Shown piece after piece: positions 1 through 64,000 of a DNA stretch of 64,000 nucleotides (within the stretch, counting starts at the first letter, position 1; every line of letters starts with the position of its first letter). A model generated the notes under the pieces. The model made no database searches. It was not told where the DNA came from and saw only the letters and a program-made list of their open reading frames with translations. The DNA lies in NCBI GenBank assembly GCA_020049045.1, contig JAIFLN010000019.1:3609-67608 (forward strand), written 5' to 3'. Both the position numbers and the translations under genes were made by a program. Source of the stretch: Spirochaetota bacterium. Its GTDB lineage: Bacteria > Spirochaetota > Spirochaetia > JABEVK01.

Positions 1-542
1 ACTTGAGGGTCCTCGTGCTGACTGAATCCAACTCCATGACCACAGTACTGATGGACGATTCCAAAACGATGAGGTTTGACGACTTCTGAAACGGCCGTTG
101 CAATCTCCCTTACCCTGCCACCGGCTTTCACGGCACCGATTCCGGCGATCAGGCTGGCCTTGGTGACATTGAGCAGCTTGAGCTCTTCAGCGACAACCGT
201 TCCGATGGGAAGGGTCAGGGCCATGTCCGAAAAGTACCCCTTCAGCTCAATTCCACAATCCAAACTGACGAGGTCACCACTTTTCAATCTCCGATCAGCC
301 TTTGGTATTCCATGGATCACTTCTTGATTGATGGAAATACAAAGTGTTCCCGGAAAGCCCTGGTACCCCTTGAAGGCTGGCTTTCCATCATGACGCCGAA
401 CCCAATCTTCGGCCCACTTATCAAGATCAAGGGTAGAACGACCCTCGACCGCCTGCGCCGGCAGTTCTTGAAACAGACGGGCCAGGAGCTGGCAGGATTC
501 TCGGATACGTGCTAATTGCTCGGTGTTCTTGAGGCGGATCAT
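1..542 (-). CDS. map: Methionine aminopeptidase type I, 5' portion; 3' end lies beyond the window start
   Basis: Minus-strand translation from the ATG at 540-542 gives MIRLKNTEQLARIRESC...YCGHGVGFSQHEDP, with MetAP-I metal-site motifs (GYxSD...T, GHGxG, HE). This gene is not in the ORF track because no stop falls inside the window. Its start overlaps the stop of the upstream TPR gene (ATGA). Confidence 0.8.
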   Translation of the reverse strand, partial: MIRLKNTEQLARIRESCQLLARLFQELPAQAVEGRSTLDLDKWAEDWVRRHDGKPAFKGYQGFPGTLCISINQEVIHGIPKADRRLKSGDLVSLDCGIELKGYFSDMALTLPIGTVVAEELKLLNVTKASLIAGIGAVKAGGRVREIATAVSEVVKPHRFGIVHQYCGHGVGFSQHEDPQ

Positions 543-2266
543 GAGGGTTCCTGAGTTACGGCCAAGGCTTGTCTTAAAAGAAAGGAGGCCCGCAGGTTCT
601 CGGGATCCAGTTGGACAGCTTGTCGAAAATCTTCGATCGCTGCGGAACGAAGGGCGCCCCGAAGGGCCGGCTTTTGGAAAGGGACAAGGGAGGACTGCAA
701 TTCACCCCGCCTCATCAGCCATTGGCTTCGGCGCTGAAGGGATGCCATATCGCTTCCGGGCGGCAAAAGATCAAGAGCTCTGGTCAGTTTTTCCAGAGAA
801 TCATCCAGCAGCGGTTTTCTCTGCTCTTCACCCGAGCGCTGAGCCCGCACCAAGGAAACAAGGGACCAGTTAGCATAGAAGGTGGCGTCCCGCCAAGGCT
901 CTTCTACGGAAGCAAAAGCCTCATCAGATTCAATTAGATTGTCCTCTGCCCCCGCTATCAAAGCGCGCAACAGGCCAACCCACCAGGGGGGTTCTTTTCC
1001 CAGACGCTTGAGAGTATCTTTGTGAATCTCTAATACCCGATGGGCATTGGAATAGTCCCGATCAACCAGCAAGAGCCAGGCAAGACGCTCTGCGAGAGGT
1101 GAGAATTCCGGATGCCGATGAAACAGCGACCAGAGACGCGGCTGCGATGTCCAATCGGGAAAGAGCCGTCCTTTGAGCAACTCAGCCTCGAGAGAAAGAG
1201 CCGACTCGTCGCCTTCCTCAAGGATTCGATCAAGAGCAGTCCTGACGGCTTCCACTTCTCCAAGCTGATACCGCGCTTCCAACACCAGCAAGCGAGCTTT
1301 TTCAGGACCGTCTGAAGGGTTGATCTCCACAAGAAGGGATAACAACTGCAGGGCTTTCCCGGGATCGCCTTCACCGAGAGCCAACGTCGCTCGATTGACT
1401 CCCATGGCAAGGGGCATTTCACGGGGACTGTCTGCCAGCATCTGATCGTAGATGATTTTCGCCTGGTTACGGTCTCCCAGATGCAGATAAACATCAGCAA
1501 GAACCAGAAGTGTGTCTGGACGTCCTTGAGCCAGAGATTTCAGCAACGTGGCAGCGCGTGTCCAATCCCCTTGGTCATAGGCCATCAATCCCTGAAGCCG
1601 GTCAAACGGCGGTAGATCTCTTTGCTCGGGTGTTAAGACACCAAGATAATTTCTCGCCGAATCGAGACGCCCCAAAGAAAGGGCTGCCAGAAGGGCATTT
1701 TTTCGGATTTCTTGGGAGGGGGCTAATTCTGCCAGACGACCATAAAGAACAAAGGATTCTTCTGAGGGTTTATCAAGCACTTCCCCGAGAGCCGACCAGT
1801 CTCCTGTTGCCAAACCATCGGCTTCTATCACCGCCTGTTGAAGGAGCCCCTCCCAAGGCCCGCCAACCAGGACTTTCTTGGCCAGGACGCCCGCCTCTGC
1901 AGGTCGACGATCCTTCAGAAGCGTCCAAACAAGGTAGGCGGCAAGATCGGCATTTCCAGGAAACTGTCGGTAGGCCGCACCGGCAACCTCGGCGGCCCAT
2001 TTCCAATCCTGTGTCCTAACAGCAACGGCGTGGACACGTTTTTCCCACTGAAGCCAGCCGTCAACGGGGAGACTGGATGGAAGAACCTTCAAAGCAGAGC
2101 GGGCCAAGTCCGGTCTATCTTGCAACAAGGCGGCATCAGCTTTAGAAAGCGTGGATAGCCAATCAGCAGGAAGGGAGGGAAACAGTATGGGCCAGGACCA
2201 CCATCCCCCTAGCCCCAGGGAGACAATAAAGAGGAGTGATCCTGTCAAAACCAGGAATTTCCTCAT
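539..2266 (-). CDS. TPR-repeat protein with N-terminal signal/TM segment
   Basis: 575 aa. Hydrophobic N-terminus (LVLTGSLLFIVSLGLGGWW) followed by many ~34-aa Ala/Leu/Tyr-rich helical repeats typical of tetratricopeptide repeats. Confidence 0.6.
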   Translation of the reverse strand: MRKFLVLTGSLLFIVSLGLGGWWSWPILFPSLPADWLSTLSKADAALLQDRPDLARSALKVLPSSLPVDGWLQWEKRVHAVAVRTQDWKWAAEVAGAAYRQFPGNADLAAYLVWTLLKDRRPAEAGVLAKKVLVGGPWEGLLQQAVIEADGLATGDWSALGEVLDKPSEESFVLYGRLAELAPSQEIRKNALLAALSLGRLDSARNYLGVLTPEQRDLPPFDRLQGLMAYDQGDWTRAATLLKSLAQGRPDTLLVLADVYLHLGDRNQAKIIYDQMLADSPREMPLAMGVNRATLALGEGDPGKALQLLSLLVEINPSDGPEKARLLVLEARYQLGEVEAVRTALDRILEEGDESALSLEAELLKGRLFPDWTSQPRLWSLFHRHPEFSPLAERLAWLLLVDRDYSNAHRVLEIHKDTLKRLGKEPPWWVGLLRALIAGAEDNLIESDEAFASVEEPWRDATFYANWSLVSLVRAQRSGEEQRKPLLDDSLEKLTRALDLLPPGSDMASLQRRSQWLMRRGELQSSLVPFQKPALRGALRSAAIEDFRQAVQLDPENLRASFLLRQALAVTQEPS

Positions 2267-2272
2267 GGTTTG

Positions 2273-2692
2273 TTACAGTCCCCGTTCCTTCCGTAAGCCA
2301 TCAAGTACCCCGTTTATGAATCGGTACGAGTCATCGGAAGAGAACCGCTTGGATATGTCGATCGCTTCATCGATGACCACCTTGGGCGGAATCTCCTTGA
2401 CGAAGAGCATCTGAAAAACACTGATGCGAAGAAGGGCCAAATCAACTTTTCCAAGACGGCTGAAATCCCAGTTTCGAAGCTGACCCTGGATGACGGTATC
2501 AATTTCTTCCCAATGCTCAACCGTTCCTGAAATCAGAAACCGAGTAAAAAACAGGACATCCGGCTCGAGTTCTTCCCTTTCTTTGGGTTCCATCCAACCC
2601 AGCGTCAAAAGTTCATCCATCGTCTTTGGATTCACATCCTGGCTGAAAAGACTCTGAAATGCCAAAATGCGGGATTGTCGTCGGCTTCCCAT
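2273..2692 (-). CDS. nusB: Transcription antitermination factor NusB
   Basis: 139 aa, RILAFQSLF...VIDEAIDISKRF...FINGVLDGL; NusB-family size and signature. Confidence 0.75.
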   Translation of the reverse strand: MGSRRQSRILAFQSLFSQDVNPKTMDELLTLGWMEPKEREELEPDVLFFTRFLISGTVEHWEEIDTVIQGQLRNWDFSRLGKVDLALLRISVFQMLFVKEIPPKVVIDEAIDISKRFSSDDSYRFINGVLDGLRKERGL

Positions 2693-2693
2693 T

Positions 2694-3749
2694 TCAGAAG
2701 TTCTGCTCGAAAGTTTTGATCGTGGCCTTCTTTTTCAGACTGTCGCCAATCTCATTGACCATTTTAGCCTGCGCGGTGAGGAGCTTGCGCTGCTGCAACG
2801 TCTGCTGAATGGCGATTCGCACAGTAGTATCATCCTTGCCAGGGTAAACCGATTCGTCGAGGGTCATAAAATGCTTATCGATCTTCTGGGTTACTCTCAC
2901 AATATGCAGCCCTGAGTTGGAGGTTAAAACGGTACTCACCTCGCCTTTCTTCAGTGCGAAAATACCATTCAGGAAATCCCGGCCAAAAAGCGTCAGAAGC
3001 CTCTGTCCTGCCTGAGATTCTACTGTCCGGGGGAGAAAACCGATGTCGCCGTTGAGCCGTGCTGAGTTGGTGTCATCCGATACACCATTGGCCATTTCTT
3101 CAAAAGTAGCCTGACCCGAAGTGATTTTCTTGAGAGTTTCCTCAGCCTTCTTTTGGATCTCGACAAGAGTTCCTTTCGGTTTCACCTTGGTGTCAAAAAA
3201 AATATGGGATACCCGGATATAGTCGGGTGCTGTAAACAAGGCAGTGTTGGAGTCATAAAACTCCTTGATCTCGGATTCCGTCACCGAGATTTTTCCCAAA
3301 TCCTGATATTGAGGAAACTGAACAAAGTATTTGCTGTTGGCCACTTGACGCTTGAGTGCGGCGGTTGCCTCTTCCCAAGTCTGACCCGACTGCTTCTCAA
3401 CTTCCTGCCGGATCTGGGTGTCTGTCAAACCGGGGTTGCTGGCACGAAACTGCTTCAGCAAATCCTCATCCGTGCCTTTGATTCCTTGAGCTTCCATGTC
3501 CATCCGGATCAACTCTGCCGTGATGAGTTCTTGGAGAAGAGCCGTTTTTGTCGTTAAGTCGAGTTTGACCCCTTGAGAAGTCTCCAAACTGGAAACCCTT
3601 TCTCGGAAAGTCTTTTGTGAAACCAAGGAAGACTTTTTGTCGAGCTTGATTGTGGCAACAGGCTGGTCCAAAGTCTGGGCATTCAATCCGACTGCCATGA
3701 GCCAGGTCAGGGCACACCATCCCCATCGTTTCATAGTAATTCCTTGCAT
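2694..3749 (-). CDS. SurA-like periplasmic chaperone / parvulin-type peptidyl-prolyl isomerase
   Basis: Signal peptide (WCALTWLMAVGLNAQ), SurA-N-like helical region, and parvulin PPIase motifs (VSHIFF, SNSGLHIVRV). The true start is probably the MKRW at about 3734. Confidence 0.6.
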   Translation of the reverse strand: MQGITMKRWGWCALTWLMAVGLNAQTLDQPVATIKLDKKSSLVSQKTFRERVSSLETSQGVKLDLTTKTALLQELITAELIRMDMEAQGIKGTDEDLLKQFRASNPGLTDTQIRQEVEKQSGQTWEEATAALKRQVANSKYFVQFPQYQDLGKISVTESEIKEFYDSNTALFTAPDYIRVSHIFFDTKVKPKGTLVEIQKKAEETLKKITSGQATFEEMANGVSDDTNSARLNGDIGFLPRTVESQAGQRLLTLFGRDFLNGIFALKKGEVSTVLTSNSGLHIVRVTQKIDKHFMTLDESVYPGKDDTTVRIAIQQTLQQRKLLTAQAKMVNEIGDSLKKKATIKTFEQNF

Positions 3750-3782
3750 TTCAGAGTATCAGGGGCCCCACCCCCTGTCAAT

Positions 3783-4202
3783 TCAGTCGAGCTTGAGCCG
3801 TTGACCCAGTGCCAAAGCATCTTCCGATTTGGCAAGGAGATCCGAATATCTCAAGAGCATTCCTTCATGCTCGAGAGCTTTCATCAATTTGAGCAGAGTG
3901 GAGTTTGCGCCGATCAGGGCAGGCAGAACAAAAGCAAAGGCCTTTTTGCCTGTGATGATGCCGCCATTGCTCAAGGCAGGTGCCAATTCGGGAGGAAGAA
4001 CACCCTTGATAAGGGAGCGGACATCGCAGCCAACAGCAATATAGTGGTAGCCAGTAAGCTTAGTATCACGCGCTTGAATGCCGTTGATCACGTCAACCTG
4101 GGCACCTTGTTTCTGCATTCCCTTGGACAAGGATTCTGCCAGCAACTTCAATTTTGGCAATTTCGCCGGTTTGGCAAAATAGAGGATCGCAACACGAATC
4201 AT
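3783..4202 (-). CDS. Hypothetical protein (139 aa); no recognisable motif
   Basis: Complete ORF flanked by a terminator upstream (4230-4266) and its own spacer downstream; alternating beta/alpha pattern. Confidence 0.35.
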   Translation of the reverse strand: MIRVAILYFAKPAKLPKLKLLAESLSKGMQKQGAQVDVINGIQARDTKLTGYHYIAVGCDVRSLIKGVLPPELAPALSNGGIITGKKAFAFVLPALIGANSTLLKLMKALEHEGMLLRYSDLLAKSEDALALGQRLKLD

Positions 4203-4229
4203 GGCTTATCTCCCAAAAACTACCATCGA

Positions 4230-4266
4230 AAAAAAAGACTTCTCCAGTTCAACACCGGAGAAGTCG
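4230..4266 (-). terminator. Rho-independent terminator downstream of secG
   Basis: Minus strand: 9-bp stem gacuucucc/ggagaaguc with an 11-nt loop, followed by U8. Confidence 0.5.
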
Positions 4267-4285
4267 GCATGGTTACCGAGAAGAA

Positions 4286-4648
4286 TCAGTTGCCGGCGGC
4301 AGGAACAGTATCCGTAGCAGCAGGAGCTTCCGCAGCGGGCGCGGGCTGAGCATTCCACCATTCCAGGTTTGTTCCACCCTGCTGACGGGCAGCGGCGGCA
4401 ACATCACCCGTGTCAGGAGTCTTGAACAAGACAGCCAAACCGAGGGCAACGACTATGAAAAGTGCCCCAAGAACCGTAGTTGTCTTGGTCAGAACATTCC
4501 CTGAACGGGAACCAAAGGTAGATTGACTTCCACCTCCGAACATTCCAGCCAAACCATCACCTTGCTCATCCTGAATGAGCACCATACCCACCAGAAGAAA
4601 GGCAACAATGACGAAAAAGACTAGAAGAATGATTTCAAGAATACCCAT
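4286..4648 (-). CDS. secG: Preprotein translocase subunit SecG
   Basis: 120 aa, two TM helices and the conserved MFGGGSQSTFGSRSGNVLTKTT core, with an Ala/Pro-rich tail. Confidence 0.8.
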   Translation of the reverse strand: MGILEIILLVFFVIVAFLLVGMVLIQDEQGDGLAGMFGGGSQSTFGSRSGNVLTKTTTVLGALFIVVALGLAVLFKTPDTGDVAAAARQQGGTNLEWWNAQPAPAAEAPAATDTVPAAGN

Positions 4649-4666
4649 GAGAATGTGCTCCCGTTG

Positions 4667-5422
4667 TTATTTGTCGAAGGAAATGATCGGAATGAAAGTT
4701 TCAGCCTTGAGAGCCGCACCACCAACCAAGGCACCGTCGATGTCCGGCATGGCCATTAGTTCCTTCACATTGTCGGGTTTCACCGACCCGCCATACTGAA
4801 TCAACATAGCATCCGCGGCTTTCTTTGTATAGAGTTTGGCTACGGTGTCCCGAATAACCACATGAATGGCATTGGCATCTTGGGGAGTGGCTGTTTTGCC
4901 AGTACCGATAGCCCAGACCGGTTCGTAGGCAATCGTCACCTTGGCAAGGTCGGCTTCGGTCAGCCCAGAAAACGCTTCGGTAGTTTGGCGAATGACCACT
5001 TCGGAGGCCTTGCCCGCTTCGCGCTCTGCCAAGGTTTCCCCGTTGCAATAGATCACTTCAAAACCGTGCTTGAGAGCCAGCTTGATCTTTTCATTCACCA
5101 GTTTATCCGTCTCGTTGTGAAACTGACGGCGCTCCGAATGGCCGAGGATAATCACATCCACACCGAGTTCTTTGAGCATGCCAACCGAAATCTCGCCAGT
5201 TCGGGCACCAGTCTCCAGTGCGGAACAGTCCTGTGCCCCGACGAGAATCGGTGATCCTTTAACGGCTTCCTTGACCGCAGCGATGGCGGTGTACGGGGGG
5301 GCCACAAGAACCCGGTTTTTCGACGCCTTGACGGCGGGGATCAGCGAAGTGGCCAGGGCCTTGGCGTCAGCCAAGGTACCCCAGAGCTTCCAGTTTCCGG
5401 CCAAAAATTTCTGACGAGCCAT
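4667..5422 (-). CDS. tpiA: Triosephosphate isomerase
   Basis: 251 aa; AGNWKL, ILGHSERR and YEPVWAIGTGKTAT active-site motifs. Confidence 0.9.
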   Translation of the reverse strand: MARQKFLAGNWKLWGTLADAKALATSLIPAVKASKNRVLVAPPYTAIAAVKEAVKGSPILVGAQDCSALETGARTGEISVGMLKELGVDVIILGHSERRQFHNETDKLVNEKIKLALKHGFEVIYCNGETLAEREAGKASEVVIRQTTEAFSGLTEADLAKVTIAYEPVWAIGTGKTATPQDANAIHVVIRDTVAKLYTKKAADAMLIQYGGSVKPDNVKELMAMPDIDGALVGGAALKAETFIPIISFDK

Positions 5423-5513
5423 AATTACCTTCCTGAAATGTACTAAAGACCCGGAAACCGGGCACGAAACGGTCCAAGTTTATCGAAAAGCGGGGAGTCT
5501 GGCAACTGCATAC

Positions 5514-7268
5514 CTATAATGTAGGAAGGACCACGCGGAAGCCGCAGGCGCTGCTCCCGCTGGAGGGATTGTTGTAACCGCGACTTGATGAACGTGCATC
5601 AATTGAACTGTCGTACCAGCTACCACCCCTAAAGACTTGGTATAAACCAGCGGAAGGTCCTGGCGGATCGGTCTGCGCCTTGTTGGAGTAGCTGCCTTTC
5701 TTGTCCCAAACCCACTCCCATACATTGCCGCTCACATCAAAAAGCCCCAACTCATTTGGTTTCTTAGTCCCTACTGGCCTGGTCTGACCGCCAGAGTTAC
5801 CATTGCACCATGCGACCTCGTCCGAATTGCCGCTTCCAGCAAAGAGATTGTCATCGGACTGGTTTCCACCCCGGGCTGCGTACTCCCACTCCGCCTCCGT
5901 CGGCAGACGGTAGCCGTTGTTACTTTTATTCCATGTCACGTTGGTGCCATTGATGACATAGGCTGGAGTTCGTTTTTCCAAAATGCTCAGTTTATTGCAA
6001 TACGTTACCGCATCGAACCAAGTCACCGACTCTACAGGAAGTTCGTCACCCTTGAAGCGGCTAGGGTTAGTTCCCATCACCATTTTGTATTGGGCTTGTG
6101 TCACTTCGGTAGCACTGAGGTAAAAGCTGCTCACCGTCACTCTATGAACGGGCTTTTCGTCACTGTTGCCCATCGTACTACCCATTGAGAAGGTGCCTCC
6201 TAGAACGAAAATAAAGCCTTCGGAAGTTTTGGGTTTCAGCGGTGCTTGAACATAGCTGAAACCTACCACTACGGTTTGACCACTTGTGACCGTGAACGTC
6301 TTGTTTTCGATCTGGCCATCGGGGTAGATCATCGTTGCAGGGTAATCCCCTGGGGCCACCTGGTCGACCGGCAATGTGGCATTTGCAGGTAGGTTTAAAG
6401 TGCGGCCCAACAATGTCAGGGTACCACCTGTAGACGTTGATATTTTCAGTGAACCAGGAGGGACAGACAGGAATCCAAACGCTGGCTCTGATGAGGGAGG
6501 TCCGTTGCTAACAGCGTTACCAGCCAAGTACGCTGAGTCGAAAAACTGGTTGTACACCGCCGGGATCTGCAGGTTGCCGCTGACCTTTTTGACATCGGCG
6601 CCGGTACGGTTGAACACATCCTTAATCTCAAGTCCGGCGGTCCCAAGGTGTTTGAGCAACTGGCTGGTGAACAGACCGTTGCGACCTGTCCCGTCTTGGG
6701 CGATGCTTCCGACGCTGGTGGCGTAGGCGATCACGCTACCTGCTGGCTGGTTTGCTACCACGCTAAGTCCCCGGTTACCGCTTCTGGCCCAACCGAAAGG
6801 GTTGTCGCGGCAGGCATCAAGCACGACGACGTTGAGGGCGTTGCGAGATTCCTGCAAGGTGTCGAGGACGGCTTGGGCTGCCAGGGCTTTAGTCTTTAGA
6901 AAACTCTCGCCCTTGATGTCGGCGTCGACTGGGATCAGGTAATTCACCCCGTTGGATTGGACTCCATGGCCCGCATAGAAGAAGAACCCATAGGCACCTT
7001 TGGATTGCCCCAGCTGATTGCCCAGCCGCACGACGGCTGACTCCATATCTCCCAAGGATGCATTTTTGAGAAGATCCACCTCAAAGCCTAAAGTTTTTAA
7101 GCTGACTGCTATGTCGTCGGCGTCGTTGACAGGATTCTTCAGTGGTGAAACCGACGAATAGGCTCCGTTGCCGATCACCAGGGCAAACCTCCCCTGAGCA
7201 AGAAGGCCATTACAAAACAAGGTACCCATTAGCGTTATCAGACAGACCGAAATCACACTTTTTTTCAT
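5514..7268 (-). CDS. Secreted caspase-like (peptidase C14) protein fused to a SUMF1/FGE-sulfatase-like domain
   Basis: 584 aa. Signal peptide (CLITLMGTLFCNGLLAQ). Caspase His/Cys dyad motifs FFFYAGHG and VVLDACRDNPF. A middle beta-rich segment. C-terminal SUMF1-type motifs YRLPTEAEWEYAARGG, FDVSGNVWEWVWD and GGSWYDSS...ACGFRVV. Confidence 0.7.
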   Translation of the reverse strand: MKKSVISVCLITLMGTLFCNGLLAQGRFALVIGNGAYSSVSPLKNPVNDADDIAVSLKTLGFEVDLLKNASLGDMESAVVRLGNQLGQSKGAYGFFFYAGHGVQSNGVNYLIPVDADIKGESFLKTKALAAQAVLDTLQESRNALNVVVLDACRDNPFGWARSGNRGLSVVANQPAGSVIAYATSVGSIAQDGTGRNGLFTSQLLKHLGTAGLEIKDVFNRTGADVKKVSGNLQIPAVYNQFFDSAYLAGNAVSNGPPSSEPAFGFLSVPPGSLKISTSTGGTLTLLGRTLNLPANATLPVDQVAPGDYPATMIYPDGQIENKTFTVTSGQTVVVGFSYVQAPLKPKTSEGFIFVLGGTFSMGSTMGNSDEKPVHRVTVSSFYLSATEVTQAQYKMVMGTNPSRFKGDELPVESVTWFDAVTYCNKLSILEKRTPAYVINGTNVTWNKSNNGYRLPTEAEWEYAARGGNQSDDNLFAGSGNSDEVAWCNGNSGGQTRPVGTKKPNELGLFDVSGNVWEWVWDKKGSYSNKAQTDPPGPSAGLYQVFRGGSWYDSSIDARSSSRGYNNPSSGSSACGFRVVLPTL

Positions 7269-7480
7269 CGTTCCTCTCCGCCTTCACGGAGATTAGCACA
7301 GGTTTACACCCCCCGCAACAAGCGAAGCTACAAAGATAACCAACCGCGAAAATGTAAGGTGACGGAGGCCGTCGTTCTGGCTATGCCGAGCAAGGCGAGC
7401 CCCGCAGGCGTACGATGTGTACGCCGAGGAGCGTAGTCCGCCGCAAGGCGACGCCAGAACGGCGGAATCCGAGCCTTACC

Positions 7481-8740
7481 TTACCTACAGACTTCGATGC
7501 CTGGGAGTTTCTTGCCTTCGAGCAATTCCAGCGAAGCACCGCCACCGGTGGACACGTGGCTCATCTTGTCGGCCAAGCCAAACTTATTCACGGCAGCAAC
7601 AGAGTCACCTCCACCGACCACGGTGGTGGCTCCCCTACCGGTAGCTTCTGCAACCAACATCGCAACGGCCTTGGTGCCCGCAGCAAAGTTGTCGAATTCA
7701 AACACACCTACAGGCCCATTCCAAACAATCGTCTTGGCCTTGGCCAGGACTTCTTTGTACTTGGCGATAGTCTTGGGTCCGACATCCATGCCCATCAAGT
7801 TATCGGGAATATCAACACCTGAGATCGCCACAGCGGGTGCTGCGGAATCAAACTTCTCCGAACCGACATGGTCGACAGGAAGGACAATTTCCGAACCTAG
7901 TTTCTTGGCTGCAGCCAGAATACTTTTGGCGGTATCAATCTGATCATCTTCCACCAGCGACTTTCCGACCGTGTGACCTTGAGCTTTGAGGAAGGTATAG
8001 GCCATTCCACCGCCAATGACGAGAGCACTGGCGTTCTTGAGCAGGCTTTCCAGAACAGCAATTTTCGAACTGACCTTGGCACCACCAATGATGGCTACCA
8101 GGGGCTTGATGGGATTGGTCACAATGGGTTCGAGGTAAGCCACCTCTTTTTCCATCAGGAATCCACCGACACTCACCTTAAGGAACTTGGAGATGCTGGC
8201 AGTGGATGCGTGGTCACGGTGGGCGGTGCCGAAGGCGTCGTTCACGAAAATCTCACCGTAGGTGGCCAACTCCTTGGCCAGCTTGTCACGCTCGGCGGCG
8301 TCGTCACTGGTTTCTTCCTTATGGAACCGGGTGTTCTCCAAAAGGATGACGGTACCGTCTTTCTGGCCTTCGATAAAGGCTTTTTTGCCGAAACAACCAT
8401 CTTCCCCGCCGAAGACCACGGGCTTGCCCAGCTTGCCGGCCAGATATTCTGCCACAGGGGCAAGCCGGTGTTTACCAGTGATGTACTTGACTTCGTCAAA
8501 GGTCTTGCCGTCTTTTTCGGCCTTTTCCTTGGCCTTCTTGGCGTCTTTCTTGGGATCGCCGAGGTGGCTGAACAGGGTGATGGTTTTGGCACCCTTTTCG
8601 AGCAGGTATTGAATGGACGGAATGGCAGCCGTGATCCGGGTGTCATCCTGGACCTTGCCTTCCTTCATAGGAACATTGAAATCAACGCGCATAACAATGC
8701 GCTTGCCTTTCACATCGATGTCTTTGATCGTCTTAATCAT
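7481..8740 (-). CDS. pgk: Phosphoglycerate kinase
   Basis: 419 aa; KRIVMRVDFNVP N-terminus and overall Pgk architecture. Confidence 0.9.
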   Translation of the reverse strand: MIKTIKDIDVKGKRIVMRVDFNVPMKEGKVQDDTRITAAIPSIQYLLEKGAKTITLFSHLGDPKKDAKKAKEKAEKDGKTFDEVKYITGKHRLAPVAEYLAGKLGKPVVFGGEDGCFGKKAFIEGQKDGTVILLENTRFHKEETSDDAAERDKLAKELATYGEIFVNDAFGTAHRDHASTASISKFLKVSVGGFLMEKEVAYLEPIVTNPIKPLVAIIGGAKVSSKIAVLESLLKNASALVIGGGMAYTFLKAQGHTVGKSLVEDDQIDTAKSILAAAKKLGSEIVLPVDHVGSEKFDSAAPAVAISGVDIPDNLMGMDVGPKTIAKYKEVLAKAKTIVWNGPVGVFEFDNFAAGTKAVAMLVAEATGRGATTVVGGGDSVAAVNKFGLADKMSHVSTGGGASLELLEGKKLPGIEVCR

Positions 8741-8806
8741 GTTTTGCTCCTTGGATGTAAAAAAGGCCCCCGGTGAAGGGAGCCTTTCTCGAGTTCTGGT
8801 TTCGAA

Positions 8807-9841
<1,035 letters not shown>

Positions 9842-9859
9842 TTACCGATTCATTCTATG

Positions 9860-9894
9860 AAAAACGGTGATTTCTGTCAATGTCACCCCGTTTG
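9860..9894 (-). terminator. Putative rho-independent terminator after the TPR/ybeX/ybeY/ybeZ co-directional block
   Basis: Minus strand: imperfect stem aaacgg(g)guga / ucaccguuu followed by UUUUU, immediately after the TPR gene stop at 9901 and before the gap promoter region. Confidence 0.4.
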
Positions 9895-9900
9895 CAACCA

Positions 9901-11943
9901 TCAGCGTAGTCCCAATAGGTCCCGTTGAAGCACGGCCGAGACGGGCAATGGAATCGCTGCAGGAACGCTCGGAGGTTCCTTGACCAGAATGACTTCATCA
10001 CCGACGGCAACTGTATCAAAGAATCCGGTACGCTCCAATTTTCCCACCGTCGTCCAATCGTCCGAAACGCCCGCGGTCCAGGTACCGAAACTATCGGTGG
10101 GATTCCACACGAACCACGAAGCATCACCCGTAGGCTGAGCGGCGGAGTCTCTCACGACCGAGAACTTCTGATTGGGAGCGGTTCCATCACGCTTGCCGAG
10201 ATTGATCAGCAAATCGGCACCCTGTCGCTTGAGAATGCTGCCCCGAAGTGGAAAAGCTGCAGCTGTTGTCTGAGCCGACTCTCTGATACCCAAAGTCACG
10301 GGAAGAGTCCCTTTTTTATACACCGAAAAACTTTGAACCAATCTGCCTGTCCTGCCGAGGTAGAGGTTCACCTGGGAGGAAAAATCCCGCAAGCCTTCCT
10401 TGAACACCACCAAAGCGAAATACTCCAAGCCGGCTTGTCTTGCCTGAAGAAAGGCATCGTTGAACCCTCGGGCAGGCAAAGCCCTGCGGTCCTCGGCGGG
10501 TGACTCCAATCGCAACCACCGAAGAGCATCCCACTCATCCGCAAAAACTTCAGCGTAGGCCTGTACGGCTCCGTACTCTGTCGTGACCGAGGCGTCAGGA
10601 TCGTAAAACACACCTACCGCATAGGGCCTGTACAGCCGGCTGGTACCGGAGCTATTGAGTTCATCAAGGGCAGCTAGAGACAGACCCCATTGGGAGGCCA
10701 GCGATTTCTGATACAGACTGCGTTGTATCTCAAGGTCATCGAGAAACGCGACAGCTTTATAAGTGGGATTCTGAGCTGCAACAGCCTCGAGTTCTTCGAG
10801 AGCGCTGGTTCGGAAACCCTGACGTTTCCAGATATCGGCACGTCCGAGACGGGCTTTGACGGAGAAGGGATCGAGTCTAAGAGCACGCCGGAACTCATCG
10901 AGGGCCAGGGCCTGAAAATTCTTACCCACAAGCTCTTGGGCCCGTTCAAGATGCAACTTGGATTGACTCAGCCGCAACGGGTCTTCCGGAGCAGTTCTCC
11001 TCAAGAGCCATGTCTCATAAGCCAATGCATACGATTCGTTTGACGGATCAAATCCCAGAGCCATTCTGAAAGCTTCTGAAGCTTCAGCACCTCTGTCGAG
11101 TCGGCTTAAAGCCAATGCTCTCAAATACCAGGCCCGGGGATCCTTTGCTCCTCTTTGTGGTGTTGGCCGCTGAATCACTTTGCTGTCGAGAGTCTGAACC
11201 GCTTCCAAGTTCTTCCCTTCGTCCAGCAATAATCTTGCCTGCAACAGCCAGCCACGCAGATGGGTATCGCCCGATAAAAGCAGGGATTGATCCAGAGCAA
11301 CCCTTGCCGCCGGGCGGTCCTGACGTCGGTACAGTTCTTCCGCAGCGGTGAAATAGACGCGGGGATCAGAAGAGTGGAACCGGAGGGCATCGGAATACAC
11401 CCGGTCAAAGCCCACACGGTCCCCCCGTGCCGACGCCACATAGAGCAGTGACAACAATGCCCGCAGGTTGGTGGGATCGTCGCGTCTGAGAACCTCAAAC
11501 TGAGTGGCCGCCTGTTCCAGCCGGCCTTTCATGACCTGGTATTCCGCCAAACCGAACCGCGCCGCCTGATTCTTCGGTTCCCGGACCAAGACACCTTGAA
11601 AAAGGGCCAGGGCTTCCTCATATTTCATCTGTCCCAGAAGAATTCGGCCATAAAGCACATTGACTGAGGAATTGAGCTGCCCCAGTTTCAAGGCGGCCTG
11701 CACCTGCTTCGAAGCTTCATCATACTCGCCCAAAGCGAAGAAAGCCTCCGAAAGCCCTTGAAGAGCGTCAAAATACCGGGGATTCGACCTGAGGGCATCC
11801 CGATAAGCGTCGATGGCTGTCCAGTAATCGTCGCGTTGAAAAGCAGCCTGAGCCAGGCGATAAGACTCCAAAGCGGTTTGTGCCTGTGCTGTGACCGCCA
11901 AAATGGTCAGAAAAAAAAATACCAGCGGGAGGGTTCGCTTCAT
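9901..11943 (-). CDS. Secreted TPR-repeat protein
   Basis: 680 aa. Signal peptide (LPLVFFFLTILAVTAQAQ), then multiple TPR-like repeats (AxxAYRDALRSNPRY...), then a beta-rich C-terminal region. Confidence 0.6.
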   Translation of the reverse strand: MKRTLPLVFFFLTILAVTAQAQTALESYRLAQAAFQRDDYWTAIDAYRDALRSNPRYFDALQGLSEAFFALGEYDEASKQVQAALKLGQLNSSVNVLYGRILLGQMKYEEALALFQGVLVREPKNQAARFGLAEYQVMKGRLEQAATQFEVLRRDDPTNLRALLSLLYVASARGDRVGFDRVYSDALRFHSSDPRVYFTAAEELYRRQDRPAARVALDQSLLLSGDTHLRGWLLQARLLLDEGKNLEAVQTLDSKVIQRPTPQRGAKDPRAWYLRALALSRLDRGAEASEAFRMALGFDPSNESYALAYETWLLRRTAPEDPLRLSQSKLHLERAQELVGKNFQALALDEFRRALRLDPFSVKARLGRADIWKRQGFRTSALEELEAVAAQNPTYKAVAFLDDLEIQRSLYQKSLASQWGLSLAALDELNSSGTSRLYRPYAVGVFYDPDASVTTEYGAVQAYAEVFADEWDALRWLRLESPAEDRRALPARGFNDAFLQARQAGLEYFALVVFKEGLRDFSSQVNLYLGRTGRLVQSFSVYKKGTLPVTLGIRESAQTTAAAFPLRGSILKRQGADLLINLGKRDGTAPNQKFSVVRDSAAQPTGDASWFVWNPTDSFGTWTAGVSDDWTTVGKLERTGFFDTVAVGDEVILVKEPPSVPAAIPLPVSAVLQRDLLGLR

Positions 11944-12749
11944 AAGAGTCCATCCGGGGCCACTTCGGTAGTAAGCTGAATTTTAACAGTACGGATTTTA
12001 TATCCATCCATATTCTGGACAATAAACTCAGCACCCCGCCAGGCAACTTTCTCGTAGCGGACCGGGATTTTTCCAAACAAATCAAAAACAAAGCCACCGA
12101 GTGTGTCAAAATCATCATTCGGTAGATCAAGCCCCAGAATTTCGTTCAGATCGGCGATGGAAACACGGGCATCACACAGGTAGGTCCGATCACCTATTTC
12201 GAGAACATCCTCCACTGATGTGTCGAATTCATCTTGGATGTCTCCGACAATCTCTTCAATGATGTCTTCCATACAAACAATACCGGACACCCCGCCGTAC
12301 TCATCTACGGCAACCGCGATGTGGACATGACGGCGCTTGAACTCTTTGAGAAGGCTGTCAAGTTTCTTGGTCTCAGGGACAAAATACGGTTTCCTGACAA
12401 ACGTTGAAAGGTTGAGCTCCTGCGGAATTTCGAGGTGGTTTTTCATCAGATGCCGCAGCAGATCTTTGACATAGAGAATGCCGGTAACGTTGTCAATTGT
12501 CTCTTTATAGACAGGAAACCGGCTGTGCCCACTTTCAGTAATCCGTTGCATCATTTCGGCGAAGGTGATCTCTTCGGGAAGAAACACAACGTCAATCCGG
12601 GGGACAATCACCTCTTTAACGGTGGTGTCGCCCAGTTCAACAACCCCTTGAATCATCTCTTTTTCTTCGGAGTTGAGTTCATCGAGCTGAGGTTCATCAG
12701 CATGGACCTTGCGGCCGAAAAGCCGGTTCAACAGGGTCTTCTTTTTCAA
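11940..12749 (-). CDS. corC: CBS-pair plus CorC_HlyC domain protein (YbeX/CorC-like, magnesium/cobalt efflux associated)
   Basis: 269 aa. Two CBS motifs and the C-terminal CorC_HlyC pattern (GGFVFDLFGKIPV...GYKIRTVKIQ). Lies in the conserved ybeZ-ybeY-ybeX arrangement. Confidence 0.7.
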   Translation of the reverse strand: MKKKTLLNRLFGRKVHADEPQLDELNSEEKEMIQGVVELGDTTVKEVIVPRIDVVFLPEEITFAEMMQRITESGHSRFPVYKETIDNVTGILYVKDLLRHLMKNHLEIPQELNLSTFVRKPYFVPETKKLDSLLKEFKRRHVHIAVAVDEYGGVSGIVCMEDIIEEIVGDIQDEFDTSVEDVLEIGDRTYLCDARVSIADLNEILGLDLPNDDFDTLGGFVFDLFGKIPVRYEKVAWRGAEFIVQNMDGYKIRTVKIQLTTEVAPDGLL

Positions 12750-13210
12750 AATATTCGTTCCTTGATCTGGATCAGGACCGCCTCTTGGCGAATCAACATC
12801 GGTTCATCAACTTCGTTTGTACTATGATCCCAACCCATAAGATGCATCAAACCATGAATTGAAACCCTCTGTAACTCTTCTTGTGGTTCCACCCCAAAGT
12901 ATGCACCGTTGGCCCTTAATGTGTCCATGCTGATCACAAGATCCCCATAACAGCCGCGTCCACGTGGCGGACGGGGTGGTGCCGACGGAAACGACTCGGG
13001 TTCCGATTCAAAGCTGAGAACATCGGTGGCTTCATCCTTGTGCCTCCAACGGCGGTTTAGCTCCTGAATGGTGGAATCACCGGCCAAGGTGACACTGACC
13101 TCCCAATCTTCAGCACCGAGAGCGTTCAACGTCTTGAGAAGGAACGCTTTGTAGGCCGGGGCCCAGGGGGCGGACAGGCCTTCTTCCAGGATGAGATCAA
13201 GATCCTTCAT
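12746..13210 (-). CDS. ybeY: Endoribonuclease YbeY (rRNA maturation factor)
   Basis: HGLMHLMGWDH zinc-binding H3xH5xH motif. The ORF track extends to 13258, but start MKDLDL at about 13210 removes the 62-bp overlap with phoH. Confidence 0.75.
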   Translation of the reverse strand: MKDLDLILEEGLSAPWAPAYKAFLLKTLNALGAEDWEVSVTLAGDSTIQELNRRWRHKDEATDVLSFESEPESFPSAPPRPPRGRGCYGDLVISMDTLRANGAYFGVEPQEELQRVSIHGLMHLMGWDHSTNEVDEPMLIRQEAVLIQIKERIF

Positions 13211-14204
13211 GGTTCTCATAGGCTTCGATGATTTTTCGAACCAGGCTTGAACGCACAACGTCTTTCTTCTCGAACATACTAAAATGAACCTCAGGAATGC
13301 CTTCTAAAATTTTTCGGGCGTGAAGAAGGCCAGATTCTTGCGTTCGAGGAAGATCGACCTGGGTCAAATCACCGGTCACCACTGCTTTGGCTCCCTCGCC
13401 CAGCCTTGTCAGGAACATTTTCATTTGCGTCTTCGTCGTATTTTGAGCTTCATCCAGCACCACAAAGCAGTTCTTAAGACTTCGACCGCGCATATAGGCC
13501 AGAGGTGCGATTTCGATCACCCGGTTCTCTTCGAGCCGGTTGAGAATTTCAGCAGGAATGAGGTCTTCCATAGCGTCGTACAAAGGTCGCAGGTAGGGGC
13601 TGATTTTCTGAGACAGATCCCCGGGAAGAAAGCCCAGGTTTTCACCGGCTTCGACTACCGGACGGGTCAGAATGATCTTTCGTCGCTTCTTGGAAAGCAC
13701 TTCGGACAAGGCCTGAGCTATGGCGAGGTAGGTCTTCCCTGTGCCTGCAGGACCAATGCCGAAGGTGACATCGCAGCGGCGCATGGCTGCCACATAGTCC
13801 ACCTGATGCCAGCCCCTGGGAAAAACTTTTGTAAAACCCTGGGGGATAACAATGGCGGAATCTTGAAATTGTTGAAGCTTGGCTTCATCACCGTTGATGA
13901 GCGCATCATCCAGGCTGGTGATGAGGTCAGGATTGATCACTTGACCGAGTTTGTGGTGTTGGCCCAGAGTCCGTAAAAGCAGCCCGAAACGCTCCAAGAC
14001 GGCTGGATCCTCGCTCCGCAAATGCAGCTCATTACCCAGGGAATATACAGGGACACCTAAAACAGCCTCGAGGGCATCAAGGTTGGCGTGGCCTACGCCG
14101 CAGATTTGACCTAAGAAATCGTCTTCATCAATGACGATTTTGACGGTTGGTGTCAGGGAGGACTCCTCAGTTTTAAGTTTACGGGGGGGCACCGGCAGCG
14201 TCAA
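13197..14204 (-). CDS. ybeZ: PhoH-like ATPase (YbeZ)
   Basis: 335 aa; Walker A GPAGTGKTYLA and a PhoH-family C-terminal half. Its start overlaps the stop of the upstream gene by 4 nt. Confidence 0.85.
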   Translation of the reverse strand: MTLPVPPRKLKTEESSLTPTVKIVIDEDDFLGQICGVGHANLDALEAVLGVPVYSLGNELHLRSEDPAVLERFGLLLRTLGQHHKLGQVINPDLITSLDDALINGDEAKLQQFQDSAIVIPQGFTKVFPRGWHQVDYVAAMRRCDVTFGIGPAGTGKTYLAIAQALSEVLSKKRRKIILTRPVVEAGENLGFLPGDLSQKISPYLRPLYDAMEDLIPAEILNRLEENRVIEIAPLAYMRGRSLKNCFVVLDEAQNTTKTQMKMFLTRLGEGAKAVVTGDLTQVDLPRTQESGLLHARKILEGIPEVHFSMFEKKDVVRSSLVRKIIEAYENHEGS

Positions 14205-17200
14205 GAAGTGTTCTTGGCGATGGTCAACTTACCATCTTTGTCCCATTGCATTTGTGTCTTGAGTTCAGGAACAGGGTACCATTGGACCAAAACAGTCAAG
14301 GTTCCTACCCATTGGAACTGTTGGGTATTTCCACTGCCCTTGATCTGGGGAGATCCGCTGTAGTCGAGCTTGACGATCCAATCATCAAGGTAGTGGACCA
14401 GAGCGACCGTGAGGTTGGTCATCTTGAAACCGGTCCGGCGCAGTGCAGCTTGATCCCAAATGGAAAGGGCATCCCAAAGATCGGCGAGCGGGTTGACTGC
14501 GTCAACAGCTCCGTCTCCAAAGCTCTCGGCCAGTGAGGGAAAGTACCGATAAGCAGTCCTGTTGATGAGACCCTCGGAAACTTGAAAGTCCAAGAAACGG
14601 AAAAGTTTGTAGTTGGCTGTAAAGTTGAGGGTAAGCGGCATTTGGGAATACTGCTGTAAATTGATGGGCCAAGTGAGATTGACCTTTGAAGAAAACGTAT
14701 TGCGGTAATACCACCATTGGAGGTTGGGCAAATCAAGGGAATAGGTGAACCGCAGTTCTTGGGGAAGAAAATCCGTACCGCCGGAAACCACCCATTTGCG
14801 GGATGCTTTATCAAAACGGTAGGGGGTTGTCCTCTGTTGCCGATATTGTGCCGTTGCGCCCCAAGCTGTCAGAAGTGTGGTGGAAACCAAGGGGTAGGAC
14901 TTCTCAAGGTCATATTGAAAACTCTGCATGAGGGTAAGATTCGACACAGGCTTCCATTCAGCCGAAGATTCCCAGGGGTCATAGGTCCAGCTCGTTTCGG
15001 TTTGTTTTGCTGAGAGCTTGGTCGCCGCCTTGGCGGAAGGAACCGCCACATCGAGTCCTCCAGACCAAACCCGCAAGGTATCCAGAGGCGGCAGTGAGCT
15101 CTGCCAACCCGTCGAGAGCTTCAGGGAAGGTGCTCCGTCCAACAAATACCAGACGGCCTGAGCCGCAGTTTGATGGGAAGAAACGGTTTCTTTGGTACCG
15201 TTGAACAAAAGAGTGCGTTCAAAGTTCTCCTGCCAAAGAGCGGCATTGAACGTGTACTGAACGGAAGAATCTCGCCATGCCCCCCTCCCGATGAACGGCT
15301 TCCAGACAGACCCCAGGTTCTGAGTCAGGAGGCCTGAACTTTGTTGTCGGTCCTGAAGCTTGTACACATCACTTTGCGCCTTTGTTACCGTGGGCCCGAG
15401 GTACCAGCTGTCCTGCGCCTGCTGGTGGAGGTTGAATCCCTCGGTAACCGACCAGGAGCCATCGGAACGGCCACCGGTGAAAGTGAGGGCCCCATCATAG
15501 GCACCTATCCAACGTGAGGTAGAAACATTCCAGGTCGGGTCCGAAGGTTTCAGAACCAACGAGTTGTCGAACCGAGAATCTGTTCGTAAGGTAGGTTTCA
15601 GCGACCAGGTAGCTCCCGAGGTCCATTGCTCGTTGCGCATTTCCACCGGCAGCGGGTCCAAACGCGCGGGGGGAATCAAGTCTTCATTCGGATGGTTGGG
15701 CTTCAGGGAATCCGATTCTTTCTCCGGAACAATCTCAACAACCGGTTCAGGAGGAATCAGTGCATCTGTCTGATCTGAACGCACCCCCTCCTGCGAAAGA
15801 CCCAGAGCCGGAGGCCAGAGTGTTCCGCCCCAGTTGATTGACAACTGAGGAAAGGTCATCTGGGTCGGGAGGTAAAAAGTGTTTTCCGGATCCCCGGACG
15901 GACCGGAAGGAACAGCGGCCTTGGAATCCCATAGCAACCCGAAATTGGAGGTCGCCGGCGGCCAATTCAAGGTGCCGTTCCACTGCAGACTGGACTTAGA
16001 GGTTGCCACAGCCGTCGTTCTGGCTGGCCCAAGCCCAAGGAGCGACAGAATGCTGAAGTTCTCTGACCGGCTGCCTGAAAGATCGTTATAGAGAAGCGGG
16101 TCCGAGTAGTATTCCAATGCTAATCCACCCCAACCGGTATCGGCGTCCAACCGCCCCCCCCAACGGACAGGCAGACGGCTGGAACCAATCCAGCTTCCGT
16201 TCCAAGCTGACTGTTCCCAGGGATCGAGAGCGGCCTGGAACGGATTGACCGAATAGGGGAGACCAAGGGCATCCACAGTCCTCGTGACTCCAACCCCGCC
16301 AAAGGCATTGAGCGTCCGCAATGCACCGAGCCCCGGGAGAGAGGCTTCCATCCCCGTTAGGAACCCCAAATTACTGTAGAAATCTGCCTGATACTTCAAA
16401 AGCCATTGAGGAGGAACCGTGGGACTCGGAGCCTTTCCACGAACCAAGAAGAGTCCTCTCAGGACACGTTCAGTGTCCTGAGCTGTCGAGTCTTCAAGCT
16501 GAAGAAAGGACAGAGGAGCTGAATCCTTCTTTTTTTTACCAAAGATGTAGGTGGTAGTCTGAAGGCTGGTGCCCCTTCGGTCTGGTCCATCAGGAAAGGA
16601 AAGTACCGGATTGAAGAAGAAGTCATCACCAGGCTGGAAAAAGAACGGAAAGTAGAAAACTGGAACCCGTCCCAAGTAGAGAACTGCGTCTTCAAGTCCC
16701 CATTCTCCGGGTGCGAGTACGATGATTTTTTTAGCTTGAATTCGATAATACGGATCGGTGCCCAAGCTGGAGGTGATGGTTCCGGTGTTGAGAACGACCA
16801 GGTCAGCGGCGGACCGACGGATGGAGTCTCCTTGATAGCGGAACGTCAGCGTCTGATCTCCCACCGTTCTATTTCGCTCGGAAGATCCGCCGTAAAAGAT
16901 ACCTTGTGAATCAGAAAGACGAAACGTCAAGCTCTCGCCGCGGAAAACTTCTTTGGAGGAATCCCGAACCATGGTGTAGACAACTTGACCCCTGGCCGTC
17001 ATTTCCTCATTTGCCTGGTCGTACCAGAGTTCTCCGGCTTCAATGATGTGGGTCACATTTTTTTCATGATCAACCAGAGTGACCTGAAGTCCCCCCGAAA
17101 GACGAAGCATCTTTCCGCCACCTGGTACATCAACTGTAATCAAGCCGGCTTCCTGAGCACTGTCCACAGAAAGTGTCTTGCCGGTGGGTGGAACATCGGG

Positions 17201-17422
17201 AGGCAAAACAAGACCCCGCGCTTCTGCAATTCTGGAGCGGAGTTCAGAAACCCCACCAGTAACAGCCAGGCCAAGCTCTTTTGCCCTGGCGACCAACTCA
17301 TAATAGCCGGCTGTTTGCAACTCGGTTGCCAGACTGTCTGAAGTGGGCTCTGCCACCTGGGAAAAAGCCGGAAGCCCTCCAAAATGCCACAAACCAACCG
17401 CGAGGAGGAGTATCCGCCGCAT
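14201..17422 (-). CDS. LptD/OstA-family outer-membrane protein (LPS-assembly-like) with SAP-like N-terminal motif
   Basis: 1073 aa. Signal peptide. A SAP-like helix-extended-helix segment (YYELVARAKELGLAVTGGVSELRSRIAEARG). An OstA-N-like beta-jellyroll segment (LRLSGGLQVTLVDHEKN...ARGQVVY). About 800 aa of aromatic/Gly-rich beta-barrel-like sequence. Confidence 0.5.
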   Translation of the reverse strand: MRRILLLAVGLWHFGGLPAFSQVAEPTSDSLATELQTAGYYELVARAKELGLAVTGGVSELRSRIAEARGLVLPPDVPPTGKTLSVDSAQEAGLITVDVPGGGKMLRLSGGLQVTLVDHEKNVTHIIEAGELWYDQANEEMTARGQVVYTMVRDSSKEVFRGESLTFRLSDSQGIFYGGSSERNRTVGDQTLTFRYQGDSIRRSAADLVVLNTGTITSSLGTDPYYRIQAKKIIVLAPGEWGLEDAVLYLGRVPVFYFPFFFQPGDDFFFNPVLSFPDGPDRRGTSLQTTTYIFGKKKKDSAPLSFLQLEDSTAQDTERVLRGLFLVRGKAPSPTVPPQWLLKYQADFYSNLGFLTGMEASLPGLGALRTLNAFGGVGVTRTVDALGLPYSVNPFQAALDPWEQSAWNGSWIGSSRLPVRWGGRLDADTGWGGLALEYYSDPLLYNDLSGSRSENFSILSLLGLGPARTTAVATSKSSLQWNGTLNWPPATSNFGLLWDSKAAVPSGPSGDPENTFYLPTQMTFPQLSINWGGTLWPPALGLSQEGVRSDQTDALIPPEPVVEIVPEKESDSLKPNHPNEDLIPPARLDPLPVEMRNEQWTSGATWSLKPTLRTDSRFDNSLVLKPSDPTWNVSTSRWIGAYDGALTFTGGRSDGSWSVTEGFNLHQQAQDSWYLGPTVTKAQSDVYKLQDRQQSSGLLTQNLGSVWKPFIGRGAWRDSSVQYTFNAALWQENFERTLLFNGTKETVSSHQTAAQAVWYLLDGAPSLKLSTGWQSSLPPLDTLRVWSGGLDVAVPSAKAATKLSAKQTETSWTYDPWESSAEWKPVSNLTLMQSFQYDLEKSYPLVSTTLLTAWGATAQYRQQRTTPYRFDKASRKWVVSGGTDFLPQELRFTYSLDLPNLQWWYYRNTFSSKVNLTWPINLQQYSQMPLTLNFTANYKLFRFLDFQVSEGLINRTAYRYFPSLAESFGDGAVDAVNPLADLWDALSIWDQAALRRTGFKMTNLTVALVHYLDDWIVKLDYSGSPQIKGSGNTQQFQWVGTLTVLVQWYPVPELKTQMQWDKDGKLTIAKNTS

Positions 17423-17424
17423 GG

Positions 17425-20289
17425 TCAGCCGTGCGGAGTAGTATGGCGGTGAAGAATTTCCTTGAGGAATCTTCCCGTATGGGAGGTCGGATGCGCCGCC
17501 ACAGCCTCGGGGGTTCCACTAACCAGGAGAGTCCCTCCCCTGGCACCACCTTCTGGGCCCAAATCGACAATCCAATCGGACTGCTTGATCACATCAAGGT
17601 TGTGCTCGATCAAGATCACTGTGTTGCCCAGATCAACCAAGCGCTGAAGAACCTCAATCAGTTGCTTCACATCAGCAAAATGAAGACCTGTTGTCGGCTC
17701 ATCGATCACATAGACTGTTTTCCCTGTCGAACGTCTTGCCAACTCAAGAGACAGCTTGACCCGTTGCGCTTCACCGCCAGACAGAGTCAGAGCCGACTGT
17801 CCCAGTTTGACATAGCCAAGGCCGACAGATTGAAGGGTGCGCAGTTTATGGGCGACAGGTGTGATCCCTGAGAAGAAATCCACAGCCTCGTCCACGGGCA
17901 TCTCCAGCACTTCGTGAATGTTCTTGCCCTTGTAACGGACTTCCAAGGTCTCCCGGTTGAACCTCCTGCCCTGGCATACATCGCAGGTGACATAGACGTC
18001 AGGAAGAAAGTGCATTTCAATCTGTATGGATCCATCGCCCTCGCAATTTTCGCAGCGGCCGCCCTTGACGTTGAAACTGAATCGACCGGGTTTGTAACCG
18101 CGGGCCTTGGAATCGGGAAGAGTCGCATACAGGTCACGGATAGCGCCGAAGACCCCGACGTAGGTGGCCGGATTGGAGCGGGGTGTGCGACCGATAGGAC
18201 TTTGGTCAATGGCAATAATCTTGTCGAGGTTCATGATGCCTTGAAGGCTGTCATACTTTCCTTCAGGCAGCGGGGTGTCTCGGGTCAACTGGTTTTTCAG
18301 TGCGGGATAGAGAATGTCGCTCATCAAAGTGGATTTGCCCGAACCAGAAACACCCGTAATCACGCTCAGGGTTCCCAGGGGAAACTCGACATCGATTCCT
18401 TTGAGGTTGTGTTCCCTGGCCCCTTTCAAGATCAGTTTATTTCCGTTGCCTTCCCGCCTCGAGCGGTTGCTGTCGATGGTCAGAGCCCCGGAAAGATACT
18501 GCCCGGTGATGGATTCCGGGTTGGCGAGAATTTCAGCGACTGTTCCCTGAGCGATAATGAAACCGCCATGGATTCCGCTGCCGGGTCCTAAATCCACTAC
18601 GTAATCGGCAGTTCGGATGGTTTGTTCATCATGCTCCACCACAATCAGAGTGTTGCCGATGTCCCTCAGGTGCTTGAGGGTCTCAATCAACCGCTCGTTG
18701 TCTCTTTGATGCAGACCGATGGTCGGCTCATCGAGGATATAGAGAACACCGACCAACTGGCTTCCTATTTGGGTGGCAAGCCGGATCCGCTGGGCTTCTC
18801 CCCCGGAAAGGGTGGCAGCCTTGCGCTCAAGACTGAGGTAGTCGAGACCCACACTGACCAAAAACCCCAAGCGCGCTTTGATTTCTCTGAACACTTGGTC
18901 AACAATCTGGATTTCTGTTGACGTCAAAGGAAGGGTATCGAGAAATTTCAAGGTGTCACCAACAGTCATCTGACTGAGATCGTGAATGTTGATTCCACCT
19001 ACATAAACCGAGAGAACTTCGCGTTTTAGGCGTTTTCCCTGACAGGTTTCGCAGGGTTTCTGGATCATGAACTTTTCCAGCCAGGATTTGATGCCTTCGC
19101 TGGTGGTCTCCAAATACCGTCGTCTCAGGTCTTTCAAAATGCCCTTGAACTGGCTGGAGTACTCGAATTTTCCTGTACCGGACTGGTTCTGATACACGAC
19201 ATCGATGGGCTTTTCGGTACCGTAAAGCATAGCATTGAGGACAGCGGGAGACAGATCTTCCAGCGGGGTGTCGAGACTGAATCCGAGCGCCCGGCTGAGA
19301 GCTTCGAACCAGCTGCGGTGCCAGTTAGCTTCTGGATTATAGGGAACCACCCCCCCTTCGTTAAATGACAAGCGCTTGTCAGGAATGATCAGGTCAGCGT
19401 CGAATTCCATGGTAACGCCTAGGCCACTGCAGGCAGGACACGCTCCAAAGGGATTGTTGAAAGAGAACAAGCGGGGTTCGAGATCGGGAAAACTGACATC
19501 GGGATGGTCAGGACAACTGCCTTTCTCACTGAAGTAGTGTTCAACCCCGGAGCCTTCCTTCAAATCCACCACAACCACCTGGCCTTCGGCCATGGAGAGT
19601 GCCGCTTCGACGGCTTCTGCAAGACGACTCCGCTGATCCGGTCCGGTCACAATCCGGTCGACAACCACTTCAATGCTGTGTTTCTTCTTTTTATCCAGGA
19701 CGATCTCGTCCTCAAGGCTTTGAATTTCACCGTTGACGCGGACCCGTTGATAACCCAATCGCCGCGCATCCTCGAGAATCTTAAGATGCTCTCCTTTCTT
19801 TCCCCGAACAACAGGGGAAAGAACCATCAACTTGGATCCTGGCTCAAAGGCATTCACAGCATCAACGATTTGGTCAATCGATTTTTTCTCAATATCCCGG
19901 CCGCAGTCCGGGCACTGCGGCTTTCCTATCCGCGCGTAGAGGAGCCGATAGTAATCGTAAATCTCGGTGACAGTACCCACCGTAGACCTTGGGTTCCGGT
20001 GAGTGGTCTTCTGCTCGATCGAAATAGCGGGGGAAAGACCCTCGATAGAATCAACATCGGGTTTGTCGAGACGACCCAAAAACTGACGGGCATAGGCCGA
20101 GAGGCTTTCAACATACCGCCGCTGTCCCTCGGCAAAAATCGTGTCAAAAGCAAGGGATGACTTACCTGAACCACTTTTCCCAGAAATAACAATCAGCTTG
20201 TCACGCGGCAGGATCAGGTCGATGTTTTTGAGATTGTGCTCACGGGCACCTTTGATAATCAGTTTATCCACGGACGTTGACCTCACCAA
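17425..20289 (-). CDS. uvrA: Excinuclease ABC subunit A
   Basis: 954 aa; [13 protein letters not shown]-terminus, two ABC ATPase modules ([20 protein letters not shown]) and zinc-finger Cys clusters. Confidence 0.9.
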
Positions 20290-21330
20290 AAAAAAGAAGG
20301 GTCCGCCATCGTCGGATTTCCTGAATGATCTCTTTCAAAGGACGCTGACCAGAGACCATCTTGCCAGCCTTCTCTTGAGCTTCCAGCGCTTCGAGAGAAA
20401 CAATCAAGGTATCGAGGGAACGCTGCGTTCCCGCACTTCTGAGGTAATCCCAAATTGGCTGATATCGTACCAGCCAGCCCGGATTGGGCCCACCTGCTTG
20501 CGATGATGATTCCCGAATCCCAGGGGGTTTTCCCAGATAGTATTCCGACTGGTTATCGGAGAAAAGCTCATCAAGAGACCGGAAGACATACTCCGGATGG
20601 AGAACTTGAACCTGGACGATGACGGTACTAAAAATCCCCGTCAAGGCAAACAAGCTATGGCCTATTGCCTTCTTGTAAGCCTTGTTGGTGACAGACAAGG
20701 CGGCGATCTCCTGATGGGCCCTCAGAGAAAACCCTAAGGGATGCCTGTAGAGGTACAGCAGACGGTTCAGACCAACAAGGTTTTCCGACAAGCTCGGGCC
20801 CGAAGCCGTTTTCAAGTTCACGACAGTCGCTTTGGCCATCAAAGAGTTGTAGTAGCCATCCAAACCGCCGGATTCCTCTACCGCCCGGTAGGGCTGATCG
20901 TCGTGGAGAATTTCCCGCCAGGTTTCGAGGGCGGCTTCACCTTTTTCTACCGAGGTACCTTTGTCACTGCGCAGACGGAGGTCGGCAAGGGAATATAATA
21001 GGGCATATCGGTCGTCGGGCACCTGAAGCAATCCTCTTTCGTCCAACGCTTTCTGGAGCTGAGCCTCCTGAAGAGCGGTCCCTTCACCCTGGGCTGAAAT
21101 CCGAGCCAAGGCGGCCTCGGCTTCGGGGTAGATTCCCCTTCGGCTGACAGCCTGCCGAAAGAAGACCGTCGCTTCTCCGAAGCGTTTTTCCTCGAAAGCC
21201 TGCTGTCCCAGACCAAACAGCACCCAAGAAGGAAGCTTGTCGGGCTCAGGCGGATTCTGAGCTCCGACCAAGGTGGTAATGAGAAACACCAGAACAAATG
21301 ATGTAAAAGGGAATAAACGGAGGTTCATAA
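20264..21330 (-). CDS. Hypothetical secreted protein
   Basis: The ORF runs to 21571, but the likely start is [24 protein letters not shown] (signal peptide) at about 21330. No catalytic motif recognised. Confidence 0.35.
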
Positions 21331-21383
21331 GGGGCTTGGTCTCAAGATAGACCACGCCTCCGGAGGCGTCAAGGCGGCAGGTT

Positions 21384-21989
21384 TCACCAAGAGAGATTCC
21401 ATTCGGCCGGGGGTTGGACCCCCGCCAGTTCGGTAAGAGGTATCGAACGGACAGACGCGCTTTGGTTCGGCGGGGTGAAGGAGAAACTCCAGACAACCTG
21501 ACCCCAGAGGGCCGTCCACAGTTTTCTGGTCTCGGCATCGGCAGCCGTGATTCTCGGAACCTGCGGTGCAAACACCAGATTCCAGGTACCCTGAGTGTTT
21601 TGAAGCAAAGTCAGCTTCTGCTTAAAAACGATAAAGAGGGTTTCGAGCCCACGGGAAGTAGAAAAACCCAGGAGCGTCTTGGAGCGAAACCCAAGGTCCT
21701 CATCCGTACCAGACCATGAAATGAGAGTTGAACCCGGAGCCTGATCGACAATAGCCTGCCATTCAGCCCTGGTGGAAGGGAAGGAAATCCGGTCCGAACC
21801 TTCCACAAAATGAATGCCCTGTGCCATACGATACGCGAGAGCATCTACCTGAATTTGCCCTGCCGATGAGGTCCGAAAATCTACTTTGACAGCCAGTTCG
21901 AGACAGGAAGTTAGCAGAGGAACAAGAGCAAGACCCAACGCGAGGCGGAGTACTGATTTATAACTGAACCACGGTTTTACCAAAGCCAC
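21384..21989 (-). CDS. Hypothetical lipoprotein
   Basis: 201 aa; signal peptide ending in the lipobox-like LLTSC. Confidence 0.4.
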   Translation of the reverse strand: MALVKPWFSYKSVLRLALGLALVPLLTSCLELAVKVDFRTSSAGQIQVDALAYRMAQGIHFVEGSDRISFPSTRAEWQAIVDQAPGSTLISWSGTDEDLGFRSKTLLGFSTSRGLETLFIVFKQKLTLLQNTQGTWNLVFAPQVPRITAADAETRKLWTALWGQVVWSFSFTPPNQSASVRSIPLTELAGVQPPAEWNLSW

Positions 21990-24357
21990 CCTCCTCCGGA
22001 TGGGAAAAGAAAAACTTCCTCACCTCTCTCCTTTGCCTTAAATAGTCCTGAATACCCTTCTGCAAAACACCTTCGCCCAAACCATGGACAATACTGAATT
22101 CATTCAAACCTGCTAACAGCGCCCGGTCAACCTGCTTTTCCACAGCTTGGAGCGCTTCTTCCAGACGGAAACCCCGCAAATCCAGGCTAAATACAGGAGG
22201 TTCATCGGGAGTAAACGAGGTGGTGTGGACCTCTGCCTTCCTTTTTCCTAAAGGTTGCACCTGCACCACCCGCATTTTCGACTCTTCCAGTGTCATTTTC
22301 ACGGCTCCCAGTGCCACTACCCAGCGGCCCTTCCCGGCTTTCCGAACCAGGGTACCCCTCCGGTTGCCCGGTTCCACATAGACATCCCTGCCCTCAAGAA
22401 ATCCTAAAATCGGACTCCCTGCCGGCATCGCTGGTTCTGGCGGCGATTCAACCTGCGAAAGTTCCCGTTCCTCGGCTTCAAGCTGCCGTTTCTGTTCCTC
22501 AAGCGACACTCCGGTGGAAGCTAGATACGCTCGGACTTCTTTGATTCGCTCGGTGGTCAGCTGCCCTTCGCGTATGTCTTGTACCAGCCGCTCAAATGTC
22601 CGGCGGCTCTCCGCCAGAAACCGGTTCATCTCACCCAGCCCCGCCTGTTTGAGCTCAGCCTCTCTCTGGCGCAATTTTAAACGGAGAAGATCGGTCTTCC
22701 TTCGTTCCTCTCGGAAGTCGTGTTCTTTAGCAGCGATCTCTTCCTCACGGGATTTGAGCTCAAGTTGTTTGTCACGAAGGGTCTTGATCACCGAGGCCAC
22801 ATCGGTCTCGCCACCTTCCAGAATCTTGCGGGCCCTGGCCACCAGCTCGTCGGGAATTCCCACCCTGGCGGCGGTTTCGAGAGCATGACTGGGACCGGGA
22901 ACATCGGGGAGGATGCGATAGGTTGGTCGACCTGATTGGTCATCGAACTCAACGGCGGCATTGCGGACACCGGGGCGCGTATAGGCGTAGTTCTTCAGAG
23001 CTCCGTGGTGGGTGGTACCGAAAACGGTAACTCCGGTCTCGAGAAACTGATCGAGAAAACTCATTCCCAAGGCACCACCCTCCAAAGGGTCTGTGCCGCT
23101 TGCCATTTCGTCCAACAGAACCAGCGACCGCGAGGTCGCGGACTCGAAGATTTCCGCCATCCTCTTCATGTGGCTGCTGAAGGTGGAAAGCGCCTGGTCC
23201 AGGCTTTGGTGGTCGCCGATGTCCGTCCAGACACCATCCCACACGGGAAGAACGGTCTCGGGAGCGGCAGGGATAGGGAGTCCAAACTGGTGGAGAAGAC
23301 TGAGCAAACCGACAGTTTTGAGACTGACGGTCTTTCCGCCGGTATTGGGGCCTGATAAAAGCAAAACGGCCGTCTTTTCAGGGACCCGCAGGTCGATGGG
23401 GACTGCAGCCGTACCCAGCAAGGGGTGTCTGGCCTGGAGCAGCGCCCAGGGCTGCCCTGCCATGCCCGTATGCACAAAGTTCCCTCTGACACTATAGCCC
23501 CAACGGGCCCGCCCCCACAGCATATCCAATCGCGTCAGATTTTCCATAAGGACTCGCAATTCAGCCCGATGCTCCCTCACTTTTGAGGTCAGCTCCTTGA
23601 AGAGCTTGAGCAACTCAGCCCGCCACGCCGAATGGTTTTCGGCAAGACGGTTGTTCTTTTCGACCAACTCATAAGGTTCGACAAACAGGGTTTGACCCGA
23701 GGCGGAGGCTTCATGGACGACGGCACCAACCCGGCCCTTAAAGTTGGCCTTGAGGGCCAGCATTGTCCGCCCATCCTTTTGGGTTGCTGTCGTATCCTGC
23801 CAGAATTCCCGCTGATCGCTGTCGCGCAGAAACGATTTTGCGGTCTGGTCAATCTCGGCCCGGCTGCGGGAGATCTCGCCTCGTATTTGAACAAGAGCGG
23901 GTACGTGATCCTCAATGACCGCGCCATCAACATCCAGCACCCTGTGAAGCTGTTGTGCCAGGACTGAAAAGTCTCCCAGCCGCAAGGACCATAGTTTCAG
24001 GCTATCCAGTTCGCTGGCCGCAAGGAAACGTTTCCAAGCGGCGGCAGAGGTCAGGTAACGTGCCAGAGCTTTTAATTCCTTACCGTCCAGGCTGGAACCT
24101 TCGGGACCGCAACGCTCCAAAGACCTCTCAACGGGAGGAAAATCAGAGACTGGCACCTCACCGGAGCGGACCAGCAAATTGAGCCAAGGCTTGACCTCGG
24201 CCTTCAGCTCACCCAAAAGAGAAAGGTCGGTCAGAACCGGTTCCAAAAGCAGGCGGTCGCGGCCTTCCCCCGTCATGCAGAAACCTGCGACTTGGTTTAG
24301 AATCCGGGAAAACTCAAGAGTCTCGGTGGTGGTTTGGTCAATAGGGTTCAGGTCCAT
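21958..24357 (-). CDS. mutS2: Endonuclease MutS2 (MutS domain ATPase plus C-terminal Smr domain)
   Basis: Walker A GPNTGGKT and a C-terminal Smr motif (LDLRGFRLEEALQAVEKQVD...IVHGLGEGVL). The ORF track begins 46 codons upstream (24495). Start MDLNPIDQ at 24357 avoids overlap with rsgA. Confidence 0.8.
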   Translation of the reverse strand: MDLNPIDQTTTETLEFSRILNQVAGFCMTGEGRDRLLLEPVLTDLSLLGELKAEVKPWLNLLVRSGEVPVSDFPPVERSLERCGPEGSSLDGKELKALARYLTSAAAWKRFLAASELDSLKLWSLRLGDFSVLAQQLHRVLDVDGAVIEDHVPALVQIRGEISRSRAEIDQTAKSFLRDSDQREFWQDTTATQKDGRTMLALKANFKGRVGAVVHEASASGQTLFVEPYELVEKNNRLAENHSAWRAELLKLFKELTSKVREHRAELRVLMENLTRLDMLWGRARWGYSVRGNFVHTGMAGQPWALLQARHPLLGTAAVPIDLRVPEKTAVLLLSGPNTGGKTVSLKTVGLLSLLHQFGLPIPAAPETVLPVWDGVWTDIGDHQSLDQALSTFSSHMKRMAEIFESATSRSLVLLDEMASGTDPLEGGALGMSFLDQFLETGVTVFGTTHHGALKNYAYTRPGVRNAAVEFDDQSGRPTYRILPDVPGPSHALETAARVGIPDELVARARKILEGGETDVASVIKTLRDKQLELKSREEEIAAKEHDFREERRKTDLLRLKLRQREAELKQAGLGEMNRFLAESRRTFERLVQDIREGQLTTERIKEVRAYLASTGVSLEEQKRQLEAEERELSQVESPPEPAMPAGSPILGFLEGRDVYVEPGNRRGTLVRKAGKGRWVVALGAVKMTLEESKMRVVQVQPLGKRKAEVHTTSFTPDEPPVFSLDLRGFRLEEALQAVEKQVDRALLAGLNEFSIVHGLGEGVLQKGIQDYLRQRREVRKFFFSHPEEGGFGKTVVQL

Positions 24358-25232
24358 CGGGTGTTGCTCTCTTTGAGTTCTAGAAACAGTTTCTGATAGC
24401 TGTCCCAACGGTCGGGATGGATCTCGCCGGATTCGAGGGCCTTGAGCACCGCGCAACCGGGTTCTTGTAGATGCGTGCACACCGAGAAAGCGCATTGGCC
24501 CAGGTAGGGTTGGAAGTCGGGAAACTGAAAAGCCAGCTGTGCGGGTTCAATTCCAAAAACCTCGAGTTCACGTACCCCTGGAGTGTCGATGACACCACCA
24601 CCCCCTTCAGCCCAAGGTAAAAAGAGAGAAAAGTTCGTTGTGTGATTGCCCCGGTTGTACTTCGCGTTCAGCTCACCAATTCGTTGCCGGCTTCCTTCGT
24701 GCAGAACATTGAGAAGGCTGGATTTGCCAACACCCGACTGGCCTACGAGAGCACAGGTGAGCCCAGACAAGTGTTCCTTCAGCTCCTGAATACCCTCTCC
24801 CGTCACTACGGAGCACAGATGGACATCCCAATCAAGATCCTGAAAGGTAGCCAGTCGGTCCTCAGCCTCCTCCGAAAGTTTCTGATCACACTTGTTTACC
24901 AGAATAAGTGTTGGAAGGTCTTCTCTATGAGCCATCAGGAGAGCCCGGTCAAGGAACCGGGGACGGAAGGGAGGAGAGTCGGGGCTGGTGACCAGAACCA
25001 GCAGATCAAGATTGGCCGCCAAGCTCTGAGGGCACCGGCGCTTTTTGTTCCAGCGGCTGTAGGCATTCTTTCGTTTCAACCGTGCCAAGATCATGGCTTT
25101 GCCTGGGTTGCCGGGGTCTAGTTCGATTTCAACACGGTCGCCCGGCGACAAGGGGTTATAGACATCTTCAACATCTTTGAGGACCTTGCCCTTGAGCCGA
25201 CACTCAACCGGCCCCCCGTCGTCGGGTTGCAC
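24348..25232 (-). CDS. rsgA: Ribosome small-subunit-dependent GTPase A
   Basis: 294 aa. N-terminal OB fold. Circularly permuted GTPase (NKCD..., LVGQSGVGKSSLLN). C-terminal zinc knuckle (CAFSVCTHLQEPGCAV). Confidence 0.85.
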   Translation of the reverse strand: MQPDDGGPVECRLKGKVLKDVEDVYNPLSPGDRVEIELDPGNPGKAMILARLKRKNAYSRWNKKRRCPQSLAANLDLLVLVTSPDSPPFRPRFLDRALLMAHREDLPTLILVNKCDQKLSEEAEDRLATFQDLDWDVHLCSVVTGEGIQELKEHLSGLTCALVGQSGVGKSSLLNVLHEGSRQRIGELNAKYNRGNHTTNFSLFLPWAEGGGGVIDTPGVRELEVFGIEPAQLAFQFPDFQPYLGQCAFSVCTHLQEPGCAVLKALESGEIHPDRWDSYQKLFLELKESNTRWT

Positions 25233-26056
25233 TGGACCTTTGCAGAAACGAACCAGGGTCCTGCATAGGTGAGGTTAAATTGGCAAGCCCATTCCTTGTA
25301 CCGCAACTCCAGTTCTGCGACACGGCTGTCGGTCCATTCAGTTCGGGCTGTGAAATGCAGCAGGTCTGGCCCCTGACGGCAGTCAGCCAGAAGGTTTTTA
25401 TCTTTCAAGACCCTGCCGACCTGCCGTCCTACCCCGTGCCGGCTGTCAACCACGGTCACTCCTGGACCCAAGTGGCGCTCCAGATCTTTGGCCAAGTGCA
25501 AATAGTGTGTGCATCCTAGAACCACGGCATCAACATGGTCGGACTTCAGGCGCGATGCCCAAGATGCAAGGAGTTCCTCTTTATCCCGCTCAGGCGCCCC
25601 TTCCTCCACCAACTTGACCAAATCCGGGGCAGCATAACCCTTCACCTTCCGCTTTGGAGCAAACTCAGCTACCAGAGTTTCCCAATAGTCATTTTCAACT
25701 GTTCTAGGAGTCGCAAGGACTGCCAGCGTTCCGCTGCCCAAAGCTGCCGCGGTTTTCACAGCCGGAACAACTCCGACCACAGGCAGCGGCAGGGCTTCAC
25801 GGAGTGCCTCGAGGGCTAGAACAGAAGCTGTATTGCAAGCAACCAGCAGGAGTTTGGGCTGGTAGCGTTCGACGAGAGCCAGTCCCAGGCTTACCACTGC
25901 CGAGCGGACCTGATCTGGAGTCTTCTCACCATAGGGAAAGTTTGCAGCATCGGCAATGTAGACCAAGTTTTCCTGGGGCAGGTTGTTCTGCAGCCAGGAA
26001 AGGTAGGGAAGACCGCCGATCCCCGAATCGAGGACGGCTACCGGACGGGTCATCAT
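25118..26056 (-). CDS. murI: Glutamate racemase with about 45-aa C-terminal extension
   Basis: VLDSGIGGLPY, ...ACNTAS and ...LGCTHY motifs. The ORF continues past the usual MurI C-terminus and overlaps rsgA by about 115 bp. Confidence 0.8.
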   Translation of the reverse strand: MMTRPVAVLDSGIGGLPYLSWLQNNLPQENLVYIADAANFPYGEKTPDQVRSAVVSLGLALVERYQPKLLLVACNTASVLALEALREALPLPVVGVVPAVKTAAALGSGTLAVLATPRTVENDYWETLVAEFAPKRKVKGYAAPDLVKLVEEGAPERDKEELLASWASRLKSDHVDAVVLGCTHYLHLAKDLERHLGPGVTVVDSRHGVGRQVGRVLKDKNLLADCRQGPDLLHFTARTEWTDSRVAELELRYKEWACQFNLTYAGPWFVSAKVQCNPTTGGRLSVGSRARSSKMLKMSITPCRRATVLKSN

Positions 26057-26120
26057 AGGGGCCAGTGTACGGCATTTTTTCTCCCTTGTAAAACCAGGGG
26101 TTTACCCTTAAATTGATGAT

Positions 26121-27614
26121 ATGTTTGCTAATCCATTAATGGACGGGCTTCAGTTCGCCAAAGAACCGGCCCCCTTCGTCATCACCATTTTCGGTGCTAC
26201 GGGTGATTTGACCCGAAAAAAACTGATTCCTGCGCTTTTTTCCTTATTTCTGAAAGGCAATGCATCGCAGTTCAAGGTTATCGGTTTTGCCAGGCGTCCG
26301 TGGACCAAAGAAAGTTTCCAGAAAGAAGCCCTCAGCATGCTTTCGGGCAGCCATTTCAGCCATATTCCGGAAGGACAGAAAAAAGCCTTTTTGGAAAAGT
26401 TGGACTATGTCAGTTCCACGTTTGATGATGCTGCGGGGTATGCCCGATTGGCAGAACTCGTGAAACCATGGGAAGGAAAACTCTTTTATCTTTCTACTCC
26501 TCCTGACGAATATGAACCCATTATCCGCAACCTCGGTGGCGTCGGTTTAAACAAGGTAGATTCCGGCTGGAGCCGAGTGATCGTAGAAAAGCCTTTCGGG
26601 CGCGATCTGGCTACGGCGAAAGAGCTTAACGAGATTCTTTCCAGCCAGTTTGAGGAACACCAGATTTACCGGATTGATCATTACTTGGGCAAGGAGACCG
26701 TACAGAATATCCTTGTGCTTCGTTTTGGCAACGGTATCTTCGAGCCCCTCTGGAACAGCCGGTATATTGATAACATCCAGATAACGGTTGCTGAGTCTAT
26801 CGGCGTTGGAACCAGGGGCAACTATTACGAAAAATCTGGCACCCTGCGGGACATGGTCCAGAACCACATCTTTCAATTGATGACGTTGCTTTTGATGGAA
26901 CCTCCCAACGACTTGAGCCCGGATACTGTCCGAACGGAAAAGGTGAAGGTGCTCAAGAGTTTGAGGCCAATCACGTATAAGGATATCAAAAACTACACCG
27001 TCAGAGGGCAGTATGCGGCGGGTGTGGTCGATGGGAAACCGGTTCAGGGGTATCTTCAAGAAGAGGGCGTTGCCAAGGATTCGAAAACTGAGACCTTTGT
27101 GGCATTGCAGGTCCATGTTGATACATGGCGATGGGAGGGTGTGCCGATTTTCATCCGCACGGGCAAGGGGTTAGGAAGAAAAGTCAGTGAGGTGGCTGTC
27201 ACGTTCAAGCAGCCCCCTCTGCAAGTCTTCCGAAATCAGGCTACCGATGGAGGTCAGAACCAACTGGTTCTGCACATCCAACCCGAGGAGGGCTTCACCT
27301 TCCATATCAATGCCAAGATTCCGGGGTACACCACTCAGGTGCGGCCGGTCAATATGGATTTCGCCTATGGAGATGCCTTTGGTGAGTCAACTCCTGAAGC
27401 CTACGAAAGGCTGATTCTCGATGCTCTGGTCGGTGATTCAACCCTTTACACCCGGAGAGATGAGATCGAGGCCAGCTGGTCTTTCATCACCCGCATTCTG
27501 CAAGGTTGGGCACTCGATACGGACCCCCTTCCCCAATACAGAGCAGGAAGTGCCGGACCGGAAGAGGCAAAGGCCCTGCCTGCCTCGATCGATCAGAAGT
27601 GGAGAAAACTATGA
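26121..27614 (+). CDS. zwf: Glucose-6-phosphate 1-dehydrogenase
   Basis: 497 aa; GATGDLTRKKL NADP motif, RIDHYLGKE active site, EKPFG. Confidence 0.9.
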   Translation: MFANPLMDGLQFAKEPAPFVITIFGATGDLTRKKLIPALFSLFLKGNASQFKVIGFARRPWTKESFQKEALSMLSGSHFSHIPEGQKKAFLEKLDYVSSTFDDAAGYARLAELVKPWEGKLFYLSTPPDEYEPIIRNLGGVGLNKVDSGWSRVIVEKPFGRDLATAKELNEILSSQFEEHQIYRIDHYLGKETVQNILVLRFGNGIFEPLWNSRYIDNIQITVAESIGVGTRGNYYEKSGTLRDMVQNHIFQLMTLLLMEPPNDLSPDTVRTEKVKVLKSLRPITYKDIKNYTVRGQYAAGVVDGKPVQGYLQEEGVAKDSKTETFVALQVHVDTWRWEGVPIFIRTGKGLGRKVSEVAVTFKQPPLQVFRNQATDGGQNQLVLHIQPEEGFTFHINAKIPGYTTQVRPVNMDFAYGDAFGESTPEAYERLILDALVGDSTLYTRRDEIEASWSFITRILQGWALDTDPLPQYRAGSAGPEEAKALPASIDQKWRKL

Positions 27615-28597
27615 AAAGCTACGCCGATCCCTTGGCCGTAGAACAGCAGCTGCGAAGGATTCAGCAGGAGGTTTCTCCCAACGAAGCGCGTACCAACCTG
27701 TTCAACCTTGTCGTCTATATCGATGGTCACGACGAAGTTCAGCTGATGGATGCGCTGAATTACCTCCATGGAAAGCGTCCTGCCAGGGTCATTGTGGTGC
27801 GTCGCAACGCGGGGGGGGAAACCCGTACCGATGTCACGGCCCGCTGTGTAACCGACAAGGACGATAAAGTCCTATGCATTCAGGAAATCCTGATAAGCTC
27901 TGGAGATGATGGTGCCGGGGAGGTTCCGGAGACCTGGACCCCCCTCTTGATCCGAGAGATTCCTGTCTTTGTCTGGTGGCTCTCTTCTCTGGACAAGGCT
28001 CCCCTTCCGGAATTGTTCGACGACATTGCCGACCGAGTGTTTATCGACTCATCTTTGGCAGACAACGGATTGGAATTACTGGCAAACCTTGCTGCCCGTC
28101 ACTCTGGATTCAAGACACCAGTGACAGATTTCTCATGGTCCAGAGTCGCTCCCCTGCTTAAGCTGACGGCCCATGCCTTCAACGCGGCGGAACAGCGACC
28201 CTTGCTTGCCGAACTGGCTTCAGTGACAACCGAGGGTGGCCAGCCGGCTGAGGTGGCTCTGTATTTCCAGTGGCTCAAGACAAAGCTGGCCTGGAGTGGT
28301 TCGTGTTGCCAAGCAGGAAAACCTTGGTCCCTCACCGATGAATCGGGCCTGCCCGTTGCCCTGTTGCACAAGGCACCTGCTCCCCTGGAAAAAGGCTTTT
28401 TTGTCACTTTTCAAACCCGGTCGGGTATGGTTTTTCGACTTCGGGACAGCCACCAGGGATTTGCCGTGGTCGATGGCTCAGGATTAGCCGAGTACACTTC
28501 TGTTTTCCGTTATCGAAACACGGGAGAAACCCTTCTCACGGAAGTTGATCGGAATGCTTCAGACAGGCTGTTTCTGGAGCTGCTGAGCCGGTGGTGA
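27611..28597 (+). CDS. opcA: OpcA-like glucose-6-phosphate dehydrogenase assembly protein (putative)
   Basis: About 328 aa beginning MKSYADPLAVEQQLRRIQ. The ATG overlaps the zwf stop (ATGA). Call rests on position immediately after zwf and on size, as in cyanobacterial/actinobacterial zwf-opcA pairs. The ORF track shows a spurious upstream extension from 27506. Confidence 0.5.
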   Translation: MKSYADPLAVEQQLRRIQQEVSPNEARTNLFNLVVYIDGHDEVQLMDALNYLHGKRPARVIVVRRNAGGETRTDVTARCVTDKDDKVLCIQEILISSGDDGAGEVPETWTPLLIREIPVFVWWLSSLDKAPLPELFDDIADRVFIDSSLADNGLELLANLAARHSGFKTPVTDFSWSRVAPLLKLTAHAFNAAEQRPLLAELASVTTEGGQPAEVALYFQWLKTKLAWSGSCCQAGKPWSLTDESGLPVALLHKAPAPLEKGFFVTFQTRSGMVFRLRDSHQGFAVVDGSGLAEYTSVFRYRNTGETLLTEVDRNASDRLFLELLSRW

Positions 28598-29968
28598 CGG
28601 ATTCTTGGAGTAGGCAGCCGTTATAATCGATTTGCCATCGGGGGAAAGCCGGAAAACCTGTCCCTTGAGGGTCTTTGATAGGGTCAAAGAAGCATAGCCC
28701 ATCTCAATGACGGTACCTTCAAAGATTTTTGAGAGGACTCGGATTTCTGTTGCAGGATTGGCAAATAATTGCGGAGTTAACGTGTTCAGTTCTTCTATTA
28801 GAGCCTGAAGAGCAGTCAGCTGCTGTACCGAAGGTTCCTGTCCGGCTGCCTTCTGTTTGAGAACCTCTTGTTCCAGATGCTGATAACGCAACCTCAGGGA
28901 TTCCATTTTTCTCTGGATTACGAAGTCCGTACCGGAAATGACCCGGACGGTTCCGTTTTCTCCGCCTAGCTGCCCGCAGATGAGATTGCCTTTTACCCAG
29001 ATCGTGCTGGCAACTATTCTCCCTGTTTCTTCTAAAATCAAATCGGCATTGGTGAAGATTTCCGCATGAAGCATGGCTTTGGTGACATGAATACTTCCAA
29101 GGGCCTCCACGCGGCAATGTTCAATATACAGGGCTTTGATGGATCCGCCTGCCCGAACCAGGCCTGGTTTCTTTCCGATGATGCCACCTTCCACGAACAA
29201 GTCGCCATGACACATGACCTCAGAGGCATCGAGGGCACCCTTGACTGTAATGCCGGCACCCGCAGCCAGCCGGAACCCATCAGCAACGACACCTTTGACG
29301 ATGACAGTACCGGGAAAGGCGAGGTTTCCTGTTCCATAGCCAACACCGGCGTCCAACTCAAGAATATCCGAGACATCAAAAACGTCGCCTTCCAGAGTAA
29401 AGCGTCCGGCCGTACGGGCAAATACCCGGCCATGGGCAAAGAGCGTATGTGGTCCCGGTTTCAAGTGCTTGATATCCTTCTTCCCGGCCGATATCTCGTT
29501 ACCGTATATGGTCATCCCCGGTGCACCGGAACGGGGTAGGATGCCCCGGGCCAGCAGTTCACCTTTTTTGACAATCACAAAGGGTGAGAATTCCTTGAAA
29601 TCGACCTGAGCTCCCCCTTTGTCTTGAAAGTGATGGCTGTAGAACCTAGGCTCCAGTTTGAGAAAAGCCGGTCTTTCTGCAACAGGAAGTTTCCCTTGAG
29701 CTAGTACGATTCTCTCGGGGGAAGGGTGGCTGGTATTGAACCGGAACAAGGCATCCTGAATCTCCCTTTCCAACAGACAACTGCCAAGGCCGGAGGATGA
29801 AAGTGTTTCTGCAAAATCATTCCAAAGCAGCATCTTCCCATTAGGTTCGGTGGCACTGTAAAACGTGCCCCACGCTGTCATGGAGTCTTGAGAGACAGTC
29901 ACTTCAACCCTTGGTCCACCCTCAATCCCACCGAAGGAAAACAAGACAGGGCGTTCTTCGTCCGACAT
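28559..29968 (-). CDS. FapA-like / DUF342 family protein (flagellar-assembly-associated beta-helix protein)
   Basis: 469 aa. Central repetitive Gly/Val-rich beta-solenoid region (GxVxxxGxIxxxG-like repeats). C-terminal coiled coil (LRLRYQHLEQEVLKQK...LIEELNTL). Confidence 0.5.
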   Translation of the reverse strand: MSDEERPVLFSFGGIEGGPRVEVTVSQDSMTAWGTFYSATEPNGKMLLWNDFAETLSSSGLGSCLLEREIQDALFRFNTSHPSPERIVLAQGKLPVAERPAFLKLEPRFYSHHFQDKGGAQVDFKEFSPFVIVKKGELLARGILPRSGAPGMTIYGNEISAGKKDIKHLKPGPHTLFAHGRVFARTAGRFTLEGDVFDVSDILELDAGVGYGTGNLAFPGTVIVKGVVADGFRLAAGAGITVKGALDASEVMCHGDLFVEGGIIGKKPGLVRAGGSIKALYIEHCRVEALGSIHVTKAMLHAEIFTNADLILEETGRIVASTIWVKGNLICGQLGGENGTVRVISGTDFVIQRKMESLRLRYQHLEQEVLKQKAAGQEPSVQQLTALQALIEELNTLTPQLFANPATEIRVLSKIFEGTVIEMGYASLTLSKTLKGQVFRLSPDGKSIITAAYSKNPSPPAQQLQKQPV

Positions 29969-30014
29969 CAGCGGCCTCCTGTCAGGTATATCGGCATCTG
30001 CAAGGAGTCAAGTC

Positions 30015-30047
30015 AAAAAAAAAGACGGCTCAAGCGAGCCGTCTTTG
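30015..30047 (-). terminator. Rho-independent terminator downstream of the ferredoxin gene
   Basis: Minus strand: 8-bp GC-rich stem gacggcuc/gagccguc with a 4-nt loop, followed by U9. Confidence 0.55.
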
Positions 30048-30063
30048 CCGGAACCAAGGAAGC

Positions 30064-30231
30064 TTAGGCAGGAGAAATCGCGTCGGAAGGGCATTCGCTT
30101 TCGCAGGCGCCGCAATCGATGCAAGTATCAGGATTGATAGTATAGATGTCGCCTTCAGAAATTGCCTCAACGGGGCAGGCGGGCAAGCAAGCGCCGCAAG
30201 CTACGCAGGCATCGGAAATTTTATAAGCCAT
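30064..30231 (-). CDS. 2x[4Fe-4S] ferredoxin
   Basis: Two CxxCxxCxxxCP clusters ([24 protein letters not shown]). The ORF track extends to 30303, but [11 protein letters not shown] at about 30231 is preceded by AAAGGAGA. Confidence 0.8.
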
Positions 30232-30299
30232 AACGGTCTCCTTTGTCAGTGGTTGGCTTTTATTGTAACAGCATTCACAAAAAGAGGCAAGACAGGCGG

Positions 30300-30833
30300 T
30301 CAACGGGTTGGCAGCTTGCGTCTGACGACACGAAGACTACCCATGATGACAATTCCGGTGATGCGCACAGTTCCATCGACAGACTGGGCCTCTGGGTCAA
30401 TGGCACAATCACCCATGATGGGGTTCACTTCGACACGAACACGAACATCCGCCGGCACTTCAACCGTCAATTCCCCCATGATCACAACAACCTCGAGTGA
30501 CAAGTTCTCAGACCGGTCGTGATCCCGAAGATCTACCGTGGCCGAACCCATGATGGTGACCAAATCCGAGCGGAGCCCGAGATCAGAATAGTGAAAGTTC
30601 CTGCTGCTCAGAATGGTCGTCAGCGATGCCTTTTGCGTTATCAGGGTCTTACTTTCCGCTGTCACGGGTGAATCCAGCAGGTCTTCAACCAGGCTCTCCA
30701 ACTCGGCAGCAGAAGCGGCGTCGGCTAAGTGGCTCCGGCGCCAAGAGTGCTCCTCAGGTGTCAAATTCCCCGACCGCAACCCTTCGTCCAACAACTCACC
30801 AGTCTTTTGTCTCAGATCTTCCAAAACGGCCAT
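30300..30833 (-). CDS. DUF1707 (SHOCT-like) plus LiaF-like/toastrack C-terminal domain protein
   Basis: 177 aa. N-terminal [29 protein letters not shown] motif. C-terminal repetitive beta-strand segment ([37 protein letters not shown]). Confidence 0.45.
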
Positions 30834-30857
30834 GGTTCCCTCCAGAGGTAGTGTAAC

Positions 30858-32558
30858 TCAGAACCGGCCTGACCGCCAAATCGAAATCAAGAGGGCAAAA
30901 CCAAGAATAAAACTCCCCGTAAAACCAATGATGGCAATCACTGGAATGTCATTCCAAAGAGGGGGTATCTTTGACTGGAGGGCCATGGAAGAGGCTAGCA
31001 GTGCTCCTGTGACAATCAGAGAAAAGGCAATTCTATTGGAAATTTTGTCCGCTTTGTGGAGGATCTTTTCGAGATCGTCGCCCTGAAACTCCAGTTTCAA
31101 CTTTCCCTGACGCAACTGTTGAAGACTCAGACGGATTTCGGAAGGAAGATCAGCGGCTAAACTGAGGTAACCCAAGGCAGACTCGGCTCCCCTGGTTCCT
31201 GCCTTCAAAGGATCCATACGCCCGGCGAGGTTCTGTCGGAGGAAGGGTTCCAGTATGGATACAAGGTCAAAATTAGGGTCCAGCTGACGGGCAAATCCTT
31301 CTATTGTCAGCAGGGCTTTGACAAGCAGATACAGGTTGGGAGGAAGTGCCAGCCGATGAACGAGCAAGAGAGATACCGCTTTCTCGAGAAAATCTGTCAG
31401 GTTGATTTTTGCCAGGGGCACATGACTGATCCCAACCAAAAGAGCTTCGACGTCATCTTCAAAAGCCTGCGGATCAGTCGGGATTCCCTGGTTTCCCAAG
31501 GAAAGCAAAGCGGAAGCCAGGGCTGCGGCATCACCTCGGCTGACGGCAAGAAGCATCTGCTCCAGCTTTTCGCGGTGACGCCTGGGAAGTTGTCCCATCA
31601 GCCCAAAGTCGAGAAAGCAGATTCGTCCGTCCTGCAAAATCAGGAGATTGCCAGGATGTGGATCAGCATGGAAAAATCCATGAACAAAAATCTGCTTCAA
31701 GAGAAGGCTGGCACCGCGTTCGGCAATGACTTTCCGGTCAAGTCCAGCCAGGGCATAGCCCTTCCAATCAAGGGGATGGAGACCTTCCACAAAATCCATA
31801 ACTAAAACCTGGGGACCTGAATAATTTCGATGCACCCGTGGAACCAAGATGTCTTCGTCGTCGGCAAAAAGAGAGAAGAAACGCTCCAGATGCAATGCTT
31901 CCTGCCGAAAATCCAGTTCCTTCAGCAAATTCCGCGAAAATTCCCTGATGATTGCTTTGGTGTCGATCACGTCAGAGCGCAGGATCAACCTCTCAAACCA
32001 AGGGCCGACATGTGCTAAAATTTCCAGATCTGTTGTTACCAGGTTCAAAATATCCGGACGAAGAACCTTGACGGCAACACGGCGCCCATCTTTCAACCGG
32101 GCAGCGTGAACCTGCGCCACCGAGGCACTGGCCACAGGTTCAGGATCAAAGGATGCAAAAACATCCTCCAAAGGTCGGGCGTATTGCCTTTCCAGGATGA
32201 GTTTGACCTGTTCAAACGGAAACCCAGGAACTCTGTCTTGAAGCTTTCTCAACTCCAACAATAGTTCTTCGGGAAGAAGGTCGGGGCGGTTGGAAAACAT
32301 CTGACCCATCTTGACAAAGGTAGGGCCAAGAGACTCCAAAAGGAGCCGGACTCTAGCCCAACGTCCTCCGTCGGGTTCGGCGATATCCGCAGCTACAGCC
32401 TTCCATCTTCGGCGGTGCTCTCCACGATCCAGAAGCGAACCAAACCCATGGCCGGCAACCTGACCCAAAATCTCACCGGTTCGCAGCAGAACAGAATGAT
32501 GCACTGGACGTTCGGAACGAATGGAAAAACCGTTGGTCATGAGGACTCCTGAGTTCAA
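30858..32558 (-). CDS. ubiB: ABC1/UbiB-family atypical protein kinase
   Basis: 566 aa; VAQVHAARLKDGRRVAVKVLRP and HADPHPGNLLI catalytic motifs; C-terminal TM helices. Confidence 0.8.
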   Translation of the reverse strand: MNSGVLMTNGFSIRSERPVHHSVLLRTGEILGQVAGHGFGSLLDRGEHRRRWKAVAADIAEPDGGRWARVRLLLESLGPTFVKMGQMFSNRPDLLPEELLLELRKLQDRVPGFPFEQVKLILERQYARPLEDVFASFDPEPVASASVAQVHAARLKDGRRVAVKVLRPDILNLVTTDLEILAHVGPWFERLILRSDVIDTKAIIREFSRNLLKELDFRQEALHLERFFSLFADDEDILVPRVHRNYSGPQVLVMDFVEGLHPLDWKGYALAGLDRKVIAERGASLLLKQIFVHGFFHADPHPGNLLILQDGRICFLDFGLMGQLPRRHREKLEQMLLAVSRGDAAALASALLSLGNQGIPTDPQAFEDDVEALLVGISHVPLAKINLTDFLEKAVSLLLVHRLALPPNLYLLVKALLTIEGFARQLDPNFDLVSILEPFLRQNLAGRMDPLKAGTRGAESALGYLSLAADLPSEIRLSLQQLRQGKLKLEFQGDDLEKILHKADKISNRIAFSLIVTGALLASSMALQSKIPPLWNDIPVIAIIGFTGSFILGFALLISIWRSGRF

Positions 32559-32579
32559 GGTAACAGACAGCCGTCAAAA

Positions 32580-32990
32580 ATGCAAAAACACAATCTTTGC
32601 GTGCTGGACGAACAAGCCCAAATCGGTGAGAATTATGGAATGCAAATCGTCGAGAATACGGACGACTTCTATGAACAGGTGAAGGATGGTCGTCCGCTGT
32701 TGGCCTGTTTTCAAGCACAATGGTGCGGGGACTGTCATTACCTCAAACCGTCTTATCCTGAAATAGAACAAAGGTTTGTCGAATCGGTGGATTTTGTTCA
32801 GATTGACATTGATGACTTTCCCGACATTGCCAGGGCGCATGAGGTGTCGGGTATTCCGAGTTTCATTCTCTTTTCCTCCGGCCGAGAAGTCTTCCGGCTG
32901 GTGAATCCTCGACGCAAGACTAAAGAAGAATTAATCGACTTTCTGGAGAAGGGCCTGGCTCTCCTCCCTAGGTCCAAGGAGCGATCATGA
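32580..32990 (+). CDS. Thioredoxin-like protein with atypical WCGDC active site
   Basis: 136 aa with a thioredoxin fold pattern around FQAQWCGDCHYLKP and a downstream cis-Pro-like region. Its stop overlaps the pgi start (ATGA). Confidence 0.6.
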   Translation: MQKHNLCVLDEQAQIGENYGMQIVENTDDFYEQVKDGRPLLACFQAQWCGDCHYLKPSYPEIEQRFVESVDFVQIDIDDFPDIARAHEVSGIPSFILFSSGREVFRLVNPRRKTKEELIDFLEKGLALLPRSKERS

Positions 32991-34567
32991 ATCTCACGTA
33001 TCGAAATCTCGACGACACGAAAGCAGGAAAAAAAATGCTGAAGGGGGTCAAGGTTGAAAAACTGAAAACCCTGCTGACCTCGCAGAGGGTTTCTTCCTGC
33101 ACCGTCGCAGGCGCGGCAGGCTGGCAGTACAATTATGCCGCCAAAGCGATTGATGACGAGGTTTTGACTCTTCTGGCCGATTTGGCCCGTGAACAGCAAG
33201 TCGTCGCCAAATACCGAGCCATCCTAGACGGAGCTTGGGCGAATGTTGGCGAAAACCGGATGGTTCTCCACCACCTGACAAGGGGACAATCGGGGAAAGC
33301 CGTTGTCCATGAAGGCAAGGATCTGGGCGCATTTTATGCTGCTCAGAATCAGGCTGTTGTCGATTTCGCAGGACAGATTCACAAAGGAACATTGAAAGGC
33401 AGTACGGGAAAGAAATTCACAACCGTAGTCCAGATTGGTATCGGTGGCTCAGATCTTGGTCCCCGAGCCATGTATCTGGCCCTGGAGAATTGGGTTGCCT
33501 CGGAAAAAAAGAAGGTTCTCCTTGAGGCGCGCTTTATTTCCAACGTTGATCCTGATGATGCCTCGGCTGTCCTTTCTTCGGTAAAACTCGAAAGCACCTT
33601 GTTTATTTTGGTTTCTAAATCGGGGACAACTCAAGAGACCCTGGCCAATGAGAATTTCGTCCGGGAAGCCCTTACCAAAGCAGGTCTTGAGGCCAACAAG
33701 CATATGGTTGCCGTCACTAGTGAAACGAGTCCGCTGGCAAAAAGCCCACGGTATCTGGCTTCTTTCTATATTGACGATTTCATCGGCGGCCGCTATTCCT
33801 CCACTTCTGCCGTTGGAGGTGCTGTTTTGAGTCTTGCCTTTGGTCCCGATGTTTTTGCCCGCTTCCTTGCAGGAGCACATGAGGCCGATAAAGCAGCGCT
33901 CGAGTCGTCACCTTTGAAGAATGCCGCTCTTCTTGATGCCCTGATCGGAGTCTGGGAACGCAACGCTCTCAACCTTCCTTACACGGCAGTGTTGCCCTAC
34001 AGTCAGGCCTTGAGCCGTTTCCCCGCCCATCTTCAACAGTTGGATATGGAATCCAACGGCAAGAGTGTCAACGTTGAAAATAAAAAGGTGAAGTATGCCA
34101 CCGGGCCGGTGATTTTCGGAGAACCAGGTACAAACGGGCAGCATAGTTTCTACCAGCATCTGCACCAGGGGACAGACACTGTCCCGCTTCAATTTATCGG
34201 TTTTCTCGAAAGTCAGGCCGGTCATGATGTTGTCAGCGAAGGCTCGACCAGCCAGGTCAAACTCAACGCAAACCTGGCCGCGCAGATTGTGGCCTTTGCC
34301 AAGGGCTCCAAGAACGAAAATCCGAACAAGAACTTTTCAGGAGGACGGCCTTCCAGTCTGCTTTTGAACAAAAAGCTGACCCCGGAGGCCCTGGGAGCAC
34401 TCTTGGCCCACTTCGAGAACAAAGTTCTCTTTCAAGGCCTCCTTTGGAATATCAACTCCTTCGATCAAGAAGGAGTTCAGCTGGGGAAAATCTTAACCAA
34501 GGCAGTTCTTGCCAAGGGTGAGATGGATGACGCTCTGAAAGCTTACGCCAAACTTCTGGGAGTTTGA
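32987..34567 (+). CDS. pgi: Glucose-6-phosphate isomerase
   Basis: 526 aa; GIGGSDLGP, GGRYSSTSAVG and GQHSFYQHLHQG signature motifs. Confidence 0.85.
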   Translation: MNLTYRNLDDTKAGKKMLKGVKVEKLKTLLTSQRVSSCTVAGAAGWQYNYAAKAIDDEVLTLLADLAREQQVVAKYRAILDGAWANVGENRMVLHHLTRGQSGKAVVHEGKDLGAFYAAQNQAVVDFAGQIHKGTLKGSTGKKFTTVVQIGIGGSDLGPRAMYLALENWVASEKKKVLLEARFISNVDPDDASAVLSSVKLESTLFILVSKSGTTQETLANENFVREALTKAGLEANKHMVAVTSETSPLAKSPRYLASFYIDDFIGGRYSSTSAVGGAVLSLAFGPDVFARFLAGAHEADKAALESSPLKNAALLDALIGVWERNALNLPYTAVLPYSQALSRFPAHLQQLDMESNGKSVNVENKKVKYATGPVIFGEPGTNGQHSFYQHLHQGTDTVPLQFIGFLESQAGHDVVSEGSTSQVKLNANLAAQIVAFAKGSKNENPNKNFSGGRPSSLLLNKKLTPEALGALLAHFENKVLFQGLLWNINSFDQEGVQLGKILTKAVLAKGEMDDALKAYAKLLGV

Positions 34568-35854
34568 TTACTTCGCCTGGGCCCGTTTGAGGGCCCAGGT
34601 TGTGAAGTTCACCAAATCGGCACCGCGATCTTGGCTGAGTTCCCAAAAGAAAACCCCTCCAAGATTCTTTTCAACCACCAATTCCACCTTTTCTGTTACC
34701 GATTTTCCATCGTCATACGAGACAAACAAACCGGTGTTCTTGTCGTAGAGGTAAGCGGCCCGAGAATCCTCGTCCCAGTCAGTGGGGATACCTTTTGCGA
34801 TCATCTGCTGAACCTCGGCATAATCCACGACACCTACATCCTTCGAAGTCACCTTTTCGACTGTTGGAGCAAAAAGCGGATTCTTCAACTTCGGTGCGAC
34901 CTGCCAGGCAATACCGTACAGGGGAATGCCAACGTTGATTTTTGCCGCGGGCATACCGGCATCAAGATAGTATTGGACAGCACCGGCTACATTCAACTTT
35001 CTTCCAGCAGCCCATTTATAACCAGGATCGGCTGGATTTGCATACAGGGGGGCGAGGTGAAAGGACATTTTGTCCCAAGCTCCGTGGTAGTCGTAGGTCA
35101 TCAGGTTGAAGAAGTCGACGATGGACCCCAAAGCTTTGGTTTCCAGATACTTTCCATAACCAGGGTTGGGACTCACGGTAAGGCCAACCTCGTAGGACCG
35201 CCCGTCGGAAGCCGCTGCAGCGGTAAAAGCCTTCCTCAGACCTTGCATCAAGAGAGTCAGATTCTTGCCATCTTGAGGTGAGTGCGGATTGTCAGCATGC
35301 CCCCCCTCCACGGGAAACTCCCAGTCGATGTCGATGCCGTCGAGGCCATATTTTTTTATAAAAACGACTGCAGAATCGATAAACACCTGTCTGGTTTTGG
35401 CCGTTGCCACCATGGGACTGAACTTGTCCGACATGTTCCCACCACCCACAGAAAGAATTGTGCGAAGTTTGGGATAGGATTGTTTGAGAAGCTGAAACTG
35501 GGCGAAATTTCCCCGATAACCGAGACCAGGGGGTTCGTTTCCGAATTTTTTGTCGACGTCACCATTTTTGTCGTAAAAAGTCACGGAGAAGTCATCGCCG
35601 ATTTTGGTGAACGCGTAATACACATGGGTCAGCTTGGCGGCAGGAAGATCTGCGACCTGGTAATTTCTTTTATAGATATTGTTGCTGGCATAGTACCCGC
35701 CCACCCGAAGCAAAGGTGCCGCATTCACTACGGGAACCTGAGTCGAATCGGAAGAGGGAGGGGCTTTGGATGTTGTTGCGCATCCAGACAAGACAAGGAC
35801 CAGGGCTATTGCCCAAAGCACGGCTTTCGGACGAATCATTCTTACCTCCCACAT
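34568..35854 (-). CDS. Glycoside hydrolase family 18 (chitinase-like) lipoprotein
   Basis: 428 aa; signal peptide with lipobox (LVLSGC); GH18 catalytic DGIDIDWEFP motif. Confidence 0.7.
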   Translation of the reverse strand: MWEVRMIRPKAVLWAIALVLVLSGCATTSKAPPSSDSTQVPVVNAAPLLRVGGYYASNNIYKRNYQVADLPAAKLTHVYYAFTKIGDDFSVTFYDKNGDVDKKFGNEPPGLGYRGNFAQFQLLKQSYPKLRTILSVGGGNMSDKFSPMVATAKTRQVFIDSAVVFIKKYGLDGIDIDWEFPVEGGHADNPHSPQDGKNLTLLMQGLRKAFTAAAASDGRSYEVGLTVSPNPGYGKYLETKALGSIVDFFNLMTYDYHGAWDKMSFHLAPLYANPADPGYKWAAGRKLNVAGAVQYYLDAGMPAAKINVGIPLYGIAWQVAPKLKNPLFAPTVEKVTSKDVGVVDYAEVQQMIAKGIPTDWDEDSRAAYLYDKNTGLFVSYDDGKSVTEKVELVVEKNLGGVFFWELSQDRGADLVNFTTWALKRAQAK

Positions 35855-35899
35855 TTGCTCCTTAAGTTTCTCTATGACAGCCAGGTTGTCAAGAAGGGA

Positions 35900-36829
35900 T
35901 CAGAGCTTCCAGACAAACCCGGCTTGAATTCCCACTTCGAGAGTGGCCCAGGTAAGGAACTCCTCTGTGAGTGAGCCTTCCAACGCCCAAGCTTTACTCA
36001 AGGGAAACTGAACACCTAAACTCAGCAAACCCGAACCCTGAGAAAGGTAGCCAGCATTCATCTGGGAAGGAGCGGTCCAGTTCCCCTGTATCAATGCTCG
36101 CGGACCTGAAAAAGCTTCAAAAATGAGGTAGCCGCCGCCTTGAAAAAGAAAATCTCCGGCTATCACGAAACCACTAGACAGCCCTCCCCTTACGATAACG
36201 CCATATTCAGGCCAAGGCCACCGGTCACCCCAGGCCAAAGAGGAACCAGTGGTCCAGCGGTCGACCCAGCCCCAACCAGGACGGGACGGCAGGGGAAGCT
36301 TGATCCAAGAGGTCCAGGCCCAAGGCCCAGAGTGCCGACGGATGCCCAAACTAGTCTGCGTCAACCCTGCCCCAGGACTCTGGTCGTCAAAATTTCCCTC
36401 CAGATAGTTTCGATAGGAGTTTCTCGCTGATTGCTCACGACCCTGGTTGGGTACAGAAAGGAGGGTATGAAAAGCATCAAGAAATGGGTCGGTTATTCCT
36501 CCACCAATGACCCAACCCTGGACTTGCGCCCGTAGTTCCCATCCAGAAGAGGGTGCCCAGGCATAAGAAACGACGCCGATCAGACCTTCCAGATCAATCA
36601 ACTGTGAAAGTTCGCCATTGAAACCGTACTGTCGAAAAGTATTGAACCAAAGTACCGAGCTGCGGACTCGAGAATGACCGGCGTCCAATCCACCGGCTTC
36701 TTCCTGCAAAACCGGTGCAATACCAATAGTCCATGGAAATGTCTGTGGTTGATCCAGTAACCCGAGCGAGGAGGCAGGAAGGTTGTTCGAGCTGAAGAAC
36801 AAGAGGAACAGGAGGGCCATGAATCTCAT
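35900..36829 (-). CDS. Hypothetical secreted/outer-membrane protein, Trp/Gly-rich
   Basis: Likely start MRFMALLFLLFFSS (signal peptide) at about 36829; the ORF track runs to 36862. Amphipathic beta-strand pattern. No catalytic motif. Confidence 0.35.
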   Translation of the reverse strand: MRFMALLFLLFFSSNNLPASSLGLLDQPQTFPWTIGIAPVLQEEAGGLDAGHSRVRSSVLWFNTFRQYGFNGELSQLIDLEGLIGVVSYAWAPSSGWELRAQVQGWVIGGGITDPFLDAFHTLLSVPNQGREQSARNSYRNYLEGNFDDQSPGAGLTQTSLGIRRHSGPWAWTSWIKLPLPSRPGWGWVDRWTTGSSLAWGDRWPWPEYGVIVRGGLSSGFVIAGDFLFQGGGYLIFEAFSGPRALIQGNWTAPSQMNAGYLSQGSGLLSLGVQFPLSKAWALEGSLTEEFLTWATLEVGIQAGFVWKL

Positions 36830-37395
36830 TGAATACCCCCAACCTGCTCCCAGAACTTCCAAGCCGTTTCCTCGTCGATATCATCGATAGCCCGAGCCAG
36901 AAGCCGGCGCATCTGTGTCACTTCTTCTTCCAACTGCTTTTTCAGAGACACGGGGGGAAGAAGTGGCAGCAGCTCTCCCTGGCCACAACCGGGACACCCT
37001 TCAACAGGCGGCAGAAAAGACCAGACTTCTTTCACCGGACCAGTGCCGGTATCGGTAACCTGTCTGGTCAGGGGTGACAGAGCGCAGACCAGCGGTTTGA
37101 AATCGGGATGCAGGGAACACAGACCATGGTAAAGGTCTGTTTCGGTGATTTCATTCATTAAGAAGGGGCATTGGACCAGTGGTCTAGTTCGAAAACGGAT
37201 CCGAGGAAGCCACACTGTCCGACCTAAAGCAAGTGATTCCCGAAAGAGGACGACCAGCCCTTGACTCCTGAGATCTTGAACCGAATTCAGTCCCAGCCGA
37301 AGAATCAGCCGGCGCAGGTCGTCTCCGGTTAGGCGAATCACCTGTGACCCTGTGCAGCAGTCACCACACAGGGTACAGGCGAAACGACAAGACAA
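36826..37395 (-). CDS. YkgJ-family CxxCxxCC zinc/iron-chelating domain protein
   Basis: 189 aa; N-terminal CTLCGDCC motif plus additional Cys (CPGCGQ). Confidence 0.55.
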   Translation of the reverse strand: MSCRFACTLCGDCCTGSQVIRLTGDDLRRLILRLGLNSVQDLRSQGLVVLFRESLALGRTVWLPRIRFRTRPLVQCPFLMNEITETDLYHGLCSLHPDFKPLVCALSPLTRQVTDTGTGPVKEVWSFLPPVEGCPGCGQGELLPLLPPVSLKKQLEEEVTQMRRLLARAIDDIDEETAWKFWEQVGGIQ

Positions 37396-38142
37396 TTACT
37401 TCTTTTGCCCCTGGGAGGCGACACCAGCGATCTTGGCCTGGATCTTCACCTGATCGCCAACGTAGTAATCCCGGATGTACTTGAGATTCTTATCAAGTTC
37501 GATTACCAGCGGGATTGCCGTGGGGATATTCAGTTCCGCAATATCGGCATCACTGACACCCTTGAGGTGTTTCACCAGTGCTCGCAGGGAATTGCCATGC
37601 GCACCAATGATGATTTTCTTTCCGGTCAGAATCTGCGGAACAATCTCAACAAACCAGTACGGAAGAACGCGGGCGACACAATCTTTGAGGCATTCTGTGA
37701 CCGGCAGCTCCTCTGGAGCCACATCGGCGTATCGGGGGTCCTTCGAAGGAAGCATGGGGCTGTCCGCAGGAAGGGGCGGCGGCGGAACATCGTAGCTGCG
37801 GCGCCACTGTTTGAATTGCACCTCACCGTACTTTGCCAAGGTGTCGGCCTTGTCGAGACCCTGAAGCGCGCCATAATGACGCTCATTGAGCCGCCAGGTT
37901 TTCTTGACGGGTATCCACAGCAGGTCCATCTTGTCGAGAACCATATTGAGAGTCTTGTTGGCCCGACGAAGCACCGAAGTATAGGCAAGGTCGAACACAA
38001 AGCCTTCCTTCTTCAAGACCTCTCCGGCTTCTATGGCCTCCTGCACACCTGAGGCAGCCAGGTCAACGTCCACCCAACCGGTGAACTGATTCTTGAGGTT
38101 CCACTCACTCTCGCCGTGACGGATCAGAACGATTTTATACAT
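37396..38142 (-). CDS. gpmA: 2,3-bisphosphoglycerate-dependent phosphoglycerate mutase
   Basis: [15 protein letters not shown] catalytic His motif, [10 protein letters not shown] second His motif. The ORF track extends 10 codons upstream, to 38172. Confidence 0.9.
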
Positions 38143-38195
38143 GCGCGTTCTCCTTCGATATTTCTCTATCATTTTATTGGGATTAGGTCAGAGAT

Positions 38196-38585
38196 TCAAC
38201 CTCTGCTGGAGTTCAGAAACTCAGCAACCTGCCGGTCAGAATCAGAAAGATCCAGATTCAGCAACTCCGCAGGAAAAACCCATCGAAGCTCCTGATGCTC
38301 TGATAATCGGAATTCACGGCTGGTCAGGGTCGTCTCCCAAGCTTCCAGACGGTACTCCTTTGGTCCGTTCGCAAAGGAACCCACATAAAGGCAGCTTGAT
38401 ACACTGACGATGACGGCAAGCTCCTCGACAAATTCTCTCACCAAAGCCTGCTCAGCGGTCTCCCCAGGCTCCCGTTTTCCACCCGGAAACTCCCACTTGC
38501 CGCCCTGAGTCCCCCCACTTTTTCGCCTGGCAACCAGATAACGACCGTTCTCGTGAACGACTCCGCAAAGGCTGAGGCGGGGCAT
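38196..38585 (-). CDS. NUDIX hydrolase
   Basis: Nudix box GGKWEFPGGKREPGETAEQALVREFVEELA. Start MPRLSL at 38585 overlaps the upstream stop (TGATG). The ORF track's longer form, to 38639, is unlikely. Confidence 0.7.
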   Translation of the reverse strand: MPRLSLCGVVHENGRYLVARRKSGGTQGGKWEFPGGKREPGETAEQALVREFVEELAVIVSVSSCLYVGSFANGPKEYRLEAWETTLTSREFRLSEHQELRWVFPAELLNLDLSDSDRQVAEFLNSSRG

Positions 38586-38989
38586 CAAAGAAAAACAACC
38601 GTCGGAGAAAAGAAATGAAGGAGACCAAACGTCAGACACAAAACCCCGACAATGATTTTGTTGCTGACGAGGAAGTCCTCGATCTTTGTGGGTGCCTTCC
38701 CCTCTTCTTCTTTATGTAGGTACTCCATCACCAAGATGGTTCCTCCCAGGAGGGCCGCTATAGAAGGGAAGAGATCGCCGAGAAAGATCTGGTCGCCGGG
38801 CAAGACAAAAATAAGACCAAGAAAACCTGTCAAAAAGGTGAGAATTCCCAGAATGCCCCGGACGATGCGGCCTTCAAAGGGAAGAAACCAGGAATCCCAC
38901 GTGCCCAACGAACGTTTGAGCCCGCTACGGGCAAGAATGAGGCCTGCTGTCACATTCAGTAAGACCAAGAGGAAAAAAATCTGAACCAT
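38585..38989 (-). CDS. Hypothetical integral membrane protein (4 predicted TM helices)
   Basis: Start MVQIFFLLVLLNV at about 38989; the ORF track runs to 39037. Hydrophobic throughout. Confidence 0.4.
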   Translation of the reverse strand: MVQIFFLLVLLNVTAGLILARSGLKRSLGTWDSWFLPFEGRIVRGILGILTFLTGFLGLIFVLPGDQIFLGDLFPSIAALLGGTILVMEYLHKEEEGKAPTKIEDFLVSNKIIVGVLCLTFGLLHFFSPTVVFL

Positions 38990-39009
38990 GGAACCTCCGG
39001 TATCTGTGA

Positions 39010-40491
39010 CTATAGCGGCCCGGGTTCGAGCATGCAAGCAGAAGCAACTTTTGCAACGGCCTCAGGCAGTTGATCAGCTGTGAACCATCCGGCGGTGTCG
39101 GCCAGCTGCTTCCCGGCAGTCCCATGCAGGACAACCGCTGCCTGGGCGGCTTCAAAAGCACCCATGCCATGTGCCAGCATTGCCCCGACAATTCCGGCGA
39201 GGCAATCACCGCTGCCACCAGTCCCGAGCGCCGGGTTGGAACCATCCCAAACGGCTCTTCGTCCATCCGGAGCCAAGATCCAAGTTACAGAACCTTTCAA
39301 GACGATGGTGACACCGCTTTTCCGTGCCAACTCAGAAGCAGCGCCGACACTGCCTTTTTCACCTGCTCCCAAGCGAAGAAATTCTCCCGGGTGGGGTGTC
39401 ATTACAACGGGTGCTTTTCGGGGAACCGGCTTGAGTGCCACCCAAGCTACCAGAGCATCAGCATCCAAAACCATGGGCAGATCGGTCATCCAGAATTCTT
39501 TCAGCAAGGCAGGCCGGTCACCGGTCCGGCCCCAGCCTGGCCCGACGACCAGTGAATCATAGCGCGAAACCAAAGCGCTCAAGCCGGCCGCGGATCGCGT
39601 CTGAAATGCGGGGACCTGCGGTGCCACCAAGGATATCAAATCAGAATCGAGTCCCAAGCTGACAAGACCAGCACCGGCAGCCGCAGCGGCGCGGGCCGCC
39701 AGCACCAAGGCACCCGACATTCCAGGGGCAGCTCCTACCAAGGCGACATGCCCGCGGGTTCCCTTGTAGGCGGATAGCGGGATTCGGGGCAAGAACGCAG
39801 CGAGGTCCGCTGTTTCCATCAGAGAGGCTGAAGGCTCGGCTTCCCGGGGAAACGCTAATGAAATAGCTTCAGCATGACCTACATGGTCCCTTGCACCGGG
39901 AAAGAAACAAAAATCTTTCAACCAACCCATGGAAATGGTCCATCGTGCCTGCAGTACGACATCACCCGTTTCATAGCCTTCCCAGAGACCGCTGGGCACA
40001 TCAATGGCAAAACAGGAGATATCCAGCCGCTGCCGTTCTGATTCCAGGGCTGCCAAAATCTGTTTCAGATCGGAGCGAGGAGGTTCTTGAAGGCCCGTTC
40101 CCTGGATTCCATCCACCCAGAGGGTTGCACACCGAAGCTTTTCCCAGGCGGTGGTTTCGGGCCAAGTGTGACAGGGAATTCCCAATGATAGAATCACATC
40201 CGCCTGCCACCGCGAGTACTTCGGAGAACCGATCATAACCACCGAGATCTCAGATCTGCCGCGAAGAAAGGCCTGCCTTGCCATGACTAATGCGTCGCCG
40301 CCGTTGTGACCGGGTCCCACTAAATAGACAACAGGACCGGTGAGGGTAGTATCTTTGGCCAGAAGGTGCTCCAACCGGTCCTGAAGGCGAGTCCCCGCCT
40401 CCTCCATCAGCACCCCATCAGGATAGCCAAACTCGAGCTGGGCTACCCGATCAGCAACCTGTGCCGCTGCGCTAGAAACCAGTTTGCGCAT
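39010..40491 (-). CDS. nnr: Bifunctional NAD(P)H-hydrate epimerase/dehydratase (YjeF-N plus YjeF-C)
   Basis: GPGHNGGDALVMAR (YjeF-N) and GTGGSGDCLAGIVGAML (YjeF-C). Probable start MRKLVSSAAA; the ORF track extends to 40548. Confidence 0.8.
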   Translation of the reverse strand: MRKLVSSAAAQVADRVAQLEFGYPDGVLMEEAGTRLQDRLEHLLAKDTTLTGPVVYLVGPGHNGGDALVMARQAFLRGRSEISVVMIGSPKYSRWQADVILSLGIPCHTWPETTAWEKLRCATLWVDGIQGTGLQEPPRSDLKQILAALESERQRLDISCFAIDVPSGLWEGYETGDVVLQARWTISMGWLKDFCFFPGARDHVGHAEAISLAFPREAEPSASLMETADLAAFLPRIPLSAYKGTRGHVALVGAAPGMSGALVLAARAAAAAGAGLVSLGLDSDLISLVAPQVPAFQTRSAAGLSALVSRYDSLVVGPGWGRTGDRPALLKEFWMTDLPMVLDADALVAWVALKPVPRKAPVVMTPHPGEFLRLGAGEKGSVGAASELARKSGVTIVLKGSVTWILAPDGRRAVWDGSNPALGTGGSGDCLAGIVGAMLAHGMGAFEAAQAAVVLHGTAGKQLADTAGWFTADQLPEAVAKVASACMLEPGPL

Positions 40492-41713
40492 AGGTTCCCA
40501 GGAGCTTGTCACTACGCCACCAGGCGATTTGTGCCCGGTTTCCGTCACTCAAAAAACCAACAAGAACTCCTGTTCTCGTGACCGTGAATTGAGAGAATAG
40601 GATATCGGCACGATCAAGATCGATGTTGCGCTCCAAAATGGTGGAACCATCGGCACGACACACCAGAAACCGATGCCGGCCAGCCTCAGGAGAACTGAGG
40701 AAAAACCCGGCACCACCTTCGCTAACGCCAAGGAACTCAAAAGGTCGGTCTCCCCAAGGCACCACCGTTTCTTCCTGTGTTTTCTGGCGCTTGAGGACAG
40801 GAAGGACGTAAGACTTCTGGTAACTCTTTTTGGCTAAGTCGTAAGTCCAAATCCGGCTTTGTGCCTGTTGAATCCCCGAAGCCGTCCGGGTTGTGGCATC
40901 CATCGTCTGTTGAAAATAGTCGACTTTCATATACAGACGACGCTGATGCCAGTCGGCAAAAATCGTTTCCATTTGAGGAAGCAGACCTTTATCGGCCCAA
41001 CCATCCGGCAGAGGCAGAGATTGAAGGGGGAGAAGAATCGTGTCGACGGGGTTGCCCTGGGGATCGTACCACCAAACAGCCCAGCCTTTACCAGTTCGGC
41101 AGATAACCACCAAATCTCCTGAAGCTGTCACTGTCAGACGCTCCACTTGAGGAAACGGGTTTCCGCCGATGCCTTCTTGACCCAGAAAGTCCAGGAACCG
41201 GCCATCACGATCAAACCGGAGCACCCGGCTTTCAAGGACCACTTCCAAAGCAGGGTCGACAATTCTTCGTTCTGTGGGAATACGATCTTCAACAAAAAGC
41301 TGATTTTGGTCCGTCAGAGCCATTTCTCCCAGTTCATGAAAGGGATAAGCAAAAGCTCGGCGGTTTTTGACTTGCCCGGGATTGGCTTGATTGGTGGCAG
41401 ACCCCACAAGCGCCGGAACAGGGTTTGCCTCAGGGTTATAGAAAAGAGTCAGCAGATCGCCATAACTCGAGAACTCCATAATCTTCCGGGCATTGCCATC
41501 GGAAATCATTACCAAGCCGTTGAAGAAGAGGAACCTGTTTCGCTCCGGAGAGCTCAGATCGGCCCTTTCGAACAAATCGATCTGGTCCTCCAACGTCCCC
41601 AGTTCCAGGGAAAACAGCGATTCTTTTGGCATCAACTGGGGGGTTTCCGGTGCGCAGGAAATCATGAGGAAAAACACCGGAATTATGGGAACAAAGGCGA
41701 GACGGGACTTCAT
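40472..41713 (-). CDS. Hypothetical lipoprotein
   Basis: Start MKSRLAFVPIIPVFFLMISC (lipobox) at 41713. The ORF track's 5' extension to 42178 runs antisense into secA and is rejected. Confidence 0.45.
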   Translation of the reverse strand: MKSRLAFVPIIPVFFLMISCAPETPQLMPKESLFSLELGTLEDQIDLFERADLSSPERNRFLFFNGLVMISDGNARKIMEFSSYGDLLTLFYNPEANPVPALVGSATNQANPGQVKNRRAFAYPFHELGEMALTDQNQLFVEDRIPTERRIVDPALEVVLESRVLRFDRDGRFLDFLGQEGIGGNPFPQVERLTVTASGDLVVICRTGKGWAVWWYDPQGNPVDTILLPLQSLPLPDGWADKGLLPQMETIFADWHQRRLYMKVDYFQQTMDATTRTASGIQQAQSRIWTYDLAKKSYQKSYVLPVLKRQKTQEETVVPWGDRPFEFLGVSEGGAGFFLSSPEAGRHRFLVCRADGSTILERNIDLDRADILFSQFTVTRTGVLVGFLSDGNRAQIAWWRSDKLLGTYAQTGF

Positions 41714-41803
41714 GATTTCAGGATAACAGGGGGTGGCCCCTTGGCCAACCCCTCCGAGTTTCGCCGCCTTGACCGCAGGGGGGTCTTCCTTTACATTGGT
41801 CCC

Positions 41804-44536
41804 ATGAACCTCCTGAACGTCCTTTTCGGATCCAAGCTCGAACGGGACCTGAAACAATTGCTTCCCGTACTCCATCAAATCAATGCCAAGGAAGCCTGGG
41901 CTGTCAGTCTGAAAGCTGAACAGTTTCCTTTGATCACCCAGTCTTTCCGAGACAGATTCCAGAAAGGGGAATCCCTCGATCTCTTGTTGCCGGAGGCGTA
42001 CGCCCTCGCCCGGGAAGCTGCCCGAAGGACCCTGGGAGAACGCCCCTATGACGTTCAGCTTCTCGGCGGTATTGTCCTGCATCAGGGCAAAATCATGGAA
42101 ATGAAAACAGGAGAAGGCAAAACCCTTTCCTCGGTTGCTGCGGCCTATCTTAATTCGATACCCGGCCTGGGCGTGCACATGGTGACGGTTAACGATTACT
42201 TGGCTGAACGCGATGCCAATTGGATGAAACCAGTCTATGATTACTTAGGAGTCAGTGTCGGCTGGATTCTTTCCGCCATGGACCCGGAAACCCGCCAGCC
42301 CCAGTATCAAGCGGATATCACCTATGCCACAAACAATGAGCTCGGGTTCGACTATCTGCGTGACAATATGCGCTGGGATCTTTCAAAAAAAGTTCAGCGG
42401 GTTCCCAATTACGCCATCATTGACGAAATCGACTCGATTCTCATCGATGAAAGCCGGACGCCGCTGATCATCTCCGGCGCTGTGGAAGACGATACGGCTA
42501 AAAATTTCCAGGCTGTCGATCCTTTGATCGGATTTTTAGATGAGTGCAACAAAGATCCAAAGACAGGGACGTATCCCGAAGAGCCCGAAGACCTCAAGGG
42601 TGACTACAAACTCGATGAGAAAGCAAAACGGATCATGTTCACCGATGAAGGTATGAACAAGATCGAGGGGTTGCTTCATCAGAGGAAGATGATTTCGGGC
42701 AGTCTTTTTGCCAGCGAGAATTTTGAGTTTATTCATTATTTCACCCAGGTTCTGCGGGCCCACAAACTCTTCCATCGAGAGGTGGATTATGTGGTTCAGG
42801 AAAGCAAGGTTGAAATCGTCGATGAATTCACGGGACGTATCCTTCACGGACGCCGGTATTCGGAGGGCTTGCATCAGGCCATTGAAGCAAAAGAAAAAAT
42901 CCGGGTTGCAGACCACAACAAGACTGTGGCGACCATTACGTTCCAGAACTACTTCCGTCTTTACAAAAAGCTGTCAGGTATGACGGGAACAGCCGACACC
43001 GAGGCTAAAGAATTTGCCAAAATCTATGGGCTGGATGTTGTCGTTATTCCCACCAACCGCCCTGTCGATCGAACTGACCAAGATGACACCATTTACTACA
43101 ACGAAGAGTTCAAGTTTGCGGCAATCTGCGATGAAATCGTCAAGGCTCAAAAGAAGGGCCAACCCGTCCTGGTCGGTACAGTAAGTATCGACAAGAGTGA
43201 GAAACTCTCGGCGTTTCTCATGCGAAAAGGTGTCCGCCACGAGGTCCTCAATGCAAAAAACCATGCCCGGGAAGCTCTGATCATCGCCGAAGCCGGAGCC
43301 GAGGGATCGGTGACCATCGCCACCAACATGGCCGGTCGCGGAACCGACATCAAGCTTGGCGGGAATCCGGAGTTCCGTGCCCGCCGAAAGGCTGGATCCG
43401 ATGTGGAACCAGAGGTCTATCAGCAGATTCTGGCCAAAGAGATTGATTCCACGAGAAAAGATTATGAAAAGGTAAAATCTCTGGGGGGTCTGTTGGTCAT
43501 TGGTACGGAGCGGCACGAAAGCCGGCGTATCGACAATCAGCTTCGGGGACGTTCCGGTCGTCAAGGTGACCCGGGCCGTTCGATCTTCTTCGTCAGTCTC
43601 GATGACACTCTGATGCGGTTGTTTGCCAACGACAATGTCCGCAATATGATGGGCAAACTCGGCATGGCCGGTGGTGAGCCGCTGAACCATCCTTGGTTGA
43701 CGAAAAGTCTTGAGAACGCCCAGAAAAAGGTAGAAGACCGCAACTTCGAGATTCGCAAGCACCTTTTGGACTACGACGACGTCTTGTCGGCCCAGCGGGC
43801 TTTCATCTACGAACAGCGGGATGCGATTCTGGTCGACGACAACCTCAAACAGCGCGTCCTTCATGCAGGCAGTGAACTGTTGGAGGACCTGTTTGAACCT
43901 TGGCAGAAGGCTGATGTGATGGCTGAACACCTCAATGAAGCCCTGGAATACCTCAAGGACAGCTTTTTTTACGTGCCTTCGGACGATCGGGTCCCCGAGC
44001 TGGCAGCTTTGTCTCCCAAAGCTTTCAAGACGGTCGTCCTTTCGTATCTCGAAGCGGACCTTGCCGATAAAGAAAACCAAGTAGGTCATGATCCCTTGAA
44101 TTTCTTCATCCGTGCCGAATATTTGCGCCGCATCGATACACTCTGGCAGGAACATTTGGAAACCATGGAGGAATTGCGAGACGCTGTATCCCTGCGGGCC
44201 TATGCACAGAAGAATCCCCTACTCGAATATAAAGTTGAAGGCTTTGAGCAATTCGACAAATTGATTGGGGAAATCAAAACGGGGATTGCCAAGAAGATGT
44301 TTAAAATTCGGATCCAGCAGGCACCAACAGCTCCTGTGGTCCGAGACAGGGTTCCGGCGCAAATCAAACAGACCCATGTCTCAATGGGCAGTTATGGAGC
44401 GATGGCCCAGCAAGGGGAACGCAAGGAAGCCCAGGGAGACCATGTGACCGTGCAGCGAGCTCAACCCAAGGTTGGTCGAAATGATCTCTGTCCATGCGGC
44501 TCTGGGAAAAAATACAAGCTGTGCCACGGTCGCTGA
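41804..44536 (+). CDS. secA: Preprotein translocase ATPase SecA
   Basis: Start MNLLNVLFG at 41804, within the ORF that begins at 41147. Walker A MKTGEGKT. C-terminal zinc motif CPCGSGKKYKLCHG. Confidence 0.9.
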   Translation: MNLLNVLFGSKLERDLKQLLPVLHQINAKEAWAVSLKAEQFPLITQSFRDRFQKGESLDLLLPEAYALAREAARRTLGERPYDVQLLGGIVLHQGKIMEMKTGEGKTLSSVAAAYLNSIPGLGVHMVTVNDYLAERDANWMKPVYDYLGVSVGWILSAMDPETRQPQYQADITYATNNELGFDYLRDNMRWDLSKKVQRVPNYAIIDEIDSILIDESRTPLIISGAVEDDTAKNFQAVDPLIGFLDECNKDPKTGTYPEEPEDLKGDYKLDEKAKRIMFTDEGMNKIEGLLHQRKMISGSLFASENFEFIHYFTQVLRAHKLFHREVDYVVQESKVEIVDEFTGRILHGRRYSEGLHQAIEAKEKIRVADHNKTVATITFQNYFRLYKKLSGMTGTADTEAKEFAKIYGLDVVVIPTNRPVDRTDQDDTIYYNEEFKFAAICDEIVKAQKKGQPVLVGTVSIDKSEKLSAFLMRKGVRHEVLNAKNHAREALIIAEAGAEGSVTIATNMAGRGTDIKLGGNPEFRARRKAGSDVEPEVYQQILAKEIDSTRKDYEKVKSLGGLLVIGTERHESRRIDNQLRGRSGRQGDPGRSIFFVSLDDTLMRLFANDNVRNMMGKLGMAGGEPLNHPWLTKSLENAQKKVEDRNFEIRKHLLDYDDVLSAQRAFIYEQRDAILVDDNLKQRVLHAGSELLEDLFEPWQKADVMAEHLNEALEYLKDSFFYVPSDDRVPELAALSPKAFKTVVLSYLEADLADKENQVGHDPLNFFIRAEYLRRIDTLWQEHLETMEELRDAVSLRAYAQKNPLLEYKVEGFEQFDKLIGEIKTGIAKKMFKIRIQQAPTAPVVRDRVPAQIKQTHVSMGSYGAMAQQGERKEAQGDHVTVQRAQPKVGRNDLCPCGSGKKYKLCHGR

Positions 44537-46209
44537 CTTTACTTCTCGCCATTGGGATTCTCCTCAGTGCCCAACTAACAGCTCAGGATTGGCCTTTAGC
44601 AGGGAAAAACATCGAACCACAATGGACCATCTCCGTGCCTGCGGGCCCGGTGACCGCAGGGCAGAGCTTTGAGGTCACCGTCGAGGTGCTCCTCCCCTCG
44701 GGGTATTACCAGGATGTTGAGTCACCGTTTCTACTTTTCGAGCCCGCAGCTCCGATTCAGGTTCTCGAACGCTCCTCGTCACAACCCCAGCTGCGAAGCG
44801 GCAAGCCCAGCTTTACGGATCGGTTTGTTCTCCGACGCCTTGTGGAATTACCAATTGGGACACCTTCTGGGTTGTTCCCACTTACCTGGCAGGCCGGTTG
44901 GCAGATTTGCCAGGTCGATGGTATCTGTCTTTTACCGGCTCAACGAGTCATTGAAACTGAGATCAGGGTAGTTTCCTCTCCAGCAACGGTGAATTCTTCC
45001 ATACGCTTGGATTTCTGGATCGCTTTGGCGGGTGCTTTTCTAGGCGGGATGCTGCTCAACTTGATGCCCTGTGTCTTTCCTGTGTTGACACTGAAAGCCT
45101 TGGGCTTAGCGTCTGCGGCAAAGCTGACCCTTCTTCAACGGAGAAAAGACTCACTGTTTTTCGCAGCGGGCGGGTTTGGAACACTCTTGAGCTTGGGCAT
45201 TGTTACTTCCTTGGTCGCCTGGGCTGGGGTCCGCCTTGACTGGGGATTCACGTTTCAGCAACCGCTGTTTGTTTGGGTGTTAGCACTTGCCTTCTGGTTG
45301 TTTGCACTCCAACTTTGGGGCCTTTGGTCCTGGAACTCGTCACCTTTTTCACTCACGGCCAGTTCACAATTTGGTTGGGGCCGCTCGTTTTCCGGAGGTG
45401 CTTTTCTTGTTCTGGCGGCAGCACCTTGCACGGCGCCTCTTCTTGGCCCGGCGATCGGCTTTGCTTTTACGCAGCCGCCGGTTCTCATTCCGCTTTTTTT
45501 CGCATCGGCGGGCCTGGGGCTCGTCGCTCCATTGGTGGCACTTTCCTGGTTTCCTTCCATCGCGAGCATTCTGCCCAAACCGGGGCCGTGGATGATCCTG
45601 GTGGAACGGATCGCAGGATATTTCTTAGCAGCAACCGTCCTGTACTTACTTTGGGTGCTGACACGCCAGACTGAAGCCGATCGAGTCTGGCTTGCCTTGA
45701 GTCTTTTGGGACTTACGGCAGCAGCCCTGGGGCTGGCGGGCCGAAGACCTTCCACAAAAACTGCAAAGGCTCTCACTTTGGTTATGCTACTGGGGGTAGC
45801 GGGAGGAACCATTCCTCTTCTGGCACCTGTCGCAGAAACTGCCATCAACCAAGACACCGCCGATTCTGGCTGGTCTGATTTTTCAGAAAAGGCCCTCAAA
45901 GAGGCCCTTGATTCCGGCAGGCCCGTCTTCGTCGATGCAACGGCAGCTTGGTGCGCAACCTGTCAGATCAACGAACTGGCGGTGCTCAGCCGGCCTGATG
46001 TGAGAGAAATGTTCCAACAGCAGAAAATCGTTTTGCTGAGGGCGGACTACACCAAACCGGACCCCATGATACAGCGGTGGCTGACCTCAGTCGGTCGTGC
46101 GGGGCTGCCGGTTTATGCCCTGTATCAAACGGGAAAGCCGGTATATCTGTTCCCTGAGTTGCTGACCGATGATAATTTCACATCAATGATTCCTCAATTG
46201 GTTCGGTAA
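44494..46209 (+). CDS. dsbD: Thiol:disulfide interchange protein DsbD
   Basis: 571 aa. N-terminal domain with CQVDGIC (Cx5C). TM domain Cys (LMPCVFPV, AAPCTAPLL). C-terminal thioredoxin WCATC. Start is uncertain, since the ORF overlaps the secA 3' end by 43 bp. Confidence 0.75.
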   Translation: MRLWEKIQAVPRSLTLLLAIGILLSAQLTAQDWPLAGKNIEPQWTISVPAGPVTAGQSFEVTVEVLLPSGYYQDVESPFLLFEPAAPIQVLERSSSQPQLRSGKPSFTDRFVLRRLVELPIGTPSGLFPLTWQAGWQICQVDGICLLPAQRVIETEIRVVSSPATVNSSIRLDFWIALAGAFLGGMLLNLMPCVFPVLTLKALGLASAAKLTLLQRRKDSLFFAAGGFGTLLSLGIVTSLVAWAGVRLDWGFTFQQPLFVWVLALAFWLFALQLWGLWSWNSSPFSLTASSQFGWGRSFSGGAFLVLAAAPCTAPLLGPAIGFAFTQPPVLIPLFFASAGLGLVAPLVALSWFPSIASILPKPGPWMILVERIAGYFLAATVLYLLWVLTRQTEADRVWLALSLLGLTAAALGLAGRRPSTKTAKALTLVMLLGVAGGTIPLLAPVAETAINQDTADSGWSDFSEKALKEALDSGRPVFVDATAAWCATCQINELAVLSRPDVREMFQQQKIVLLRADYTKPDPMIQRWLTSVGRAGLPVYALYQTGKPVYLFPELLTDDNFTSMIPQLVR

Positions 46210-46211
46210 CC

Positions 46212-47456
46212 TTGATCTTCCTGCCACTGAAAAACTTGTTCGGACCGTATCTTGCTCTTCCTCGAGGAGTCTGGGCCCTTTTTGGCGCCATCTTCGTCAA
46301 CAGGATGGGAAATTTCGTTTATCCCTTTCTCACTCTTTACCTTACTCAGAAATCTGGGTACTCCGCCGCCCAAGCTGGTTTTTTTATCATGTTGATGCCA
46401 CTTGCTGTCATCCCGGCCCTGCTGGGAGGTGGTTGGATGGCAGATTATTGGGGACGCCGGAGAGTGCTGCTGGTAGCGCAGACTCTTGCGGGATCGGTGT
46501 ACATTCTGGCAGGCTTTCAACCTGAAAGCCCGCTTGTTCCTTTCTTCATGATACTGTCTATGTTTCTGGCTAATGTCGCTCAAGTGGGGCATAATGCCAT
46601 GCTCAATGATCTCACCACCCCTTCAAACCGAAAGACCGCATTTTCTCTCAACTACCTGGGGATCAATTTAGGATTTTCTGTCGGTCCCTTGCTGGCAGGA
46701 TTTTTATTCGACTCAAACCTGGGACTATTCTTCCTTCTGGACGGTCTTTCCACCTGGGTTTCAGTAGCTCTTGTCTTTTTTTTGACAAAGGAAACTCTCC
46801 CGGTATCTCAAAACAAAGAAGAAGCACGAGCCCCGGGTGAGGCCCGAGCCGATGGTTCTCTGCTGAAAGCGTTATTCCAGAGGCCTTACTTTTTAGGATT
46901 TCTGGCAATCGGATTTCTCTCCAATGCCGTTTACAGTCAGCATACCTTCAGTCTTCCCCTGCAGCTCATGCAAGATTTTTCTACCGAAGGGCCGGGGATT
47001 TTTGGACTCTTGATGGCCGTCAATGGTTTGACGGTAGTCTTAGGTACCACCATTCTTACCCGTTTGACCACCCGATTTTCCAGCTTGCTTGTGGTAGCCT
47101 TTTCCTCTGTCCTTTACGCCGTCGGGTTCGGCATGATTGGGTCGCTGTCGGCCTTCCCTGGACCGATCCTGCTCTGGTTTGTGGTTTCTACGGCCATTTG
47201 GACTCTGGGAGAAATTCTCTCCAGTGTATCGGGTCACGTCTATACAGCGGCCCATACCCCTGCCAACCATAGGGGCAGGTTCAATTCTGTCCGTATGATT
47301 TCCTGGAACCTTTCTTCCGCACTCTCTACAGCTTTAGTAGGCCTTTTTATCGGAGCCTGGGGAATATCGACCCTCTGGGCAGTGCTGGCGTTGGTTTCTC
47401 TTGTATCGGCTGCCGCCCTCTATGGGATGCATCTCAGGGAGAAAGACCGTTCTTGA
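46212..47456 (+). CDS. MFS transporter
   Basis: 414 aa; 12 predicted TM helices; typical MFS loop 2-3 motif (ADYWGRRRVLL). Confidence 0.75.
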   Translation: MIFLPLKNLFGPYLALPRGVWALFGAIFVNRMGNFVYPFLTLYLTQKSGYSAAQAGFFIMLMPLAVIPALLGGGWMADYWGRRRVLLVAQTLAGSVYILAGFQPESPLVPFFMILSMFLANVAQVGHNAMLNDLTTPSNRKTAFSLNYLGINLGFSVGPLLAGFLFDSNLGLFFLLDGLSTWVSVALVFFLTKETLPVSQNKEEARAPGEARADGSLLKALFQRPYFLGFLAIGFLSNAVYSQHTFSLPLQLMQDFSTEGPGIFGLLMAVNGLTVVLGTTILTRLTTRFSSLLVVAFSSVLYAVGFGMIGSLSAFPGPILLWFVVSTAIWTLGEILSSVSGHVYTAAHTPANHRGRFNSVRMISWNLSSALSTALVGLFIGAWGISTLWAVLALVSLVSAAALYGMHLREKDRS

Positions 47457-47493
47457 CCTTGTGTCGGAGGCTCTATAGATTGATCAAACGAGG

Positions 47494-47844
47494 GTGTTTA
47501 TGTCCGACAAAAGACAAGAGCCACGCTATGCCTTTGACGATGAAGTCAGCTTGGTTTTGACAGGACAAGCACCAGCTTTGGCCCAGGTGATGGATGTTTC
47601 AGCCCATGGTTTGAGACTGCGTTTTCAGCAAAACCTGAATCCACAAACCGTTTTGCGTGTGCGATTCGATTTTCTGAATCCCAGTCAGGCAGAAGCGGTT
47701 CTCACAATTCCAGGTGAAGTTATGCACCACTTTCCCGAACCCGGTGGTACTTCTTGGCAGATCGGAATCAGATTGAACTTCGACAGTCCGTCACAGGAAC
47801 AATCCTTCCAACAAGCTCTTCAGACTCTTATGGAGTCACTTTAA
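47494..47844 (+). CDS. PilZ-domain protein (putative c-di-GMP receptor)
   Basis: 116 aa; RQEPR (RxxxR) and DVSAHG (DxSxxG) PilZ signature motifs. Confidence 0.55.
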   Translation: MFMSDKRQEPRYAFDDEVSLVLTGQAPALAQVMDVSAHGLRLRFQQNLNPQTVLRVRFDFLNPSQAEAVLTIPGEVMHHFPEPGGTSWQIGIRLNFDSPSQEQSFQQALQTLMESL

Positions 47845-47913
47845 GCTCCTTTCAAAGCCGCTGGACGGTGTAACACCTTTTCGCTAAAATGGCCACCTGC
47901 GGAGGGTTATTCC

Positions 47914-49938
47914 ATGAGCATCAAAGGTTTACGAAACATCGGCATCATGGCCCATATTGACGCCGGCAAAACAACCACCTCAGAAAGAATTCTGTTCTAT
48001 ACCGGAAAAACCCATCGGCTGGGAGAGGTCGATACGGGGAATGCCACCATGGACTGGATGGAACAGGAACAGGACAGAGGGATCACCATCACCTCTGCTG
48101 CCACAACCTGCCTCTGGCACGATTGGCAAATCAATCTGATCGACACCCCGGGCCATGTTGACTTTACTGCGGAAGTGGAACGGTCCCTTCGCGTTCTCGA
48201 CGGCGCAGTCGGTGTTTTTTCGGCTGTCGATGGTGTTCAACCGCAATCCGAGACAGTTTGGCATCAAGCCGACCGTTACAAGGTTCCCAGGATCGCCTAC
48301 ATCAACAAAATGGACCGCGTCGGGGCTGATTTTGCTATGTGTCTGTCAGAGATTCGAGAAAAGCTGGGAGCCAACCCCTTGGCCGTCCAGCTCCCCATGG
48401 GCGCTGAAAATGACTTCGTCGGTGTGGTTGATCTGCTGACCCTTCAAGAACTGCGCTGGGGTGGATCCGATGGAACGGAGATTCAGGCCTCACCTCTTTC
48501 CAGTGTCTGGCTGGAAAAAGCTGAAACAGCACGCGATACCCTCGTAGACGGTCTTTCCGCCTTCAGTGACGAAATGACAGAGCTCTATCTTGAGGGGGCT
48601 CAGATTCCCCTGGAACTGATTAAACAGGTATTGCGCAAAGCGGTTCTGGAACGAAAAGTCGTACCGGTTTTCGCGGGTGCCTCCCTACGCAATATCGGCG
48701 TTCAGCCGCTTCTTGACGGAGTTGTGGACTATCTTCCCTCGCCCGATGAACTGCCCCCCTTCCATGGATTTCATCTGAAGAAAGAGGAAGACGTCGAGAT
48801 TAAACCCGATGCTTCCGGAAACCTGCTGGCTCTGGTTTTCAAAATTCAAAACGATCCTCAAGCAGGCCTCTACAGCTATGTCCGTGTGTATTCTGGCACT
48901 TTGAAATCCGGCAGTCAGCTCCTGAATATCGGTAAAAAGAAACGGGAAAGGGTAAACCGGTTGCTTCGGATGCACGCCAACCGTGCCGAGGCGGTGGATA
49001 CCCTGGTTGCCGGTGATATTGGAGTCATCGTGGGTCTGAAAGAAAGCCAGACCGGCGATACGCTGGGTCTCGACAACTACCCTGTGCTACTGGAGAAAAT
49101 GCAGTTTCCCCAACCGGTCATCAGCGTTGCCATCGAGCCGCAGAGCACCGAAGAGGCCGGTAAACTGACCAGCGTGCTGGGAACTCTGATGCTCGAAGAC
49201 CCCACCTTTCTGGTCAAAGAGGACAAGGAGACCGGCCAAACACTGATATCGGGAATGGGTGAGCTTCACCTGGACGTGCTGGTTACCCGGATCACCAAAG
49301 AATTCAAGGTGAAAGCTCGTGTCGGCAACCCGCAGGTCAGCTATCGGGAGACAGTGACAGTTCCTGTGACCCATACGGAAATCTTTGACAGGACCCTAGC
49401 CGGTAAAGAAAACCACGCTGTCATTACACTGGAAGTCAAACCCGGCAGCCGTGGCACGGGCAATGTGTTCCACACGAAAGTTCCCAAGGGGCAGCTGCCA
49501 GAAGTTTTCCAGGATGCTGTGGAACGAGGCGTCAGGGGGGCTTTCACAAGCGGAGTGTTGTTGGGATACCCCCTGATCGACGTGGACGTCTCCCTGATTG
49601 GTGCAAAATATGATGAGCTTACAGCCAGCGAATTCGCCTTTGAGGCCGCCGGTTCACTGGGTTTTGACAACGCCGCGCGGCTTGGAAGCCCGGTTCAGCT
49701 GGAACCCATTATGAAGGTGACAATTCTCTCTCCCCGGGATTTTGTTGGGGAGGTTGTAGGCTACCTGAGTCAGAAGGGGGGAATCGTGCATTCCATGGAC
49801 AGCCAAGCTACCCGCGAAATCATTCATAGTGAAGTTCCCATGGTGAAAATGTTCGGGTTTACGACAGGACTTCGGTCGATGACCCAGGGACGAGGAACTT
49901 TCAGTATGGAATTCAGCCATTTTGCTCCCAAAGGATGA
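47914..49938 (+). CDS. fusA: Elongation factor G family GTPase (EF-G paralog)
   Basis: 674 aa; [17 protein letters not shown] and NKMD G-motifs; EF-G domains II-V. Confidence 0.8.
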
Positions 49939-49941
49939 ACC

Positions 49942-51066
49942 GTGACCCAACAAGGTTTCGTCGAAAAACTCGTCTCTGGCGGTGACGGATTGGTTCGGGA
50001 CGACGGCCTTGTTGTGTTTGTACCGGGAGTGTTGCCCGGCGAAAAGATTCTGTATCGGCCAGGACCCATCAGAAAAGGGTTCTCCCGAGGCACCCTTCTT
50101 GAAGTGCTGGTATCGTCTGAGGACAGAAGAGAACCTCCTTGTCCTCTTTATGGGGAATGCGGCGGCTGCGATTTTATGCACCTGTCCGACCTTGCCCAAC
50201 AGAAAGCAAAGACCAGACTCGTCCAGGAAGCCTTCCGCCGTCTGGGAAAGAAAGAGATTGCGCTCCCGGAGTTGGTCGCCGGTCCCCCCTGGGGCTATCG
50301 GGCGCGGATACAGCTTCACAAAGATCACCCTGGGGCAAGCGCCGGTTTTAAGGCACGGGGCTCCGATCGGACCATTCCCGTAACTTATTGTGCTGTGGCT
50401 GCGCCTGGTTTTTCCCCCTTGCTCGCGGGAGGCGGAGCCGGTCTGCCTGTCGGCAGAACCAATGTCTTTGCGGTAGGGAACGAGGTGTGGATCGAAGGCA
50501 AAGATCCGTTTGTGACCCTGACTCTGGCGGGAAAGCCTTTGGTATCGGCGCTGGACGGGTTCTTCCAAAGCAACCTGATACTGCTTCCCCTGCTGATACA
50601 AGAAGTACTGGAAAGCTTACCAAGAAGCGGTACGAAAGTGCTGGATCTCTATGGCGGCTCCGGGCTTTTCGGGGCTTTTCTGGCCGATCGGTTCGAGACC
50701 GTCGTGGAAGTTGAGCAGAACCCCGCTGCCCTCGCCTTGGCAAGGAAAAATGTTGTCGGACCTTTCCATGAATTTTATCCAACATCGCTAGAAGCTTGGG
50801 TTGGGCATCAAAACCAAAGAGTAACGCAGAAACTGGATGCTATCGTTGTTGACCCACCAAGAACGGGGCTTTCTTCCGAGGTAACGAACTATCTTGGCAG
50901 AGGGTCGGTGCCAAGACTCACCTATGTATCCTGCAACCCGGATACCCTGGCAAGGGATACCCGGACTCTTGAAACACTGGGTTGGTCCATGACGGGTTTG
51001 AAACTTTTCGATTTCTACCCTCAAACAACCCATATCGAAGCGGTGGCTCGGTTTGTCAGATTGTAG
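49942..51066 (+). CDS. RumA/RlmD-family 23S rRNA (uracil-C5)-methyltransferase
   Basis: 374 aa; TRAM-like N-terminus, Fe-S Cys cluster (CPLYGECGGCDFMHL), SAM motif DLYGGSGLFG and DPPRTG. Confidence 0.75.
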   Translation: MTQQGFVEKLVSGGDGLVRDDGLVVFVPGVLPGEKILYRPGPIRKGFSRGTLLEVLVSSEDRREPPCPLYGECGGCDFMHLSDLAQQKAKTRLVQEAFRRLGKKEIALPELVAGPPWGYRARIQLHKDHPGASAGFKARGSDRTIPVTYCAVAAPGFSPLLAGGGAGLPVGRTNVFAVGNEVWIEGKDPFVTLTLAGKPLVSALDGFFQSNLILLPLLIQEVLESLPRSGTKVLDLYGGSGLFGAFLADRFETVVEVEQNPAALALARKNVVGPFHEFYPTSLEAWVGHQNQRVTQKLDAIVVDPPRTGLSSEVTNYLGRGSVPRLTYVSCNPDTLARDTRTLETLGWSMTGLKLFDFYPQTTHIEAVARFVRL

Positions 51067-52789
51067 AGCAGTCGCAGGTATCCTTGCATTGTTGCTTCTC
51101 GTGCCCGCACTGCCCGGTCATGGTGCCGACAGCTTTCCTGAAGAGCCGAGGGAGTCGGGTGTTATTCTCCTTCCAGGAAGACTTCCCTGGGGCCCGAGCG
51201 CCCTACCGACAGGAGAAATTCTTGCACCTTGCGAAGACCAGACGATTACAGTCCTCAATGAAATGGCCTTGGTTCTTGACCAATGGCAGGCCAGCGCCCG
51301 ATTTTCCGCATTGGTCACTGTCGGTCCCCGCAGCTCCTTTCAGCTGCTGGCAGTCCCCCTCGTAACGGGTCGAGTCGAAGTGCTCGTCTGGGACCCCCGC
51401 AGCCGTGTCTTGGCCCCGGCTTTCACGGTCAGCCATGCAGCTGAGGCTAGCGCTTCCGCATGGGATGCCTCTGGTACACTTTCCATAGGATGGCAGGATG
51501 GCCACGTTGAGTCCTGGTCCTCCAAAGGAATGCAGCTCTGGACAACAGACCTACACCTTTCCATCCGTTGGCTGCTCGTTGATGAGAGCCTGGGGCTTTA
51601 TGTCTTTGCCCCAGGTGAAGTTCGACTGTTGGACAACCGAGGGAGGGAAATCCGCCGGTGGCCTTTGGAAGGAACCCCCAAAGGAATTCTCCAGACAATG
51701 CGTGGAGACCTCTTTTGCTGGACAGAGGGGGGTCTCTGGCGCAAAGGCTACGATGATTCGGGCTTCTCTTTGATCGATCGTTCCGTATCCCTTTTGGGGG
51801 TGGTGTCCGACCGTCAGGACCGCTTGATTCTCACCGAACCCAATCAACTCCGGCGCATCGGTAACGATGGGGCGCGGCTTTCCGTCATACCGCTCCCCCG
51901 AAAAGCGCAGATCGCCGCCGTCTTGGATGACCGGGGCCGTATCCTCGTCGGTACGGTCGGCGGCATGGAAGCGTGGGCCTATGATGGGCGTCTGCTCGGG
52001 ACTTTGGATACGAACCCTGCAGCCTCTTCGCCTCTTCTTACCGACAGGGGTCTCGGAGCTTGGAGCTCTAGCGATTGGAAGGTCCATGTCTGGAGCGGTT
52101 TCCAGTGGCAAGCCTACAGTTGGCCTCAAACCGGAGGCAACTCTGGCAGGAGCTTTTCGGCTAAAAGACCGGCCAGTATCGCAGCGCGGTCGGTCAACTG
52201 GACTGGGGATGCCGATTTCACCTACTTCTCCCAGCTTGTGGCCAGCGGTGAAGAATCGAAACAGCGTTTAGTCCTGGAGCGGTTTGAGGCTCAAGCTGCC
52301 GCAGGAACCCTTCTTGAGACCTGGCCCTTTGCCAATCTGGTTCTTTTGAAAATCGGCCGGTCAGGGCTGACTGACTTGCAAATGAACCGAGGGAGAGTGG
52401 CCAATAGCTGGCCCTCTCTCCGTCTCCGTGCGTACGCTCTTCTGGCCCGCACGGCCACTCCTGAGGATAGAGAGGAACTGCTCACCCTTCTCCATCGGGA
52501 ATTTGATCCTGCTGTTGCGGCTCAAGGAGCCTTGGCACTGGCACGGTCAGGGTGGGATGGCGACGGACAACTCATGCGGCTGCTCTACGAACTGCAAGCC
52601 AGGATGTCCGACCAAGTCGTCGTTGCCGATGCGGCGATCGATGCGGCACGCACTCTTTGGTTGATCAACGGCCGAAGTGCGGACCCATCGCTGATCCCGC
52701 TTGTAACAGCCGTATTTCAGGGTGCATTTCCTCGGACCGTCAAACAAAAAGCCCAGAAGTTCTTCCAAGACCTGATGGAAGCACCCTGA
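51053..52789 (+). CDS. Hypothetical secreted protein (beta-propeller-like N-terminal region plus HEAT-like C-terminal repeats)
   Basis: 578 aa; signal peptide (ILALLLLVPALPGHGA); Trp/Gly-rich repeated strands; C-terminal helical repeats. Confidence 0.35.
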   Translation: MSDCRAVAGILALLLLVPALPGHGADSFPEEPRESGVILLPGRLPWGPSALPTGEILAPCEDQTITVLNEMALVLDQWQASARFSALVTVGPRSSFQLLAVPLVTGRVEVLVWDPRSRVLAPAFTVSHAAEASASAWDASGTLSIGWQDGHVESWSSKGMQLWTTDLHLSIRWLLVDESLGLYVFAPGEVRLLDNRGREIRRWPLEGTPKGILQTMRGDLFCWTEGGLWRKGYDDSGFSLIDRSVSLLGVVSDRQDRLILTEPNQLRRIGNDGARLSVIPLPRKAQIAAVLDDRGRILVGTVGGMEAWAYDGRLLGTLDTNPAASSPLLTDRGLGAWSSSDWKVHVWSGFQWQAYSWPQTGGNSGRSFSAKRPASIAARSVNWTGDADFTYFSQLVASGEESKQRLVLERFEAQAAAGTLLETWPFANLVLLKIGRSGLTDLQMNRGRVANSWPSLRLRAYALLARTATPEDREELLTLLHREFDPAVAAQGALALARSGWDGDGQLMRLLYELQARMSDQVVVADAAIDAARTLWLINGRSADPSLIPLVTAVFQGAFPRTVKQKAQKFFQDLMEAP

Positions 52790-52819
52790 GGCTGGCCTTA
52801 CCGCAGGATTTTCGGTAAG

Positions 52820-53350
52820 ATGAACTCAACAAACATGTCGAGACCTGTAACCTTGCTCCGTGCCCTGGTAGCCAATGACTCAGCCTTTGTTTTGGCTACA
52901 CGCAGGTATGTTGGAGAACTGATCCTTTCGTGTTATCAAGACCGCCCCGATGCACTGCCCTATGCCGAACGCTTGGCGACAGCTTCGGCTGAGCTGCTTG
53001 AGAATGCTCTCAAATTCAGCCCGCCTGGCTCCGATCTGGTCGTGAGGTTGAGCCGTACGTCCAGTGACCTTCAACTCCAAGTTGGAAATGCCCTTCGCGA
53101 AGAGGCTCACTCGGTACTCGAATCTATCCGCAGAGAAATCGGTACGGTCTGGGCTGAAAGAGATGCCCGCGAAGCTTTCCGAAAGAAAGTCATGGCTTCT
53201 CTGGCCGACCCCAAGGCAAAGGCCATGCTCGGTTATGCCAAGATCCGCATGGAAACCGGTGGACATTTGAGAGCTCGTCTTGGAGCCGGTGGCAGACTTG
53301 ATGTGACTCTCACGTTTCCCCTGTTCCCAAGCAGCCAGACCCTTCGTTGA
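52820..53350 (+). CDS. Hypothetical protein, possibly degenerate GHKL/anti-sigma-factor-like ATPase fold
   Basis: 176 aa. ELLENALKFSPPGS resembles the N-box of RsbW-type HATPase domains. The G1/G2 glycine boxes are not evident. Confidence 0.25.
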   Translation: MNSTNMSRPVTLLRALVANDSAFVLATRRYVGELILSCYQDRPDALPYAERLATASAELLENALKFSPPGSDLVVRLSRTSSDLQLQVGNALREEAHSVLESIRREIGTVWAERDAREAFRKKVMASLADPKAKAMLGYAKIRMETGGHLRARLGAGGRLDVTLTFPLFPSSQTLR

Positions 53351-53407
53351 CAGGGCCGGGTCTCCATGGTATTTTGGGATATTCCAATCCCGTCTCAAGG
53401 ATGAGTC

Positions 53408-54916
53408 ATGCCCTCAAACACTGTGAAGTTTACTCCAGAAAAGCCTGTCAAGGAAAAGCGGTCCCATGGTCTGGGCATTACGATATTCTCATCCATCATT
53501 CTGGTTGTGATTGTGGTCACTTTTGTCGGTGCACCCGTTGTCTCACGAGCTAGTGAGCAGCCAGGAGTTGTTTTTGGAAGCTACGATGGAGTTCCCATTG
53601 AGTTTGTCCAGGGGAATCTCTTTTCCCAGCAGGTAGAACAGCTCAACCGTTTTTATGAGCAGTTCAATACTGGCGGGTCCAATATCGATTTTCAGAGGCA
53701 GCTCGTCTGGAGACAAGCCTTTGAACAGACGGCCCTTCAAATAGGGCTCAAGCGTGAGGCGGAACTGGCTGGTATTGTTGTCACGGACGCTCAGATCGAT
53801 AAACAACTGGTAATGCATGCCGCTTATCAGAAAGATGGAAAGTTCAGCGAAGAGCTTTACCGGATGACGACCTCGGCAGAACGGTTCAAATACCGCCAGG
53901 AGACCCGGGTTGAACTCCTGGTCAATCAATATGCTGTAGACCATACGCAGACCCCGCTTCTTTCAACGGCGACGAAAGAATTCATTGCCAGTCTTGCTTA
54001 TCCGCAACGGAAATTCTCCTTTGTTACCTTCACGGATGCAGATTATCCGCAGGAATTGGTCTCGGACTATGCAGGCAAGAATAAAGAGCTGTTCCGGACA
54101 ATTGACCTGAGCCGAATTACGGTCAGTTCGTCGGAAGGTGACGCCAACAAGGTACGGGACGAAGCCGTCAAAGGCGAAAAAGCCTTTGCTGACCTTGCCA
54201 AAACCTACTCCAAAGATTCTCTGGCTGAGTCCGGTGGAGCTCTTTCTGTCCGGCACTACTACGAATTAAAGTCCGAAATCGCCAAAGCTGAAGATCTCGA
54301 CAAATTATTCGCACTCGCCAAGGGCGGTATTTCGCCGGTGATCAAGAGCGACAAAGACTGGGTCATTTATCGGGTAAACACTCCCGCTGCAGATGCGGAT
54401 CTCGCCAGTGTCGATCTATTGGCTGTAGTACGTGCTTATATTGCAAGGAACGACCGCGGCTTGCTTGAGGACAATCTGGAAGCTCAGGCCAAGGCCTTTG
54501 GTGTGGCGGCAGGAGCCGATTTTGCGGGTGCCGCCAAGAAGTTGGGCAAACCAGTCGGAGTCTCCGGGTGGGTTTCTCTCAATTTCGGTAATCATGAGCT
54601 TTTCACTCCCATCACAGAGGCCAGTCAGGACCCCATTTTCCAAGGTCTAGCTTCAAACGAGGACTTCTTCAAAAAAGCCTTCCGACTTGGCGAGGGACAG
54701 ATCAGTTCGCCCATTTTGGCATCACCTGCCGTCCTTGTTGTTCGAGTCGATCAAATCAAAACAGCTGCGGCTGCCGATGATGTACCTGTGACTGTTTCGG
54801 CCGTGGATTCTTCCGCCTACTCGGACCGCAGCCGGGAGTTGCAACAGCAGATTTTGGCGAGTCCCAAGTTCAAGGATGTCTTTCAGGCCGAATTCGATCG
54901 ATTGTTCACTCAATGA
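53408..54916 (+). CDS. PpiD-like membrane-anchored periplasmic chaperone/parvulin PPIase
   Basis: 502 aa; N-terminal TM anchor (ITIFSSIILVVIVVTFVGA), SurA-N-like region, parvulin-like segment (SVRHYYEL...GGISPVIKSDKDWVIYRV). Confidence 0.5.
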   Translation: MPSNTVKFTPEKPVKEKRSHGLGITIFSSIILVVIVVTFVGAPVVSRASEQPGVVFGSYDGVPIEFVQGNLFSQQVEQLNRFYEQFNTGGSNIDFQRQLVWRQAFEQTALQIGLKREAELAGIVVTDAQIDKQLVMHAAYQKDGKFSEELYRMTTSAERFKYRQETRVELLVNQYAVDHTQTPLLSTATKEFIASLAYPQRKFSFVTFTDADYPQELVSDYAGKNKELFRTIDLSRITVSSSEGDANKVRDEAVKGEKAFADLAKTYSKDSLAESGGALSVRHYYELKSEIAKAEDLDKLFALAKGGISPVIKSDKDWVIYRVNTPAADADLASVDLLAVVRAYIARNDRGLLEDNLEAQAKAFGVAAGADFAGAAKKLGKPVGVSGWVSLNFGNHELFTPITEASQDPIFQGLASNEDFFKKAFRLGEGQISSPILASPAVLVVRVDQIKTAAAADDVPVTVSAVDSSAYSDRSRELQQQILASPKFKDVFQAEFDRLFTQ

Positions 54917-56484
54917 ACAAGACACCCCTCTTGACCTGGAAAGGTCGGAGGGTTAGATCACCTGAAGATTCGCCTGAGAGTTCCATAAGAAAGGTTCCCG
55001 ATGCTCCGTTGAGGTCTGGGAGCCTTTTTTTTGTTCCCTCACCCTTGGAAGGCTGGGGTTTAGATGTTCTGCTAGAGCGGCTTCCAAGCGATTCTATTGT
55101 GGTTCTTTTTGAAAAAGACGATGACCTGAGAGCCCATTGTCGGCCTGCAATGGAAGACCTCCTCGGTGAAAAAACAGAAGATTGTCGACTCTTCTGGTTG
55201 GAAGAAGATACGGAAGCCAGTATTCGGTCGCTCATGTCCAGCTTGCCTCTCAACGCTTTACGCCGCTGTGAATTTCTGACCTTGAACGGTGCTTGGCTAT
55301 TTTATAGAGTTCGTTACAGAGATATTTTCAACAGACTTGAAGATGGTCTGACCCGATGGTGGTCCAATCGGATTACCTGCTTGCACATGGGCCCTCTTTG
55401 GATTCGCAACCTGTTTACCAATTTGGCAGCGGCAGGACCAAGCTGGACACCTTGGCCCGACTGGGGCAGCGACCCCATTTTTGTTTGCGGTGCTGGGGTT
55501 ACGCTGGAAGAAGCGCTTCCTTGGATTCAAAAACATAGGAATCAAATCCGCTTGTTGGCAGCTGACACCGCTCTGCCCATCCTGAGAGATTGGAATCTGG
55601 TGCCCGACGGTGTGGTCTGCCTTGAGGCACAACACGCTAACCTACGTGATTTTGCCGGTTGGACTGGGGCACCAGTGCAACTTTTCACCGACTTGACATC
55701 ATTTCCACCCGGCTCAAGAATCTTTTCCCGTGCACCTTGTTGGTTTATTACAGAGTTTACGGAACTCTCTCTCTGGAGCCGCTGGCCCTGGAGCCAATCG
55801 ACTATACCGAGAATTCCTCCGCTTGGCAGCGTGGGCGTGGCCGCCGCCTGGATTGCCTGGAAACTCAGCAAGGGTCCAGTAATCTTAGCCGGCTTGGACT
55901 TCAGCTTTCCCCATGGAAGAACCCATGCCAGAGGAGCCCCCAGTCTGTCGGCAATGGCCAGTAGAAGCGATCGGCTTCACCCCATGGAACAGACTGGCAC
56001 CTGGAGGACAGAGGGCATACGCAAGGACACGGCCACGGGATGGCTCACCACTCCGGTTATGCAAGGTTATGCCTGGGTTCTGTCGGATCAGGCGCGCTCC
56101 AATGCCCTGCGGACAGCGACCTGGAGCGACCAAGGGCTTGTCATGGATCTACCAGTCTGGAACCGTTGCATTCCCGGGAAAAAACTTCAACCGGCAACGG
56201 TTCAGAACCTGGTAACGTATGAGGAAGATCCACGGGAATGGCTGCAAACTGAGAAAACACGTTGGAAACAACTGCTGGAGAGCTTTGAACGGCTAAACCG
56301 GGATCCAGGGTCTCAGGAAAAGCTATCTCACCTCAAGTCCGATTTATTGGAGGTCGACTATCTGACCTTTTCCTTTCCTGATCCGGAATTACGACTCGAA
56401 TCCGACTGGTTGATTCGCGCCCAAAGACAGATCCGGTGGATTCTGGAAAGAGTCGAGACTCTTAGTCGTCGTCACTCGTCTTAA
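54913..56484 (+). CDS. Hypothetical Trp-rich protein, possibly DUF115 (MptE/motility-accessory-factor-like)
   Basis: 523 aa. Central Rossmann-like segment (PIFVCGAGVTLEEALPWI...LLAADTAL...VVCLEAQ) is reminiscent of DUF115. Confidence 0.3.
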   Translation: MNKTPLLTWKGRRVRSPEDSPESSIRKVPDAPLRSGSLFFVPSPLEGWGLDVLLERLPSDSIVVLFEKDDDLRAHCRPAMEDLLGEKTEDCRLFWLEEDTEASIRSLMSSLPLNALRRCEFLTLNGAWLFYRVRYRDIFNRLEDGLTRWWSNRITCLHMGPLWIRNLFTNLAAAGPSWTPWPDWGSDPIFVCGAGVTLEEALPWIQKHRNQIRLLAADTALPILRDWNLVPDGVVCLEAQHANLRDFAGWTGAPVQLFTDLTSFPPGSRIFSRAPCWFITEFTELSLWSRWPWSQSTIPRIPPLGSVGVAAAWIAWKLSKGPVILAGLDFSFPHGRTHARGAPSLSAMASRSDRLHPMEQTGTWRTEGIRKDTATGWLTTPVMQGYAWVLSDQARSNALRTATWSDQGLVMDLPVWNRCIPGKKLQPATVQNLVTYEEDPREWLQTEKTRWKQLLESFERLNRDPGSQEKLSHLKSDLLEVDYLTFSFPDPELRLESDWLIRAQRQIRWILERVETLSRRHSS

Positions 56485-58309
56485 GCACCGACAAAAAGGC
56501 GCTTTGGGGAAGCTCAACGCTTCCTACCATCTTCATGCGCTTCTTTCCCTCTTTCTGTTTGTCCAGCAGCTTCCGTTTCCGGCTGATATCACCACCATAG
56601 CATTTCGCCAGCACATCCTTGCGGAAAGCTTGGACTGTTTCACGGGCAATGACAGTATTGCCGATAGAGCCTTGAATGGCGATTTTAAACTGCTGTCTTG
56701 GAATTTCGTCCTTCAACTTGTCGCAAACACTGCGTGCCCGGTCGTAGGCATTCCCTTTGAAAACAAGCATGCTGAGGGCATCCACTCCCTCACCGTTGAT
56801 CAGGATATCAAGTTTGACCAAGTCCGTAGCCTGAAAACCCGCCAGGTCATAATCAAAACTTGCGTATCCTTTACTGATCGACTTCATTTTGTCGTAAAAA
56901 TCAAACAGCACCTCAGCCAAGGGCATTTCGTACCGCATCTCGACACGGGTCTGATCGAGGTACGTCATGTTAGTCTGAACACCACGTTTTTGGGTGCAGA
57001 GGGTCATGATATTACCGAGATACTCCGTCGGGGTAATCACGGTTGCATGAATATACGGTTCCTCGGCCATTTCGATGGTTGTAGGGTCTGGAAAACCAGC
57101 GGGAGTTTCGATGGTAAACACATCGCCTTTCTTGGGGGTGATTCGATACTGAACCGAAGGACTGGTGAGTATGATGTTGAGATCAAATTCCCGTTCCAGC
57201 CGCTCCTGAACAACTTCAAGGTGTAGTAACCCCAGGAATCCACACTTGAAACCAAAACCAAGGGCCGCAGAACTATCTTTTTCGTAAATCAGCGCCGCAT
57301 CGTTGAGTTTGAGTTTTTCAAGTGCTTTGGCCAGTTCTTCATACTGATTGGAGTCAACAGGATACAGCGACGAAAAGACCACAGGCTTGACGTCTTTGAA
57401 GCCCTCCAGTCCCTTCAAACAGGGGTTGGAATCAAGGGTAACAGTATCACCGACCCGGATATCACTGATGTTTTTAATGCCGGCGATGATGTAGCCGACC
57501 TCTCCCGGTCCCAAAATTCTCGTCCGCTCAAGGGCGATCCGAAAATAACCCACCTCTTCCACGACATAGGTACCGCCTGTGTTGAACAGCCGTATCGTGT
57601 CACCCTCTTTCAGGGTTCCTTCGAAATTTCTGACATGAACAACAACACCTCGAAAGGCGTCGTAATGGCTGTCAAAAATGATCGATTGCAGCGGAGCCGT
57701 GTCGGAACCTTTTGGCGAAGGAATATGGGCAACAATCGCTTCCAGCAATTCATCCATTCCCAAGCCGATTTTGGCGGAGACAGGGATGGCAATATCGGAA
57801 TCCAGCCCCAGGTCGTGATCAATCTGGTGCTTAATCCGTTCGATATCCGCCCCAGGCATATCGATTTTGTTGATCACAGGAATGATTTCCAGATTATGGT
57901 CCATGGCCATGTAGAGGTTGGACAAAGTCTGCGCCTGAACACCTTGGGTGGCATCAATCACAAGAAGGGCACCTTCGCAGCTGGCGATGGCACGGCTGAC
58001 TTCATAACTGAAGTCTGCATGACCGGGAGTATCGACAAGATTGAGGATGTACTGCTGACCGTCGGCGGCCGTATAAGGCAGGCACACTGCCTGACTCTTG
58101 ATCGTGATTCCCCTCTCCCGCTCAATGTCCATGTTATCGAGAAGCTGGTTCTGGAAGTTGCGGTCATCAATGATTTTAGCCCGCTGAATGAACCGGTCGG
58201 CCAGTGTCGATTTGCCGTGATCGATGTGGGCAATGATGCAGAAATTTCTGATTCGGGAGGTGGGATGAGGCATGGGCGGAATGGTACCCGAAATGGTCGG
58301 GAAATTCAA
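56462..58309 (-). CDS. lepA: Elongation factor 4 (LepA)
   Basis: IRNFCIIAHIDHGKSTL, DTPGHADF and NKID G-motifs; LepA-specific C-terminal domain. The ORF track start appears to be a TTG 12 codons upstream of the more typical ATG (MPHPTSRIRNF, about 58273). Confidence 0.9.
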   Translation of the reverse strand: MNFPTISGTIPPMPHPTSRIRNFCIIAHIDHGKSTLADRFIQRAKIIDDRNFQNQLLDNMDIERERGITIKSQAVCLPYTAADGQQYILNLVDTPGHADFSYEVSRAIASCEGALLVIDATQGVQAQTLSNLYMAMDHNLEIIPVINKIDMPGADIERIKHQIDHDLGLDSDIAIPVSAKIGLGMDELLEAIVAHIPSPKGSDTAPLQSIIFDSHYDAFRGVVVHVRNFEGTLKEGDTIRLFNTGGTYVVEEVGYFRIALERTRILGPGEVGYIIAGIKNISDIRVGDTVTLDSNPCLKGLEGFKDVKPVVFSSLYPVDSNQYEELAKALEKLKLNDAALIYEKDSSAALGFGFKCGFLGLLHLEVVQERLEREFDLNIILTSPSVQYRITPKKGDVFTIETPAGFPDPTTIEMAEEPYIHATVITPTEYLGNIMTLCTQKRGVQTNMTYLDQTRVEMRYEMPLAEVLFDFYDKMKSISKGYASFDYDLAGFQATDLVKLDILINGEGVDALSMLVFKGNAYDRARSVCDKLKDEIPRQQFKIAIQGSIGNTVIARETVQAFRKDVLAKCYGGDISRKRKLLDKQKEGKKRMKMVGSVELPQSAFLSVLKTSDDD

Positions 58310-58322
58310 GGAAGAAGACTGA

Positions 58323-59906
58323 TCAGAGAAAGAGTCTGCTCGAAAAGGGGACCGCTAACTGAACAACAGATTCTAGATATCCCCCCAGACGCCGCTTGAT
58401 TTTCCAGCGGGTAATCAAGGCCTTATTTTCCGTGTCGGCAACCCATTCCAGTACCTCAAGGGGATCATTCTCGGCCAAAGAGAGCTCCTCGGCAGCCGTC
58501 CCTGGCCAGATTGATTTGACTCGGAAAACTCTGTCCAACCCAGGGGATCGATCTTCAACGACGACTCCATACGCTAGAGGCAGCACCCTCTCGGTCAGAT
58601 CATCCCTGGCTGCATCGCGAAGGGGGAAATCAGGTCTGGGCTCAAGGGTCGACCAAAGACGCAATGGTCGCCCTTCCCGCTCCAAATCCAAGGGAATCAC
58701 AGCATCGATGCCAAAGTCCAACAGTCGGATTTGTGCGGCTGACAACTCCTGGGTAGGTACACCAGCAATACCAACCACACGATCTCCAATGCGAACTCCC
58801 GCCCAATCCGCAGGACCACGAGGGGTGATATACAGAACCTGCAATCCCTTGTGGTCCTCCTGAACGCCCATCCCCATCCAAGGCAGTACAGCCTTGCCCC
58901 CGGAGTAGAGAAGAGGCAAAACACGACGAACCAAGGATGTGGGAATAGCAAAGTTGACGCCTTGAAAGTCTCGGATGCCAGCAAAAACCACGCCAACAAC
59001 TCGACCGTCGGAATCGACCAGTGGTCCACCACTGTTGCCGGGATTGATGGCCGCGTCAATCTGCATGACTTCACCGACTGCCAGAAGAGGACGGTGCACT
59101 GCAGAGACGATTCCCTCCGTCAGAGTGGCCTCAAGTCCCCCTGGAGAGCCCAAGGCCTGAAGCCTCTGACCGGGAATAAGATCTGGTCCCGAACTCAGAG
59201 AAAAAACAAATTCTGGTTTGAACTCTACTTTGAGAAGAGCCAGGTCCATATTCCTGTCCCAGCCAATCACCTTTGCTGGCAGCCTTTCCCCTTTGGAACC
59301 TGGAAGCCGGACGGAAAGCCTGGAACTGAGACTCGGGCCTGGTTCCACTTCCGACTCGATTACATGGTGATTTGTGAGCAAAAATCCGTCTGATGAAACA
59401 AAGAATCCTGAGCCGATGACAATATCTGGTTGAGAGGCCCCGTTTTCGACTTTCAGTCCCCGATTGACCAAAACGGTTGCCGTCCCCTTCAACCAAAGTG
59501 AGGCCTGGGATCCTTCCACTTCCACGGCTTCTGAAACCGGTGGCACCCAACTGCCATTTTGAATCAGAGAAAGCGTCGCCTCGAGGTCCAAGGTCTTTCG
59601 TCCACCGGCCTGCGTTTTGGCTTCGGCAAGACGATCTACCAACTGAGACTCAAGCAAACTGAGAAAAGCGGCCTTCTCTGTGGAGACTTCGGTACGGTTT
59701 GCCACAAGAATCCAAGCTTTTCCCCATCGTTGAGCCAAGAGTTCTTCTTGAGCCAGCTCAAGAGCGGTGGGAAGACTGGGCGGGACTATTGCTGGTGCCG
59801 GTACTGGCGGAAGGTTTAAGCAACCAGTGAGGAGAATACCCAAAAGAGAGGAAAGCACCAAAAACCGGTTCAAGGTCGGTATTCCCATTGAGGCATGGTC
59901 TCCCAA
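58323..59906 (-). CDS. htrA: HtrA/DegP-family periplasmic serine protease with PDZ domain(s)
   Basis: 527 aa; signal peptide; catalytic His (TNHHVIE), Asp (DLALLKV), Ser (GNSGGPLV); C-terminal PDZ-like region. Confidence 0.8.
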   Translation of the reverse strand: MGDHASMGIPTLNRFLVLSSLLGILLTGCLNLPPVPAPAIVPPSLPTALELAQEELLAQRWGKAWILVANRTEVSTEKAAFLSLLESQLVDRLAEAKTQAGGRKTLDLEATLSLIQNGSWVPPVSEAVEVEGSQASLWLKGTATVLVNRGLKVENGASQPDIVIGSGFFVSSDGFLLTNHHVIESEVEPGPSLSSRLSVRLPGSKGERLPAKVIGWDRNMDLALLKVEFKPEFVFSLSSGPDLIPGQRLQALGSPGGLEATLTEGIVSAVHRPLLAVGEVMQIDAAINPGNSGGPLVDSDGRVVGVVFAGIRDFQGVNFAIPTSLVRRVLPLLYSGGKAVLPWMGMGVQEDHKGLQVLYITPRGPADWAGVRIGDRVVGIAGVPTQELSAAQIRLLDFGIDAVIPLDLEREGRPLRLWSTLEPRPDFPLRDAARDDLTERVLPLAYGVVVEDRSPGLDRVFRVKSIWPGTAAEELSLAENDPLEVLEWVADTENKALITRWKIKRRLGGYLESVVQLAVPFSSRLFL

Positions 59907-61447
59907 GGTAAATTGGCACCGGAGAAAACCAAAGCACTCATGTTGTTCTTCCCTGACCAGAGAAAAACTCGATCAAGGGGTCTCCCTTGACCATAAGGAT
60001 CCCATAGCTGTACTCCTTCGGGAAAAAGAACAAATTCCGTACGCCCATCTTTGCCGGAACGGCTTTGAACTTGTGTGAGCTCACCTTGACGGTAGAGCTC
60101 ACGTAAGTTCGGTTGACTAAGCCCTGACGGATCCCGGTAAACGGACGCTAAGGCACCTGACCGATAGTACGACCATTGGTCATCATTTCCATCGCCGTTC
60201 GAATCCTCTATAGAAAGCCAAGCCTGGCCTTGGAAAAGGAAAACCTGACTGAGACGAATCCCTTTATTCCAGGTTTCTACAGAGGCGGCATCCAATGCCA
60301 ACCCTCGGGGATCAAGAGGTAACCACAATTCAGCCAAGGCCACAGGAAGACGCTCCCAGGTATCGGAAAATCTCTCTGTAGGCCAGAGAGGTATCTGATG
60401 TGACAACGGACGGAAACGAAAAAGAATGGATTGGCTGCCCCAGCGGTACTCGAGCTCTTTTGCCAGAGGATACGAGTCGTACCGAAGGGTCCAGCGGGCA
60501 CCAGATCGGCTTTCCGTCAAAGAGGACGGACGCCCCTCCTGAAGGGATAGTGTCCAAAGTCCTGCCTCAGTATAACGGGACCAAGTGACAAACGCACCAT
60601 TTTGAACAATCAGGTGACTTTCAGAGTACCCATCGGTATCAGCATCCCAAAACCATGATCCATCATGCAGGTTTTTACCCTGACTTGGGGCGGACGAAAG
60701 CCAATATCCGTAATCTTCGGACAAAATTTGATCCATCTGGCTGGGTTTGTATCCCGATTTCACTAACAACTCTCGGACAGACGGCTTACTCATTAAGATG
60801 GAACGGAGGAATAAGGACGACCAACCACCGTTCAGCGAAAGATCTCTTGCTATCAGAGCTCCCGCTTGGGAAACCACAGATGGATGACGCACTGCCAAAG
60901 GCAACCATCGGCGATCCTCCGGATAAAGACGTACCAACTGGTTCAGCAGTGGTGGCACAGAGGAAGGATCGGTCTGCTCAAGAACCTCAATTCCCCGAAC
61001 AAGCGTCCGAGGATGGTAGGCTTTTTCTTCCCAAGCCAGCCACGCTTGTGTCCATTCACGGGTATCTGATGAGGGATCCCAAGCAAAGAACAGAGTTTCA
61101 CCCCAAAGACCTGAGGGGATTCGACGGAGTACAGGACGGGGCCAAGACTGCCTGAGAGCTTGGACGGCAGAGGTGTTATCCCCCTCATACCGGTCGATCC
61201 AGGAGCCGATCAGCGTTATGTCAGAACTCTTTTCGAGAGAAACTGCGTCGGATCGCGCTCGAATCAAACCGGGCCAGAAAGGAACAACCTTCAATTCCGG
61301 CCTCGCTTCCACTAAAGGGAGGCCCCTACGAACCGACTGGTTCAGATATTCCTTCCAAAGCCGGTCTGTCCTCCCCAATTCTTGCGCTCCCAAAAGCACT
61401 GAACCGAGGAGGAATCCAATTACGACGAGAACAAGACGGATCATCAC
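59870..61447 (-). CDS. Hypothetical secreted Trp-rich protein
   Basis: 525 aa; signal peptide (LVLVVIGFLLGSVLLGAQ); no recognised catalytic motif. Confidence 0.35.
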   Translation of the reverse strand: MMIRLVLVVIGFLLGSVLLGAQELGRTDRLWKEYLNQSVRRGLPLVEARPELKVVPFWPGLIRARSDAVSLEKSSDITLIGSWIDRYEGDNTSAVQALRQSWPRPVLRRIPSGLWGETLFFAWDPSSDTREWTQAWLAWEEKAYHPRTLVRGIEVLEQTDPSSVPPLLNQLVRLYPEDRRWLPLAVRHPSVVSQAGALIARDLSLNGGWSSLFLRSILMSKPSVRELLVKSGYKPSQMDQILSEDYGYWLSSAPSQGKNLHDGSWFWDADTDGYSESHLIVQNGAFVTWSRYTEAGLWTLSLQEGRPSSLTESRSGARWTLRYDSYPLAKELEYRWGSQSILFRFRPLSHQIPLWPTERFSDTWERLPVALAELWLPLDPRGLALDAASVETWNKGIRLSQVFLFQGQAWLSIEDSNGDGNDDQWSYYRSGALASVYRDPSGLSQPNLRELYRQGELTQVQSRSGKDGRTEFVLFPEGVQLWDPYGQGRPLDRVFLWSGKNNMSALVFSGANLPWETMPQWEYRP

Positions 61448-63330
61448 TCCGCCGTCACAGCCACCCGTGGAGGAAAACCGAGAAGTTTTCTGACTTCATC
61501 ATCGTCCAACGTTTCTTTTGAGACCAATTCATTGGCCAACTTATCAAGCTGATCCCGATGGGTTTTCAGTATTGCCCGAACGGCATCAAGCCCTTCTGCT
61601 AGAATCCGCCGAATTTCACCATCAATCGTCCTCGCAGTGTCTTCGGAATAGTCCTTGTGGGTTGCAATTTCCTTTCCCAAGAAAATCGGTTCTCCCTCAG
61701 ACCCCAAGGCCATGGGACCAATTTTCTCGCTCATGCCCCATTCGGTAACCATCCGGCGAGCTAAGGTCGTCGCCTGTTCCAGGTCATTTTGAACTCCGGT
61801 GGTCGTCTCACCGAAAACTAATTCTTCGGCAGCAAAACCGCCATAGCAGATCTTGATCCTATCAAGCAGCCAGTTCTTACCGCGGCTGTATTTATCCTCA
61901 TCCGGAAGCGAGAAAGCAACCCCTAAGGTCCTACCGCGGGGTACCACCGAAACCTTATGGAGAGGATCAGAGTCTTTAAGATGGTAGTGCAAGAGAGCAT
62001 GCCCCGCTTCATGGTATGCCGTAGCAAGTTTTTCCTTGGGCATAATGACTTTTGACCGACGAGCCAGTCCCATCAGTAGTTTGTCGCGGGCTTCTTCAAA
62101 GTCCTGCATGCCAACTTCGGATTTGCCCCGGCGTGCGGCAAACAAGGCTGCTTCGTTCACCATATTGGCCAGATCTGCTCCGGAACTTCCTGGTGTCGCC
62201 TTGGCAACACGGTTCAAGTCAACGGTGGCATCAAGTTTGGTCTTCTGAGCGTGAATTTTCAGAATGGCTTCCCGTTCTTTCACATCTGGCATGTCGACCA
62301 CAACCTGCCGGTCAAAACGTCCGGGCCTCAACAGAGCGGGGTCCAAGACATCGGCACGGTTGGTGGCGGCTATGACAATCACAGCATCCTTGGTATCAAA
62401 ACCATCCATCTCCACCAACAGCTGATTGAGAGTCTGCTCCCGCTCATCGTGACCACCACCGTAACCCGCACCACGAGTTCTTCCCACGGCGTCGATTTCG
62501 TCGATAAAAAGGATGCAAGGAGAATTCTGACGGCCCTGTTCAAAGAGATCCCGAACCCGACTGGCACCAACACCAACAAACATTTCGACGAAGTCTGAAC
62601 CCGACATATGGAAGAAATTGACCCCGGCTTCACCGGCAACGGCTTTCGCCATCAATGTCTTTCCTGTTCCAGGCATACCCACCAGAAGAACTCCCTTGGG
62701 AATTTTGGCACCGATAGCGGCAAATTTGTCGGGACTCTTGAGGAACTCCACTACTTCCTGGAGCTCATTCTTCGCCTCAATCTGACCGGCAACATCGGCA
62801 AAGGTCAGTTTTTTTCCCTTGTCGTTATATTTCTTCGCGCGGCTCTTTCCAAAACCAAAAGCCTTACCGCTGCCGCCTTGTACTTGCCGGTACATCATAT
62901 AAATGAAGATGAACCCGATTGTCCAAGGAAGAAACTGCAGGATCACCATAAGAGGACTCAGGGCTCGAGCCCCCCCTGAGATCCGAACATTCTTTTCCTT
63001 CAAGGTCTTGAGCAGATCAAGATCAACATAAGGAATCTTGGTAACAAAGGTCACCTGACTTCCTGAACGTCCTGCCAAGGTTCCTGTAATTTCAGACTGA
63101 TCCAAAATTTCAACCGAATCGATTTCACCCTTTGCCAGATACTCGAGGAAGGTAGAATAAGGAATGGACCGCCCCGTATTGAAGTCGTTTGAAAAAATGA
63201 TGGCAGCCAGAAGGCCAATCACCACCAGAAAAAGAATCAGGGCGAACCGGTTCTTTCGGAAATCAAAAGGAGGCTGGGGTGAGTTTCCCTGACCCTTATT
63301 CTCCTTGTCGTCGTCATCGTTCATATTCAC
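61444..63330 (-). CDS. ftsH: ATP-dependent zinc metalloprotease FtsH
   Basis: 628 aa; two N-terminal TM helices, AAA+ Walker A GPPGTGKT-type ([18 protein letters not shown]), SRH, HEAGHA zinc site. Confidence 0.9.
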
Positions 63331-64000
63331 TCCGTTTCTTTGACGTAACAGACTCTAACGTAACAAAAATTCCTGACTTGTTCAATTTTCCCGGTAAGGA
63401 TTCGGTCCAAAGTACCCGTTGTTCCAGAGGATCAATCACAGCCCGGAGAAGACCCTGCTGAAGAACCATCGCGCAACGAGTCTGGTTCACATTCCCCAAA
63501 CGCCGCTGACGTTTCTTCCGGCTCCAATTCAAGTCATCAGCCGAAGAAAAAACCATTCCCGGGGCAATCGAACGCCACACCAACACCTGTTCAGGATCGA
63601 CATTGGGTAAAGCCAATACCGCGGCATCAGCCTTCTTTTCCATTGTTTTTGACCAACACATGCGATACAGGCCCAAATCGTACCAGTTTCCCTTCTCAGC
63701 GAGAATAAAGTACTCTTTCAAAGGCAAATGGACAACTCGTTCCCAATGGACAGCAACAGCACTGCGGGACCAGGCCCATCCACCGCCCTGGACAGGAGTT
63801 TGATGCCCCTTCTGTGCGGCAATCTCCAGAAAACGGCGGCTCAGTCGTGGAGAACCTTCGACGGCGGTTGCAACAGCCAAAAGCTGGGCTTGTCGTTCAA
63901 TTTCTGACCAATGGTCCCAGTCTTTCAATAAAACGGTACCACCGGAACCACTCAGCCGCCAAAAAGATTCGGGTTTGACGAGCATTTCCGCTTGTGGCCA
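63314..64000 (-). CDS. Hypothetical protein, C-terminal portion (5' end beyond window); TilS C-terminal region is a possibility given its position upstream of ftsH
   Basis: Open reading frame continues off the window edge. It overlaps the ftsH start by 17 bp. No diagnostic motif inside the window. Confidence 0.3.
   Translation of the reverse strand, partial: WPQAEMLVKPESFWRLSGSGGTVLLKDWDHWSEIERQAQLLAVATAVEGSPRLSRRFLEIAAQKGHQTPVQGGGWAWSRSAVAVHWERVVHLPLKEYFILAEKGNWYDLGLYRMCWSKTMEKKADAAVLALPNVDPEQVLVWRSIAPGMVFSSADDLNWSRKKRQRRLGNVNQTRCAMVLQQGLLRAVIDPLEQRVLWTESLPGKLNKSGIFVTLESVTSKKRSEYER

Follow-up and report, generated by a model that had tools for sequence, protein, structure and literature searches.

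In a Treponema-related spirochaete, a complete gene for a 584-residue protein, combining a caspase-like domain with a domain of the formylglycine-generating enzyme (FGE) type, separates pgk from tpiA within a gap-pgk-tpiA-secG cluster. This arrangement raises two questions: how such a gene came to lie among glycolysis genes, and what kind of protein it specifies. The window referred to below is the whole stretch of DNA analysed (64 kb). The fusion proposed in the initial annotation of this DNA is real, since Pfam models match both domains above their cut-offs. The explanation that we favour, and which taken as a whole appears rather probable, is that the gene product is a Sec-exported protein of three domains, the last of which has the C-type-lectin fold of the FGE subclass and would form a ligand-binding head homologous to TvpA, the variable protein of the diversity-generating retroelement (DGR) of Treponema denticola, rather than a formylglycine-generating enzyme. 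Lectin folds of this kind are hypermutated by DGRs.

Insertion between pgk and tpiA

In the closest sampled relative, L053 (91% identical for pgk and 90% for both tpiA and gap), the pgk-tpiA gap is 157 bp long and contains no gene. The two genes are likewise adjacent in L007, L002, L028, L056 and others. The insertion is therefore lineage-specific, as had been proposed pending a comparison of synteny. The further description of the cluster as otherwise universally conserved was too strong: unrelated genes occupy the pgk-tpiA junction in at least six other spirochaete loci, and the cluster tolerates gene insertions in these bacteria. The positions of the features discussed are collected in Table 1.

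Table 1. Features of the gap-pgk-tpiA-secG locus and of the gene inserted in it (window coordinates)
Feature	Position	Strand	Basis
Intrinsic-terminator-like hairpin 3' of secG, 12-bp stem followed by TTTTTTTT (T8), likely operon end	4237..4265	-	
secG	4286-4648	-	Pfam
tpiA	4667-5422	-	Pfam
Spacer separating inserted gene from tpiA; resemblance to L053 confined to the terminal ~15 nt (tpiA ribosome-binding site)	5423..5513	-	Sequence comparison
Complete gene, predicted exported caspase-like protein with C-terminal CLec (lectin-fold) domain of FGE type, 584 aa	5514..7268	-	ORF list, Pfam, AlphaFold2
DGR-variable-region-like (VR-like) segment, aa 544-580, QVFRGGSWYDSSIDARSSSRGYNNPSSGSSACGFRVV	5529..5639	-	Ungapped alignment to L216 TR
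FGE-sulfatase-fold (C-type-lectin-like) domain, TvpA type, without catalytic Cys pair, aa 350-580	5529..6221	-	Pfam, PDB matches
Beta-sandwich spacer domain (modelled), aa ~270-340	6249..6461	-	AlphaFold2 secondary structure
Peptidase_C14 (caspase/paracaspase-like) domain, aa 27-242	6543..7190	-	Pfam
Catalytic Cys153 codon	6810-6812	-	DACRD motif
Catalytic His101 codon	6966-6968	-	YAGHG motif
Predicted Sec signal peptide, aa 1-25, MKKSVISVCLITLMGTLFCNGLLA/QG (slash, putative cleavage site)	7194..7268	-	Sequence reading
Leader of inserted gene with ribosome-binding site GGAGAGG, no counterpart in L053	7269..7356	-	L053 homology ends ~7357
Conserved ~120-nt hairpin directly 3' of the pgk stop codon, older than the insertion	7357..7477	-	Fold and L053 comparison
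pgk	7481-8740	-	Pfam
gap	8807-9808	-	Pfam
Strong sigma-70-like promoter upstream of gap, TTGACA-17-TAGAAT, 11/12	9852..9880	-	Consensus match only

A foreign composition of the insert was considered and rejected. The GC content (0.531), GC3 (0.591) and codon-usage distance (0.204) of the gene are all within one standard deviation of the 39 window ORFs scored, and these native values give no sign of recent foreign origin. A search of the insertion boundaries for transposon-like ends or target-site duplications revealed only short chance repeats. Only in this lineage has the gene become part of the gap-pgk-tpiA-secG operon, where it landed downstream of a pre-existing hairpin at the 3' end of pgk and just upstream of the tpiA ribosome-binding site.

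The insert had been described as bracketed by a structured 212-bp spacer upstream and a weak hairpin downstream, and neither part of this description holds. The upstream spacer is indeed strongly folded (-97.8 kcal/mol, z=-4.3), but its first ~120 nt correspond to the pgk 3'-end hairpin, which is present in the uninserted L053 locus and therefore does not bracket the insert. The L053 counterpart has a z-score of -6.7. The hairpin element is single-copy in the window and 78% identical over 123 nt between the two loci, with a compensatory change from G-C to C-G in the apical stem. The downstream spacer, for its part, folds no more stably than shuffled controls (z=+1.19). The spacers gave no match in Rfam.

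A consensus promoter and a terminator are found before gap and after secG, and neither around the insert: no consensus promoter was found in the leader of the inserted gene, and the spacer before tpiA contains a weak promoter-like site (9/12 matches) at 5505-5477. The gap promoter is likely to be that of the operon, and the signals present suggest that the inserted gene is probably co-transcribed from it. A role in partitioning expression among the operon genes is possible for the RNA hairpin that follows pgk, which is conserved and unannotated.

The gene starts with ATG, and the GGAGAGG ribosome-binding site lies 4 nt upstream. The JGI gene call (P0001) is 571 residues long with a start at Met14, by which the signal peptide would be lost; the ribosome-binding site before 7268 favours the long form of 584 residues. 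A single sequence of the gene is on record in the databases (P0001/P0121), and the window contains no paralogue of the protein.

Domain organisation of the predicted protein

The AlphaFold2 model (mean pLDDT 88.5) consists of three domains. Among PDB entries its C-terminal domain comes closest to TvpA, and its N-terminal part to the MALT1 paracaspase together with Ig3. The N-terminus, composed of MKK, a hydrophobic stretch and LLA/QG, resembles the Sec signal peptides of almost all homologues, which agrees with the signal peptide claimed earlier; most of the 51 homologues in the alignment carry an N-terminal hydrophobic segment that ends in A-x-A or AQ. From this resemblance we infer that the 584-residue protein is exported. 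The signal is probably of the SPase I type rather than that of a lipoprotein. A lipoprotein reading was judged unlikely, as the cysteine of LFC/N is not conserved among homologues and the residues at -3/-1 are atypical.

The protease domain matches Peptidase_C14 (PF00656) over nearly the whole profile (positions 2-228 of 233), with an E-value of 5.2e-36 and a score of 124.9 bits (cut-off 21.4), and the modelled caspase-hemoglobinase fold has a pLDDT >90 over residues 30-150. The His/Cys dyad noted in the initial annotation is intact: His101 (YAGHG) and Cys153 (LDACRD) are invariant in the 51 aligned homologues. The closest known systems for this domain are MALT1 and the bacterial orthocaspase MaOC1, with MALT1 the best solved relative (phmmer 6.5e-16; Foldseek target TM-score of 0.79 against the MALT1 caspase domain, 3v4o). 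The motifs YAGHG and LDxCR are common to both proteins, those of the 584-residue protein aligning to MALT1 YAGHG and LDMCRK, and a beta-sandwich follows the caspase domain here as Ig3 does in MALT1. Unlike the present protein, MALT1 belongs to eukaryotes, where it acts in the cytoplasm as a signalling protease and is activated by dimerisation. Two acidic residues of its S1 pocket, Asp365 and Asp462, are aligned with Asp49 and Asp151 here, respectively, whereas the alignment offers no clear equivalent of its third S1 residue (Glu500). We read the first domain as a cysteine protease of clan CD that is catalytically competent and of the paracaspase/orthocaspase type, and the combination of dyad and acidic S1 pocket suggests that it probably cleaves after Arg or Lys.

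The region that follows had been described as a beta-rich linker, for which a PEGA search was proposed. In the AlphaFold2 model residues 270-340 form a seven-stranded beta-sandwich (pLDDT ~90), flanked by linkers of low confidence (residues 252-267 and 343-347). The PEGA search did not succeed: even with the threshold relaxed to E<=10, no Pfam model, PEGA included, finds this region, and a PEGA or other Pfam identity was set aside, the beta-sandwich label being that of the model alone. PEGA (PF08308) does appear in the precomputed Pfam lists of some homologues. The second domain is read as a beta-sandwich spacer.

The C-terminal domain is a strong match to FGE-sulfatase (PF03781; E=1.9e-51, 175.6 bits, cut-off 23.3). 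Its best PDB match is TvpA (2Y3C), both by phmmer (3e-36) and by Foldseek (E=3.6e-23, target TM-score 0.78, rmsd 2.1 A); the Foldseek values against human FGE are E~1e-18 and a target TM-score of ~0.68. Alignment to the Streptomyces coelicolor FGE (2q17) shows that the CxxxxC expected after RGGSW is absent, the segment reading RGGSWYDSSIDARSSSR, and the alignment of the homologue family likewise lacks the Cys pair. The overall fold and Pfam family are those of SUMF1/FGE, but the two catalytic, copper-binding cysteines of that enzyme, Cys336 and Cys341 in human FGE, are missing. Their absence argues for a binding module and against an FGE, as the initial annotation had judged probable. What the latter overlooked is that TvpA is the closest known relative, and that the last ~37 residues carry a DGR-like signature.

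TvpA (TDE2269) has the same FGE-subclass C-type-lectin fold, with 33% identity to the domain, and the same scaffold of RGGSW, 24 residues and GFR; it too is exported, has no FGE cysteines and belongs to a Treponema-related lineage. It differs in being a lipoprotein of ~330 residues consisting of the lectin domain alone, whereas the 584-residue protein adds the caspase-like protease and the beta-sandwich. A further difference is that no cognate template repeat (TR) or reverse transcriptase (RT) was found for the latter in the window.

The variable-region-like segment

The class of DGR variable protein considered was the TvpA-like, FGE-type C-lectin target (category b of PMC5758913). The reference was L216, a genuine HRDC-type DGR with adjacent HRDC and RVT_1 genes and a TR/VR pair in which 23 of 27 mismatches lie at TR adenines. 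The terminal segment of the 584-residue protein aligns without gaps to the peptide encoded by the L216 TR. Its length and scaffold are those of the TvpA VR, and no gap is needed to bring it into register with TvpA, the L216 TR and VR, or the hypervariable cluster P0072/P0155/P0156. Members of this cluster also have the C14+FGE architecture, and all 15 of their variable columns fall within the last 40 residues.

The fifteen positions at which the L216 TR encodes Asn, residues 546, 552-554, 556-557, 562, 564-567, 570 and 572-574 of the protein, are all occupied by NNY codons in the gene, the form that adenine mutagenesis of AAY would leave, against a background of 57% (binomial p=2e-4; Fisher p=0.004 relative to the other VR codons). 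All five serines at these positions are encoded by AGY. In a second TR (L268), the ten template-Asn positions are a subset of the fifteen. Moreover, K, E, Q, M and W are rarer at these columns throughout the family (7%, compared with 20% elsewhere in the domain). The same codon test applied to the P0072/P0155/P0156 cluster as a positive control gave 14/15 NNY, and six of the seven DNA differences within the gene between L205 and L206 lie inside the VR-like segment. Much of the NNY signal stems from which amino acids are present, since Y, D, N and F have only NNY codons; a test restricted to synonymous sites gave p~0.05 and one at the amino-acid level p=0.09. The non-template codons of the segment include TCA (three times), GCA and GGG, and third positions mix C and T, from which it follows that mutagenesis, if any, need not be recent.

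Scaffold, length and codon signature, all those of a DGR VR, suggest that the segment was most probably shaped by adenine-directed retro-mutagenesis. This process could be ancestral, or current and driven by a template repeat elsewhere in the genome. The window contains no template repeat: a short-word blastn search found none, and a pattern allowing the same base or A (<=3 mismatches) recovered only the gene itself. It also contains no ORF with an RT-like YxDD motif, and tblastn with the L216 RT and HRDC proteins returned nothing better than E=0.99. No TR matched in IMG/VR using a pattern with exact scaffold codons, nor was an RT or TR present within 10 kb of the three closest homologue loci. 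Since the window is devoid of TR, RT and HRDC gene, ongoing diversification of this copy is no more than a possibility.

Remote targets number as many as seven in T. denticola, and in some strains targets persist although RT and TR are missing (PMC4891356, PMC5758913). By analogy, the gene described here may be a remote or orphan DGR target. That a DGR elsewhere in the spirochaete genome still acts on it as a remote target seems doubtful. Were it so, the constitutively expressed gap-pgk-tpiA-secG operon would have as a fixed component an exported caspase-like protease whose targeting head is hypervariable, and the cell would always display this protease while its substrate or ligand specificity was continually redrawn by retro-mutagenesis.

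It is also possible, although we hold it to be the less likely case, that the protein, though exported and caspase-like, is otherwise an ordinary protease, that its lectin-type binding domain is static, and that no DGR ever acted on this copy. Binding loops are generally rich in Tyr, Ser, Asn and Asp. The likeness to a VR would then stem from common ancestry of the TvpA-like fold and a preference of binding surfaces for these residues and Gly. The lack of TR, RT and HRDC gene in the 64 kb and the marginal synonymous-only test are consistent with such an origin, as are two further observations: the C-terminus is not hypervariable in the clusters of the three closest homologues, and the close homologues L081 and L084 have indels in the segment and no codon signature. 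It accounts less readily for NNY codons at every one of fifteen positions set independently by a genuine TR, for the exclusive use of AGY serine codons, for the exact register with TR, TvpA and a demonstrably hypervariable cluster, and for the depletion of K, E, Q, M and W at the same columns.

Possible function and relation to known systems

If the C-terminal domain is a TvpA-like lectin head, its ligand would be a protein or a glycan, bound in the periplasm, on the cell surface or outside it, and this binding would deliver the protease to a target or retain it there. Some 15 exposed positions within the final ~37 residues would set the specificity. Were the DGR link true for the subfamily, such programmable protease targeting could matter to Treponema-related bacteria of gut and sediment communities when the surfaces, prey, phages or hosts that they face are changing.

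The fusion had been presented as unusual, but the C14+FGE architecture was catalogued in 2012, with FGE-sulfatase as the fifth commonest partner domain of bacterial metacaspases (33/671; Asplund-Samuelsson et al. 2012, PMC3501461), and spirochaete homologues number in the thousands. As in the metacaspase- and orthocaspase-FGE proteins already described (PMC3501461, PMC7517822), C14 is N-terminal and FGE/CLec C-terminal. Cyanobacterial orthocaspase-CLec proteins, which are DGR targets or paralogues of targets (PMC7517822), are often cytoplasmic or transmembrane and in some cases lack the His/Cys dyad, whereas the spirochaete subfamily has a signal peptide and an intervening beta-sandwich. Current knowledge is not overturned: C14-FGE fusions, TvpA-type VRs and remote or orphan DGR targets have each been described.

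A role in programmed cell death, raised in the initial annotation, fits poorly. The protein would in that case be a cytoplasmic cell-death or antiphage conflict effector, whose lectin domain senses an invader and activates the caspase domain, on the model of the DGR-diversified sensors proposed in multicellular bacteria. Caspase and FGE-type CLec combinations do occur in such systems (PMC7159879, PMC10907252), and the protein matches the PADLOC 'caspase' model (3.9e-12) and, weakly, the NCBIfam EACC1-associated caspase (46 bits against a cut-off of 140). The N-terminal signal peptide is, however, conserved throughout the family, and the neighbours are glycolysis genes and secG, with no MoxR, vWA, STAND NTPase, adaptor or effector gene nearby. 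The homologue neighbourhoods are also heterogeneous: the three considered have nothing in common, with a FecR-like gene upstream in one, DUF4384 in another and no conserved partner in the third. We consider this role improbable.

That the C-terminal domain is instead an active enzyme, either FGE or an oxidase of the SUMF1/EgtB/PvdO type modifying a substrate which the protease then processes, is very improbable despite the strong Pfam match, the enzyme name used in public homologue annotations and the NCBI product name, and a published speculation on combining proteolysis with formylglycine modification (PMC3501461), given that the Cu(I)-binding Cys pair is missing here and family-wide, that Pfam detects no DinB-type (iron-binding) domain such as EgtB or OvoA have, that the best structural match is the non-enzymatic TvpA, that no sulfatase is found by Pfam among the neighbours gap, pgk, tpiA and secG (a weak criterion), and that NCBIfam scores of 55-92 bits face cut-offs of 350-500. 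The automatic labels 'formylglycine-generating enzyme' and 'nonheme iron enzyme' attached to these very abundant spirochaete proteins are thus misleading; a more fitting description would be that of exported proteases of clan CD, guided by a lectin head which is TvpA-like and potentially hypervariable.

Among the NCBIfam models the best match is GldK (6.4e-26, 91.6 bits against a cut-off of 350); PvdO scores 63 against 500, EgtB 55 against 360, SenA 52 against 420, GldJ 42 against 458 and OvoA 27 against 400. The gliding and type IX secretion lipoproteins PorK/GldK and GldJ resemble the present domain in being non-enzymatic, located in the envelope and FGE-like in fold. In contrast to PorK/GldK, the protein scores far below the cut-off, has no type IX secretion context and belongs to a spirochaete.

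Domain architecture and proposed function

The gene inserted between pgk and tpiA encodes a fusion of a Peptidase_C14 domain (PF00656, residues 27-242, E=5.2e-36) and an FGE-sulfatase domain (PF03781, residues 350-580, E=1.9e-51), both far over the curated Pfam thresholds, and the same search identifies its neighbours on the same strand as secG, tpiA, pgk and gap. The ORF, its position and the fusion are as the initial annotation had described them, while its interpretation of a secreted protease module inserted into a core operon is supported in part. PEGA, also considered there, is not detected: the middle region has no Pfam match even at E<=10. His101 (YAGHG) and Cys153 (LDACRD) are invariant in an alignment of the protein with 50 full-length homologues, so that the reported catalytic dyad is intact. 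The N-terminus of nearly all 51 sequences is basic, then hydrophobic, with an A-x-A/AQ-type end; that of the inserted gene product is consistent with a Sec signal peptide and hence with export. A GGAGAGG ribosome-binding site (RBS) lies upstream of the ATG. The public records of this protein differ in their start codon (window 7229-7268, minus strand): in the JGI record (P0001, 571 aa) translation starts at Met14, which removes the signal peptide, and in the NCBI/MetaClust record (P0121, 584 aa, WGS prefix JFJP01) at the upstream ATG with its good RBS.

Features of the inserted gene, its junction and related loci
Feature	Position	Strand	Remark
Inserted gene	5514..7268	-	584 aa, ATG start
Caspase fold	aa ~27-245		AlphaFold2 model
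Seven-strand beta-sandwich	aa ~270-340		AlphaFold2 model
FGE/C-type-lectin fold	aa ~350-582		AlphaFold2 model
VR-like segment	5529..5639	-	C-terminal 37 aa
Insert-specific leader and RBS	7269-7356	-	
Insert-specific 3' flank	about 5440-5513	-	
Hairpin after pgk	7357-7477	-	
Sigma-70-like site	5477-5505	-	TTGCCA-17-TAAACT
pgk-tpiA insert	L004 1906-6586		beta-propeller proteins
pgk-tpiA insert	L008 2782-6493		chemoreceptor (MCP) and solute-binding protein
pgk-tpiA insert	L013 8254-9563		GH18 hydrolase
pgk-tpiA insert	L015 8257-12762		M90 peptidase and LVIVD protein
pgk-tpiA insert	L029 8251-10275		cysK-cysE
pgk-tpiA insert	L031 8248-10116		cysK-cysE
C14+FGE gene	L205 6084-7826		hypervariable cluster
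C14+FGE gene	L206 4522-6264		hypervariable cluster
DGR locus	L216 8966-12677		IMG/VR
TR of this DGR	L216 12505-12647		
VR of this DGR	L216 10703-10845		

The combination itself is not new, since the fusion was catalogued in 2012, with FGE-sulfatase ranking fifth by frequency among the partners of bacterial metacaspases (33 of 671 sequences; PMC3501461), and noted once more in 2016 (PMC4933709). In a homology search with the protein, 7,559 of the 8,000 candidates scored reached E<=1e-5. Almost all of the best 120 matches carry both PF00656 and PF03781, their named sources being Treponema and Spirochaetaceae or Spirochaetales MAGs, and the best match apart from the protein itself has 55-60% identity. 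Some close homologues have a DUF4384 protein (L082, 8981-10000; L083, 146-1165) or, at L081, a FecR-domain protein (9108-9908) directly upstream, which hints at occasional partner proteins, absent for the window copy.

The AlphaFold2 model, for which the 51-sequence alignment was used, is confident (mean pLDDT 88.5) and comprises three domains with two low-confidence linkers between them. The protease domain is nearest to the MALT1 paracaspase (target TM-score 0.79; 6.5e-16), which has a similar domain order, with a beta-sandwich (Ig3) behind the caspase domain. Two of the three acidic MALT1 residues holding the P1 arginine, Asp365 and Asp462, are matched in the alignment by Asp49 and Asp151, respectively; the third has no clear counterpart. 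From this alignment, cleavage after basic residues is predicted. The top PDB match overall in Foldseek is TvpA, a variable protein of Treponema denticola (2Y3C; E=3.6e-23, target TM-score 0.78, rmsd 2.1 A, 33% identity), below which all true FGEs rank, and TvpA is also the top phmmer match (3e-36). As first reported, the FGE-like domain lacks a cysteine pair: alignment to 2q17 shows none after RGGSW, where the copper ligands of genuine FGEs sit. This domain is very unlikely to be an FGE, EgtB or PvdO enzyme, as the features that define these enzymes are lacking.

The protein probably acts as a clan-CD cysteine protease that is exported (periplasmic, surface or secreted), has a likely specificity for Arg/Lys and is carried on a beta-sandwich stalk; its C-terminal lectin head would recognise a ligand via about 15 exposed positions and so target or anchor the protease. 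Other secreted proteases of clan CD, the gingipains for example, also carry adhesin or binding modules, and the likeness would be one of logic only. A cytoplasmic role in cell death or defence, to which a match with the generic PADLOC caspase model might point, is disfavoured by the conservation of the signal peptide in the family and by the lack of an NTPase or adaptor partner nearby.

Relationship to diversity-generating retroelements

TvpA belongs to a diversity-generating retroelement (DGR) as its target. In such elements, the copy that an error-prone reverse transcriptase (RT) makes of a template repeat (TR), with the adenines randomised, takes the place of the variable region (VR) at the target gene's 3' end. 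The link of the inserted gene to TvpA and DGRs is a useful addition to its description. Among DGR targets, FGE-type lectin domains form the largest class, some of them with protease domains (PMC5758913), and cyanobacterial proteins that join an orthocaspase to a C-type-lectin fold are DGR targets or paralogues thereof (PMC7517822).

Homologues were grouped in 90%-identity clusters and their variable columns mapped. The five clusters closest to the inserted gene are static. One cluster (P0072/P0155/P0156), of the same C14 and FGE architecture and 48% identical to the protein, has all 15 variable columns within its last 40 residues, and six of the seven nucleotide differences between the 1,743-nt genes at L205 and L206 fall in that end segment. 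This variation between samples is DGR-type hypervariation in the architecture of the inserted gene. The element that carries the genes of the cluster also encodes a phage-type integrase, SSB and ParA, and the 11-14 kb contigs of L205 and L206 hold no TR or RT. A GC-rich hairpin is found ~55 nt past the stop codon of this C14+FGE gene.

At IMG/VR loci encoding FGE-domain relatives, TR/VR mismatches fall at TR adenines in 23 of 27 cases (L216), 8 of 10 (L268) and 17 of 24 (L245). L216 carries a complete HRDC-type DGR, with HRDC and RVT_1 genes that come after a 625-aa target containing Ig domains and FGE-sulfatase and adjoin the TR as in the Treponema-type architecture; its TR was taken as the reference template. 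This TR encodes RVNRGGSWNNNANNCRVANRNNNNPSNTNNNIGFRVA, and the window segment, QVFRGGSWYDSSIDARSSSRGYNNPSSGSSACGFRVV, aligns with it without gaps. The scaffold residues RGGSW, R, R, PS and GFRV coincide and are the same in TvpA and the hypervariable cluster; the 15 positions at which the template encodes Asn are occupied by F, Y, D, S, I, D, S, G, Y, N, N, S, S, S and A. That this segment and DGR variable regions are homologous can be stated with high confidence.

All 15 template-Asn positions have NNY codons, against 57% gene-wide (binomial p=2e-4) and 13 of 22 codons elsewhere in the segment (Fisher p=0.004); as a post hoc observation, all five serines among them are AGY, one A-to-G step from AAY. 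In the same test the hypervariable cluster scores 14/15 and the static homologue L082 13/15, L081 and L084 being unsuitable because of indels. Across the family, K, E, Q, M and W account for 7% of the amino acids at template-Asn columns versus 20% elsewhere in the domain. Once the residues are taken as given, the codon signal has a p of only 0.05, Y, D, N and F being always NNY, and the amino-acid-level depletion alone gives p=0.09, with binding surfaces in general favouring such residues. The segment probably bears a DGR footprint; its diversification today seems unlikely.

No TR, RT or HRDC gene occurs within the 64-kb window, nor an RT or TR within 10 kb at the three closest homologue loci, and a search of IMG/VR with the TR pattern gave no match. 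If the gene were a live remote DGR target, DGR variation would sit inside a housekeeping operon. In T. denticola, up to seven targets are scattered genome-wide, and 'target' genes are kept in strains without RT or TR (PMC4891356).

The pgk-tpiA junction and its signals

Species-representative genomes supplied 80 loci, each surrounding a pgk homologue, onto which the window proteins were mapped. The closest relative, L053, an uncultured Spirochaetales MAG (pgk 91%, tpiA 90%, gap 90% and upstream TPR protein 78% identity), has the whole neighbourhood in the same order but a pgk-tpiA gap of just 157 bp, and the gene is also absent from L007, L002, L028, L056, L009-L012, L014, L017 and L018. It is therefore a lineage-specific insertion, as had been proposed. 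The gap-pgk-tpiA-secG cluster, regarded in the initial annotation as otherwise universally conserved, is not inviolate in the phylum: genes unrelated to this one lie between pgk and tpiA at L004, L008, L013, L015, L029 and L031. This makes the junction a site of recurrent insertion in spirochaetes, a useful addition to the earlier picture. Outside the gene, insert-specific sequence is limited to the leader and the 3' flank, with no flanking repeats at the insertion boundaries. Composition does not set the gene apart (GC 0.531, GC3 0.591 and codon usage, all within one standard deviation of window genes), which makes the insertion either old or intragenomic in origin.

The upstream 212-bp spacer is structured as described, but it does not bracket the insert. 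It is composite, its first ~120 nt forming a long imperfect hairpin immediately past the stop codon of pgk, with 78% identity to the post-pgk sequence of the uninserted L053 (8258-8378, plus strand). Folding is strong in both genomes (window z=-4.3, L053 z=-6.7), and the apical stem shows a compensatory change (G-C to C-G); the hairpin is single-copy within the window and matches nothing in Rfam. It is part of pgk rather than of the insert, a useful re-assignment, and may serve to stabilise or process the mRNA, or as a partial terminator splitting gap-pgk from tpiA-secG expression. The weak hairpin proposed downstream did not hold up, the 91-nt spacer there folding no better than shuffled sequence (z=+1.19).

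A near-consensus promoter lies upstream of gap and a strong terminator downstream of secG, and neither has a comparable counterpart flanking the insert, so co-transcription with the glycolytic genes would be the simplest reading. A weak sigma-70-like site (9/12 matches) in the 3' flank of the insert could give tpiA-secG its own promoter, downstream of the insertion.
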